A DNA stretch of 63,994 nt, counting the filler, from Intoshia linei (taxonomy: Eukaryota > Animalia > Orthonectida), in the NCBI GenBank assembly GCA_001642005.1. It is 12 parts of 12 records of this genome, joined end to end, with 100 filler letters (N's around TTAATTAATTAA, not from the genome) between each part and the next. Parts side by side here need not be neighbours in the genome. Positions count along the whole stretch, not along the records: positions 7,037 to 10,703 come from LWCA01002056.1; 11 more parts are not named here. The stretch is one strand, 5' to 3'. The position numbers and the translations under genes are program-made. Shown one piece after another: positions 1 through 63,994 of the stretch (positions are counted from its first letter, which is position 1; each line of letters starts with the position of its first letter). Below the pieces are notes generated by a model that searched no databases, was not told the DNA's origin, and saw nothing but the letters and a program-made list of their open reading frames with translations.

Positions 1-924
1 ATTATTATTGTTAATATTTTATAAATTTTATAAGTAAATTAAATAAATTTTAAAAAGTTTGGCGACACACAAATGTGTCGCGACTAGAGCAACCAAAAAT
101 TGACTAAATTTATAGTAAGTTGATGACAATTTGCTTGAACATTCCAAGCAAGCAGGCTTTATATTTTATATAAAATTGTTAGGTTGGCAAGCAAAGTCAA
201 TTGACAATAGTTAGTTACTGGCAAGCAAGCTAGAACTCTAGCAAGCAACTTTAGTTAGTTACTGAACAATTTTGATAGCAATTGGCAAATTCTTTAACGT
301 TTTTTTAACGGTCTTTAAACAAAAATATCGAAAATTACTCGGTCAATCATTTTGTATACAGTTCGATAACGGTTTGGGGAAGCAATTTTATTAAATATTA
401 AATTTTAGCATTCGTAAAGTAAAAATTTACCAAACAGGGTGTCGGACTGTATCAATGATTAATAAAATGAATATAAATAAGGATGAGACTAAAGAGAAAT
501 AAATGATAGAAGCCAACGTTGAAATAGAACATCAACGCGATTGATAAATTTAAAGAAATATGAAATAACAGCTGATGTAATATTTTATTAAATAAATTTA
601 TTAAAATTATGTAAATGTTTTAACAAATTATAAAAAAATTATTTTTCAAAGTATGTGAATCAATCAAAGACAGCATGCAACAGAAAAAAAACTAAAATAA
701 TATATTTAAAATATAAAAAATAAGAAACCCAAAAACTAAAACCCAGCAAAAAAATAATCATCGTTTTAGACAAGACACAAAAATAATTACTAATTAAATT
801 ATTAGTAATAATTTAATTATCATTTTAATTATATTCGCTATATTGACTTTAAAGGGTACTGTCTAATCCCATTGTCAAAGAGGACCTTTCCCGATACTGA
901 TCTTGGCACTGCTTTTACTTCAAT

Positions 925-1082
925 TACTTTAAAAGGTAAATGGTGGTAGATGTATTGAAAAAATAAATCTAAATCGAGTTATATTAGAAACAATATAAAT
1001 TACTTTAAAAGGTAAATGGTGGTAGATGTATTTGAAAAAATAAATCTAAATCGAGTTATATTAGAAACAAAATAAATTACTT
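925..1082. repeat. ~76-bp tandem duplication downstream of the hAT ORF
   Basis: TACTTTAAAAGGTAAATGGTGGTAGATGTA...TTAGAAACAA occurs twice with a few differences. Confidence 0.9.
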
Positions 1083-1087
1083 CAAAA

Positions 1088-2536
1088 TTATATTTTATTT
1101 CCCAAATTGTATTTGAGTAGAACGTATTCAGCCAAATTCTCTGCTTTGAAATTTCTTTCTTTAGCATTGATTGTATGCAAAATGGAAAATCTCCTTTCGA
1201 CACTAATCGAAGTTGCTTGACACATGAGTAGTTTTGCATATTGGCTGGGTGTTATATCTTCCCTTATTAAATGTTCTATGCCCTTAATGTCACTGTTTAT
1301 TAATCTTTTTTCTACATATAATTTAATACTCGCATGATTCCTTTTGAAATTTAAATTATTTAAATCATCAATAGCGTCAGAAATTGTGTATTTTACTGAG
1401 CAAGATTGCTTTATAAGAGTATATAAAAAATAGTAATTGTGCATAATATCTACTAATTCTCTACATAAATTTAAATGATTGACAGCAACTTTGACTTTTG
1501 ACACTATTGCTCCATCTGTTTCAAATGCATCAACAATATTTTTTATGTATAAATAATATTTTGAAAAATATTCAATAACCTTTAACCAATCACCAAACCT
1601 TGTCTTGCAAAAAGTTGGATGTAACGGAATATTTTTAAATAATTTATTTCTTGCTTTAGATTTTGATAGTGCCAAATTCATTGATATAACTAAATTATTA
1701 GCATTTTTATAATATGATGCTATTTTGGCAGACATATTATGGTACAAATGAACCACACAGGTAACGTGAAACAAATTTTTGAATGCAATTTCCACATTAT
1801 TCTCCAAAATAAATTTTTCATATTTTAATTTTTCACCACCGAGAACCATATATGAGGCAGCATCCGTTATAAGTAGAATAAAATTATTTGGATTGAGATT
1901 AAAGGAAGATATAACACCACAAATTTTATTTTTCACGTAAATATTATTTGGAAACGACTCTAATATATCACAGCAGACTAAGTAAGAAATTGAAGGTTTA
2001 CTGGCTAGACCTATATTTACATTATATTTTATATTATTAATCATTTACCTATTAAAAATTGGAAAATTTTTCACCGTTGAGATTAGTTTCATCTACTATC
2101 ATAAAAAACTAAACCATTAGATAAATAGTCCTTTATTATATTTAAATTATTCTGGTATAAAGATTTTTCGACGGACCGCATTGACGTTTCAGAAGGAATA
2201 GGAAATTTCATATGATCAAATAATTTTTTCATGTTTATTTCGTAATTTACTAAAAGGAATAACCGCTGATAAAAATGCTTTCCCCAAAAGACATTTAAAA
2301 TTATCATCTGTGCATGATTGGACGGGCTGCACAATTATGTTGGATAAGTGAGATTGTGTCTTTAGGTAAGCATTGATATTATAGTTTTTGGCACTGGAAA
2401 TTGTTTTGTTACATACCCTACATAAAAGTTCTGAATCGGGTAAAACTAAATGACATTCATGACTCTCGCAAGCTAATTTTATCCGTTTACGACGATTGGT
2501 TTCTTTTAAACAAGTATCAAGACTACTGTTTTGCAT
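1088..2536 (-). pseudogene. hAT-family transposase (CGGBP1/DUF659-like), frameshifted into three ORFs
   Basis: N-terminal BED-like zinc finger CRVCNK...QSH in ORF 2216-2536; ITDAASYM, HVTCVVHLYH (CxxH), TRFGDW and TSISVERRFS hAT motifs in ORF 1088-2044. Confidence 0.85.
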
Positions 2537-2878
2537 TATAAATATGTGGATTTTAATTTGAATAACTAATAATAAAAATTGAGGTGATAAAGCGTTAAAA
2601 TCACAAAATAAATAAAAATTGATAACGTAAAACTGAAAATTGTCATTTTTGTCAATAAACAGTTACTGTATTTATGTATGTCACGACTCGCGACCACCGG
2701 TTGGAAAGCACTGATATAATGTAATAAAATAGTCCGTAAATGAATGCACAATAGTATTTACACAATATAATATTATATATATATATTATAATTATTATAT
2801 ATATTATAGTTGCACAATAGTCCATATATGAATGTACACTAGTATTTATATACATGTTATATATATTATATAAATGTA

Positions 2879-4177
2879 AACTGCACCGCAAAACTATGTG
2901 TAAAATCCAATTTTTGCAATTAAATATATTTATTAAACTTATAATTATATATTTTGATTTACATTTTAATATAATACTGATTATTAACTTATATTAAAAA
3001 TTTTGAGAAATTCCATTAATAAATTAACTAAATAACTAACAATTAAAATTTAAACTTTGAAATATGTGTCTCAAAATTATGTGAAAAACGCATAAAAGAT
3101 ACAAAAAAAATAATTTATTTATATATAACAACAATTTTAATACTTGATTATAATTCCTCCTGTTGCTTCTAACACTTCGACCAATCTTGAGGGAAATGAT
3201 TCTACCAATTTTTTTATTTCCTGTATGTCAAGGGCATCCCATATACATTTAATTTCTGCCTTTAATTCAATATTATTATGATACACTTTAGTTCCAGGGT
3301 ATAGTCGACGAACCATTATAGCCCAAAGGTTCTCAATAAGATTGCAATCAGGACTGTATGGTGGCCAATCAAGAAATTGTATGTTATTTTCACGTATAAA
3401 CTCCATACTTTTCCTGCATCAATATAAAATCGTTTTGATAAAAAGGAAGATAGGATTTGGTCAATATGTCTATATATGCATCTGAATTTACATTTTGGTC
3501 GGTAAAATAAATAGATATGGTACCGTTTAATCCTATTCCTGCTCATACCACAATGCTTTTCGAGAATAGTTTTTTTCCGAAAAATTTTCAAATTTGTAAC
3601 CATTTTTAGCCAAAAATCTAATTTTTTTTGATAATATAATTATATATATATATATTACCTGTACACCGTATCTTTTGAGACATTGAGATTCAAATTAGCT
3701 ATTAAACGTGCTGCAGTATGAGAATCATCTTTTATTAGTTCAAGGCAAATATGCCTTTTCGTTCTATCATCAAATAATTGAGACTTCTCAGAAGGTAATT
3801 TTTTATGCAGTTATATGATCTCCCTAATCTATCTACAATTTGGCCAATAGGTACCTTTTCTTCGGAAAGAGATTGTATTACACCTTGTTCAAACTCCGAT
3901 AATAAGTTACCACGTTTTGGCATTTTAAAAATAAGTTTCTATGATAATAAACTCAATTAAAAAAATATAATTTCACATAGTTTTGCGACAAAAATTTCAG
4001 AATTTAAAATTGAATTGTTAATTATTTAGTTAATTAGATGATAAAATGTGACGAAATTTTGCATATTAGTTAAGATTCAACGTCATATTGACATGTCATG
4101 ATAAGAGTTAATTTAGAATAATATAAATATATTTAATGGCAAAATTTGGAGTTTGCACATAATTTTGCAGTGCAGTT
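2879..4177 (-). mobile_element. Tc1/Tc3-like DNA transposon, decayed, long IR/DR-type inverted repeats, TA target duplication
   Basis: TA-AACTGCACCGCAAAACTATGTG ... CACATAATTTTGCAGTGCAGTT-TA; inner repeats near 3065 and 3975; HTH ORF 3735-3923 and WPPYSPDCNLIENLW catalytic motif in ORF 3137-3406. Confidence 0.92.
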
Positions 4178-4871
4178 TACATTGTACATAGTGAATTGCA
4201 CAATAGTATTAATATCAGTGCACAATAGCTCGTATATCAGTGCAAAACACTGTAAATGGTCCTATTTTGTAAAAAAATGATTCTTACTAATCACTTGTGC
4301 CTAAACTTGAGATTCAAGTAAATAAAGCCCATTAACAATATAAAATGTTTATTTTTAGTGAGGCATACTCTATCAATATTTGAAAATCCTACACAATGTA
4401 TAGTATAAATTAAAAAGAAATTTTTAATGCCAAGCGTTAATTATTTAAAAAATCTAAAATTCCTAAAAATCATCAGTGGATATATAAATGCCAATTATCA
4501 ACATTTACGCATGTGTGCAAATATAAACGTTATATAAAATATCACATTCTACTTCAAATGTATAACAAAAAGGTGATTGTTTAAAATCAGCAATGTATGT
4601 TAAATATTGTTGCATAATTTTTCAATAAAATGTTAATAATGAATTAATAAATATTTTAACAAATGATTAACATTTTTAATTCATATTAGTCACAAAAATT
4701 TTAAATCATTTTTAACCATTCTAAAAATTGTTTAAAAATTGAAATGAAAGAATTAACAAAGGTTAAAAAATTTATATTTATAATATTGATGAGTTTAATT
4801 GGTCAAAAATCCTGTGTGGGCGAAATTCGTAAGATAAACCGTATATATTAACGTTATATAATTTATTTTAG

Positions 4872-6908
4872 CAGTATGTTCAGAATATTTTGATTTAACA
4901 TTTATATTATGTGCACGAAATAGTGACGAATGGGACAGAGTGAAACAGATAGCAGTGGGTGTAGTTAAAAACTCTGATATTGGATTCAGAAAAACAAGAG
5001 TAAGTGTCATTACTTATTTCGATGGTCCAAAACTTGTTTTAAGATTTTCAGAAAATCCAAGTGTCATAGTTTCCACCATTAATGATATCTCACATGATTA
5101 TTTTGTGTACAAACGTGATATTATTTCAGGGTTAAAAGAAATGACAACAATGTATGACACTGATCAAGGCCAGAATCCTAATATTGTCATTATTTTTGCA
5201 GATGAAATTTCAGATGATGATAAGGGTGATATTACTGAAACCATAAAATTGGCATATATTGATAATATCATGATTATACCAATCAGTTTTGATGCCGAAG
5301 ATGAACTGTTCATTAGCGAAATATCTTCTCCTCCAAAACGGCTTGCTGAATTAGATAGATTTAAAGATAGAAATTATTTTATTCTGAATACTAGCGAACA
5401 TTCATCAGTCTACATAACTCAAATTTCACAATCTTTGTGCAATATTAAATGTAATATTGATTTATTATTTAAATAATGACATAACTTATAATTAAGGAAA
5501 GTTTTTAATTGTCCTAAAAATATTAAAATATCCTATTAATTAGTGTATCAATTTCACCGATTTTTGATTACCGCTAATTGCTTTTTAAGAATAGCTTAAA
5601 TCATCCTTAAAAAGAATAAAGTATAAATAATAATTTAATTACTTTAACAATGAAGAATTAATTAAGAATATATAAAAACAATATTAAATGGGCAATTCCA
5701 TGTGAAAACGACATATGGTAGTAACCTGACCATTAGGGTGTCCACTTTTCTTTATTACAAAAACCCATTTTGCATGTGTATGCCTTTTTTGCTTTTAAGC
5801 ATTTATTACCCATAAATAATTAAATCGGCTAATATTTTTCCCCCCCCCCCCCAAATGTNNNNNNNNNATTTTTCCCCCCCCCCCCCAAATGTAATTATTG
5901 AAATTCATACAAAAATTATAAATATATAACATCTCGTTATTAAATACAGCAATAAAACATTCAATCAACGCCACGTGCCTGATTAGAATAATATATAATA
6001 TTCCATTTTTACGGATCGTTAAACTCATATTATAAATATGTAAATAATTGATATGATTACATTATATAATTTATATAAATGATTATATATATTGACGTCA
6101 AAATGTGTTAAGATAATATTAATTTTTGACGTAAAAATGCGTCTAAATTTCTCAAATGTTAAGATATCAAAATTAGAATGTATAAAATTTTACTTTCCCT
6201 AGTTATAATTACAATTATATATAATTATTATAATAATTATATGTATGTAAATTTTATTTCATTTAGATCACGATTGTTTGTCCACTCCATTCAATTTTGC
6301 AATTCTGGTAGATATATCATATAGTTTGTGTGAAAATTCAAATATTCAAAATCAAATTACCAATTTTTTAACAAAATTAATACATGAAGTTGATAGCCAT
6401 GCAATAGTAAAAAAATATTTTTCTATTGCTGCATTCGCTGAAACTACTGAGATTTTAATAAATTTTACTACAGATATTAAAAATGTTATAAAAACTATTG
6501 ACAATTTGCCATGTTCCAAAAACGAGACTTTAATATACCAATCCATAAATACTTTAAAAGATGACATTTACTCAGATAAACACGAGTATCATAAAAAAGG
6601 TCGTAATTACGCCATTTTAATTACTGATGCTATTCAGGACAGCCTTCATAGAGAAGAAATGTATATTAGGGAAGCAAAAGAAGACAAAGATATTACTGTT
6701 ATACCAATAGGTATAACCAATAGTGATGAATCATCCAAAATGATTATACAGCTTAAACGTATTAGCTTGTCGCCACATAGGGAAAATGAAAATTACTTCA
6801 TAGTTGATAATATTAACCAACTGAATGGAAAAATTAAATCCATTTTAGATGCAATGGAATGTTATAAATTGATTCCACCGGAAACCACAACGCCGACACC
6901 TGTTACAG
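4872..6908 (+). CDS. Two internal exons of a multi-von Willebrand factor A domain protein (collagen VI/matrilin-like); gene incomplete
   Basis: Exon ~4872-5450 (FDLTFIL...TRVSVITY...IIPI) and exon ~6269-6908 (FAILVDISYS = DxSxS MIDAS, AILITD, VIPIGI, T/P-rich linker), each with polypyrimidine-AG and GT borders. Confidence 0.8.
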
Positions 6909-6936
6909 GTACATTATTATTACATATTATCTATAG

Positions 6937-7036
6937 NNNNNNNNNNNNNNNNNNNNNNNNNNNNNNNNNNNNNNNNNNNNTTAATTAATTAANNNNNNNN
7001 NNNNNNNNNNNNNNNNNNNNNNNNNNNNNNNNNNNN
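6937..7036. other. Artificial contig spacer (N44-TTAATTAATTAA-N44); also at 10704, 26985, 31839, 37232, 44303, 55324, 56843, 58779, 60427, 61657
   Basis: Identical 100-nt structure at 11 positions, with stop codons in all six frames. Confidence 0.98.
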
Positions 7037-7079
7037 TACTATTAAGTAATCACAATAAATTTAATTTGTAAACAGTACT

Positions 7080-8145
7080 AATAAAAATAACTGAATACAA
7101 CCGAGTTGTCAACAGATAAATTATCTTGTTCCGAGTACTTTCGAGTAAAAACGATATTATTTAATTTTGAACAATTTTAAAAGAAAAATGAGTAACTTCG
7201 TTGTGAAATTGAATAATATAATTCAGCCAGATTACAATAAATTAGTCCAGAAGATGAACACTCATAATGATGTGTGGGTGTTCGATCAAGTTGACGTTAA
7301 TGTTGTGACCGTGTTAGATGCTATGACAAATAATCTTGTAAGTACATCATATGTCTCAATAACGTTGTTACCGTTACTGTTGTTTACAAATGCCGCCCAT
7401 GATGCGACTACCAAAATGATCGGAGTTACAGATGTGAATGATGTTAATATTGATTTCATTTTCGAAAACGACACGCACAATGGGTATACAAGTAACAAAA
7501 AAGATTACGTCTTATGGCTCAATTTCAAACCCTACATGTATGACTCATCAAACACAATATATTTTTTGGAAATTATAAAACAGTGTGGTGGAGCGATCAT
7601 TATAAAGATTGTAAAAAATGAAAGAAAATTTGAAGATATACCTCGGCACATCCTATTGGATGATGGAGTTTTGATTTTGGCCCCAACTGTTAATAGTTCT
7701 ACTGGATCAATCGTCGATCGAGCTTTTATTCTGAAAAGAAAGAAGTTTGACTGACTAGTTAGTGCAATATGTGGTTCTGAAGATGATTACGGTAAATTAG
7801 AGAGAACCATCCAAACGGTAAGATAACCACATACACATTATTGCTAAAGAATTGAATAAAGATTCTACCGCCGATATACAAATAATAAGTCAAGCTCTTT
7901 TATTATATGTAGAAAGACTTAACTTATTTACGAAAAAAGCTATCATTGTCGACCGCAAAAAATTCTTGGTACAGAAATTAAAAAATCTGTTACGTATCAG
8001 CGTCAGTGGTATTATGTTAAACGGGATATCTAACACCATCTTAAAATATTCGAAAGTGTACTGATGAGAATGAAAATAGCAACTTACAGGGTAGACAAGT
8101 TAGTACCCGTTGTATCTGAACTAAGTCTTTTCGACGCAGTTTATG
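7080..8145 (+). pseudogene. Endogenous viral element: alpha-like (virga/nege-like, Martellivirales) methyltransferase/capping enzyme C-terminal region, decayed
   Basis: ORF 7167-7754 has VFDQVDVNVVTVLDAM...LPLLLF, IDFIFENDTHNGY, YFLEIIKQCGGAIIIKIVK, matching in spacing the tobamovirus-type LHSIYDI...LLL / FSFASESTLNY / YMKEF..WFCKF blocks; no introns; reading continues through stops and frameshift (IISQALLLYVER). Confidence 0.65.
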
Positions 8146-8423
8146 AATTTTTGAAATCATGAACAAGTGGTTCAAACGTATGATGGAGCAAGTGTAATGT
8201 CTTCTAGTTTAAAAAGTACAAGCTAAAGAAAAGAAAATTTCCCCATCAGCTCTGTTTACACATTGCGACGCTCATAAATTAAATTTAGTTTTGTCTCAAT
8301 AAAACAAAAATAGGCCCGAATGTAAATTATTTTTTAATGACGTACGATGGTTTGTCTGCATTTTGTGAATCATTCTACATTAAAAATTCAATTACTTGAT
8401 GAAATAGTTAATCGTATCGTATA

Positions 8424-10468
8424 CACTCCGTTTCAAAAATAACGCAACATTATTAAAAGCTCTGTAATAATTTTTAAAATTATTTTTGTGCTCAAAGATT
8501 AAATTTGACATTAGTACTTATAATTATAATTATGAAAGGTGGAATGATAGTCTTGAAGTATATAAATAAACGTAACACAATGTCAATGTCAGTCTTCAAT
8601 AATAAGGTAACGAATGACGGTCTCTTACTTAAGAATGATAATATGGTTTGACTCTGGATAAAAGTAGTCCATTTAGGAAAAGAAAAGATTACAAACGTAT
8701 CAAAACTTTAATTGATCATAATTCGATTAATTAGTGAAGAGCATTTGTATCACCAGAGGTTGAAATGTAAATTGATAATAACATTATGAATAATACTGTT
8801 AGAATTGTAATGTGATGTTATATTTTAGAGTTAATTAACGTTCAAATGAAAACTGGAATTGACAAAAGTTCTAAAATTTATGATGAAGTGAAGCAGTACG
8901 AATTGACTCATACAAATAAAAAAGACCGATTACTGGATAACGGAAAAGTAATACTCAGAAAGTTACAAGAGAAGATTCGAAACATTTACATTATGATTTA
9001 TTATTATTTTTGTAAGAAAAATCAAAAATCGGAAAATGGCGAAAAATTTAATGAAAGACAATTTGAAAATAAAATCTATAATTATGCTAATTTCCTTATG
9101 TATCAACATAATGCCAACACTAATCGCCAGATAATTACTCAGTTATTAACTGAATAATGCACTGATTTCTGTCAGAACGAATTGTTGTTAGAGGGAGTTA
9201 TACTGGGCAAACCAAAAATATATTTATGGTTATTACGAAATAAATTCACCCAAGAGTATCTAAACCAGATACAAACATTTATCTTAAGTATTGAGTCAGC
9301 TGTGATCAAAGCGAATAATTTACGAACCCATAAATTGAAAAAACTTAAAAATATGCATGATAGTGATATTAAACAATACGAAATTGACACTTTGAAACTG
9401 ACTGAAATTAAACAAGTGACGAAAATGATAATTAATAATAAAGAGAAAATACACGAATACACCATTATCAAAGAATCAATCAAAGCAATAGCTAATAACG
9501 TTCAAGAAAACATCTCAAAAATTGATGACACTCTTAAAACAGTGGAAAAAAATTATAATTATAATTATAATCATTTGAAATGATATTACATTATATTTAA
9601 TTTAAATAATTACAAAATATTTTAATTCAAAAATGTTATAGCAAAAAAACTAAATTTTAAATAATATATGTTGTTTTAAAAATAACGCAACTTTTCAATT
9701 ATTATCCACTGTTACGCTTTATTTGATATTAATTGTAATTATTTTTTTATTTAATGATCACATGATATTGTTGTACATAACAATTATACAATATTTAATT
9801 TTTAGCTTTATGACAAATAGAAAACCTCATTTATCTGAAGGGGACATTCAAAGGGTATTTATGATGCGATTAAACAATAAAACATTGTCTGAAATAGCGT
9901 CAACCTTTAATGTTAATAAATCGACCATTCATAGAATCTTGAAAAAAGAGAATAAGCCCGACAAAAGAGGTAGACCAACTAAAATCTTTAGGGAATTATG
10001 ACTAGGGCATTATATAAAAACAATATAAATTATTATTCGATTGAGACTCTAAAAAAGCAATTAAGAAGGAATGGGATAGTATTAGCCCTGACACCTTAAA
10101 GAAATTAGTTGATTCTATGAATGGTCGTATTTTTAAATTAATAAAGGCCAATGGATCGTTTCTTCACGAATATTAAGTAAAAAGTTTATTTTATATAATC
10201 TATAATTAGATTTTAAAAAAAGTTGCGTTATTTTTGCAACATTTTTTAATTGTAAAAATTATTAAACTTTCTGATAAATTGGGTTTATATATATATTTTT
10301 ATTTGACATTATCTCTTAGAAAAATAAACTATGTAAACATAGGTGTTCAGTTACATTAGACAGTCAGACATTAATTGTATCGTTACAAGTTTGTATTTTC
10401 TCAATTTAATATTTTGTGAGCCTTTAAAAATAAACAAATACGAGTTGCGTTATTTTTGAAATGGAGTG
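8424..10468 (+). mobile_element. Tc1-like element with internal transposase deletion and ~1 kb cargo
   Basis: TA-CACTCCGTTTCAAAAATAACGCAAC ... GTTGCGTTATTTTTGAAATGGAGTG-TA; inner repeats at ~9676 and ~10221; HTH ...GRPTK at 9810-10000 fused to the C-terminal EEWDSI...DSMNGR segment at ~10040-10170. Confidence 0.92.
8830..9583 (+). pseudogene. Unknown helical/coiled-coil coding fragment carried inside the Tc1-like element
   Basis: ORFs 8846-9157 and 9182-9583 are in the same frame, separated by one stop; preceded by a TTTTAG acceptor-like site at 8829; no transposase motifs. Confidence 0.5.
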
Positions 10469-11054
10469 TAGAAGTAATAGAATTATATAAAACGTATTCC
10501 TAGGGCTGCTCCGACAAGATAAAGTTCTAAATCCAAATTAGTTCAAACTATAATACACTATCATTATGCTCTCTGTCAGCTTTTCGGTTCTATTATTGAT
10601 AATCACTTTACGTGGGATTCTAATACGTCATTGGTGAGCCAAGGCTTTATAAATTGGTTAATGAAAGATTCAACTTATTTTTTACTTGTTGTGTATAACG
10701 AAANNNNNNNNNNNNNNNNNNNNNNNNNNNNNNNNNNNNNNNNNNNNTTAATTAATTAANNNNNNNNNNNNNNNNNNNNNNNNNNNNNNNNNNNNNNNNN
10801 NNNTGTTATTTCATTGTCTTCTTTTAGACATCCTTAGAAAAGGTTAAAAACTCTATGTTAATTTATATATTAACCAAAAAATGAATACTTTGATTCTGAT
10901 TAATATTAATTAAATTAAACTATGTAATCCTATTTACCTAAATCCTGTTAGTTAGACATCAATCAGACACCGATTATTCTTGTTTCATTATTATTAATTC
11001 AACATAAACAATTCATTTAATTTGATTTTAAACCATACACTGACAATAATAAAA

Positions 11055-11690
11055 ATGAAAATTAGAAAATCATTTTCTCTACAACAAAAAAACAAATTTT
11101 GGATGATATCAAAATACACCAACAAAAATTTGTTTTTGAAAAGTATGGTCTTGCATCGTCAACTGTTTAAAATATTAAAATACAAATAAAAGATTCTTAA
11201 ACAATTTAATAAAAACAATTATTGGAAATAATAAATAACAGTAAACGCATTATTAGCTTAAATAATGTAAACTTTCATATAGTTCTGATCAGTAAATTAT
11301 CTAATCTCAGAAATATTAACATTCCAGTGAGTGGATACGTAATAAAAGAACAAGCAAAGATTTTAAAAAAGGAAATGAATAGCGAAAATTGTGGTGGATT
11401 AAAAAAGTTAAAAGCCAGTGATGGATGGATGGATGATTAGAATTTTTAATTGATAAAGAATTTGAACAAAATAAGCAGGAATTTACAAATATGGATGAAT
11501 TATCAAGTAAACCCATTTAGAATTTGGAATATGATATCAAAAATTCTGATTATATTAGGTATACGGTATTAATTGATGAACTAAAATCAATGATACCAAA
11601 AATATGTCCAAATAGTTTAAATAACATTTACTCGATAGAAAATAAATTTCACGAAAAAATATCAAAGAAAATACAAAAAAATTTTTAAAT
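11055..11690 (+). pseudogene. pogo/Tigger transposase remnant (CENP-B-type HTH)
   Basis: MKIRKSFSLQQK start; NIPVSGYVIKEQA and LKASDGW motifs; stops and frameshifts. Confidence 0.8.
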
Positions 11691-12333
11691 ATTATAGTTC
11701 TGTATAAAAAATAATAAATTTTTGTTTATATTTGTTATTTTAACATTGTTTCGTAATTCATGATTAATTATATGATATGAAATGATTAAATAAATGACCA
11801 GTTAAAGAAATGATATGTTAAATGGAATGAAAATAAAAAAAATTCTATTATTTGAACGTATAGCACATTATTTATAAAAAAATCCGTTAACAAGGAATTA
11901 GCCTGTAATTAATATTGTATTAGTTGATTATTAATCAGGGGTGCACAGTCATTAATATCAATATTTGGGGGTGCATAAGTCAAAAAATGTTAAGAACCAC
12001 TGCATTATATCAACTGAAAATTTAATATTTCTACTGACAAATAACTTGTTTATCGATAATCTTTCGATTTCAAAACTTCATTTTGTTTTGTTTGTGATAT
12101 TGAGTTTTTCTGGAATACTCCGCAATTCTGTAAAACTGGATTTTTCCTTTAAAGGTTGTTAAAACTGAATTTTTCTTATTAGTGTTATTAAATTTTGATT
12201 TTTAGTAAAAATGGTTAGATTTAAGTAGACACCCAATATAAATTATACAAACAAAATTTAATTTAATTTAATTTAATTTCAATATTTCAGCATTAGAAAT
12301 AAAATAAATTAATTAAAATTGTAATTTGTTATA

Positions 12334-12514
12334 CAGTGAAACCTCTTTTGTTTTTTGGAGTATCAAAAAAGCGTGATAAGTGTCATAAAACTTCCATACA
12401 ACGTAAACTGTTGACATGTGAAAATGTACCCAAAAAAATTATATAGGATTGATATATGTTTAAAACCATGATAATTTGTTTATAGAGGGGTTTGTTTATA
12501 AAGAGATTTCACTG
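12334..12514. mobile_element. 181-bp pogo-type MITE
   Basis: TA-CAGTGAAACCTCTT ... AAGAGATTTCACTG-TA. Confidence 0.85.
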
Positions 12515-13036
12515 TAATTTATAAAATACATATATTTATGTATTTAATATATGTATATCTGGTATGTGATATGTAATGAAACATGCATAAACCAATATCA
12601 CATTTTGAACATTCTATAGTGTAAGGCAATTTTAAAAAATTATAAAAACATAAATATAATTTTTCTTAATATATTTCAGTATAGTAAAATTAATGCAGTA
12701 CCAAATTTAAAATATAGTTCATTGATTGTTTTAATATATATTATTTTAATTATTACATTTTAAAATTACACTGTGTATTCAAAAAACTATTTTTGATATA
12801 TAGAGTGGAGCATTGATGAATTTTTTAGTTGTAAGTGGATATTTTTATACAGTTGAAATATATTTAAACAGTGATAGTAATAAATATATTATTTTTTAAC
12901 ATATAATATAATTTTCAATTTCAATGTACATTATACACTCATTTTTATCAGGTTTTATTATTTTATATAATTTTGTGTTTTTAAACCCTTGTAGACCAAA
13001 CTAACGTTTGTAATTAAAAATATACACGATATAAAC

Positions 13037-13167
13037 CTAATAAAATCATCAGTTGTCATAAGAGTTTTCGATTGTTGATTATTTGATTCAACAGAAACTG
13101 TGGCAAAGTATCTAAAAATTTTGTCTGGACCAGAAAATTGTCTAATTCGATTCTCATATTCAACAAT
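13037..13167 (-). CDS. MICU1: Exon of mitochondrial calcium uptake protein 1-like (N-terminal conserved block)
   Basis: AG/GT-bounded exon translating IVEYENRIRQFSGPDKIFRYFATVSVESNNQQSKTLMTTDDFI, matching the MICU1 block EYENRIR.YS.PDKIFRYFAT...MTP.DF.R. Confidence 0.85.
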
Positions 13168-14786
13168 CTAAATGATTTAAAATTTTACTAATAAAGTATA
13201 TGACCAATATACATTGTATTTGTTTATTATATAAAATTGTATGAGCCATTCTCTGTCATAAATTAAAAAACAATAAATTTAAATTATGTGGTACCATATT
13301 TCTTTCTACGTTGTTTGTTAGTTTGATTCGTATATTTTCAGGATATCACAACATTATTATAGAAAATTTAATATTAAGGCTCTATTAAATAAATTTTGAT
13401 ATTATGACATAAACAAATAAAATATACTATATTAAATTATTAAAATACATTCTCAAAAGGCATCATAACTACGCCAATGTTGGCTAAAAAAGTAATAACA
13501 GTACATAGTAATATTCAGAAACTCTATCGAATCTGCGTAAAAATAATACCGTTAGAATTTACAACATGAGTCAATTATTAACATATGTTTTAATAATAAT
13601 AATTTGTTTTAATTAGAATTATATAATTATACTTATATTAATGTTAATTAAAGTGTTAATTAATTTGAACATAGAGGTGAAGCACCGTTTTGTGGTTTTA
13701 ATATACAATTCATTAATACCATAAATGTATAATGTAAATAATAAGTTCAATTCGTAACATTTTATTAACATTTTATGCAAATTTTGAATCGAATTTATAG
13801 TCTCATTACAAAATATATTTTTTTAAATTTTGGAAATATCTGTTAACTACGTTCTTAACGCACTATTCAATCTATTACAAAACCTGAATTAATTAAAAAT
13901 TCACAAGAATCATTCAAAAACATAGGTTATAATTTTATCATATTTTTTGCGCGTAATGCCATAACGGTTTTTAACGGTAAATATACGGTTTTAATATTTA
14001 CTTATATGTAAAATAGTGATAATAAACATGTTGCACGCTGTCATACGCGTATTTTAAGTCTATCTATCAGTGTAAGTCTTGGATATTATTTCCTGTAGCT
14101 CACTTAATATAATAATATAAAAAATATAATATTTATATTTCATTTGGTAGAGAATAGCTTATATATAAATATTTTAATTTTATACAAACCTTTCTTTCCT
14201 TAAATCCAATTTTTGTAACATGATTAGATGCCCAAATGTTACAACTAAGTGAAATTAATACAAATCGTTTTAATTAAATTATTTTAATGTGATATAAATA
14301 CATACCCATTATTATAACACGTGTAAATGGATAAACTCATTAATGAACCGATAGCATATTTTGAAATTCGCAATACATTTATTGGCATTTAAAAACTTTA
14401 TTAATTGTTAATATTTGTTTATCAACTCATTTCTTTGTATCAATTTTGTTACTAATGTAATGGTTCGTTTGTGATGGCATAAATTTCTATACAGTAGCTT
14501 AAAATAAAGATTTTTAGTTTACTAGTTTTTAATCAGTGAAACTTTTAACCTCGTTTTTGACACCTAGTTTCAAAAAGTTATCCAAAACACGAGTCCCATT
14601 AATTCTTACTTTAAAATACAAATTTGATAGAATGCAACAACCAGATAGTGAATTTTCTATTCGACCCTAAGCGCTTTTACACAAAATGTTTATTTTAGTT
14701 TTAATGCTAAAAATTTGAATAAAAAATTAAGAATAAGTTTACCAATTAACAAAAAATTTTTAAAAATGATTTTTATTAACAATTAA

Positions 14787-15612
14787 CCCTTTCACTGTCT
14801 AAATAAATTTTATGATTCTCACCACACGTCGACAATTTAATTTCAATTTATGCCATTTAAAATGATCTAATATGAGAATATCACTAATGTTACATTAATT
14901 TATAAATTTTTATTGCTCAAAATGAATGTGACATACAATAATATACAATAGTATTACGTCACGTAATTTACGTGTAATTTTGAATAAAAAATTTCAATTC
15001 AAATTGTTTTCTATATTTTACAACCTTATAAAAAAATGCAAACTATAGAAATATCCCATTAAAATATACAAGAATGGTACAAAGAAGTAAACACAAACTC
15101 TCCGTTTCAATTCACTGATAACTTTGGATTACAAAAGAGCAACCATAGAGAACCTGAAAATATATCCTATTGATATTTTTAATCAAATTATTGACGACAA
15201 AATCATAAATTTAATGTTCAACTCAGAACAAAAAAAACGACCACGGAATGTACACTTTGCAACGAAGCTCTTTGTCTACTTTGCTACGATCTAAAACATA
15301 AAAATCTATAGCCTATTTATCATATAATATATATATCATATATATAATATAAGTAAATCATTATAATTTTTTGAAGATCATTTATTTTATTCGATATCAT
15401 TAATAAATTTTGTTGAAAAAATTTCTAAAAACCCTCTATAAAGTTTTGCTAAAAAAATTTACTAAAAAATCCTCTATATAGTTTGGTTAAAAATAAAGTT
15501 TTAAGAGCATAAATAAAGTTTTACAAGATATTTACTGAGTACCACCGGTGGTTCTCAAACGTGTGAAGACAATCTACTGAGAACCACTGATAGTATTCAA
15601 ACAGTGAAAAGG
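14787..15612 (+). mobile_element. Non-autonomous piggyBac element
   Basis: TTAA-CCCTTTCACTGT ... ACAGTGAAAAGG-TTAA; cysteine-rich C-terminal remnant ECTLCNEALCLLCYDLKH at ~15245-15300. Confidence 0.9.
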
Positions 15613-15657
15613 TTAAGTAAATTTAAAAATAAATAAAAAGTTTAATTAAAAATACAA

Positions 15658-16269
15658 TCAGGAAATATGATTAATGTGATGAATTATTATATACTTTTGA
15701 CTATCTTTGAGGACATAAAAAATCTCGTTTTGATAAGTAATGTATTGAATATAGATATAAACTTCAACTATAAATGTCAAGAACATTTTTACTAAAAAGT
15801 TATATCTTATTAAAAAAATTTCAGTCAGAACATACAAGTAAACATAAATTTTTAAATAATGCGGAAAATATAAGTATAATCTTTTTATTTCGAACTGATA
15901 GCTTTTATTTTGATATTGAGAAAATCTAATAATAATTCCTAAGTATACGGAAAATGTTGCTACATATATAAGAGTTAGTATGGTAAATGCATAAAATTCG
16001 GTTACAAAAAAATTTGTACTCCAATCCAAAATTTCTATAATTGCAAATTTTAAAACTGGGTGTAGCAAGTTATTCATAATTGGGTTAAAAAAGCCAAACA
16101 GCAAAATCGTACTTGTTTTATCTTGAAAAGCATTGTTCAAATGACTTATTAATAATTCATATTTATATTCAAATAATTTTACTGATGTGAAGTGAGAATA
16201 CGTTTCAACGTTTGTGTTGTTGCATGCTGCAATTTTCAAACAGATAATTAAAAATACAACTGTTACCAT
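15658..16269 (-). CDS. Probable first exon of an unidentified membrane protein
   Basis: 203-aa ORF in very AT-rich DNA with signal-peptide-like N-terminus and several hydrophobic segments; no family recognised. Confidence 0.4.
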   Translation of the reverse strand: MVTVVFLIICLKIAACNNTNVETYSHFTSVKLFEYKYELLISHLNNAFQDKTSTILLFGFFNPIMNNLLHPVLKFAIIEILDWSTNFFVTEFYAFTILTLIYVATFSVYLGIIIRFSQYQNKSYQFEIKRLYLYFPHYLKIYVYLYVLTEIFLIRYNFLVKMFLTFIVEVYIYIQYITYQNEIFYVLKDSQKYIIIHHINHIS

Positions 16270-16684
16270 AATATATAATTATACATGTAAACTTTTATTA
16301 TCAAAACAAATAAATTAACTGTAAATAAAAAATTTAAATGATATTAGATTTAATGTAGTATGATACTATATAATACTACTTGCAATGTGTTTTCTTGAAT
16401 AAACAGTGTTATGTAACTTTAATGAGGGATCTGTTTCCACATACATTTATTTCAATTATTGTCTAGATGAGGCAATTCGCAACGTAGGGCCTGAGAAAAA
16501 TTTGAATAAATAATACTGTATAACATTTTTCGAAAAATTTTAAAAGAGCAAAACAAAATTTAGTTTATGGCTTAGATAACACTGTCAGGATTCGAATGAT
16601 GTTTGTGATTCTATCTGATTAGATCGTAATCTTGAGATATTTCATTTTTAAAGTGTATATATAAGAAAATTTATATAGTAATAG

Positions 16685-17010
16685 GCTGACGTTATGTACT
16701 ACGTACAAACAACACATTGTTCTGCAGAAAGCACAGTTTTATTCTACCAAAAAAATAAATTCATATTGAAAAGCTAACTTAAAAATCGTACTATTCACTA
16801 TTATCAATTCTTTAAAGGAGTGGTTTCCAAACTTGTTTCAGGTGAAACCGTCATATTACATTAGTTTTTACTTTAAAGTGAATTATTCCATCTTAATTTT
16901 GTTTTGTTAACATTTGTGTAAAGAATTTTAACAGTTTTTTTAGTAGAGTAAAAATGTGCCCTCGGTAGAGCTAGGCGATGTTTGTACGTCATACATAACA
17001 TTCAATCTAG
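16685..17010. mobile_element. Two Helitron 3'-end fragments in opposite orientation
   Basis: Minus copy ~16685-16925 and plus copy ~16950-17010 ending CTAG|T. Confidence 0.7.
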
Positions 17011-17224
17011 TATAATTATAAAATGAATCCATTTAATCTTGAATGTAAATATAAACGCAAAACAAATAGAAAATATACAATTGCATTATAAATTATAGTC
17101 AAACTCGTCAATAATGATTTTTTGACCAAATTTTTGTGGGTTTCTTTAAAGGGAAAATTTTTTCACCCAATTTTAAAAGATTTTGAAGATCATTTTGGAT
17201 TCAAATTTGGTAAGGTGTTTAAGG

Positions 17225-17868
17225 GAATTGCTATGCAATTTTTATATCTCAATTCTTGTTTTCAAAAAATTTTATTTAAAATTTAAATTAAAACTACAAC
17301 GAATTACTAACAATCTTACAACTTTGTTATTATTTTGATATTTATTAAAATCCTTTGCAATATTGGTTAAATTCACCTGAAATATGTTTATAAAGTGAAC
17401 TTTCCGTTAATTATTGATACATAATTGGCATTTTTAAGTATTTATTAAATTGGTACTGATATATACATCACATTGAAAATGACAAAATAGGTTTTTATAA
17501 TTTTATTTTTTCTGGTATTTATGCTATTTATGACAATTTTTAGGATTGGATTCTTTTTACTTTATTTTAATTATTATACACACATTCCGTGTTATAAACT
17601 AAAAATGGGATAACAATTGTTTTAAAATTCTTTACGTAAATGTTAACAAAAAAAATTAAGATGGAATAATTCATTTTAAAATAAAAATGTGATATGATGG
17701 TTCCACCTGAAACAAATTTGGAAACCACTCCTTTAAAGGGATTGATAATAGTGAATAGTACGATTTTTAAGTTAGCTTTTCAATATGAATTTATTTTTTG
17801 GTATAATAAAAATGTGCCTTCGACAGAGCTAGGCGTTGTTTGTACATAGTACATAACAGTCAAGCTAG
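17225..17868 (+). mobile_element. Non-autonomous Helitron, 3' half
   Basis: Ends TGTTTGTAC-ATA-GTACATAACA hairpin then GTCAAG-CTAG|T; internal sequence shared with ~43470-43824 and ~26300-26485. Confidence 0.8.
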
Positions 17869-17920
17869 TACATTATAAAAATAAAAAATTTATTATACAG
17901 AATGTACAAAATTTAATACC

Positions 17921-20900
17921 TAGAACATTGTCTATGTCTTGATCTTGATTTAGTGCTACTTCGATGTGATCTATTTTTAGAACGAGATTTATATTTACAA
18001 GATGAGGAACTAGAATCACTAGATAATTTTTTTGTTCGTGTTTTTCTGTCTTTAGTTCTAAAATGGTGTGAATCGTTACAGGGTTCATTCGTTTTCTTTT
18101 CAGTTTCTAAAAAATCGTGTTAATAAGTATTATCAACTGGGCACCACCCTGCCCATTTCTTGGGCCAATATAATTAAAAATTTATTTTTTCACAATTGAA
18201 TTGGTCATAATTAATGAAATTTATAATTGTCCTATAATAAAAAAATTTTGCACGTATAAATCAAATTTTGCTTACTAATCTATTCTTTACATAATTTTTT
18301 ATTTTAATTTCTGAAAATAACTGACTTGGAATTTTTGTTTTTGAAATTTCTGGGACTAATTTCTCAAAAAATGGTTACACATAAACAAATACATTTTTAG
18401 CAATTTTTACTTTTTATAAACAAGGATATAAACGTTATTGTGACATTTGAGAATCCAATTATTATTAAATTGAATAAAATCAAAACATTGCGATTCTACC
18501 AAAATAATCTGAAAAATACAACCTATGTAAGCAAAAATAAAAAATAATTTAATAAATAAATACCATTTCCAAATCCTTGAGATTTAAGCGAAAGAGCAAA
18601 TAATCGAGCCTTCATGAGTCTTTCCCTCTTTTTAGCATCACCAGTCAATTTGGGACTTTTAGCTAAAAAGCCGATTACGACAATTAAAAAAACTAAATTC
18701 TCGACACACACTTGTATCAATATTATCTCAATACCTATTAATGACAATGACAATGATCTAAAAGAATATATAAATATTAAACATCTAAAGATATTTAAAC
18801 ATGTAAATAAAAAATTGAAAAATCAATTCAAATAAGTTAATTCCGGATCTGTAATCGTGCATGATTAATCCAATTTCAAAAAGCTAGAAACTATACTAAA
18901 AAACTAGGTAAACTGAAATAGACAATGAATAAACAAATAGACAACTACCTATCACACCAGTGGGGGATTCTGTTCGTTTTATTTTAAACGATATAGGTTT
19001 TTTGTCATTTGTAGATATTAAATCAACTAGTTTGTTTTTATTATCTAATTCGTTTAAATCTGCGTTTTGTTTTATAGTGTCAGTGTCTGCACCTAAAATT
19101 ATTATAAAATCATTATTGTAAACAAAGTAAAATTTAAACTCTACAGCGCTTCATTTTGGGTCCGTACGGGCCCTGCGGAACACGGAAATTTTAAGACATT
19201 TTTGTATATTATTTTTATTAGAACATTATCAATTTAGGTCCGCCATATACGAATATTAGACAATCCCTGATTGAAAAATTAAAATATAATTACTTAAATT
19301 GCCACGTTTCTTTTTAAAGTTGATCATGAGTCGTTTAGAAGATTCGATTGATTCGTTAATATCTAAATTGATATTTTTATAAACAAAAACTCAAAACCAG
19401 TAAAATGTTGAGGTAATTTTGGACTATTTTCTTCTTCAGAATCTAAATAAATTCTTATCAATTGCCGATATTTATAAATGATGTTTCAGTAATTAAGAAA
19501 CTACCATCTGAATAGCAAATGCTGGTAATCAATTTTTGTTTTTGTTCATTTAGTAATTTTTCGCTATTAATAAATTTTTGTTTAGTTAACCAATAAAAGC
19601 AATGATTCACATCGTTTACATGTATAAAACTCAGTCGAGGTTCATTTTTAGATTTCAACAAATCTTCAAATGTATCTCCAATTCTTGAAACATATTTGGC
19701 TATTTTTTCAATTAATAAGCATGTTGCGGGAGGTGGCGAAACTGCATTGAATATGGGTAAACTACTGTAATACTAGAATACAGTTACAAATAAAAATACC
19801 TTGAACCTAAAGCTGTGTAATAAGCACTATATAACTCAAATGAATCGTCAGTCATGGTCTTGACTGTGTGGCACTTGTCGGCCAGTTCAGCCAATTCCTT
19901 TTCTAGTTTTATCTTTTTTCGTTCATTGTTTTGTTTTTCGATACGCAAATCATCTCTAATTCAATTTAAAAATAAATAAATGTCATGTTACTCTTTGATT
20001 TTCTCAGATAAATTGGAAACTAATTTACCATATACAGTTTTTGATAAATCCACATTATGTTTAAACATTTCAACCGATTTTAAAATGCTCTAAAATTTAA
20101 CTATAGTTCATCGAAAAATTATATTCCAATGTTTCACCGTAAACTTTCAAATTCAATTTAAATTTTAAAGTTATAAAAGCGCCATCAAACTGAATTGTCA
20201 CCAAAAAATATTCGACTCTGATATAATTAGATTGTCATAACACAGTTGAAATTGTGAGACCAGGCGTTTGTGGTGGACTTATACTTTGAATTCCAAAAGT
20301 CCAGTATTAATTTATTATTATAATTAACAGAGAATGTAAATGAAAAAATACTTGTTTTGGTTTTTTAGATATTAAACTAGGATGCAAATAACCGTCTGAA
20401 TCATCACTAGAGTCAGAATCTAAATAATTAATTATAACGTGAAAAAATGATTTTATCACATAATTTTTAAAAAAAATAACGTTTTTCATTTAAAGTAATG
20501 GAGTATTTGTTTTCTTTTATTAATTGAATTAACAATTTATAATATGGATATAAATCATTTGAAGAATCCATAAAATCAAAACTCGAGGTTTTTGATTGAC
20601 GAGTTTTTAACAAAATCTCCGATTGTGTTCCAGATTTAGATATATAATTTGCAGTTTTTTCGATTAAATAATGTTGGTTCATTGTTTGGGGCTATTTAAT
20701 AAATTTAAATAAAAATTAAATAAAAATTAAATAAAAATTAAATTAATAAGTTATTAGTAATAACAATGCAAAGTATAATGTCGCAAATGTTTGCATTCTA
20801 GGGTCTGGTGAGCAAAAAGTGGGATAACTACTGGAATCCTAGAATAAAGGTTATAATACAATCGGCATTCATGGTACGAATTTCATACAAAATTTGCGCA

Positions 20901-23900
20901 AGGCAAAAATTCAAGTATAAAGTCAGAATTTTAATTGAGTCGTGATAAAAAAGTAAAAAATGAATACAATAGACATTATGTTCTCTACAATTCATCCATA
21001 CTCCATATTGCCTTTACTTTTTTCGAAAAATTTTATTTATAGGACGACCAGGCAAGCAAAAATTATGTCAAACTGTAGTTCCTTTAATGATCTCAATTAT
21101 CTACGGAGCCTCTCGTTAGACAACACAGGAGAATACGATATTTGCAAATTTATAAAATTACTAGTATTATATTGTCTGGTAAGTTTAAATTTTTTGGTTT
21201 TAAATACTGTTTTTCTTCCGTTTTAATTGGCGATGCTTCTAAACACGTAGGTTCAATTATCCTAACAAAGAATATAAACAATACTCTAATAATAATATTT
21301 GGGTAGTTATAATTAAACACATAAATTCCAAGATATTCCAAGTTTTTCTCTACAATAGTTTAACACCAATTTCAATCTCAGAGTTTGGTTTATTATGCTT
21401 AGCAGGGATTGGAAATAATTGATTGCCATCAATTATTTTGTATAAACCAATTAATTGTTGGCTAAATATAAATTTTTCAATTAATTGATTTTTTCATATA
21501 ACTGAAAAAATATAAATTGAATCCTTTTATTGACGAATGATTGGATCAAAAAATCAATTAAATTTTTTTATGTAGTTCAAAAATTACATTATTAAGATGT
21601 CAAGTTGACACTGTCAACAATCGTTGTAGCATATCACAGTCCCACCATGCTTTATTTATTTCCAGAAACACTTTTATTTCAAAATTAGAAAAAAAAATAA
21701 AATAAATAATATGAAAATATGTTCTAAATACTATTTTGCAAATAAAATAGTTTGACACTGTATAAAAAAATCAACTTTTCATNACTTTTATTTCAAAATT
21801 AGAAAAAAAAATAAAATAAATAATATGAAAATATGTTCTAAATACTATTTTGCAAATAAAATATAATGCAACTAAAATAGTTTGACACTGTATAATAAAC
21901 TATTAATTAATTAAAATATTAACTTTTAATTATTCTGTCCAATTTTATAAAAAATAGAAACGAGTTTGTCACCAGAAAAATAATGTATTTAACCTACTAG
22001 GTTGACTTTTATGTACTTCAAACAAACAGCATCCTAGTATTCATTATAACTACATGACAGTTTTTTAAAAATAATTATGATATTGTTATCAATCTTCAAT
22101 TAATTGAAATTTTTTATTTTTCATAAAGCAATTAATTGGAAAATATTTTTTAAATAAACAATTAATTGATTATTTTTCAATAATTTTTACGCATTATCTG
22201 CAATCAAATAATTCCAATCCCTGATGCTTAGTATTGGATATTATTGAAAATATATATAAATAAAAAAAATATATTAAATTATATAGCGTTAACTAAAAAT
22301 AAGGTAACTATAAAATTTTTCATAAACCCCAAAAAACTGATGTGGACTCCGTTGAAAATAGCTATTCTAGAGCAGTAATTCTTAACGGTGGAAAATTCAA
22401 AATTCAAAAATTAATCCATTAAAAAATAAATTAATGATTCCGTGCGAAAAATTCATATGCTGAAGAATCAATAACAAAATTTTCGTCAAAAATATAATTC
22501 AAACTCTAAATATATATAAAAAGCAATTAGAATTCTGATACCTTTCTTATCAACGTACTTTAGGGCAGGGGTGGGGAACGGCGATCTTATCGACGATTTA
22601 GGGCGACCTTCACAAAAAATATGTCATATTTATTATATATTATTGAATTAATTTAAATTTTCAATTTGAAAATTTTAACTATCAAATTAGTAAATAGAAA
22701 TTTTAAATTCTATGACACTTTATCTTTACTTAAATAATATGCTACGCAATATGTGTTACCGTTTATTTTAATAACTACAAGTCTTATAATTTTATAAAGT
22801 CCACATTTCTATTAGTTTTTTCTGGGGTGTTGGCAAAATAAACTTCAACCTCCCAAACTCACATCTTCAAATTAACAAGTCAAAAACTCCAATTGTCCTT
22901 TTTTTTAAAAATCAGACCAGTTTGAGAATTAAAAAATATATACTCTGATACTGATTTTAAAATCATAACCATTATCATAAATTTAAATTAAAAAAAATCT
23001 TCAGGACCAAAACCACAAATTACCCTTTTTTTTAATGAAAATAGCCCTAGAATTTAAAAAAAAATTACAGGTTGTACAGTTGTATCCTGTTAACACACAC
23101 AATAAATTTCAATCTGACTAAGTGACGCCTTCAAGGTCAAAAAAGCATTTTTGTATTCATATATTTTTTTTCCAAAATATTTTATTAAAACAAAAAATGT
23201 GAAATAATTAACAGCCCGAAAATTAAAAAAAAAAAATTTCTGTTAGAGTTTATTCCATTTCATATAAATACCAAATTTGAACCCCAGAAATCTACACATT
23301 CCCGGTGAAGAATAATTTTTAATATATTATCAACCAATATTTTTCAAATATTTCGGAATTAACAAAAATAAATCTACTAAAAATTCTCATTAATCATGGT
23401 TGTAAATACCATTCTAATTTCTAATACCTAATGGGGTGTGTTAAAAATATAATAAATAAAAGGGGGGTTTAAAAAAAATTAGTTGATTTTGTCTACCGCT
23501 CCCTTTTTAGCAATTTATTTTTTTAAGGTCTCTTGAAAAAATATTCGACCATTAAAAATTTCATAAACCGTACTTCTAGTACGGCAACATTCTGGAACCG
23601 CTTCATATCCAACACATCATATAATAATAAAAAATACCCTCTTTTCCATTGACCATATCAGCTTCTTTATTTTCTTCATAATTATAAGAGAATTGAGCAT
23701 ATTTGTGTAATTTTTTAATTTCTAAAATAAAAAATTGAGTTGAATTTCGATTGGAAACCTATAATGGAAATGGATGGATTCAATATTTGTAGAAAAACTC
23801 CAAAAATAAAAATTTTGTAACACAAATACTCTAACAACTCAAAAAACGGACCCACCATAATTAAATCCTTTAAACAGCTTCATAATAACCTGAACAAGAT

Positions 23901-24440
23901 TCATCATCACTGCTTTGCTTTTCATATTCCAAATCTTTATACCTCTCACCATCGCAAATTTTTTCAATTTCCAATTCTTCAGCTGATAACTCAATAGAAT
24001 GATTTATATTACCATCAAAATCCTTCATATCCATCAATGTTCCACGGCAATCAAATCTAGTTAAAAAGATGACCACATTTAGTTGTCATAATATACATTA
24101 AACATTATACGAGAACCGATGCAAATTTAAAAATTTCTACTATTAACTGGATAAACCCATAACGCAGTTACTGAAAAAATATTTTCCCTAAGACCTGTTT
24201 CTAATGACTGGAATGAGAATTTAAATATTAACCAGTAGATTACTAAAAAGTCCTCGTGTCAAAACAAACCAAATAAAACAAAAACCTATCAATCATAAGT
24301 GACGCATCAGAAATGCACGGAATAAGTCTTTTATCCAAATCGACATATGTATGAATATCTTGAGAATTAAAAACTTTACACTGATAACCAAACACTAAAA
24401 GTGAGGAATAATCAACATGTTTGGACGATCTGTGCGTCAT
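17921..24440 (-). CDS. SFSWAP: Splicing factor suppressor of white-apricot homolog, multi-exon; last exon(s) probably near 16.5-16.6 kb
   Basis: DRY_EERY domain (LLVFGYQCKVF, LMIDRFDCRG, CDGERYKDL); two SURP domains (LIEKTANYIS...LYPYYK; PPPAT..IEKIAKYV); KKRERLMKARLF; RS-rich exon 17921-18107. Confidence 0.92.
21403..22223. mobile_element. hAT-type MITE in SFSWAP intron
   Basis: TIR CAGGGATTGGAA / TTCCAATCCCTG flanked by perfect 8-bp TSD ATGCTTAG (21395-21402, 22224-22231). Confidence 0.92.
22723..23360 (+). mobile_element. Non-autonomous Helitron, 5' half
   Basis: A|TCTTTACTTA start; internal blocks shared with 42679-43824. Confidence 0.75.
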
Positions 24441-25399
24441 TAAAATAAAATATTGCGTTGAATATGAATACTAAAATATTATTAGTTTCGTTTAGATTAC
24501 TCTAATCACAAGTAATTAAGATTTTTTGTCTCAAAATAAGAAATTACGAAATTACAATACATCGATAATACAAAATGATTAAAATAATTGTTCAATATAA
24601 TGTTAAGTTTATTGATATTTTGTATATTTAAGAGTATACATATAAAGTTAATTTGGACATGATTAATGATTATGAATGTAAAAATGAGGATTATATTGAT
24701 GAAAATGAGGTTAATTTATTTATTTAAGAGATTTATTCGTATAAATGTAAAATTTTTTAAAAATATGATAGATTAAAAAATTACATGGATTTTTAATTTA
24801 TTGTTTTTATTTTTTTGGGTGTTTTTAAATGATGTATAATTTGGACAATATTGTAGCATTTAATTCTGACATACAGAGTTGAACCTATCGTACCCGAGAA
24901 CCTTTTCGCGGGGTTCATTTTCAATAATTAGTATCTTTTAAAATATATTCTTAAATATCAACTATTTTGTATGTTAAATTAAAAATATAAGACAAATGTG
25001 TAGGAGAGGTAGCGAGGATAAATAGCCGTATATACGGTATATACCTCTATATGATATTACGCATTTTTTTGAAAATAATTTTTAGGAACAAATTTTTTAT
25101 TTTCGGTGACCTCGAGTTTGGGCAACTCTGCTGATATGAAACCAGTTTGGAGGAGTGGGTCGTAAATGTATTGACATTTATGTGAATTAAAACCTTCTTT
25201 AAATTTGAAAAAATAATAATCGAAATATAAGATGACCTAACAATTTAAAATATGATTAATTTATTAACAATATTGTGTAAATTATATAAGATTAAACTAG
25301 TATGTGGAAGAAGAACCAAAATTGAAATATATTCGAGTTTTGGGAAAAATTGAAAAGATTGTTAATACAGAATGTATATCGGTAGTTAAATTTTTCAAA

Positions 25400-26485
25400 G
25401 CGGTAATTTTTTTATTTTATTAAATCCTTTGTCTGTGTGTAACCATTTATTGAAAGAATTCAAAGTCGTAGGATTTAACAAAATCCAATTTCTAATATCA
25501 GTTTTCCCCAGGATGTGTTTATATTGATTTTTCAGAATTTGAGTCTTTCAGGGTAAAAAACCCAATTTTCTCTTGTTTAAAAAAAAAATCAGACCAAAAT
25601 CAACTCAAAAATTTAATAAAACATACAGTTTGGAACGCGTTATAAAAGCCTTAATATGGTTATTAATCTCAGCCTCAAAAACACATACCTTTATGGTTCA
25701 AACCACTAATTAAACTTTTTTTTAAAAATGAAACATGTCCTTAAATTTTTTTAAACATAAATTCTGGGATAGTTTTTAAAATCATAAACATCGTCATAAA
25801 TGGAAATCTCAAAAAAAATAATTTTTATGATCAAAATTCCACATTACCTTTTTTTTAAATGATTACAGCCCTAGAATATAAAAAATTTACAGATGGTACC
25901 AGTTGTATCCTGTTAGGACACACAAAAATTTTCAATCTGAATAAGTGACGCCTTCACGGTCAAAAAAGCATTTTAGTATTCATATATTTTTTTTCGAAAT
26001 ATTTTATTAAAACAAAAAATGTGAAATAATTAACGGTCTGAAAATTAAAAAAATAATATTATTCTGATAGAGCTTATTCGATTTGATATAAATACAAAAT
26101 TTCAATCCCAGAAGTCTGCATTCTCGGTGAAAAATAATTTTTAATATATTATCAACCAATATTTTTCAAATATTTCGAATTAAAATAAAAATAAAAATTC
26201 ATATATTGATTCTACAATTTCAAAAAAAATGTGCATTGAACGTCTACACATTTCCAATTGTGGGTGAAAATATATGTAATTCATTATTTAGCAATTATTT
26301 TCATTGCTACGCAATTTTTCAATATAAACTTAAATCTTTTCAATTTAAATTAAAATTACAATAACAAATTAGTAAAAGTAATACAACTGTATTATTATTT
26401 TTATATTTATTACAATCCTTTGCAATGTTTGTAAAATTCACCTGAAATATGTTTATACAGTGCTGATTTCGTTAATTATAGATAC
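25400..26485 (+). mobile_element. Helitron-family internal sequence
   Basis: CAGTTGTATCCTGTT, CTTCACGGTCAAAAAAGC and TCCCAGAA blocks shared with 23070-23360 and 43055-43640. Confidence 0.75.
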
Positions 26486-26984
26486 CAGGGCGGATTCAAG
26501 GGGTACAGAAGGTGCAGTTCCACCTTTAAATTTTTAAACAAAAAATTTTTAATTAATGTTTTGTAATTTAACTGAAAAAGATTTTAAATTTATATGGTTT
26601 GACAACACTCTTTTAGGGAAGAGATTTAGATATTGCAAGTACATACAAAGAGATTAACAATAAAAAAAGGAAATTGAAGAAATACGGGAAAACAATGATG
26701 GACATATTCATGAGTTGTATAAAGCTGCAAAAGAGTTTGCCTTCTCTTTAAATATTGAAGAAAAAAATCACGCTGTACAAAGAGACTAGCTAAAAGCAAA
26801 TATAGAGAGATCTGTCATTGAGAGTTTTTTAAAATAAACATTGCAATTCCTTTTTTCGATTCGATTTTAGCTGAAATCAACTTACGATTTTTCAGTGGTC
26901 AACAGATTTTTTTGAAAGGATTTTTCCTATATCCCACTTATTTCAAAACGAGTCATTTTGAAGATTGAAAGAATTCGCAGAAAA
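26486..26984 (+). mobile_element. hAT element end with transposase fragment
   Basis: CAGGGCGGATTCAAGGGG terminus; FFKINIAIPFFDSILAEINLRF segment. Confidence 0.65.
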
Positions 26985-27084
26985 NNNNNNNNNNNNNNNN
27001 NNNNNNNNNNNNNNNNNNNNNNNNNNNNTTAATTAATTAANNNNNNNNNNNNNNNNNNNNNNNNNNNNNNNNNNNNNNNNNNNN

Positions 27085-27419
27085 AACATTTAATGGACCT
27101 TAATTATGAGGTATTAGATCACCCACCATATTCTCCAGGCATTGCTCCTTTTGACTATCACCAAATTAGATCGATTAGTAACCATTACCATGGAAAAAAT
27201 ACGATTAAATTGAGCATTTAAAATCTGACATTGATAACTTTTTTGTTAAATAAAAGCCAGAGTTTTTTCAAAATGGAATTAAGAAGCTACCGGAACGTTG
27301 GAGAAGAATTGTTAAATGCAATGGAGAATATTTTGTAGAATAAAAGTGAATCAAAATTGTTATTATAGAAGATTTGATTATAGTTATAAAAACGACATTA
27401 CTTTGTGAATGACCTAATA
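27085..27419 (+). mobile_element. mariner 3' fragment with terminal inverted repeat
   Basis: EVLDHPPYSPGIAPFDYH, GIKKLPERWRRIV..NGEYF; end ACTTTGTGAATGACCTAATA; reverse copy of this end at 55261-55323. Confidence 0.9.
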
Positions 27420-28320
27420 GAATTATAAAATTATAGATAAATTTTAAAATAATTACAAAATACTAATTATGATATCTTCACAAATGTATATATATTATTT
27501 TATTTTGGAAATTTTTATATTTCAATATAATAAATTTAAATTATGTAATTTATTATGTAGTAATTTTGATAATGTTAAGTTAATATTATATTTAATTTAT
27601 AAATATATTTTAAGAATTTTAGCATTATAATATTTTTTTATTGTTATATTTATACCCTAAATTCAAGATTTTGAATCGTTGATAAAAATCAAACTAAGAC
27701 AGCTAGAATGAAAATTAAAAAACCAAGATGTTTAGTTATAAACAATGATTAACATAATACTTTGTAAACCATGAAAATTCACTATAACACTGTTTTTAAA
27801 AAAATAAAGTTATATTTTAATTTTACGATAAGATTTGTAATGGTTTATTTAAAATGTTAAACGCACAGCGAATATCTATCGTTAGTGGTTTTTGATTATG
27901 TTATAGAGTTTCTTTTTTAAAAATACACACAGTGCTAACTATCTATCAAATTCTAAAATTTTCGAAAAAATGTGACACCTTAGTATACATTTATATAGAA
28001 GTTTACATTTAATTATTATTAAATAATTTTTGAAAAGTATGTAATAAATGTTTTTGGGGGAAAGATAATGTTGCAAAAATTAAATGTTTTGAATCTAGGA
28101 GTGATGGTTTGAAAAGATTATTGCCGCATAACTGTAAAATAAATATAAAAGAAAATGTTAAATCGTTACCAAAGTTAGAACTATATAATTTAGAAGATAT
28201 AAATCTCCTAGGTTTTGAATAAATTTCAATTATTTCCATGTGAATTATTATTTACAAATCCTTATTGTCGTCAATCAATATTATCACTTATCTTGGATAA
28301 CAATTTTTAATTTTGATAAC

Positions 28321-29747
28321 ATGGAAAATAATCAATTTAACAGAATTAGCAATGAATTAGAAAACGTATATGAAAATGTCAATGGAATAATGCAATTAAG
28401 AGGAAATTCTGTATGTTCAAATAATTATATATTTCATAATTTGAATTAGAACGGATCAAATAATTTCGATATCAGAGATGATTACCATACAATTAGATTG
28501 TACGGCCTACCTTACGCCGCCACTAAGAGTGATATAGTTAGATTTTTAAATGGTATCATTTAACATATTACTAGTTGATTTAATTTTAGACACGAAAATT
28601 CATAATGGAGAAAATGGTGTTTATCTAATCCAAGACGTTGTTGGTAAACCACTTGGTGAAGGCTATGTTCAATATGCTGACAAAGAGGATTATGATTTGG
28701 CTCTATTAAAAGATAGAAAATATATGGGAACTCGATATATAGAAGGCATGTCTCTTTATATTGTTTGACATGAAATTATAGTTACTGGAACAAATGTACG
28801 GCAATTGCGAAAAAAAGTTATGCCTCAGGATGAATCAGGTGAAGTGTTAATGGAGCCAGTACTGAAAATCAGAGGTTTACCTTTTGCCCAATGTGACATA
28901 GGCACCGTTTTACACTTTTTTGGAGGTTAGTTACAGGCGATTATATATTATTGCCCTTATTTATTTTCATCGACTGTATTTGGGAATAGGTTTACAAATA
29001 GCCCCATATGGAGTATTATTGGTGGAGGACAGGAATGATAATAAAACGGGGGAGGCCTTTGTCGAATTTATCGATCTATACAATGCGCAACAGGGATTAG
29101 AACGACACAAGAGATTGGTTGGAAAACGGTGGGAAAACTTTTAGATTTAGTTTAATATCAGACGTTTATTACTATTTTTAGATACATTGAGGTATACAAA
29201 AGCAGTAAAGATGCCATGATGCTACAATCTGGTCATTATGAGCCACCTACTGATTCGTATTACGATCGTAGATTTAGAGACAGATCACCAATGCGTTATC
29301 CTGGTCGAGAGATGATTGATCCATATGAATGTAACTACAGACCAATTTCCAATGGTAGAGATTATACTTCTTATAGAAATGGTATGGTATTGAAAAAAAT
29401 TATGCAATGTTTAGGTCCTATCAATTTTTCTGAAAGGAAAATTCAACCACTCATAAATGATGTGGTTTATAGACCAACTACTCCATTTTCTTTGCATATG
29501 AGAGGTCTTCCTTTTGGTGCCAATGACAGTCAAGTGAAAGAGGTAACAAATATTTCTTTGTTTTTTATAATTAAATTAGTTTTTTGCACCGATACCTTTG
29601 GCAAATATTCACATTGGTCGAAGATCTGATGGCCGTGCTAGTGGAATGGGGAACGTTGATTTTAATTCTATGGAGGAATTGGAAGAAGCTATGCTCAAGG
29701 ACAAAAATACAATGGGACACAGATACGTGGAACTCTTCAAGCATTAG
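28321..29747 (+). CDS. hnRNP F/H / GRSF1-family protein with three qRRMs, multi-exon
   Basis: IRLYGLPY, GEGYVQY, MGTRYIEV; KIRGLPF, GEAFVEF, GKRYIEV; HMRGLPF, GRASG, MGHRYVELF*; introns include 28411-28449 (39 nt), 28553-28589 (37 nt), 28746-28781 (36 nt). Confidence 0.93.
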
Positions 29748-32335
29748 TTTATTGTACATTAATGTCATTACATTTTACATACCGATGTGTGTATATTGTT
29801 TATTTGAACAAACTTTAAGGGTCACGTCTATATTATACATATATGCTCAAATCAAATTTACAACAAATGTTTTTGTCCTATATTTATGAAAAAGTTTCGT
29901 AATTCTAGATATAACATCAAACTGAATTGTCGACATGTGGTAAATTACAAAATTTATTTAGACTGACGGAGTAACATGAATTTCAGACGTAGTGATGTAT
30001 CAAATGTCATTTTTGTTGTCATTTGTGGGCATAAAAAGTGAAAGTTTAAATAGTCGTTTTATAAAGTTTTTAATTTATAATACAGGTGACACATCACAAA
30101 ACTTTTAAAAATTTATTTACATGCCACATTTATTTTCAACAATTTATAAATTACCAAAAACTTTTTGAGAATGGACAAAAAAAGTGATAAAAACCAAAAT
30201 AAATGAGCTATTAATAATAATTTATAAATAAATCAGGAAAGAGTCATTGCCATATGAATCACTGGTACGACACAAACGGAAATATCTAATAATCTGAATT
30301 AGTCTCTTGAAGATGTGAATAAAGAGTTTAAAATATCAGAAAAGCGGTAGGCTGGCGTATATATTATTCCTCCTATCATATAATTATAAATATATTGTCT
30401 ATCAATCCTCAAAAATACGCAATATTATTGACACGGACAAAAAAGCCAATTCTGTCATAATATGCAATCAGGTAAAAAAATTTAAATATTGATATTTCTC
30501 CAAGAAGTGTTTGGATGATATAAGATATTATTTTTAATTGAATGAAATGTGGACGTTTGGTTTGGAGAATCTTAATCATCGCCTTGATAATTATCATTTT
30601 GCATTTACTGTGCATTTTTAGCTTCATTCATTTCTTTTTTATCTTTACTCATATTTACAAATTTTACAATGTTATTAATATTTTTAATTTAAGTAACATG
30701 TAACAACTTGTTAACTCCATAATTTAAATACTGGAAATGGAGGCTAATACTAAAAATAAGACTAATTGTTATATCTATTAATAAAATTTTTGATTTTTTT
30801 AAATGGCTCATGAAAGTTAATCATTCTTGGTTTAGGACCAAGTTTAGGTTATACAGTATCAACAATTATACTCTAGATATAATGATACTACATTTAATTT
30901 GATACTAATTTTAATCTCACTTGCATCATTTTTGAATTGTTTCGTTAACCTTCTGATTTACATCGCAAAAGTGTTTATTTATTAATTTTCATAACTTTTG
31001 CTTGAAAGTGCTTTTAATTTATTTAACAATTGTATTTTAGTCAAGACGAAAAAAGTTAATTTACTGGTATTATATTCCGTCACTGAACTATAGTTTAAGA
31101 TGTAGTCAAACAATGAACTTTAACTTTCAAAAAATACCCAGGTTCATTACAAATTTTATAATCAATGTTATATTTTTCAACCAATAAATGAAAATTTGAC
31201 AATGCAACAGTAATAATATTTATTATAATAATGTTTACTATTAATTATACATTTGTATTTGAAAAATATTGTTAGCATTTTAATGTTAAAAACTTAAGAA
31301 TTAAAATAAATCGAATTTGGATTTTCTCATTGTTTGAAAATTAATTGTCGAGTAGAATAAGTATAAACAATTTATCATAAGAAGATGGTTAAATTAAATA
31401 CATCAACAATTAATATGAGCTACAAACAAATATTACTAGTGCTACCGACGAGTCGTCTGTTTATTTATTTATTCTACAAATAATTATCCGAGGAGTTAAT
31501 TTTATTTTTAAAAATTTTAGGATATGTATGATTCCTTCAGCGTCAAAAATACAATTTTAAATTTTGTTTAAAAATAAAATATATAGTCTGCTAAAGTTTA
31601 GATTTGTAACGACATATAATATTTTTACTGACAAACTATTTAAAATACTGAAACTATAAATACAGGCCTTTATGTATCACATCTAATATTAAGGGTCTCT
31701 TCGAAGTGTTTCGGCTTAGTCGTGGTAATCATTTTGAATCAATTTAAATTTTTATCCGTTAGATTGGATCAGTGATTCTCAATAGGTGCGCCATCGCGCA
31801 CTGAGAAAATCCAAGTGCGCGCTGAGAAATTTAAAATANNNNNNNNNNNNNNNNNNNNNNNNNNNNNNNNNNNNNNNNNNNNTTAATTAATTAANNNNNN
31901 NNNNNNNNNNNNNNNNNNNNNNNNNNNNNNNNNNNNNNATAATATTAAACATTAAAACCTTTATATTAAGTGAATATTCAAAAAAGAAAGTAGGAAATCT
32001 TTGATTTTCTCGTATTAATTTTCAAAAAAGGGACCTTAAAAATTTAAAGGCTCTCCGGCCCTTTGCTTAGCCCAGGGCCACGAAGTGGCTTAAGACGGCT
32101 CTGCTACCCGGCAGTGACTATCGTATTGTAGTTTTTATCATTACCGAAGTATATACAAGTCGTTCATTTTATATGTAAGCAAGTAACGAATATAAATAAA
32201 TATTTTTCATAGTCACGTGTAACTATGAACACATACAAAATTTGAAATGTTTGATCGGTCAAAGCTTGGTAGATTTAAAAACATTCAAAACCGATGAAAC
32301 TCTGAGGTGTCTTATATTGAACTATTATGTATTGA

Positions 32336-33080
32336 CTAGGTTGACTGTTATGTATTACGTACAAACAGCACCTAGCCCTACCGAGGGCACATTTTTATTC
32401 TACAAAAAATTCACGTTAAAAATCTAATTTAAAAATCCTACTACAGTGGAATCCGTTTATAAGAGACACCGGTTATAAGAAACGTCCGGTTATAGGGGAC
32501 AAACAGCTAGGAACGGAATCAAACGCTTGTTTTGTATATAAATCACAGACGGATATAAGGGAAAAAAATCCGCTTATAGTGGACAGGCAATTTGTTTTTT
32601 AAAATGAATATTAAAGATTTTTTAAAAGGAATGCGTAGATTTCTGGGGTTGAAATTTTGTATTTATATCAACTGGAATAGGCTCTATCAGAATAATTTTT
32701 TTTTTTAATTTTCGGACAGTTAATTAATTCACATTTTTTATTTCAAAAAAAATATATTCTATTATTCAGATTGAAATTTTTTGTGTGTCTTAACAGGATA
32801 CAACTGTACCACCTGTATTTTTTTTAAATTCTAGGGCTGTTTTCATTAAATAAAAGAGGGTAATTTGGTGTTTTGATCCTTTAGATTATTTTTTTAAATT
32901 TATAATAGTATTTATGATTTTAAAATGAGTATAAGAGTGTATATTTTTTTAAATTATCAAACTCGTTTGATTTTCAAAAAAAAGGATAATTGGGCTTTTT
33001 GACCCGTAAGATGTAAGTTTGACACGTTGAAATTTATCTTATTAACACCCAGAAAAAAGTGTAATAGAAATATGGACTTT
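32336..33080 (-). mobile_element. Helitron copy containing a pogo-type terminal fragment
   Basis: A|CTAG 3' end at 32336; TA-CAGTGGAATCCGTTTATAAG at ~32442; Helitron internal blocks resume ~32625. Confidence 0.7.
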
Positions 33081-33213
33081 ATAAAACTGTTAGTTATTGA
33101 AATAAAGATAACACACAGACAAACCAAGCATATTATAAGTAAAGATAATATCAATTTTAGTTAAAGTGATAAAAGTTACACAAAAATAAATAAAAATTTA
33201 ATATGTAGTTTAG

Positions 33214-35247
33214 ATAATATGTCAATATTGCAGTGCAATTTTCCATAAATCATGTCTAAGCTCGAATTTGATTGTAGATTGCAAACCTACATTTACAAGA
33301 ATATCATATAAACAAAGCCTAAAAGCCAACAATTTGAATAAATCACATCATTATTGGATGTATTGTAATAATTACCTTGTAAATATAAACCAGAAATACT
33401 TTTTCAATACGATATCAAAACGATGCATAAGTTGTTATCAATTATTTGAACTAAACTTTAAACCCATCAATTCAATATACTGTGTTTGGTGTAACATGCG
33501 ATGTCATTTAACGGGTAAATGCTTTGACAAAGTAGAATATTTTAATGAAGCGTGTCCAATGAATGAATACACACTGTCGTATACCAAAGTACTAAAAGTG
33601 AAGAAAAACGAATCAACGTCAGATAGCTTAAACCAACGAAATACCACATATAGTCGTACAAAATTCATAATAAATAAGCACATTAAAAACATTGATACGT
33701 GTATAATTGTTTTTGTGAACCCGTTAAGTGGCGGCAAACAAGGATATAAACTTTTACGACATTTCTATCGAATGTTGAACCCCAGACAAGTGGTAAATTT
33801 GTTGAAAGAAAGTCCTTTCACAATACTCAAATATTTTAAAAGTATTCAAAATATAAAAATACTTATCGCTGGAGGCGACGGGACATATAATTGGATAATG
33901 GGGGTAATAACTAAATTACAAATGCAATATGATGTTATAACTAGTATTATACCGTTGGGAACAGGCAACGATTTAGCAATAGTAACAAAATGGGGAAATT
34001 CGTTCAATTTACAAAACATATGTAAATTAATGATTGATAGTAAAGAATCTCAAATAGTTAATCTTGACCGATGGGCCTTGACTAGTCAATTGAGGGACTA
34101 CGATATGACCACTTTTCAAAAAAGTGAAAATAATGAACCATATCAAGACGACGAAGCGACAATTATAACAAATACTAGCGAGACTTCAGGACAGCAAAAT
34201 ACATCATTCCCAACAGATATAATTACAAATTACTTTTCTATTGGTGCTGACGCTGAAATTGTCTTAATTTTTGATAAAAAGCGAAAAAATAATCCAGAAA
34301 AATTCAACAGTCGTATGTACAACAAGTACGTGTATGCCATAACCGGCGGAGAGCGAATGATTGGCCGGAAAACATTTTGTAATTTATATAAATACATTTC
34401 AATTAAATGTGATAATGTTGACATTACTCAGAAAATAAAAACCAATAAGTATGAAGTAGTCGTCTTTCTAAACATTCCAAGTTATTCTGGGGGTCGAAAT
34501 ATATGGGGCAATACTGACAAATCTACTAAATGGAAACCACAAAAATTTGATGATAAAATTATAGAAATTGTCGGTATAACTACTTCTCAAATGGCACTTA
34601 TTCAAGTCGGAGCTTTAGGTGATCGTTTGGCACAAGGTTCAAAAATTGAAATTGAAACATATAAACCTTTTCCAATGCAGATTGATGGAGAACCAATCGT
34701 ATTGGTTTCATCAAATATTCAAATTAATCACAAAAATCAAGTAAAAATCATGAGCAAATCAACAAGTCAAAATTTAGAATTCAGTCCCATTCCAAAACCA
34801 ATCAAACATACATTATACATTTTCGTGTTCAATAAAGGATCCAAGGTCGACTGGAATATTGATTTTGATGAATTGCGGAAAAATATCAGTACCAATGAAT
34901 CACCAACAATTTCTGTCGTATCAGAAGATGAAGTTTCTCAAAAATCAGATAGTTCAATATTTGAATATGTAGACACCAAATTAAAACACGATTCTACACA
35001 CAAATATCCATTTTCGTATATCGGTTCAATTCATATCAAAAAAGTTAACCCACCAAAATTACAATTTATTCGTGGTCTCATTAATTTAAATTATCATATC
35101 GATTATAAATGGAATTTTATTTTTATTTATAAAAACAAAACAAAAATTGACCTTTTTACAAAAACGAGTGAAAAAAGAATTCCGTACAATGTGGTATTAA
35201 ATGATGGCGAAATTATATTTATATACCCAAGTGGGGGAGAAAATTAG
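33214..35247 (+). CDS. Diacylglycerol kinase, zeta/iota (type IV)-like; large terminal exon, probable upstream exon ~32212-32307
   Basis: End of C1a (CQYCSAIFHKSC...CKPTF), C1b (HHYW...CVWCNMRCH), catalytic VFVNPLSGG, GGDGT, PLGTGNDLA, NYFSIG, QIDGEP. Confidence 0.93.
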   Translation: MICQYCSAIFHKSCLSSNLIVDCKPTFTRISYKQSLKANNLNKSHHYWMYCNNYLVNINQKYFFNTISKRCISCYQLFELNFKPINSIYCVWCNMRCHLTGKCFDKVEYFNEACPMNEYTLSYTKVLKVKKNESTSDSLNQRNTTYSRTKFIINKHIKNIDTCIIVFVNPLSGGKQGYKLLRHFYRMLNPRQVVNLLKESPFTILKYFKSIQNIKILIAGGDGTYNWIMGVITKLQMQYDVITSIIPLGTGNDLAIVTKWGNSFNLQNICKLMIDSKESQIVNLDRWALTSQLRDYDMTTFQKSENNEPYQDDEATIITNTSETSGQQNTSFPTDIITNYFSIGADAEIVLIFDKKRKNNPEKFNSRMYNKYVYAITGGERMIGRKTFCNLYKYISIKCDNVDITQKIKTNKYEVVVFLNIPSYSGGRNIWGNTDKSTKWKPQKFDDKIIEIVGITTSQMALIQVGALGDRLAQGSKIEIETYKPFPMQIDGEPIVLVSSNIQINHKNQVKIMSKSTSQNLEFSPIPKPIKHTLYIFVFNKGSKVDWNIDFDELRKNISTNESPTISVVSEDEVSQKSDSSIFEYVDTKLKHDSTHKYPFSYIGSIHIKKVNPPKLQFIRGLINLNYHIDYKWNFIFIYKNKTKIDLFTKTSEKRIPYNVVLNDGEIIFIYPSGGEN

Positions 35248-35291
35248 TTTTATTCTTTATTGAATAGAATAAAAAATTTTATTTTTAATTT

Positions 35292-36116
<825 letters not shown>

Positions 36117-36669
36117 CTAATTTTATTTTTACATTATCCTAGACAGTAAAACTTATGTTTTCAATAGACAATGTCAAAATATAATTAAATTTACCAATAT
36201 TATTTTTCCGCGTAAAATAATTCCAATTCAAATTTATAATAAACTTATACTTAATCTTACATATGTGAAAAACGCATATAAAAGTGGTTTTAATAAAGTG
36301 CAAGTTTGTTTTTATAGTTACTGAGAGTATTAAATATTTGCATTACCATGCAGGATACTATGGCCATTTGATGGAAGCGTCTAGCCAGGCCTTGGTTATC
36401 AGAAATTACGCGTATTATAAGTTATAAAATTTATTATAATAAAGTAACATTTAAATTTTACACTAACTTAGTGTCACTAAGTGATGTAACATTACTAATG
36501 TTACTACAATTTATATATTTGTATTCAGAACAAACATTAATTTATATTGAAAAAAATACAATATGTCAACTTTTTCATCTAAATGTTTTATATCTTGACA
36601 AGTACTACATTGCTTATATAGGTTAATTATCATTTGAAATGTATAATGTTAATGTTAGTGTCCCATTTG

Positions 36670-36801
36670 TCAGACTATTTATGAAAAATCATATAAAAAA
36701 AAGTAGTCGAAACAAAAATGATATCGAATTATTCAATGAAAAAAATTTTATTGCTACTGGTGGATTTGATAACTGCATTAACATTTTAGAGACACATTCA
36801 G
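36670..36801 (+). CDS. WD40-repeat exon of an incomplete gene
   Basis: FIATGGFDNCINIL followed by a GT donor; further exon-like segments from ~36320. Confidence 0.5.
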
Positions 36802-37586
36802 GTTTTTAAATTAAATTTTTAATTTCAGACCTTATAAGTTATTTATTTTGTTTTACATTGTATCATTTTTATTAAGCATTATATGTTGAATGTGTAATAT
36901 GGTGCGGTCTTTTAAAAAATTCCAATAAAATTTATAATTGAACAGTTTAATTTATTTTTTCATCAAGACCAGGGTGTCTTATTTAATTTTATTAATTAAT
37001 TAAAACCGTCAGTTTAATTATGGTTTGAGTAAATATTTTTTTGTTCTGTTCGCGATATAATTTGGCCCGCCACACAAATTGAGTTTAAGTATACAAAATG
37101 TTATAATTGTGATCATGAATAAATATATAAATAAAGTATAATATATATATAAATATATATAATATAATAATATTATATATATAATAATAATAAATATAAT
37201 AATATAAATATATAAATAAATATATAAATAANNNNNNNNNNNNNNNNNNNNNNNNNNNNNNNNNNNNNNNNNNNNTTAATTAATTAANNNNNNNNNNNNN
37301 NNNNNNNNNNNNNNNNNNNNNNNNNNNNNNNAAATTATTATAAATTAATTAAATCTGTTAGTTTTAACATAATTTTTTGAGTAAAAATTTTTTTTGTGCG
37401 ACCCGCGTACTAATTTTTTTTACATTTAGCCCGCTAAGCAAATTGAGTCTGACACCCCTGTTATATTGTCAACAGTTGTAACAGTTGTAAATTTGTTAAG
37501 AACGTACTTTCTTACGTCACTTCTTATACATACCAAATTTAGCCACACAATAATAAAATAAATATTTTGTAATAATGTAAATATAG

Positions 37587-40500
37587 GTTTTACCTGTTTA
37601 ATGCAAATTAGTGACAACAGTGTAGATTGGATTATAGGTAAAAATAAATTATTATTAATTATTATTATATATTTAAAGTATACAATACGTATATATGTGT
37701 AGAATACGTATGTATTTGACGAAATTAAATAATTTCTAGTGATAAGTTGAGATTTTTATATTTCTGAGGTAGATAATGTTGAGAACATTATCTTTTTTAT
37801 AAGTATAAATTTTCATTTTTATTAATATTTAATGTTTAATTTAAGCGATAATTATAAAAATTTTTTGGTCAATTTATTTTTAAATATACAGACTTAACAA
37901 CTCTCGATTAAGTTAAGCTTTAACGAAAAATAACTCGGAAAGGTATTATACTGTTAAACTGACGTGTATCTATAATTAAATAAAGTAAAATAGTTTTAAA
38001 TGTTTAAATGTCTGTTTGTTCAGTTTATAGAGTTTCAAAAAGTACGAGGAATCGAGTTTTACACATTTCATATTTCTATAACAATTTTTCCAAGAGTTAT
38101 TTTTTATCGCAAATTTCAATTTCAGAAATTGGTTCCTTCAAAGTCAAAAACCACAATTATCCTTTGTTTTTAAATTTAAAACTGTCCTAGAATTATAAAA
38201 AATACACATTCTAATTCAGTTTTAAATTCATCAATATTATGATAATTTTGAACTTCAAAGTCTTATATCTTCACGGCAAAAGTCCAAATTACTCTTTTTT
38301 GTATAAATTAAGAAAATCCTATAATTTTATACAACATACATTCTGGGATGGTTTTTAATTTATAAGCATTATCATAAATAAAAATTATCATAAATAAAAG
38401 GTTAGAAACGATAGAAAAAATTTTAAATTATAAATTATAAAATACTATATTGACTGTTATGTACTTCATATGTACAAACAGGACCTAAGTCTGCCAGGGC
38501 ACATTTGTATTATACTTCAAAAAATGAATTCACGTTGAAAATCTAATTTAAAAATCCTACTATTTACTATTATCAATCCTTTAAAGGAGTGGTTCCCAAA
38601 TTTGTTTCAGGTGGAACCATCATATCACATTACTTTTTACTTTAAAGTGAATTATTCCACTTTAATTTATTGTTTGTTAACATTTGCGTAAAAAATTTGA
38701 GATTTTTTTTTAATTTGTTACAATAATATATAATTGTTATAATAAATTATTAAACAGAATGTGTGTATAATATTAAAAATTTTAAATTTCAAATTCAAAA
38801 ATGGATACATTCATATTGACAACGCCAAATAAACCATTATTTTGATAAAATAAAAAAAAATCTTAGAATTTGAAATTTTTTCAACATTACAAAGGTATTC
38901 TTCACGGTCAAAAAGCAATTAACCATTTACTCTTTTTTATTTTATTGCTAACTACAGTATAACCTTTATATATTGTAATTGTTATAACTAGTGAATTTTT
39001 ATTATTGGCCTTATAAATTAAAAATTAATCTTTTTGCTATAATATTTCTAATAGCATTTACATATTGTATTGTTTATATGTAAGAATCTAGAAAAATCGA
39101 CTTTTCAAATTTGACCACTAGATTAATCGTTTGGTAAAATAGAAGGTTAGTACAATTACAGATAAATTCTATTGAGTACACCGATGAAAATTTATTTATT
39201 GAATAGTTTTAGCAGATCCTTAAATATTTGAGGCATCTTTTTTTAACATTTAAATAGTGTCTACAAGTGACTAAATGTGTTTAAAACGCATTTTCTCGTA
39301 TTCTACATAAAAGAAGTGTTTTTATTTATAAAATTTCCCTAGTTATAACATGTAAAATATAAGGTAATAAGTGTATAACAAAAAAAATTACGTGGCGGTG
39401 GAATATTTTTATTACGCTGTGTTCAAAAAGTTTAGGAATCACTGGTTTAGTATAACTCATAAAAATGAAGTTATAAAAACAATAAGTGCGCCTTTGAGGT
39501 CAAACATTCCATTTTTGAACTTTGGATATCCACTAACGAGGGTTTTTTTCAGTTAATCTATTATCTCGATACACAGCAAAAATATCGCGAGCAGGTTTTG
39601 CCGCCTTTGATCCTCGATTAAAAGCAAAAAGAAGGAGGCGGCGGAAATGGGTATTCTTCTAAAAAAATATATACATTTATTTTTTATTTTTATTTATATT
39701 TTTTTTTATTTGTTTTATTTGTTTTATTTTTTTTTATTTATATATTTATTATTTTATTTTCGACTAGAACTTAGTTTTCAACCAAATATATTAAAATTTT
39801 CGCGCATCATCATTATACTCTAGGCAGGTGTATCTATGATGTAAACGAGTAACTTTGGAAAGGGCTGATTTGGACTAACTTAATTAACATATCTTTTCTT
39901 AACTTAGCTCATTAACGATTGTATTGCAATGCTTTTTTCTAATCAAGTTAAAAAGTATTATAAGAGTATTTTCAAATTAACTTACCTTAAAAGTATGAAC
40001 AATAATAAAAGTAAAAATACCTTGTCAATTTAAAAGATGAATCATGTTTTTATTTTTAATAAATTGATGTGACGACTGTAATTCTATTTCTGTGTATTAA
40101 ATGAACAATTTTTGATTGCAGAGCTCTTTTTTAAAAAAAAAATATTTAATCTAATAAAATTACATTTTAGACACTGTAAAGCTGCGAAATAATTTACAAC
40201 CCTTAAACGTAATATTTACAAATGAAAAAATTGTCAAAATCTTCCATGGAGCCAACCAGGAGATATTATGGTTACAAAAAGATTTTGGTCTATACATTGT
40301 CAACATGTTTGATACCTACTACGCTGCAATAGCGTTAAAAATGCGTTATAAATCATATCAGTACATTCTATGGAGATACTGTCGCGTCTTAACCGACAAA
40401 GTGTACCAAACAAGCGATTGGCGTATACGCCCATTACCTAAACCAATGGTAACATATGCCCGTATAGACACTCACTATTTATGCCGAATATACAAAAGAA

Positions 40501-40934
40501 TAGTTGACGATTTATTCATAATTGATAACACTGGACAATTATACTTGCAAGTGTTAAATTCTAGCAAATCACGCAGTCTCCGCTTATACAAAAAACCCAA
40601 ATTAAATAAATACAACTATCAAAAAATATTGAATTTTTCTGAAACAAAAAAGAAATTTTCAAATTCACAAATTACGTATGCGAAAAATATATACACACTG
40701 ATAGACAGACTTTCACGAAGAGAAGATCAAAGTGTTTATCAATTTTGTCCACCATTTTTTATGTACAAAATATTTATCAAATGCCCTAAATCGATTCAAG
40801 AATTTAACAATCTTGTTGAGAAAACAGATTACAATCACCTCTTAAATTTTTCCAGTTTATTTATTGAATTGATTTCACCAATCAATAATAATGTGTACCA
40901 GAATCAAATCACTGATATACATAATGATATTTAA
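37587..40934 (+). CDS. EXOSC10: Exosome 3'-5' exonuclease Rrp6, exons 37587-37637 and 40171-40934, 5' part not resolved
   Basis: GFTCLMQIS...IID|T, KIFHGA...WLQKDFGLYIVNMFDT, DWRIRPL, YARIDTHYL, HRDC-like helix region. Confidence 0.92.
39480..39800 (-). mobile_element. mariner 5' fragment in the Rrp6 intron
   Basis: Minus strand reads LLLFAFNRGSKAAKPARDIFAVY...SKFKNGMFDLK, a mariner HTH region. Confidence 0.75.
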
Positions 40935-42139
40935 TAGTTATATTTAGTTGATACTTAATTGCAAAATTATGTGCGTGAAATTTGGTAAATAAAATTTAAA
41001 TTTCACACGTTAATTAATAACAATAAATTTAAAATATTGATTAAATCAATCAACAATTAATATTTTGCCTATTGCCTTTTAAATTTAATTTTAAATTATC
41101 ATAAAAGCTTATTTGTAAATTATTAGTATTCTTATTAAGTTTCATTAAAACAAGTTTATTACATTTCCGTTCATTATTTTTATATTAAAAGGAGTACATT
41201 TAATTAATTAGTCAATTTTACCACTTTTAATTATCCATTTTAATAATATTGATTCTATTTTTTATTATGTTGAAATTTCGTCTTTTATTTTACATACTAT
41301 TCGTACATTTTGGACAAGGTAATTTTAAATTTATTTAAACTCGCATTTATTCACTTTAATTTAAATTTATGCGGATCGATAATATATTCAACTTTTATTT
41401 TAATGGGATACAATTAGACAAATTTTTATATACAGGCAAAAAATTTTAATCTTATCACATGCAAATTAAATTACATGTTTTAAATATTCAAAACATTGAT
41501 TAAATTTACAAATTTCCATTTATAGACCTAGTAGGACTTGCATTTATAATTTATCATCTCTTTCAATACTTTCAATTTACTCAAATTTGTCATTATATAT
41601 GTACTACTCACTTGTCATTCATATTTCGTGACTTGTTTAACCAATTGAATTAATAAAATTAACATGGCCTTGTTAATTTATCAACATTTTTGTACAATGT
41701 ATTATACCTGTATTCCTTAATGATTCAGATTGTACACTTTACGTGCTTAATTTATTGTATTGTTATCCATATTATTTTTTCTTGTAATTTTATTGTACTT
41801 GTATTCGCTGTCATAGATTATTATTGTTTTTTAACATTTTTGAATATTCATTTGTATTATATATTATTCAATTAGTTTTACTCAATGCCAAAATTACCAA
41901 GCGCGTTACAGTTTTGGAGAGTCAACTTGCTACTTTCATTTGTCAATTACCTGATCATGAAAATCCAAATTTATTTAAAGTATATTTTAAATGTATATAA
42001 GTGGTTGCCATTATGATTGATATGATTTTATTTGATTACCTGCGACTGTATTTATTTTTTGGGTACACGAGACTGGTTTTTTATCAACGCCCACGACGAA
42101 TAACGATTGGCGACGTTGATTTCGCAAGGATTTTATTTA

Positions 42140-43824
42140 TAACTAAATTGACTGTTATGTGCGACGTACAAACAGCGCCTAGTTCTGCCAAGGGCGCACA
42201 TTGTTAATTCTACTCCAAAAAAATAAATTCAATAAAAAGATCTAACTTAAAAATTCTATTCATATTATTAGTTATTATTAATTCTTTAAACGAGTGGTTC
42301 CCAAACTTGTGTCATCACGGACTGGTCATTTGATAATATATTAAAAAATATTTTTCAGCAGGAATGTGTAGATTTCTGTTGTTAAAATTTTTTATTTGTA
42401 TCAACTGGAATAAGCTGTATCAGAATAATTTTTTTTAATTTAATTGATCATTAATTATTTAAAATTCTTTGTTTTGTAAGTAAAATAATTATATAATAAA
42501 AAAAAGTGAATCATAAAGTTTTTTTTTTACCATGAAGGCGTCACTTTATCAGATTTAAAAATTTGTATGTGTTCACTGGATATAACTGTTTTTTATATAT
42601 TCTAGGACTATTTTCATCTTTTAAAATAAGGGCAATATGGGGTTTTGATCATGAAATTGCACTTTTTTGAGATTGCCATCCTTACTTACATATAAAATAT
42701 ATAATATGCTACGCGATTTTTGTTTGTGTGTGTGTTACGCTTTATTTAAATAACTACCCGTCTTAGAATTTTATAAAGTCCACATTTCAGTTACAGTTTT
42801 TTCTCGGGATGTATAGTAAGATAAATTTCAATTTCCCAATTTAATATCTTACGGGTCAAAAACCCCAGTTGTCGCTTTTTTTGAAAATCAAACGAATTTG
42901 AGAATTACAAAAAATATATACGCTGATGCGGATTTTAAAATCATAAACATTATCATAAATTTAAATCAAAAAATTATATCTTAAGGGCCAAAACCCCAAA
43001 TTACTCCTTTTTTTTAATGAAAACAGCCCTAAATTTTAATAAAATTTACAGTTTTTACAGTTGTATCCTGTTTAAACACACAGAAAATTTCAATTCAAAT
43101 AAGTGATGACTTCACGGTCAAAAAAGAATTTTAGTATTCATATATTTTGTTTCCGATATATTTTATTAAAACAAAAAATGTGAAATATTTAAGGGTCCGA
43201 AAATTAAAAAAAAAATTATTCTGATAGAGCTTATGCCAGTTGATATAAATACAAAATTTCAATCCCAGAAATCTACGCATTCCTGGTGAAAAATAATTTT
43301 TAATATATTATCAACCATACTTTTCAAATATTTCGATTAAAATAAAAATTGAAAATGTAAATATTGATCTGTCAATGTCAAAAAAAATGTACATTGTACG
43401 TCTACACGTTTCCAATAAAGACATATGAGTGAAAATCTATATAATTGATTCCTTCGGAATTTTTTTCATTGCTATGCAATTTTTAAATTTAAAATTTTCA
43501 TTTTTAAAACATTTTTATTAAACATTCAAATTTAAATAAGTAACTACAACAACGAAACTACAAAACTTTGTTAACATTATTTTTATATTACAATCCTTTG
43601 CAATAATAGTAAAATTCAACTGAAATATTTATAAAGTGAACATTCAGTTAATTATTGATACACAATTGGTATTTTTAAGTTTATTAAATTGGTACTGAAT
43701 ATATGTCATCACATTGAAAATGACAAAATAGGTTTTTAAAATTTTATTTTTTCTGGAATTTATGCTATTTATAAAAATTTATAGGATTGGACTGTTTTTA
43801 CTTTAATTTTAATATTATACACAC
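42140..43824. mobile_element. Back-to-back Helitron copies (minus ~42140-42650; plus 42679-43824)
   Basis: 3'-end motif on minus strand at 42140; A|TCCTTACTTACATATAAAA 5' end with (TG)n tract at 42679. Confidence 0.8.
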
Positions 43825-44402
43825 TAGGGTGTCACACCCATCAAAGAATCAAGGGCAATTAGCACTAAAAGTGTGTATTTTTAAAATAGAAAAACTAATT
43901 CGCAATCAAAAATATTTAACGCTATCTATTCGAGTTGCGTTTGTTATTTTAAATATCACTGTATAAATATTATGAAGAAATTAAAACTGAACTTTATTTT
44001 AACTGAAATCGGCATTTGAGCTTTTAAACATGGTACCGCCTTTATAATACTGTTCTCCATGTTTAGTTATGCAGTTTATTTGTTTAAATTTGTTTCTAGT
44101 TCAATTTTTTTAGATTTTATTAACAATTTAATTTCTCGAATTCTGGTTATTTACAATATAATAAATTTATTCAAATACAAGACATTCACGATCTTGTTAA
44201 TCATGGTTGCAATGAATATGGTCAATACAGAGATTCCATAATATACCTAAATTTATTAGATATTTTTTGTTAAAATAACTTTTAAGTCATTTTTTAGAAG
44301 CANNNNNNNNNNNNNNNNNNNNNNNNNNNNNNNNNNNNNNNNNNNNTTAATTAATTAANNNNNNNNNNNNNNNNNNNNNNNNNNNNNNNNNNNNNNNNNN
44401 NN

Positions 44403-45667
44403 ATTATTCTGCAGATCGTTAAATGATTACACGACGGGAGAGGCAATTTTTCTAAAGGTGTATGAATTTTTCAGGTAGTTCTGTCTTAAATGGAATAATT
44501 TCATTGGTATTTGTACTGATGGTGCAGCTGCAATGACTGGTAGACTGAATGGATTTTATTCTAAAGTTAGACCAACGTGTATTAATCCTATTAATTTTAC
44601 ACATTGCATGATTCACCGAGAAGGGCTCGTCTCTAAGAAAATTTCAGAGGATTTGAATTCTGTTTTACTAGACTCCACTAAAATCATTAATTTTATATTA
44701 TCTCGCGCCCTTAATACGCAAGTTTTTGCAAATTTATGTGATTCTATGAAGTCTAACCTCAACTCTTTATTAACCTTTACTATTATTGATATACGGTGGC
44801 TTTCAAGAGGAAGAGCTTTGAAACGTCTATTAATGTTAAAAAGTGAAGTTATTCTATTTTTCTCGGAAAATAACAAAATTAGGAAAATTTTTACAAAACA
44901 GAAATTGGATGTGGAAATTATATTATTTGTCAGATTTATTTGAAAAATTAAATGAATTGAATATTTCACTTTAAGGAGACCATGCTAATATTTTTAAATT
45001 ATTAATAAAATCTAAAATTCAGGACTTTATAAACAAATTAATATTATGGAAAAATAAAATTGAAAAAAATCTATATGAAATATTTTCTGATACAGAAAAT
45101 TATATTGCTGATAATGCATTGAATATGGATTCTATTAAGGTTGTAATTATTGAACACTTACAGAACTTACAAACCAACTTCACAAAATATTTTTTACCGG
45201 AATTAACCAATAATAAATTTGATTGGATACAAAGTCCATTTTTCGATGAAATCAGTAATGTTGATCACTTAGAATTAGAGATACAAGAAGAATTTCCATC
45301 TCTATCAAAAATGGCTATAACTATTCTTCTTCCGTTTTCTACCACTTATCTAGATGACTCAGCCTTTTCAAAGATGACCGAAATAAAAAAAAAATAGCGT
45401 TCCAGTCTTAAGGATATAGAAATGGTTCTAAGACCAACAATCACAAAGATTAAGCCTCAATTTAATTTATTATGTAAAAAGCAACAATTACGTACATATC
45501 ATTAAAATTTATATAATTATTTTTATTTTATTGATAAGCGTTATTTTCGTGTCTTCATTTCCAATCACTGTGTACATTTTTAGGCTACCAACTTAGTAGT
45601 TTTTTTAATAAAATGTATATTATTTTGATGAACAGGGGTCGTGAGTTAAAAAGTGTGAGAAGCCCTG
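44403..45667 (+). pseudogene. hAT transposase (Buster/FAM200/SCAND3-like) with right terminus
   Basis: CTDGAAAMTG, HCMIHRE, RWLSRG, PFSTTY; ends GAGAAGCCCTG. Confidence 0.9.
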
Positions 45668-46552
45668 GTATAAATTATAAAACTAACTTTCTAATACACT
45701 TTTTCGCCAGTGATGTTTATATCTAAGTTACATTTCAGAAATTGAGTCTTTCAGGGTCAAAAACCGAATTTGTCCTTTTTTTAAAAAATAAAATTAGCTT
45801 AAAATTTTAAAAAACATATATTCTGGTTGCGTTTTAAAACCATTAACATTGTCGTAAATTTCAGTCTTAAAAACGCACAACGTCATGTCAAAACTACAAA
45901 TTACTTTCAAATATGCCTATTTTATGCCTTTTTAAAAAAAATCTGGTCGTAATACAAAAAAACTGATTTCACCGTCTTGATTAAAATTAAAATTTCTTCC
46001 AGGCGCACTAAATTTAACTCTTGCATACGAAAAAAGTAGTCTTTATTGAACTGTTACAATTTTAAATTATTATTTACTTATTTTAGGAAATTGAAAATAG
46101 TCATAGGTCAAAATTGGATGAAGTTTGCTTCAGACAAACTAATGATGTTGTCAACAATTTACGAAGCAAAGATTCTAAACAGAATCGTGATAAAATGCGT
46201 AACTTGCAATCCAATATTGCTGAAGCTCTTAAGAAACGTTGATAAATTTTCATATACAATTTGTTAAACCTTTCAAATTTAAATAAATCATAACAATAAA
46301 TTTATTTGTTCCTAATTTTGCAAATATTTATACAATTGCAAAATGTGTTGTACTTTTCTTGGAATGTATTTTAATAGTCATAAAACAATACTACATGCAG
46401 ACTTTTCACTTCCTTATCATTTCGAAACCTTTAAACATGAAAATGAAAAACGGCCGCGTTTTTTTATTCTACCAATAAAAAATTCAACTAAAGGAATTTT
46501 AAATTGGTTCAATTTTACTAATATTGAAATTATAACTTTATTGTGCTTCAGA

Positions 46553-49500
46553 ATGAAACGCAAAGTGAACGATTGTAAAACAATTGATAAAGAAAATGAT
46601 CAAGTTTCGTAATTTTAACGAAAAAATGAAATAATCCTGTATTTAGAGATTTAAGTTATAATATATCCTCATCTGAATTAGACACATCTTTTGATGCCGC
46701 TTTTTCATCGGGTATATTTTGTTTGATTTGATTTGTTTTTTTTTAATTGATAAATGCTAGATAATGAATATGAAGACATGTAATATTAAATTAAACAAAC
46801 TTGTCAACAATATGTATTTGTATTATTTTTAAATAGTAAAGGATTTCACCAGTTTCATAGATGTACAGTTTTAACTGTTATCGAAGAAGGGTAAATTTAA
46901 AAAAATTAGTCTAAAAGTATATATAGTGACATAAAAATTTTAAATGTAACCTCGAATAATTGTATCAAAAAAATTGAATTGCATGATTCCTGGTAATTTT
47001 TATCAACATTTATACATTAGCTTGTTACAGGGTAAATACCGAATTGAAATCTGGATCTGTTGTAAACATAGTTTATTCAATTAATTGTACAATTGGCAGT
47101 ACAGTTATTGTCGATAATAATAACCATTTTCTCATTGTTGATCCAGACATTTGTATTGCTGGAACAACTATAGTTAGCTGCTTACGATGCCCCAGACAGT
47201 ATAATTATATTATATTTATTACATCATATTAGATCCATCCTAGATTTGATTTTTAAGGTAGTTTTTATTCATTTATTTTATCACAATTAATTAATTAATT
47301 ACAAGCATATAAATACATTGTGTAAAAATTCATCATTTTACTAGGTTTAAAGTTTAAACTTTACAACGTTGATTGTAATAATTTTCTTTTTTTGGATTAG
47401 TCATGTCAAACGACTTATTTTTCACATTATGGATATCTCCGGTGTCCGGTTTTACCTCTATAGCTTTTTTAGGATTAGTTACTTAATGTTTTAAAATTTA
47501 AATTGTGACATAAATGTTTTATATTTTTTAAATGTCATAAATGTATTAATTTAAATTTTTTATTTTTAATATCGTTTTATTTCCGTTTTAATTATTTATT
47601 ATTAGTATAATTTTATATCCAATAAAGCAATGATAATTGGAAATATTGTCCACAATGTGACTCAAAAGGTTTTATATTTATTGTATAATAATATAATAAT
47701 TATATTATATATAATAAGTCATTATTCAGCTCATAAAAAAAATAAAAATCATAAAAAGAAGGTCTCATAAATTTTACTACTATCGTACTGACCTCATTTT
47801 ATAATAATAGTATTAGTAATACTATTATTAATTAAAAAATTTTTACAAGCGTTATATTTACGTATATTTTATGTTTTTTTTTGAGGGAGTACCAATTGGT
47901 GAGAATTTAAAAATTGCGTAGCAATGAAAAAATTCCGAAGGAATGAATTATATAGATTTTCACCCATATTTCTTTATTGGAAATGTGTAGACGTTCAATG
48001 AACATTTTTTTGAAATTGTAGGATCAATATTTACATTTTCAATTTTTATTTTAATCGAAATATTTGAAAAATATTGGTTGATAATATATAAAAAATTATG
48101 TATTAACTGGAATAACCTTAATCAGAATAATCTCTTTTTTTTAATTCTCGGACCTTTAATTATTTCACATTTTTTGTTTTAATAAAATATTTCGGAAAAA
48201 AAAAATATAAATAATAAAATGCTTTTTTGACCGTGAAGTCGTCACTTATTTGGATTGAAATTTTTTGTGTGTTTTAACAGGATACAAGTATGATATAACT
48301 GTACCACTTGTAACATTTTGTAAATTCTAGGGCTGTTTTCATTAAAAAAAGAAGGGTAATTTGTGGTTTTGGCCCTGAAGATATTTTTTTTAAATTTAAA
48401 TTCATGATAATGTTTATGATTTTAAAATCCGTATCAGCGTATATATTTTTTTAAATTCTCGAACTCGTTTGATTTTCAAAAAAAAGACAATTGGGATATA
48501 TATTTTTTTAAATTCTCCAACTCGTTTGATTTTCAAAAAGAGGGACAATGTTTTAAATTCTCTAACTCTTTGATTTTTAAAAAGAGGGACAATTGGATTT
48601 TTGGCCCGTAAGATGTGAGTTTTAGAGGTTGAAATTTATCTTATTATACGTCCCGGAAAAAACTGTAATTGAAATGTGGAGTTTATAAAATTCTAAGACT
48701 GGTAGTTATTTCAATAAAGTGGAACACACACACAAACAAAAATCCCGTAGCATATTATATAAGTTTTATTTTATATAAGCAATTTTGTAAAACTGGAATT
48801 TTTTCTAAAGGGTTTTTAAACCGAATTTTTTCTGTTAGGGTTGGTAAAAATGATCGGATTTTAATAAAAATGATTGGATTTAAGTAGACACCCTTATATA
48901 AGTAAGGATGGTTTTAAGCGAAATTTTTTTTACCATATTTTAAAGAAAGTTTAAGGGAATTTTATTTGACCATATTTTCGGGAGGTTTTTAGATAAATTT
49001 TTTAACCATACTTTAAAGAGGGTTGAGAAATTTTATTTTACCATATTTGAAAGAAGGTTTTGTGCAAATTTTATTTAACTATATTTTAAGAGGGTTTTTA
49101 TGGGATATTTTTTTATCACATTTTCAGAGGGGCTTTTAGGGAAATTTTTTTATATAAAAATTTTAAAGAGCATTTTAGGCGATTAATTTTACAATTGGTA
49201 ACTTTAACAAGAACTTTTACTTAAAATTTAATGGGTTTGGGTTTTTTAATTATAATTTTGTTTGTTCCATCTTTTCTACGAAAGTGAGATGTGTAAAATT
49301 TTAAAAACATCAATTTATAATACAATTTTTCGAGAATTAGATTATATTGCAAATTAGATTATAGAAATTTAGTCTTTCAGGGTTTCAGGCTAAAAAACAC
49401 CAATTATCTTTTTTTTAAAAATAAAACTGGAACTAAAATTTTTTTAAATCTATATTCTGATACATATTTTAAATCATGAACATTATAAATTTAAATTTCA

Positions 49501-52500
49501 TAACTTATATCTTTATTTTTCATTAAAAGATTAGTAATAGTGAATAGTGGCATTTTATGTAAGATTTTATGTTTTTGGTACAATTAGAAAATTCCACCCT
49601 CGGCGGAGCTAGGTGTCAGAGCTGTAAAAAAAAGCCAAGATGGTATGTTTATAATATACATTTAGGTTATACAACAACCAGATATTGTGAAAAAATTGAC
49701 TAATGAATCTTTGAAGCAAATGCTATTAAACGAAATGTACAATGTGGGATATATTTATCAAATGTTTTTATTTTTTTAGGAATTATGTCATTATCTTGTA
49801 CAAAATTTTGAAATTTTTGTGACTTGGTGTTGTAGATAAAAAGGCATTATAATTGCGACCCAATTAAGGTTTACAAGTGTGCGTTTCTGAAATTTTATAG
49901 AAAATCCCCAGGTGTCCGCATGGACTACATTGAGAATATCTGTTTTGGTCTACAAATATTACTTATTAAAACCCATCAGGGCAATGTAATTAATTTGCGG
50001 CACTTTAAATTCGTGTAGATGTATAGTTATCGAATATGATTCTTTTGAATTTTTATATATTTAGGTTTTGTATCGGAATAATGGAAAATGATGTTGAATT
50101 GGAATTGCTGACTTATATCAATCCAATAAAATCAATTATTCAAGGATTTTTTAATACAATTCGTAAAAAAGATAATATTAAGATAAAGAATATAGACTAT
50201 ATTGAAGAGTCGATATGGTGCATGGTTTACGGTATTCGTGGTAGAATAGACATATCTGCAAAAGGTTACATGGATGGAGAATGTGAAATGCTTAATATGG
50301 CAATTGAATTGAAATCAGGAAAAGCTACATTTTCTTCTGAACATGTAGGACAAGTTTTATTGTACATATTGCTCATGTCGTTCAAGAGAAATGTAAAGTT
50401 GGAGTACGGGTGGCTTAGCTATATCAAACATAATTTAACCAAGAGTGTAAAATTTAATTACAACGTAATTAAAGGGTTGATGCAGACGCGCAACAATTTA
50501 ATAAAAAATTTTAGTACAACAAATTTACCAAAGACTATAAACATTGAGAGACAATGTACACGATGTTTCCAGAAAACAGCTTGTGCGCTTTGTTATTACA
50601 ATAAAGAGGAGGAATCTGATGGTGAAGATTTTTTTGACTTTGAGGAAGAATTACCCAGTTTTATTGACGATTCCGTTACTCATTTAAAAAAAAACGAAAT
50701 TAAATATTTTAGTAAAAAATATGAAATTCTTAATTATGAAGAAGAATACAAAATATCAAAATATAACCCAAACAGAATCTGGACATTGTCGGCAGAAGAA
50801 TGTGAAAGCCAACAAACGTGCCTCAGTAATGTAAAAATAGATTTTGACAAAAGTTTTGCCTTAAAAAACAATTTTAATAATTTCAATAAACTTGTGTGCT
50901 TTACGCGGAGTATCGATTTTGATGGAGCCACTCAATCTACAGATACTCTGGATCATTCCATGTTGGGTTGTGAATCATTGTTACATGCTGGATTGTGTGT
51001 GAAAGATCCAGTAGTAATCAGCGTTCAAAATTCTATAGTAAATATTTGTATAGCCAACGGTTTCATTGATACGGTTGAAGATGACCAATTGACAATTTTA
51101 TGTACTGATCAATTTTATAAAAATTATAGTGACAACACTATATATCGAATAGATAAAATTAGTAATTATTTCGATTCCATGAAACGAGACATTTCTTACA
51201 TTTACTTTTTAATGTCTGACAACGTCAAGAGTTCTCGACTTAGAAAATTTTTAATCCATGATGAAATTCCACAGTTTTCCGATTCACGTGTATTCAATAA
51301 AATGATGTCTACCCAACCGATATTACAGAAATTATTCGATAGTTTAAATAAATACCAACAAAACGCTGTTCTAAAAGTATTGGCATGTAAGGATTATGCT
51401 TTAATTAATGGTTTCCCGGGGTCCGGGAAATCCTATACTATAATAGTTTTGGTTCAAATTTATCTACTTGTTTTTCCTCAGTCAAAAATTTTAATTTCAA
51501 GTTGCACTAATGCGGCAATAGACAATATTCTGGAAAAATTTAACGAGGTAGATCAAGATTATTGTAGAATGGGATATTCTGGATCAAATGAACAAATTAT
51601 GAACCAGAGTTTTGCAATTTTAACCAAGAATATTAAAAGTGTCAAAGAAATGAAATTATTTTTTGATAGACAACGAGTTGTAGCTTGCACGTGTTTTAGT
51701 TTGGTCAATAATCTTATTCATTTGTTTCCCTCTGGTTTGCAAAATTTACAAAACAATGATTCATACTTTTTCGATCTTGTTATTCTTGATGAAGCCACTC
51801 AAATTTCGGAATCTCTTTCCGTTGGATCTCTTCTGATGGCAGAAAAGTTTGTTTTAATTGGGGATGTACATCAATTACCACCTATTGTTTCTTCTCATAA
51901 AGCAAGTCAACTCGGCATGTCGGTTAGTTTATTTGAACGTCTCACTAGAATTGAAAATAATCAAGCTACAGTTAGTTTAAATGCTCAATACAGAATGAAT
52001 AGGTAAATATTATCGGAAATTAGCCCATTTGATGATCAGTGGTGACGGATCAGTTTCAGGGTAGTCTTTATTTCTTTGGAAAGTTATTTCTACATTTTAT
52101 ATTTTAATTATTTGATTCGATTTAGAACTATCATGAGTATAGCTAATGATCTCATATATGAAAACTGTCTAGTTTGTGGAAATGAAACTATTGCTAATCG
52201 AGTGTTACCTAAATTGGACGTTGATGTATATTTTTAACAATTAAATGTAAAAGTTTTTTAAATGGGTGTGTAACAATTTTTTAAAAATTAAACTTAGAAG
52301 AACATTTAAGGTCAATGTTTTTATTGTCACATTTAAATTTTTTATTGATTTTAAAAGGAAACAACAAGGCAAAAAAAATAATACCACTATCTTACCCAAA
52401 TTTTTTATACATACATACATACATAAAATCGCATACACATACGGGTACCCACGGGTACATATACTAAATAATACCCTTTCATATTTAAATTTGATTTTTG

Positions 52501-53769
52501 TTTTATTAAATCTCAGTAAAGTGTGGTGTTTTTGTCTAAATGGTTGGTAAATATCGATTTTTCAGTAAATTATAATTTTTTATTAAACAGTTGAGATATA
52601 TTATTACCTTAATCAATGTTCTATTTCTAGATTACCATCTAATCATTAGATCAGGGTGCACAACGTGCGGCCGTTAGAGCGTTTATGTGTGGCCGTGGGC
52701 AATACATTTGATCATAATATATCATTTTACTTCAAATTGAAAAGTTAAATCGAGATTTTATTTAAGGTCTATTTAAAATATTTTAATCGAAAAGTTACAT
52801 TTTTGACTTTGCCCCTATTTATCAAATGTTATTGAAAGCACACAAAATCAAGGCAGTCACTGATATTTTTTTTATGTCATTATTAATATTTAAATATTTT
52901 TATATGTCTTCCACTCTAATGTATCAACAAATAGGTTTTTAATGGAACTTTTTTCTGTTGTCCAAATATTATTAATTATTTATCGAAAAATTAATGATTA
53001 ATTTTTTTTCAAAAAAATATTAGTAAGAGGAGATTTTTCAAATTTTTTTTTTAAAATCAGATTTTTTCTTATGGAATCAGTCAAAAGAATTATTCATCTA
53101 AAAATTTGGAAAAAAAATATTGGTAAAAAGGGATTTCTTCCTTAAGGGTTGGTAAAATTTTGTTTTTTTCTCATAAGATTATACATAATTGGATAATTTA
53201 ATGAAATAGTTGAAAATTGTAGATTAGCCTACAATCATCTAAATTTTCGTATTCACCCCTTGGGGTGACCAGTCACCCTCATGAGAAGCACTGCATTAAT
53301 CCTAATATTGATATTTATTCCGATTCAGATAAATGACAAATGTGGTGTTAATTTATATGAGTGAATTAAGGATTAATTTTAATTGAAAATTATTAATTAA
53401 AACTTGCTGATATTAAAATTCAAAGATCACTATTTTATTAGACTTAAAATTTAGGTCCAGAGTAAACTTTCTCAATGTCGAAGTAAATTTTGTGCGGCCG
53501 TAGCATTAATGAGAAAAGTAGCATTATGGCTGAATTGGTGGAAAAGTTGTGCACCCCTGTGCACCATAAATTTTATATACAGTCGGTAAAATATGACCAC
53601 TACTTCGTTCACAATTTAAATCACAGTATTTTTAAAGAGTTATGGCTTAATCAAGAAACCATTTTAATTATCTTTTTTGTTTTAATTAATGTTATAGGTC
53701 AAACAAAGATTATTTAAAATTTATTCAAATGAATTATCACATGCTGTCGTTTTTATTAATGCAATACAG
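46553..53769 (+). CDS. DNA2: DNA replication helicase/nuclease 2, multi-exon, 3' end missing from contig, start uncertain
   Basis: LIVDPD...CPR, IGNIVH, IEESIW...GIRGRIDIS...ELKSGK nuclease motifs, CTRCFQKTAC Fe-S cysteines, GFPGSGKS, DEATQ, GDVHQLPP, SLFERL, QYRMN. Confidence 0.95.
47905..48908 (-). mobile_element. Non-autonomous Helitron in DNA2 intron
   Basis: Reverse complement of 42679-43490 with 5' end A|TCCTTACTTA at 48908; internal ~45-bp triplication 48440-48600. Confidence 0.8.
48910..49185. repeat. Degenerate ~46-bp minisatellite
   Basis: About six units containing TTT.ACCATATTTT.AAGA.GG. Confidence 0.7.
52652..53559. mobile_element. hAT-type MITE in DNA2 intron
   Basis: CAGGGTGCACAAC ... 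GTTGTGCACCCCTG with subterminal TGCGGCCG motifs; no clear TSD. Confidence 0.75.
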
Positions 53770-55811
53770 GTTTAATATACATTTAAGTCTACTTATAATA
53801 TTTTAATTTCTAAAATAAGTAATTAAATCATATTAATTTAACAGCAGTACAAATTAATTTATAAAATACTTTTCTTTTATTTTTTAAAAAAAGGTAATTT
53901 GTGGTTTTGATGGTGAAAATACACTTTTTGAGGTTGTGATTTATGGTAATGTTTATAATTTTAAAATCTATACAACAATTTATGTTGTACAAAATTCTAG
54001 GAGTTTTTTCATTTTCACAAAAAAGTGTAATTTGAAGTTTTTACAGTAAAGATATAAGATTTTGAGATTTAAATGTATAATAATGTTGATGATTTTAAAA
54101 TCTTTATCAGATTGTGTATTTTTTATAATTCTAGGATTCGTTTGAATTTAAAAAAAGGATAATTGGGTTTTTGACCTTGGAGGACTCAATTTATGAAAAT
54201 GAAATTTGCAATAAAACATCACACTCCAAAAACTGTATTAGAAATATGGAATTTTTAAAAATCGACTCGATTTTATTAAATAAATAAACAGACATATATT
54301 TTTAACTAAATTACTTTATATACTACTGCAGTGGTATCTCTCAATATTGATCACTTTTAACGAAGATATCCACTTAATGTTGTCAATTTTAAAGTCCTGG
54401 TACTCCGTAAATTCATAAAAAATGCACTATATCAAATTTGATACATTCGTGACGAAAGGGATAATATGAGAATTATAAAAATTACATATTTTTTTAAAGC
54501 GGTAACTTTTGAGATGTTGCGACATTAAATGCCAACTATTTTTATGAAGGGTCGTTTTAGATGGTAATTTTTGAGAGCGACCACTGAATAAGAGAATGAT
54601 CTTGCCACATTTCTCGATAAAAATCAAAATAAATTTAAAATTTTTTTTCATTTTGTATATGTAGGTCGTGAAAGTTATCAGTATCATTGTCAATATAATG
54701 GCAGTGTAATAGATTTCTTTTTTTAGTTTAGTATTTATACTTTTTATGTTATTGATTTATTAATTGTAATTGTATATTAGAATCGATCCATCATTTCAAA
54801 TTGTCGTAATTATTTGGAATCAAGTATTGTTTCTACCATTGTTGCTAATTTTCTTAAGGTTATTTTAAATTTCCTATATTTCCTGATTTGATTAAGTTCC
54901 TGAGACAATATTGTATTATTATTATACAGTTCCAAACCTACTGTACCCAACAACCGTCTTTTGTGACCTCGAAGAAATTTTTGTAAACTGGGGCGTCATT
55001 TTTCCAAATTAATATGAAAAAATTATATTCTTGAACATCATAACTATTTTGTGTTAAATTTAAAATTCCAAGTCAAGAGTCTTGGAGAGGTTGATAGGGT
55101 TCTTAGTTAAATTTTTATAAGGGTTAAATTTTCAATTTCAGTAGTATCTATCTTTGTAGATTCTGCTCTACAACGATATGTAGATTTTATTAATGTTTAG
55201 ACCTTAAAATTGAAACTTAAAACTGTCAAATTGTACAAAGTATTGATTATATATTATTACTATTAGGTTATTCACAAAGTAATGTCGTTTTTATAACTAT
55301 AATTAAAACTTCTATAATAACAANNNNNNNNNNNNNNNNNNNNNNNNNNNNNNNNNNNNNNNNNNNNTTAATTAATTAANNNNNNNNNNNNNNNNNNNNN
55401 NNNNNNNNNNNNNNNNNNNNNNNCTAAATCTGTTTGAAGAATCATGTCTTGCTGGCTTGGTTCGGCTTCATCTGCACAATCCTCTTATATCATTTTTTTC
55501 ACTTTCTTCATTTGTTTTATCGGCTGTGGCAATATTTTCAATCTATATGTATATTAACAAAACTTATATTAGTATTCGGAATCTTGCAATCTATCAAATA
55601 AAATATGTTCAAACAAGATCTACATTATATGCAGTCTATATGAATAGTGAATTTAATCAGAATAAAATGTACATTTGTGCCGTAAAAGTAGTAGTACGAA
55701 TGGAAATGGAGTAACAGACCACAAACGCGTCCATTAAGTAAAGCAAGCAGCAAGTAGTTTGATTTAAGTTGTTACTGTGAATCAGGTAATGCTGGAAAAA
55801 TCAATAACATA

Positions 55812-56842
55812 TTCATGCATTTACACGAACTACATTCACTATCTTCGCTTTCTTATTTTGATATTCATGAACTGTGGAAACATCAGCACCAGTTCACTGT
55901 TTCAACAATTTCTTTTCATGATGAGTAAATGTCAAGTATTTAACATCATTAACGGTTGGCACACTAAACAAGCCTGATATTTTTATGACAAAACATGAAG
56001 AATATACTTCATGTGCGGATTTTAAGATTGAATCGAAACCAAAATCATGATGCAATCTGTTGTAAGAGGGGATAGACGATATATAACATCAACAGGACAT
56101 CTATAAGACAAAGATAGCACCGAAGTTATTTTAATAAGGTTAGGTAATGATGCATATCTGAGATAAAAGTCTGGTAGTCTAGTGACAAAAGGAATTTGCA
56201 TAAAATCACCTACAAAATATAAATCAGTAGTACCACACACAAACGCACAAAGCAATAAAGCACCAGGATGTGACATCAATGCCTCGTCAAAATACATCTT
56301 GTCAGTTCTTTCAACATCATTATTGTTCAATAAATAAGATGCGACTGTTCTTACCAATTTATTCTGCTTGTGTTTACTCAAAATTGGTATTTTATGGTAT
56401 TGATTCATGCGATTTCCCACGTCATCTCTACCCTCACATGTATTCACAATTATAGTATCAACTTTTTCACCATTCATGATAGAGTTAGCATTACTAATAA
56501 TGTGTGTGGTCTTTCCTGTGCCTGGTACGGCTTGTATAAATGTATATTTTACATCATACAAAGTCGGAAATGTCAAAAATTGACGTACAATGTCTATCTC
56601 CATTCCTATTTCACAGTAATCGTTCACCGCACATAAGTCATCTTTGAAAGTTCCTAGTTTCGAAAAGTCATGGAACTCATTCTTTGAGAAAAATTTGCTA
56701 TAGTTGGGTTTTATTTCTTTAGGTTCTAAAAGGTATATCATAAAGTCACTACTAATTTTGAATAAAACATAATAGCTTAAAATGTACCATTATTAATATA
56801 TTTCCTTATTCTATTTGGTAAATAGATTTAAGTCTAATTTGT
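55812..56842 (-). pseudogene. Endogenous viral element: virga/nege-like superfamily-1 RNA helicase (Viral_helicase1), decayed
   Basis: AVPGTGKT (I), RTVASYL (Ia), FDEALMSHPG (II), GDFMQIPF (III), SYRCPVDV (IV) in ORF 56022-56741; after disruption KYLTFTHHEK..*..TVHEYQNK.A..V.VVR (V) at ~55815-55960. Confidence 0.92.
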
Positions 56843-56942
56843 NNNNNNNNNNNNNNNNNNNNNNNNNNNNNNNNNNNNNNNNNNNNTTAATTAATTAANN
56901 NNNNNNNNNNNNNNNNNNNNNNNNNNNNNNNNNNNNNNNNNN

Positions 56943-57590
56943 TGCTAAAGAAGACAATCTCTGACTAAGCATTCTATTTCTACTGAAAGATTTTATTCGC
57001 TTTAAAGTGGAAAAAGATTTTTTCACCGAAACAGTTGTTGCTGGAATGGTCAATATTAACTGTAACAGTTTCACAAAAAGTTGAGTTTAGATCGTTTTCA
57101 AATATGAAAGTAAGAAGATCTTTAATAGATTTCGATTTTAGCATTTTGCAATTGTAAATCCCAACTAGATCACTTTTCAATCGCAGGACATCAAAAAACT
57201 GACCATAATTATGCTCTAAACAATTCAAAGCTAATTTGTCCATTTGAAAAACAATATTAAAATTTTTAATGGGGCTTACAGAAATAAACCTATGTTCCTT
57301 GAAGTGTTCGAACCTCTGATTTATTTGTTGACATACATTATCGAATATAAATAAAAAAATTTGTTTATTTTCTTGTCTGTTGTCTTTATTATTTCTAGAT
57401 TTTTTTTCAATGAGGTTGTTCTTTTTGGAATAACAATTAAAGTTTTCATATATGTCATCAAAATGGCTTCTTAATAATTGAAGTGATTTGTTGGTAACAT
57501 TTATTTTTTCAATACAATACGATATATCTACAATTTTTGTTTGTAACACGTTGAAAAGTGTATCAGTTTTAAAAAAAATTATTAAAGTAT
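56943..57590 (-). pseudogene. ZMYM1-like hAT transposase C-terminal fragment
   Basis: TDTLFNVLQTKIVDISYC, IFDNVCQQINQRF, YGQFFDVLRLKSDL, frameshifted TIPAT..ExxFSTLKRIK dimerisation motif. Confidence 0.85.
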
Positions 57591-58778
57591 ATTAGTAGAG
57601 TAAGTAAATTAAAGTAAAAAGTATTAGCAGCCTCAGGTGAGACAATATCTGATATTAACTGTACCTGTACTTTCCATTTAGCGCCAAGAGCAGCATATGC
57701 TGGTTTTTGAAAATAGGGAAGATCCATCTCTTCAAGCATATCTCCTTGTACATCAATTGTACGAGTAACTTTTAAGTAATTCATACCAAAATCAGTACTA
57801 GATGATGTGGCAAATATTGCAACACGAGCAGCTATCATTGCGGAGGCACTAAAATGAAAATATAGCTTTACACCACAACGAGAACAAGCAAACTATTGAG
57901 CCAAATACCTACCAGGGGTATAAACACTACTGCCAGCAAAATTATTTGAAATAAGTAAATTAACAGTAAGATCTAAGGTTTTGTCTGTATTAGAGAAAGT
58001 TTTCCAGGTATAAAATGTTGGTATCGCACCAATAGCTTCTATAGACATGTCTTCTTTTTTATATCTATAGGAGGTTGTTTATCATCGGCCCTATAGGATA
58101 AGGTCAAAACATTTGAAATACCAACTGAATTCGAAGTAGAATAAGCATTTCTCGCAAATAAGGCAGGACCCGTTTCAGACCGAGGGTGGGAGGGGCCTAA
58201 AAAAACAACCAAGGATATAAAATTATATGCATGACCTACAAAAGTCGTTATACCTCCAAGGATAGAAGAAAAAGTCTCAGACCAAGTACCAGTCAATTTT
58301 TTTTTTCTCCTGATTATCCATAAGCCAAATGTAAAAGATACTCTTTAGTAACTTTAGTAGGCTCATCATCTGTTATAAGTTGCTGAAATAGCAATCTGTC
58401 TATTTATTTCATCAATATCTTCTTCTTCATCCATCTCACTAATTTCCGAATCTGATTGGCCCAAGCAATAGCAGCATTTGGACCAATCTCCGAAAATTTA
58501 TGATACGAGAGACCAGTTTGTCCAAGATAGCCAAAAAGACGGACATTAGAGATACGCGCCCAAACTAAAATTTGAGGAGAATCAATATCTGAAGGCTCAA
58601 TTGGAGTCAATCTATAAAGATCAAATAGGCTGAATTTACTAACATCGGAAATCTGATTGCTTGTAAGGTCAACTGGGGAAGCAGTAATCTCATAATGTGT
58701 AAGGATCCAATTGTATGGATAATGCCCACTAAGACATATGCCAAATTTGCACATAAAAATTTTAATATTTAACCTCAC
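57590..58778 (-). pseudogene. Endogenous viral element: picorna-like (dicistro/marna/ifla-type) capsid polyprotein VP2-VP4-VP3, decayed
   Basis: VP2 end (HYPYNW, LYRLTPI, ILVWARISNVRLFG); VP4/VP3 junction-like LGPSHP (cf. GF/SKP); VP3 EDMSIEAIGAIPTFY, YLAQ*F..RCGVKLYFHFSASAMIAARV, TIDVQGD...LPY, VQLISDIVSP; at least one stop and frameshifts. Confidence 0.85.
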
Positions 58779-59959
58779 NNNNNNNNNNNNNNNNNNNNNN
58801 NNNNNNNNNNNNNNNNNNNNNNTTAATTAATTAANNNNNNNNNNNNNNNNNNNNNNNNNNNNNNNNNNNNNNNNNNNNGTATAATAATTATACAAATTAT
58901 ATATTAATGTATACTATATTTATATATATCTATCTTGGAACTTTTAGAAACTTCTTTCCATTCAATAAAAAGCGGCAATGCATTTGATATCAATGGATCC
59001 ATTACTGTAACTGGGCAGAGTTTTGAATTTTCAAATTTGCATCCCTTGTAAAAAATTGTCTGTTTAACAAGTGATTCATTTTAATCATGGCTATTTTAGC
59101 CGTAATGATAGCTCATATCGGAAAATCGGATATTATACTTATAATTTGATTTTTAAAATTTCAGCATGTCAAAGCTCAAGTAGTCTTTATCTACTAACGT
59201 AAAGCTGCCAGATTAAAAACGTACTCATTACTTAGTTACAAAATTATAATGTTGTATTGGAATTTTAAATGATTTCACATTATTTGAATTAATCGTATAC
59301 CATAGCGTATTATATTTTAAAAATTATTAATGTTTATTATAATAAACTTAAATTTTTAGTACGCTTTTATCAGTGCTGCCTAAAACGTACTTCTAGCAGC
59401 TTTAACTAACGGTGCATTGGTACACTATAATAACACATAAACATTTTCTTGAAAATATACAAGTTATATTTTGCAATTGTAATGTAACATTTGTTAATGA
59501 ATAATTTTTACGAATTTAATTTAAATAATGCTTTTGTAAAGAAAGATTATTCATTTTATTTAACGAAAAACATTTACACTACAAATATTCAAATTTCGAT
59601 TAGGATTCATTATTATAATTTGTTACTTTACCACCTTAAAATTTTTTCGAACTTATGGTTATTGAAGCTATTCAAGTTTAACCCTGTTTCATAAAAATTG
59701 AAGATAACACTATTTGTATAAAGCTCCAATAATTTATATACATTTTTAATAGAATTAGAAGTCTCTTTCACAAATTTAATTGCAAACAATCGATTCTTTT
59801 TTTAACTTATGATTATTATTACAAAACTTATTACCCCCTGAATTCTCGTATTATTGTAATCGATTATATTATTTTATAAATATACATTAGATCAGTGTTT
59901 TCAATTTGGCGCACCAGAATAGAATTAAAAAATAGTTTTATATTTGTTGGGTTATTGAA

Positions 59960-60335
59960 AGTATTTATAGAGTATAAGATTTTGCAAGGAAAAGCTGCTA
60001 ATTTAAGAAAAAACAAAAATATTTCATGAATTTATAAATAAAATGTAAATAATAATTATCAATTTCAGTAATAAATCAGAAATTTACATTGTACATTTTG
60101 AAACAGAAACGAAAGTTAATCGATTAAAAAATTCTAGTTTATGTTCTGCCCTAAAATATAAGACAGGGTTTTCAACTGCTGCGCGATAGTATGTTTAGAG
60201 AAAAATTAAAAACAAGCTATAAACCATTTCACAAAAGGTTATTTACATCCGATTTTTTTTATTTTACAATTCTATAAATAAATATTGTGGCTATACAGAT
60301 CATATGTTCAATGTTGATGAAACAGCTACACTTCA
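59960..60335 (+). pseudogene. pogo/Tigger transposase remnant
   Basis: YTDHMFNVDET catalytic-D motif and degraded HTH upstream. Confidence 0.65.
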
Positions 60336-61899
60336 GGACTTTGAATATAAGAAATATACGATTGGGAGGTCCTTAGTTTCGTATTATAAAATATTTACAA
60401 GATGTATTACTGTATTAACATATACANNNNNNNNNNNNNNNNNNNNNNNNNNNNNNNNNNNNNNNNNNNNTTAATTAATTAANNNNNNNNNNNNNNNNNN
60501 NNNNNNNNNNNNNNNNNNNNNNNNNNATATTAAATAATAAAATATATACAATTAATAAAATAAAAACTCCACCTAATTTGTAACTGTTCTGTAACCTAAA
60601 TTCTATGTTAAGTTTGAACGATTATATCTGATGAAAATTATGATAAAATAATATTTAGGGTTTATTCTTCATTTATAAGTGGCTCTAACTTAAAAGATTC
60701 AGCTTTAACAGCTTATATGCATATTTTTTCTTTTATTTCATTGGCACAAATAACTTCACGTGTATTTCGATATTGGTCATTTAATCAAAATTGATTACCA
60801 ATCCATTTTTTCGAAAAAAAATCATACATTTTATTATTATTTGATAAATACAGATGAATCTAAAGTTAATTTAAATGTCTTTGAAGTAGTTTNCTTCACG
60901 TGTATTTCGATATTGGTCATTTAGTCGAAATTAATTACCAATCCATTTTTTCAAGAAAAAATCATTAATTTAATTATTATTTAATAGATACAGATGAATC
61001 TAAAGTTAATTTAAATGTCTTTGAAGTAGTTTGAATGATTAACCATGTTTAATTATAATTATAAATACATGTGTATAATATAAATTTAATTATATTATAA
61101 ATTATAATATTCAAATGTATTTATTAATAAAATAATAATAAATAATTAATTTAAATTGTACACTTTCAAAATACCAAGCATTTCCTAGGGCTAATGCATC
61201 AGAATAAATACAAATTTTGTATATATTTTCAATATTTTTAGTTTCAATTTAAACAACGTATGTAGTGCTTGAATGGAATCCACGATCTTTTTGTTTTTTT
61301 AATGCTTTTTTTTCTGACCTGGCATAGTGGTTACACTGTTTTTTACCATATAGATATAACCAAACGTTTGCTTTTGTATTTGTGTTAGTTTGCTTCACTG
61401 TGACGAGTCGTAAATGTCATTTGTATTCTAAGTTTACACATAATTATGATTTTGACGTGCTGATTTGTTTTAAAAAATTATTTGTCTAACGGTTGAGTCA
61501 TTTTTGTTACATTTTTTATAATTTTTTAGTATAATTACTTTTCTGAAAAATAAAAAAATTTTATTTTTCAATATAAAATTTAAAAATGACTACAAAAATA
61601 ATAATTAAAATTATTAATTTAAAAATAAAGATAAAAAATGTGTTTAGGGTGGCTATNNNNNNNNNNNNNNNNNNNNNNNNNNNNNNNNNNNNNNNNNNNN
61701 TTAATTAATTAANNNNNNNNNNNNNNNNNNNNNNNNNNNNNNNNNNNNNNNNNNNNTTACGCGTATGTGACTCTAAATTAATTTCAACACGAGGGGCAGC
61801 TATATTAATGATAAATTATTAACACTAATGTAAATAAGGGTTGGGCAATCTTTTTCATCACGTGGACCACTTTTATCAAACTTTGTTTATTATTATTAT

Positions 61900-61986
61900 T
61901 AAAAAATTTATTTTTTTGGTATAATAAAAAAGTGCCCTCGGCAGAGCTAGGTGCTGTTTGTACGTAGTACAAAACTGCCAAGCTAG
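61900..61986 (+). mobile_element. Helitron 3' end
   Basis: TTTGTAC-GTA-GTACAAA hairpin then CTAG|T. Confidence 0.75.
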
Positions 61987-63391
61987 TTGTATTTATAATT
62001 ATAAATAACATACTATTATTATAATACAAAATAAAATTATATTTTTTTAAAATTTGAGTTTTATGCAAGAAGAAATGTTATCATAGATTTGCATCTGCAT
62101 ATTGCTATTAGTACTACAACTAATACAATTTTTAAAATTTTTCATGGGGGCGCGAGGTCAATAAAGTTGGGAATGTCTGTTCTATACGACATATATAATA
62201 TAAAAACATTTACAAAAGATTTATCTATCTCGCCAACTTTTTCTAAATCCCAAGAATGATGAGTTATAGAGAGAATACTGTATAAATAAATGAATAACTG
62301 ATTTGAATCATAAAATTTTCATAATTTCTTGTGTTTTAAACTTTAAATTTAATTTATTTGATATTTATCAAAGGTCAATTATATTTTGGAAATATCCATT
62401 ATTCTTTTTCACTTGATTAATGATTTTTATGTAAATTTTAAATTATTATTATATTAAAAAAAAGGGGAATTGGGTTTTAAATAATCATATTTTTAATTCT
62501 GAAGGACTATATTGCGGAAAATAAAATTTGGTATAAAGTAGGCCGCATACTCTATTATAATTGAAAAAGTGTATTAGAAATTGGGTTTTTTTAAATTTTA
62601 AGACTCTTCATTTTTTAAATAAGTAATGGATAATGACAAAAACAAAATAATGTATTTAAATTTTAATTTGACGCTGCTTTTCCAACTTTTAATGGTGATT
62701 AAAATTAAAATTGATATGTGAAATCTCTATAAATTGAACGATGCTTTAAAGTAGGCATTATCAACCTTTTTTGATCAATCCCACAGATTAAAAAAATATA
62801 TTTTTAATAAATTAATCTAGAGTTTTAATAATCCTATCAATTCTTAATATTTTTCAGGCCCCACGGTTGGAAAACACTGCAAAAACTAAACTAGAAAAGG
62901 CCCAAATAATAAAATGTATCATGCGTATTTTAATGATAAAATATATAGCTAAGTGCATTAGCTTTATGACATTTTCGTGCTAAATTATAGCTTAAAACTG
63001 TATTGAATAATTAATTGATATCCATTAGTAACGTATTAACTTTGTAAAATGAACATTTATTATTTATATCTTTTCATATTTTTCAACATCAACACACCAG
63101 TTTTACAACGAAATAATGGATTTTAAAACTATGAATGAACGTAATAGTATCTATTTAATAGATTATTGTATGCATATGAATAATTTTGTTAATTTTTGAG
63201 TAAATATGTAAAGTAGTTATTTTTAAATATTGTATAATCGTAAATTAATACTGGGATTAAAATTTTAATTAGAAAGTATTGTGCCATTAATTAAATATGA
63301 ATGATGAATTTATGAAAATTAATTCTGCTTTGATATTACCCACTTCAAAAATCCATTTGTTTGTATAGTTACTTATGTATTATGTGTACAT

Positions 63392-63994
63392 TAGGGTGTC
63401 ACATTTTTTTAAAAATTTGAGTTTTGCGGTGGTGCTCAAGGATAATTCTATTCTGATGAACAAAATAATAAATATCCTAAATTTATTCAGAAAATAAATG
63501 AGAATTCACCATGCAGGAAGCAATCAAACTTTTACGATAATTTTTTTAAAGTAACTTTATTTAATTTTTATTTATGATTTATTATGGTTGTGTTTTTTAA
63601 AAAAATTAATAATTGATACTATTTTTTGAACATCCTCTTCGATTTTTGAAATTTTAATGGCTTTTTTTGTATTTCATTAATGCTCATTCAGCTGGATTAT
63701 TGACAGAAGGAGCATTTTTCACGCATTTCACATCCTTGATGAAGTAATCAGTGTGAAAGGTAAATTTGAGTTTATCACAGTTGTATATACTTGTGAATAT
63801 TGGATTAATTGTTGACGTTGATGCCCAGGCAAAAATCATGGACATGTCATTGATTCTAGCTTTTTGTGTCTCAGCGGCCTTTAACTATAACGGTAAATAA
63901 CCATTGAAAGCCATCAAAGGAAACATTTTGCCTCATCAGTTTGATTAAATCCCAATATATAGGATTTATCACAATATAATATATGAAACATCCA
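63392..63994 (-). mobile_element. hAT-related (TAGGGTG-terminus, hATm-like) element 3' end with decayed transposase
   Basis: TAGGGTG terminus at ~63392; minus strand SVNNPAE*AL...EEDVQKIV resembling the VVND.AERG...EE..Q motif. Confidence 0.55.

What the first reader, a model, noticed from the sequence alone, without database searches (positions are those of the whole stretch)
7080..8145. Probable fossil alpha-like viral methyltransferase, possibly from the same virus lineage as the helicase
Seen: an intronless 195-aa ORF continuing through stops and a frameshift. Its blocks DQVDV...DAM...LPLLL, IDFIFEND...GY and YFLE...GAIIIKI match by eye the C-terminal half of the virga-like capping enzyme. 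Inference: a second piece of a virga/nege-like replicase. This is the weakest of the three viral calls.
Basis: inference. Interest (0 to 1): 0.7.

Follow-up and report, generated by a model that had tools for sequence, protein, structure and literature searches.

The report
Fossil RNA-virus capping gene fragment
A broken 1-kb piece of an RNA virus's capping-enzyme gene sits between repeats in the DNA of what is likely a tiny parasitic marine animal (an orthonectid); it lacks the catalytic half and is likely a dead fossil of an undescribed virus lineage that probably entered this genome more than once.

Summary
Confirmed. ORF 7149-7754 (188 aa from ATG 7188) is the second half of the Core plus the start of the Iceberg region of an alphavirus-supergroup capping enzyme (MTase-GTase). 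Pfam and large single-sequence searches miss it. Profiles built without it from 23 and from 48 other viral replicases score it 41.5 and 32.3 bits (E 2e-12, 1e-9); the next of 463 window ORFs scores 5.2 and 4.1. The catalytic His, DxxR and cysteine pair are absent, and a stop and one or two frame changes follow, so it cannot cap RNA. It is a ~980-bp unique, intronless insert (7180-8161) between high-copy repeats. A second copy, 77% identical, is annotated in Intoshia linei, the likely host. The copies differ more like diverged viral proteins than like a decayed duplicate, which suggests separate insertions. A known kind of viral fossil, from a very divergent lineage in a barely sampled phylum. 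The scan's notes held nothing on it.

The parts
7180..8161 (+). Unique virus-derived insert (endogenous viral element), about 980 bp, 33% GC, no intron needed
   Evidence: One 1079-bp contig of run X1 (7134-8212, 0 differences) spans it and reaches 46 and 51 bases into the flanking repeats; repeat copies diverge at 7179 and 8162; GC
7188..7754 (+). 188-aa open frame: second half of the MTase-GTase Core and the start of the Iceberg region; ends at an in-frame stop
   Evidence: fold searches
7293..7646 (+). Significantly aligned block (profile positions 155-271 of about 490), holding the Core-ending Tyr at 7485 and the Iceberg Glu at 7569
7188..7292 (+). Leading 35 codons with no detectable match; no catalytic His, HxC, DxxR or cysteine-pair motif in any + frame of 7037-7300
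   Evidence: (score -2.1)
7755..8161 (+). Broken continuation, likely the rest of the Iceberg region; frame change near 7820 and probably at about 8030-8060
   Evidence: colinear but weak scores
7037..7179 (.). High-copy repeat on the left, family not established
   Evidence: summed depth 231 in X1; no match to the window's hAT-like ORFs
8162..8420 (+). Multi-copy repeat on the right, starting with a broken hAT-like transposase piece
   Evidence: aligns to the window's transposase-like ORF at 44479, 0 of 2000 shuffles as good; the hAT label rests on a weak Pfam hit beside that ORF and recalled motifs
55816..56789 (-). Separate fossil: viral superfamily 1 helicase, nege-like; link to the MTase piece unproven
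   Evidence: Pfam Viral_helicase1 E 2.9e-12

Best explanation
This is a broken fragment of the capping-enzyme (MTase-GTase) region of an alpha-like positive-strand RNA virus replicase, lodged in animal DNA between repeats; it lacks the catalytic half, so it is likely a dead fossil, likely copied into DNA by a host reverse transcriptase, and likely one of at least two separate insertions from a divergent Martellivirales-like lineage. Shown: homology, missing N-terminal motifs, breaks, repeat flanks, a 77% identical second copy. Inferred: the host (Intoshia linei, from the names of the sister copies), the route of integration, separate insertions, and lack of function.
For: Profiles built without the query score it E 1.8e-12 (23 replicases), 1.2e-9 (48 other replicases) and 1.7e-11 (all 71). 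Plain BLAST hits one replicase in its capping domain: L038, 25% over 128 aa, E 2.6e-6 within my reference set. The Core-ending Tyr (71 of 71 references) and the Iceberg Glu (52 of 71) are kept. The model built with viral rows matches chikungunya nsP1, nodavirus protein A and nsP1 (Z 7.5, 7.4; next 5.2) and Martellivirales replicases. The DNA is in a run on record as DNA, bridges into repeats on both sides, and has depth 19.6 against 10.4 for the host Dna2 gene. Of 17 differences from P0002, 7 need two or more base changes, against 1.1 under simulated neutral decay (0 of 3000 runs); the helicase pair gives 11 of 24 against 1.5. One stop in about 324 codons fits only about 2% decay, too little for 23% protein divergence.
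Against: Pfam Vmethyltransf does not hit the ORF. Searches of 1.84 and 5.8 billion proteins found only P0002 and the ORF itself. The fold result is partly circular: with P0002 alone pLDDT was 32, with 16 viral rows 72. Four near-invariant motif positions differ from the family, among them the betaG His (70 of 71 references), which is absent in both copies. Differences between the copies were not significantly biased to variable columns (p 0.26). Only one sample holds the DNA and it may be the window's own source. No reverse transcriptase gene, target-site duplication or poly(A) was seen at the junctions (by eye).
Confidence: 0.85

Rival explanations
1. Domesticated gene: a truncated capping domain was kept by the host as a working protein, for example a dominant-negative subunit that would jam the viral capping ring, and the two copies are paralogs under selection.
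For: The first 188 codons are open from an ATG 8 bases inside the insert while the breaks cluster downstream. The copies diverged with a signature of constraint. Both lack the same conserved His.
Against: An open 188-codon frame is expected about 57% of the time at 2% decay. The frame ends inside the Iceberg region and viral-like sequence goes on past the stop. P0002 is only 75 aa. The helicase pair shows the same constraint pattern, and one of that pair runs into a BED-finger-like tail. Flanks are repeats.
Confidence: 0.06
2. Foreign DNA: the contig comes from another organism in the sample (such as the invertebrate in which the parasite lives) or is an assembly chimera.
For: Fragmented assembly with 100-base N linkers; a single sample holds the stretch; depth is about twice that of Dna2.
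Against: Depth is not below the host gene's; one contig bridges both junctions into repeats that are high-copy in the same run; three further related viral pieces lie in this window or in the assembly named for P0002 and P0003. Even then it would remain an endogenous viral element, only of another host.
Confidence: 0.05
3. Chance resemblance or a cellular orphan or methyltransferase gene.
For: No Pfam hit; the Atlas gave only sub-threshold neighbours, some of them class I SAM methyltransferases (0.83-0.84); identity to viruses is at most about 25%.
Against: Two independent viral profiles give E 1e-9 or better, with shuffled, reversed and 462 other ORFs at 6.6 bits or less; no cellular homolog was found.
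Confidence: 0.02
4. Sub-question: the MTase piece and the 56-kb helicase come from the same nege-like virus lineage. Compatible with the best explanation.
For: Both occur as pairs at 66-77% identity with the same divergence pattern. [quoted passage not shown] The four best matches to one 11-residue motif are nege-clade viruses (motif chosen after the fact).
Against: Best hits differ: L038 for the MTase, Wuhan insect virus 8 and Wuhan house centipede virus 1 for the helicase. Rank correlation 0.10 over 65 viruses. The nege profile scores the ORF 16.8 bits against 36.8, 28.8 and 22.2 for three other groups. The free MTase tree puts it elsewhere, on a long branch.
Confidence: 0.45

Closest known systems
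MTase-GTase capping domain of the alphavirus supergroup, alto group (Pfam PF01660 Vmethyltransf; Core and Iceberg regions of Ahola and Karlin 2015, PMC4392871)
   Same: Colinear match from the end of strand betaC to the early Iceberg strands; Core-ending Tyr and betaI Glu kept; predicted fold like chikungunya nsP1.
   Different: N-terminal half absent; betaG His and three neighbouring-motif residues differ; about 25% identity at best; below Pfam detection; broken.
Virga/nege-like invertebrate viruses (unnamed IMG/VR contig L038; Abisko virus; Culex pipiens-associated Tunisia virus; Negev, Loreto and Wuhan house centipede virus 1 group)
   Same: Source of the best pairwise and profile scores.
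   Different: No close relative: branch to the nearest reference is 3.6 changes per column; placement unresolved.
Martellivirales/Virgaviridae-like non-retroviral endogenous viral elements of insects (e.g. Bombus, PMC12922265: 121 Martellivirales-level and 29 Virgaviridae-like elements, 20 with methyltransferase domains)
   Same: Single- or low-copy sub-genic replicase fragment of about 1 kb, in repetitive DNA, GC above the host background.
   Different: Host is likely an orthonectid, not an arthropod; flanks seen here are DNA-transposon-like, not LTR elements; far more divergent from known viruses.
Viral-family RdRP gene noted in Intoshia linei (PMC6396948, section 13)
   Same: Same likely host; shows RNA-virus genes were already noticed in this proteome.
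   Different: That paper covers polymerases only, in one sentence and a figure I could not see; which viral family applies to Intoshia was not readable; no capping or helicase piece is described in the passages read.

Membership tests
Alphavirus-supergroup MTase-GTase (homology) | Significant profile similarity to the Core/Iceberg region | tested here: met
   E 1.8e-12, 1.2e-9, 1.7e-11 with three profiles; 16 of 16 references tested match PF01660
Alphavirus-supergroup MTase-GTase (homology) | Pfam PF01660 at or above its cut-off | tested here: not met
   No hit at E up to 1
Alphavirus-supergroup MTase-GTase (homology) | Conserved Tyr at the start of strand betaG | tested here: met
   Tyr at 7485; 71 of 71 references
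Alphavirus-supergroup MTase-GTase (homology) | nsP1-like fold | tested here: inconclusive
   nsP1 and nodavirus protein A rank first, but the model needed viral rows in its alignment; Z 7.4-7.5
Working capping enzyme | Catalytic His upstream of helix alphaA | tested here: not met
   Profile positions 1-154 unmatched
Working capping enzyme | DxxR SAM-binding motif, HxC motif and cysteine pair | tested here: not met
   None in any + frame of 7037-7300
Working capping enzyme | Complete Iceberg region in one frame (essential per PMC4392871 section 7) | tested here: not met
   Stop at 7752-7754 and frame changes
Alto group | His at the end of betaG | tested here: not met
   70 of 71 references have it; neither copy does
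Alto group | D/E in the middle of betaI | tested here: met
   Glu at 7569; strand label assigned by me from the alignment
Alto group | Scores better against alto than tymo or hepe-like profiles | not tested
   My 71 references were gathered through helicase, replicase and MTase alignments of alto-type viruses; no competing profile was built
Nege-like clade of the 56-kb helicase | Same best hits and supported grouping in the tree | tested here: inconclusive
   Best hits differ; grouping not rejected
Non-retroviral endogenous viral element | RNA-virus sequence present as DNA and joined to host sequence | tested here: met
   One contig of run X1 bridges both junctions into repeats; X1 may be the window's own source
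Non-retroviral endogenous viral element | Germline inheritance: present in independent individuals | not testable with these tools
   One sample only
Non-retroviral endogenous viral element | Source of piRNAs or siRNAs | not testable with these tools
   No small-RNA data at hand

The most novel reading that the evidence does not exclude
Orthonectids host, or hosted, their own deep-branching alpha-like RNA virus lineage whose capping enzyme departs from motifs that are near-invariant in 71 reference viruses; it entered the genome repeatedly (two MTase and two helicase copies, perhaps the reported RdRP too), leaving the first record of a virus of this phylum. A bolder form, that the catalytically dead half was kept as an antiviral decoy, is at about 0.06.
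Probability: 0.5. Interest if true: 0.6.

Novelty: new member of a known kind. Interest (0 to 1): 0.42.

Why it matters
Virga/nege-like fossils are well known in insects. Here one lies, most likely, in an orthonectid, a highly reduced parasitic animal for which my four searches naming Intoshia or Orthonectida found no described RNA virus or endogenous viral element, only a one-line note of a viral polymerase. It widens the host range of alpha-like viruses, gives a probe for finding the living virus in marine invertebrate transcriptomes, and shows a capping domain that standard Pfam screens miss. It does not reveal a new mechanism.

Tried and rejected
Pfam on the ORF and its continuation: no Vmethyltransf. 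PDB by sequence: nothing. Atlas: nothing at 0.9 or more. Word-indexed protein searches, near and longer lengths: only the ORF itself. Metagenome scan with ORF plus P0002: 146 pattern matches, 0 relatives. Viral-contig scans with single proteins: none. Two-against-two profile comparison: probability 5%, E 0.007. Fold with two rows: unusable. A first rank correlation of 0.58 on 23 viruses was dropped: one column was misaligned, ranks changed on realignment and it fell to 0.10 on 65 viruses. The first test of the broken tail used an unintended frame for its last piece; redone, still weak. Careful (bootstrap) trees did not finish; all trees are quick searches, and the constrained MTase trees beat the free one, so the free topology is unreliable. 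No RNA holder listed. No whole genome held, so other copies could not be counted and P0002's DNA was not seen. Short GT-AG stretches lie near the frame changes; splicing around the breaks was not tested. The scan's own notes had nothing on this place or sequence; four word hits concerned DNA-virus relics in other genomes.

Full report
Setting. The window is AT-rich (26% GC) eukaryotic DNA made of short contigs joined by 100-base N linkers. It carries von Willebrand A domains, a diacylglycerol kinase, Dna2 and a 3'-5' exonuclease. The finding lies on the contig 7037-10703, the helicase on 55424-56842. No whole genome was held. The closest relatives of both viral pieces are named Intoshia linei proteins (P0002; P0003), so the host is likely this orthonectid; the window's own label is withheld and this is inference.

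Observation. The ORF runs 7149-7754, 188 aa from ATG 7188. An in-frame stop follows at 7752-7754, with a frame change near 7820 and probably another at about 8030-8060. In run X1 one 1079-base contig covers 7134-8212 without a difference, while many repeat copies part from the window at 7179 and join at 8162. The unique insert is therefore about 7180-8161, at 33% GC. Its depth is 19.6, against 10.4 for the contig holding Dna2. The tool warns that depth is no copy number; it argues against a trace contaminant and may mean two collapsed copies. X1 is the only holder of 3 runs listed and may be the window's own source.

Homology. Standard searches fail: Pfam, PDB sequences, the Atlas, and protein libraries, which return only the ORF itself and P0002, 75 aa and 77% identical. 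I therefore collected viral replicases without using the ORF: two through the helicase and 115 viral loci. A profile of 23 capping regions scores the ORF 41.5 bits (E 1.8e-12). The next of 463 window ORFs scores 5.2, the reversed ORF -2.0, and none of 2000 shuffles exceeds 6.6 (1781 were scored). A profile of 48 other capping regions gives 32.3 bits, and all 71 give 38.3. All 16 references tested are PF01660 members. Plain BLAST finds L038 at 25% over 128 aa, E 2.6e-6 within this set. A model built with 16 viral rows (pLDDT 72) matches chikungunya nsP1 first in the PDB (E 3.5e-4), nodavirus protein A and nsP1 first among 48,161 chains (Z 7.5 and 7.4), and alpha-like replicases in BFVD. This last line is partly circular, since the ORF with P0002 alone gave pLDDT 32.

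Anatomy. Ahola and Karlin (PMC4392871; I saw the abstract, passages, and sections 6 and 7) define a Core with a catalytic His, a DxxR motif and a final Tyr, then an Iceberg region that is essential for activity. The match spans profile positions 155-271 of about 490. The Tyr (71 of 71 references) and the Iceberg Glu (52 of 71) are kept. Positions 1-154 are unmatched, and no HxC, DxxR or cysteine-pair motif occurs in any + frame of 7037-7300. The betaG His (70 of 71) is absent from both copies, and three residues of the motif that opens the match also differ from the family. Past the stop the sequence stays colinear with the Iceberg region but scores weakly (z 1.1-2.0; the 71-sequence profile extends to ORF residue 196). 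The piece cannot be a working capping enzyme.

History. One stop in about 324 codons corresponds to roughly 2% neutral decay (a very rough figure). The ORF and P0002 differ at 17 of 75 residues, 7 of which need at least two base changes, against 1.1 expected under neutral decay (0 of 3000 simulations); the helicase and P0003 give 11 of 24 against 1.5. The divergence therefore built up mostly under constraint, most simply in the viruses before separate insertions, and the odd motifs likely belong to the source virus. An RNA virus needs a reverse transcriptase to enter DNA; capture by host retroelements is the standard route (PMC12922265, passages). Here the right flank is a broken hAT-like transposase piece, the left repeat is unclassified, and no duplication or poly(A) was evident at the junctions. 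The edges may have been trimmed by later insertions. This step is inferred.

Same virus as the helicase? The helicase (Pfam E 2.9e-12) has best hits in Wuhan insect virus 8, Wuhan house centipede virus 1, Big Cypress and Loreto viruses (37-38% identity at best) and groups with the first two at SH-aLRT 95 inside a nege-like clade at 97. PMC7154061 (passages) puts those two viruses in a nege/kita-like group. The MTase does not share this ranking: rho 0.10, p 0.42 over 65 viruses; top-10 overlap 1 of 10; nege profile 16.8 bits against 36.8, 28.8, 22.2, 9.0 and 4.6 for five other groups. In the free tree it sits on a long branch elsewhere. Yet holding it with the helicase's relatives is not rejected (AU p 0.77 and 0.76), and one 11-residue motif, chosen after the fact, matches nege-clade viruses best. 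The question is open, at about 0.45.

Prior work. Martellivirales-like elements, including methyltransferase pieces, are common in bumblebees (PMC12922265, passages). PMC6396948 (passages, section 13 and a search of its supplements) notes a viral-family RdRP in Intoshia linei; its figure was not visible, so the family is unknown to me. Searches for Intoshia with 'endogenous viral' (0 papers), with 'RNA virus' (that paper only), and for orthonectids with virus terms (PMC11097642 passages) found no description of these fragments. Subscription journals are not covered.

Verdict. A real, hard-to-detect fossil of an alpha-like capping enzyme, non-functional as an enzyme, likely from a deep unsampled lineage that entered this genome more than once. 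New member of a known kind; interest 0.42.

Noticed in passing
window 8517-9578: A second unique insert (one 1135-base contig, depth 17.4) inside a repeat; a low-depth contig joins 8516 to 9579 as an empty site would. It holds broken frames 8816-9157 and 9158-9583 with no Pfam hit and no Atlas hit at 0.9. Origin unknown.
   Followed up: partly
window 57600-58778 (-): A chain of broken frames that by eye recalls a negative-strand virus nucleoprotein; no Pfam hit at E 0.1. The label is recalled and untested.
   Followed up: partly
P0003 (422 aa, named Intoshia linei): Second helicase copy, 66% identical to the window's, cut after the first helicase motifs and running into a BED-zinc-finger-like tail (E 0.041): another viral piece against a likely transposon remnant.
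   Followed up: partly
window 55816-56789 (-): The helicase fossil continues past a stop and a frame change to about 55816 and groups with Wuhan insect virus 8 and Wuhan house centipede virus 1.
   Followed up: yes
window 9800-10180: Helix-turn-helix and further remains resembling a Tc1-type transposase (HTH_38 E 1e-4; second copy near 3137-3262); the Tc1 label is recalled.
   Followed up: partly
window 47688-48782: Very high-copy repeat, summed depth 6,000-14,000 in run X1 against about 10 for genes.
   Followed up: no
window 4862-5476 and 6251-6936 (+): Two tandem von Willebrand A domains (E 1e-13, 2e-14), likely exons of one host gene on the contig left of the finding.
   Followed up: no
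window N gaps: Each gap is 44 N, a 12-base palindrome with stops in all frames, and 44 N: an assembly linker, not biology.
   Followed up: yes

What the first reader, a model, noticed from the sequence alone, without database searches (positions are those of the whole stretch)
55812..56842. Fossil virga/nege-like RNA virus helicase
Seen: SF1 motifs I-IV in a 239-aa intronless ORF, and motif V (TVHEYQ..A..V.VVR) further on behind a disruption and an in-frame stop; motif VI is absent, replaced by unrelated sequence at ~55810. Known: RTVxSYL, DEALMxHPG, GDxxQIPF and SYRCPxDV are characteristic of Martellivirales replicases rather than cellular UPF1/DNA2 helicases. Inference: endogenised +ssRNA virus fragment.
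Basis: partly seen in the sequence, partly recalled or inferred. Interest (0 to 1): 0.75.

Follow-up and report, generated by a model that had tools for sequence, protein, structure and literature searches.

The report
Negevirus-like helicase fossil in orthonectid genome
A broken 913-base piece of a negevirus-like RNA virus helicase gene sits inside the DNA of an animal that is likely the orthonectid parasite Intoshia linei, and is likely a dead fossil of a past virus infection.

Summary
The viral piece is 55814-56726 (minus strand, 913 nt). Contigs of two samples carry the empty site, joining 55813 to 56727. The ORF's ATG and first five codons therefore come from the host flank. The piece has helicase motifs I-V, a frameshift, a stop and no motif VI. 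It hits Viral_helicase1 (47 bits) and groups with nelorpi-/centiviruses (99/94; best hit Wuhan insect virus 8, 40%). Grouping with LINE-borne helicases (p 2e-9) or Virgaviridae (p 3e-5) is rejected. The only close protein is a second copy annotated in Intoshia linei, so the host is likely that orthonectid. Further copies, about 93-94% alike, differ in a neutral pattern (9 of 24 changes synonymous). Verdict: a dead, multi-copy endogenous viral element, likely placed by break repair. The kind is known; the virus lineage and host group look new. The window also holds a viral methyltransferase-like ORF and a probable picorna-like capsid relic. Viral RdRP genes in I. linei were already noted in passing (PMC6396948).

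The parts
55814..56726 (-). 913-nt virus-derived insert: internal piece of a negevirus-like replicase ORF1 (pre-helicase linker to helicase motif V)
   Evidence: Joint 55813>56727 skipping 913 nt in runs X1 and X2; viral tblastn hits span 55804-56771, alignment overhang included
56070..56726 (-). Open frame with helicase motifs I-IV (219 aa)
   Evidence: PF01443 47.3 bits against a cut-off of 21; PDB 3vkw replicase large subunit E 1.4e-9; 37-39% to nege-like ORF1s
56064..56070 (-). Frameshift region just after motif IV
   Evidence: Homology passes from one frame to another here
55816..56064 (-). Second frame with TFT motif and motif V; the G that follows E[FYV]Q in 22 of 22 natural rows is replaced
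   Evidence: tblastn 41% over 82 aa to L023; profile 65 bits and G count
55894..55896 (-). In-frame stop before motif V
56022..56741 (-).
55610..55813 (.). Left flank: host segment that also exists without the insert
   Evidence: X2 contig of 3392 nt matches with 10 other letters; X1 holds both forms
56727..56842 (.). Right flank: same host segment, 20% GC, up to the gap
   Evidence: X2 contig matches with 4 other letters; X1 record 8 (56269-56769, 0 differences) bridges this junction

Best explanation
This is a broken, multi-copy endogenous fragment of a negevirus-like RNA virus helicase gene, likely reverse-transcribed into the germ line of a likely orthonectid host, then likely copied into this host segment by DNA break repair, and likely without protein function. 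Shown: the viral ancestry, the insert's edges, the empty site, the lesions and the further diverged copies. Inferred: the reverse transcription step (recalled knowledge of non-retroviral EVEs; no RT was found in the window), the break-repair step (internal piece, no target duplication, no poly(A), two target letters replaced), and the DNA-level spread from an older EVE (neutral-like differences between copies).
For: PF01443 above cut-off. The 18 nege-like rows used in the trees score 141-194 bits, the best virgavirus 124, LINE-borne helicases 84-97, and host DNA2 gives no hit at E<=10. Tree group of window plus nege-like rows: 99/94 under LG+G4 and 96/93 under a mixture model. AU tests reject a clade with LINE-borne helicases (p 1.7e-9) and with Virgaviridae (p 3.1e-5). 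The empty site stands in 2 of 4 runs laid, from two samples. X2, a second sample, holds 56060-56242 with 0 differences. Copies in X1 differ by 9 letters in 139 and 15 in 223, plus indels. Of 24 substitutions, 9 are synonymous against a neutral share of 0.287 (p 0.37); a share of 0.7 is rejected (p 0.001; the 0.7 is my benchmark). No end-to-start repeat of 3-12 nt between the flank ends. A second copy is annotated in the Intoshia linei proteome, 66% over 148 aa.
Against: The host rests on one paralog label plus 26% GC and animal-type genes; no host gene was searched. The left junction is not bridged by any record shown (12 records were hidden). X1 may be the assembly's own source. The window's branch is long (1.0-1.6 changes per column), and inside versus sister to the nege-like group is unresolved (p 0.24; 52/95). 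The reference set was seeded with a motif of the query, and no row was identified as a sandewavirus or flatworm martellivirus. The 3392-nt flank contig could not be read, so capture inside a retroelement is not excluded. Whether the empty form is a duplicate locus or an allele is open. The substitution count is small and may mix two or three copies.
Confidence: 0.8

Rival explanations
1. The piece was captured directly from viral RNA at this site, by template switching during reverse transcription of a retroelement to which the flanks belong.
For: The flank lies in a 3392-nt X2 contig at depth 138.5 against 3.5 for the viral piece, which would fit a transcript if X2 is RNA; its kind is not on record. 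Chimeras of retroelement and viral cDNA are recalled from mosquito work.
Against: In DNA run X1 the empty form has depth 15-16, not the depth of a many-copy element (weak measure). Six LINE polyproteins hit the window only at the helicase. Differences between copies look neutral, which fits spread as DNA.
Confidence: 0.1
2. The copies are kept as templates for antiviral small RNAs (piRNA-type), as described for arthropod EVEs.
For: Several copies; further virus-like pieces in the same window among transposon relics; X2 holds short pieces of two copies at low depth. This can be true together with the best explanation.
Against: No small-RNA data. The flanks of this contig are not shown to join the neighbouring contigs. 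PMC12147562 reports a strong reduction of Tudor genes in Orthonectida (passage). The sequence drifts neutrally.
Confidence: 0.12
3. Assembly chimera, or contamination from an insect or a live virus.
For: The contig is only 1419 nt and sits between linker-type gaps; named relatives are mostly arthropod viruses.
Against: A live RNA virus would not carry a frameshift and a stop. An X1 contig bridges the right junction with 0 differences, and a second sample holds the same letters. A paralog is annotated in the same likely species.
Confidence: 0.04
4. A LINE-borne, domesticated viral helicase as in insect TRAS/Jockey elements, or a pseudogene of a cellular SF1 helicase such as the nearby DNA2.
For: AAA_19 and AAA_11 hits; a DNA2 gene lies about 4 kb away; LINE-borne helicases align at 30-34%.
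Against: AU p 1.7e-9 against a clade with six LINE-borne rows; no RT match in the window; motifs are broken, whereas PMC5563155 reports a full motif set (abstract); DNA2 gives no BLAST hit.
Confidence: 0.03

Closest known systems
[quoted passage not shown]
   Same: Helicase and the linker before it align at 31-40% over about 300 aa; same tree group
   Different: Only a 913-nt broken piece in host DNA; long branch; likely marine non-arthropod host; RdRp, ORF2 and ORF3 not seen
[quoted passage not shown]
   Same: Internal fragment, decayed, several copies, transposon relics in the window
   Different: Host likely in Orthonectida; the empty site is seen directly; no small-RNA evidence
Intoshia linei A3Q56_07606 (OAF64678.1, P0001)
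   Same: Same virus lineage: 77% over 100 aligned columns, 100/100 support
   Different: Another locus; covers more upstream sequence, stops after the P-loop region and runs into a weak zf-BED-like tail (E 0.04); annotated only as hypothetical
Viral SF1 helicase domains in insect TRAS/Jockey LINEs (PMC5563155, abstract)
   Same: Martellivirales-type helicase in an animal genome
   Different: Those are intact, fused to LINE ORFs and from another branch; clade rejected
Viral-family RdRP gene(s) of Intoshia linei noted in PMC6396948 (passages)
   Same: RNA virus sequence in the same likely genome, read as horizontal transfer
   Different: The paper's text names neither helicase nor virus family; Fig 1A could not be seen, so whether that RdRP is of the same virus is open

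Membership tests
Viral superfamily 1 RNA helicase (PF01443) | Score above Pfam gathering cut-off | tested here: met
   47.3 bits against 21
Viral superfamily 1 RNA helicase (PF01443) | Motifs I-V in order (motif numbering recalled) | tested here: met
   motif V altered and behind a frameshift and a stop
Viral superfamily 1 RNA helicase (PF01443) | Motif VI and one open frame (working enzyme) | tested here: not met
   Insert ends at 55814; frameshift and stop. It is a relic of the family, not a working member
Negevirus group (nelorpi-/centivirus) | Helicase falls with the group | tested here: met
   99/94, 96/93
Negevirus group (nelorpi-/centivirus) | Nested inside the group or in Centivirus | tested here: inconclusive
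   With the two centiviruses 95/98 but 52/95; exclusion not rejected, p 0.24
Negevirus group (nelorpi-/centivirus) | RdRp phylogeny; ORF2 (DiSB-ORF2_chro) and ORF3 (SP24) as in relatives | not testable with these tools
   No such hit in the window at E<=1e-3; the rest of the genome is not held
Virgaviridae | Helicase in one clade with 14 named virgaviruses (plus P0004) | tested here: not met
   AU p 3.1e-5
Non-retroviral EVE | Joined to host DNA, with an empty site | tested here: met
   Right junction bridged in X1; empty joint in X1 and X2; left junction not among shown records
Non-retroviral EVE | Decay under relaxed selection | tested here: met
   Frameshift, stop; 9 of 24 changes synonymous
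Non-retroviral EVE | Inherited in the germ line | tested here: inconclusive
   183 identical letters in a second sample; fixation and inheritance not tested
LINE-borne SF1 helicase (TRAS/Jockey) | Fused to LINE ORF with RT, intact motifs, same clade | tested here: not met
   the unread flank contig remains a gap
Cellular DNA2/UPF1-type helicase | Closer to cellular than to viral helicases | tested here: not met
   AAA_11 below cut-off; no BLAST hit to the window's DNA2; other cellular helicases were not put in the tree

The most novel reading that the evidence does not exclude
The orthonectid genome is a dense archive of +ssRNA virus fossils. One 64-kb window holds relics of a negevirus-like helicase, an alphavirus-supergroup methyltransferase and a picorna-like capsid. 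They would record an undescribed, long-branch negevirus lineage that infects Orthonectida, integrated more than once, and may still circulate or feed a small-RNA defence.
Probability: 0.35. Interest if true: 0.65.

Novelty: new member of a known kind. Interest (0 to 1): 0.48.

Why it matters
It gives a named virus lineage for an animal group for which my searches found only a passing note on viral RdRPs. It extends the negevirus group, known mostly from arthropods and lately flatworms (PMC12581222 passage), to a likely marine orthonectid. The empty site and several copies make age and spread testable. The helicase gives a bait for a live virus in orthonectid RNA. As a mechanism it is ordinary: a decaying EVE.

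Tried and rejected
Idea that the insert rides in the 3' end of the hAT transposon on the next contig: not supported, since the 3392-nt X2 contig was not among the records shown on 56943-58778 (31 were hidden) and no bin there reached its depth. Single-protein locus search in viral contigs: 2 pattern hits, 0 relatives. Word-based protein searches with the fragment alone found only P0001, 1 of 275 and 1 of 699 candidates. Metagenome scan: 15 relatives of 53 stretches, none above 39%. ESM Atlas gave generic helicase clusters for the fragment and only hits under 0.9 for the 7149 ORF. Rfam: 0 hits in 54000-60000. No RNA holder was listed among the runs; this says nothing on expression. X4 laid nothing and X3 only the left end. 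Residues 1-225 of P0001 did not match a profile of nege-like upstream regions, although pairwise hits start at residue 173. Pfam and PDB gave nothing for the capsid-like or methyltransferase-like pieces. The full HMMER search of protein representatives and the fold prediction never ran because the machines were busy, so closer relatives may exist. Earlier scan notes: none. Five long-branch rows were dropped between the 75-row tree and the 70-row tree; the mixture tree used 45 rows without P0001.

Full report
Observation. The finding lies on a 1419-nt contig (55424-56842) between two of 11 gaps of the form N44-TTAATTAATTAA-N44. Such gaps look like a linker (recalled), so neighbours across them are not proven. 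The minus strand holds a 239-aa ORF (56741-56022) with helicase motifs I-IV. After a frameshift near 56064-56070 a second frame holds a TFT motif, a stop (55896-55894) and motif V; motif VI is missing. Pfam Viral_helicase1 scores 47.3 bits against a cut-off of 21. The only PDB matches are two sequences named replicase large subunit, E 1.4e-9 (recalled as tomato mosaic virus). A profile of 22 natural viral rows scores the ORF 204 bits, the best of 1000 shuffles 7.8.

Edges. Laying public contigs on the stretch shows a joint from 55813 to 56727 that skips 913 nt, with two other letters between. It stands in DNA run X1 (depth 14.9) and in X2, a second sample and study whose kind is not on record (3392-nt contig, depth 138.5); X3 and X4 do not show it. 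The viral piece is thus an insertion into a host segment that also exists empty. The empty form differs from the window's flanks at 14 of 320 letters. X1 record 8 (56269-56769, 0 differences) bridges the right junction. No shown record bridges the left one, with 12 records hidden. The ATG and first five codons of the ORF are flank sequence. No end-to-start repeat was found between the flank ends and no poly(A) is seen at either end.

Copies. X1 holds diverged copies over 55864-56003 (9 other letters) and 55982-56214 (15 other letters plus indels). One contig leaves the window's sequence at 55817 and one at 56298; what they run into was not tested. X2 holds 56060-56242 with 0 differences. Of 26 substitutions listed inside the insert I classed 24, leaving out 2 at a break; the tool hid 4 further rows. 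Nine are synonymous, against 0.287 expected by chance (p 0.37) and below my benchmark of 0.7 for purifying selection (p 0.001). The copies therefore likely diverged as junk DNA. The only close protein is Intoshia linei A3Q56_07606 (66% over 148 aa), encoded elsewhere since it matches the window only at 65%. No record is shown over 56336-56719 beyond the window's own copy at an 80% threshold. That may mean a separate integration of a related virus, but the filter can drop records.

Host. Likely the orthonectid Intoshia linei, from that label, 26% GC and animal-type genes (DNA2, DGK, an Rrp6-like exonuclease, vWA, SURP). No host gene was searched and no genome is held.

Virus. A motif scan gave 31 viral loci. 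An alignment of 22 of them with the fragment fetched 80 of 104 viral loci, 15 metagenome loci and 109 proteins. Read through with X at the breaks, the fragment scores 194 bits (40% over 303 columns) to Wuhan insect virus 8. The 18 nege-like rows used score 141-194, the best virgavirus 124 and LINE-borne helicases 84-97. The top relatives have the three-ORF plan with DiSB-ORF2_chro and SP24. In a 70-row tree the window and P0001 form a long branch inside a 20-row nege-like group (99/94), next to Wuhan insect virus 8 and Wuhan house centipede virus 1 (95/98); PMC7154061 calls these centiviruses (passages). A mixture model keeps the group (96/93) but not the exact place (52/95). AU tests reject a clade with LINE-borne helicases (p 1.7e-9) and with Virgaviridae (p 3.1e-5), and do not reject a place just outside the nege-like group (p 0.24). 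The reference set is biased towards the seed motif.

Mechanism. Shown: viral origin, insertion, decay, several copies. Inferred: viral RNA was reverse-transcribed by a host retroelement and entered the germ line (recalled knowledge); a 913-nt internal piece was then likely patched into this segment during break repair. No working helicase can be made from this locus. The carrier was not shown to be the hAT element next door, and six LINE polyproteins hit the window only at the helicase. A retroelement in the unread flank contig, and a small-RNA role, remain open.

Surroundings. Of 463 viral queries, 5 hit outside the insert, all at ORF 7149-7754. A methyltransferase-region profile of 50 replicases scores that ORF 32 bits, the best of 500 shuffles 4.9. 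On the next contig, about 57580-58725 interrupts a hAT relic. A profile of 48 picorna-like capsid stretches scores one frame 9.5 bits against -0.1 for the best of 500 shuffles, with sub-threshold hits in the other two frames in the right order. That profile was chosen after I saw the motif, so this is probable, not shown.

Prior work. PMC6396948 (passages; supplements searched with 0 hits; figure not visible) notes viral-family RdRP genes in I. linei. Searches for Intoshia with virus, RNA virus or endogenous viral elements, and orthonectid with viral, listed no title or abstract start describing this element (for negevirus EVEs and annelids). PMC11097642 covers Orthonectida among its 31 phyla, but the passages read name no virus for it; its supplements could not be read and may bear on this. 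Negevirus-group sequences are reported from flatworms (PMC12581222 passages), as are 14 Martellivirales (PMC9241645 passages). PMC5563155 was read as abstract and outline, PMC12147562 as one passage. Subscription journals are mostly outside the library.

Verdict. A real, dead nrEVE: a new member of a known kind, of interest for its virus lineage and likely host. Interest 0.48.

Noticed in passing
window 7149-7754 (+): Open 201-aa frame without a Pfam hit that matches the methyltransferase region of Martellivirales-type replicases (profile 32 bits, best of 500 shuffles 4.9): likely a second RNA virus relic. The ESM Atlas holds it from residue 36.
   Followed up: partly
window 57580-58725 (-): GC-richer stretch inside a hAT relic, on one 1237-nt X1 match at depth 18.6, with a 79%-alike relative in X1. 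Broken frames resemble a picorna-like capsid (9.5 bits against -0.1 for shuffles).
   Followed up: partly
window 56943-57580 (-): Decayed hAT transposase end with dimerisation domain; many diverged copies in X1, X2 and X3.
   Followed up: partly
window 55610-55813 and 56727-56842: The flanks belong to an unidentified segment of at least 3392 nt that is deep in X2 (138.5) but shallow in X1 (15-16); possibly a host transcript.
   Followed up: no
window 55424-55543: Short repeated stretch at depth about 65 in X1 and X2, about 93% alike; unidentified.
   Followed up: no
window 50027-52006 (+): Cellular DNA2 helicase-nuclease about 4 kb from the insert; it also passes the Viral_helicase1 cut-off (27.9 bits), a trap for screens by that family alone.
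   Followed up: yes
P0001 (OAF64678.1): Predicted Intoshia protein that joins a nege-like replicase piece to a weak zf-BED-like tail; likely a gene model running from an EVE into a transposon.
   Followed up: partly
window, 11 gaps from 6937 to 61756: All long gaps read N44-TTAATTAATTAA-N44; contig order across them may be arbitrary.
   Followed up: no
window 1088-2662, 3137-3418, 44479-45397: Further DNA transposon relics: DUF659-like, DDE_3 and hAT-like pieces.
   Followed up: no
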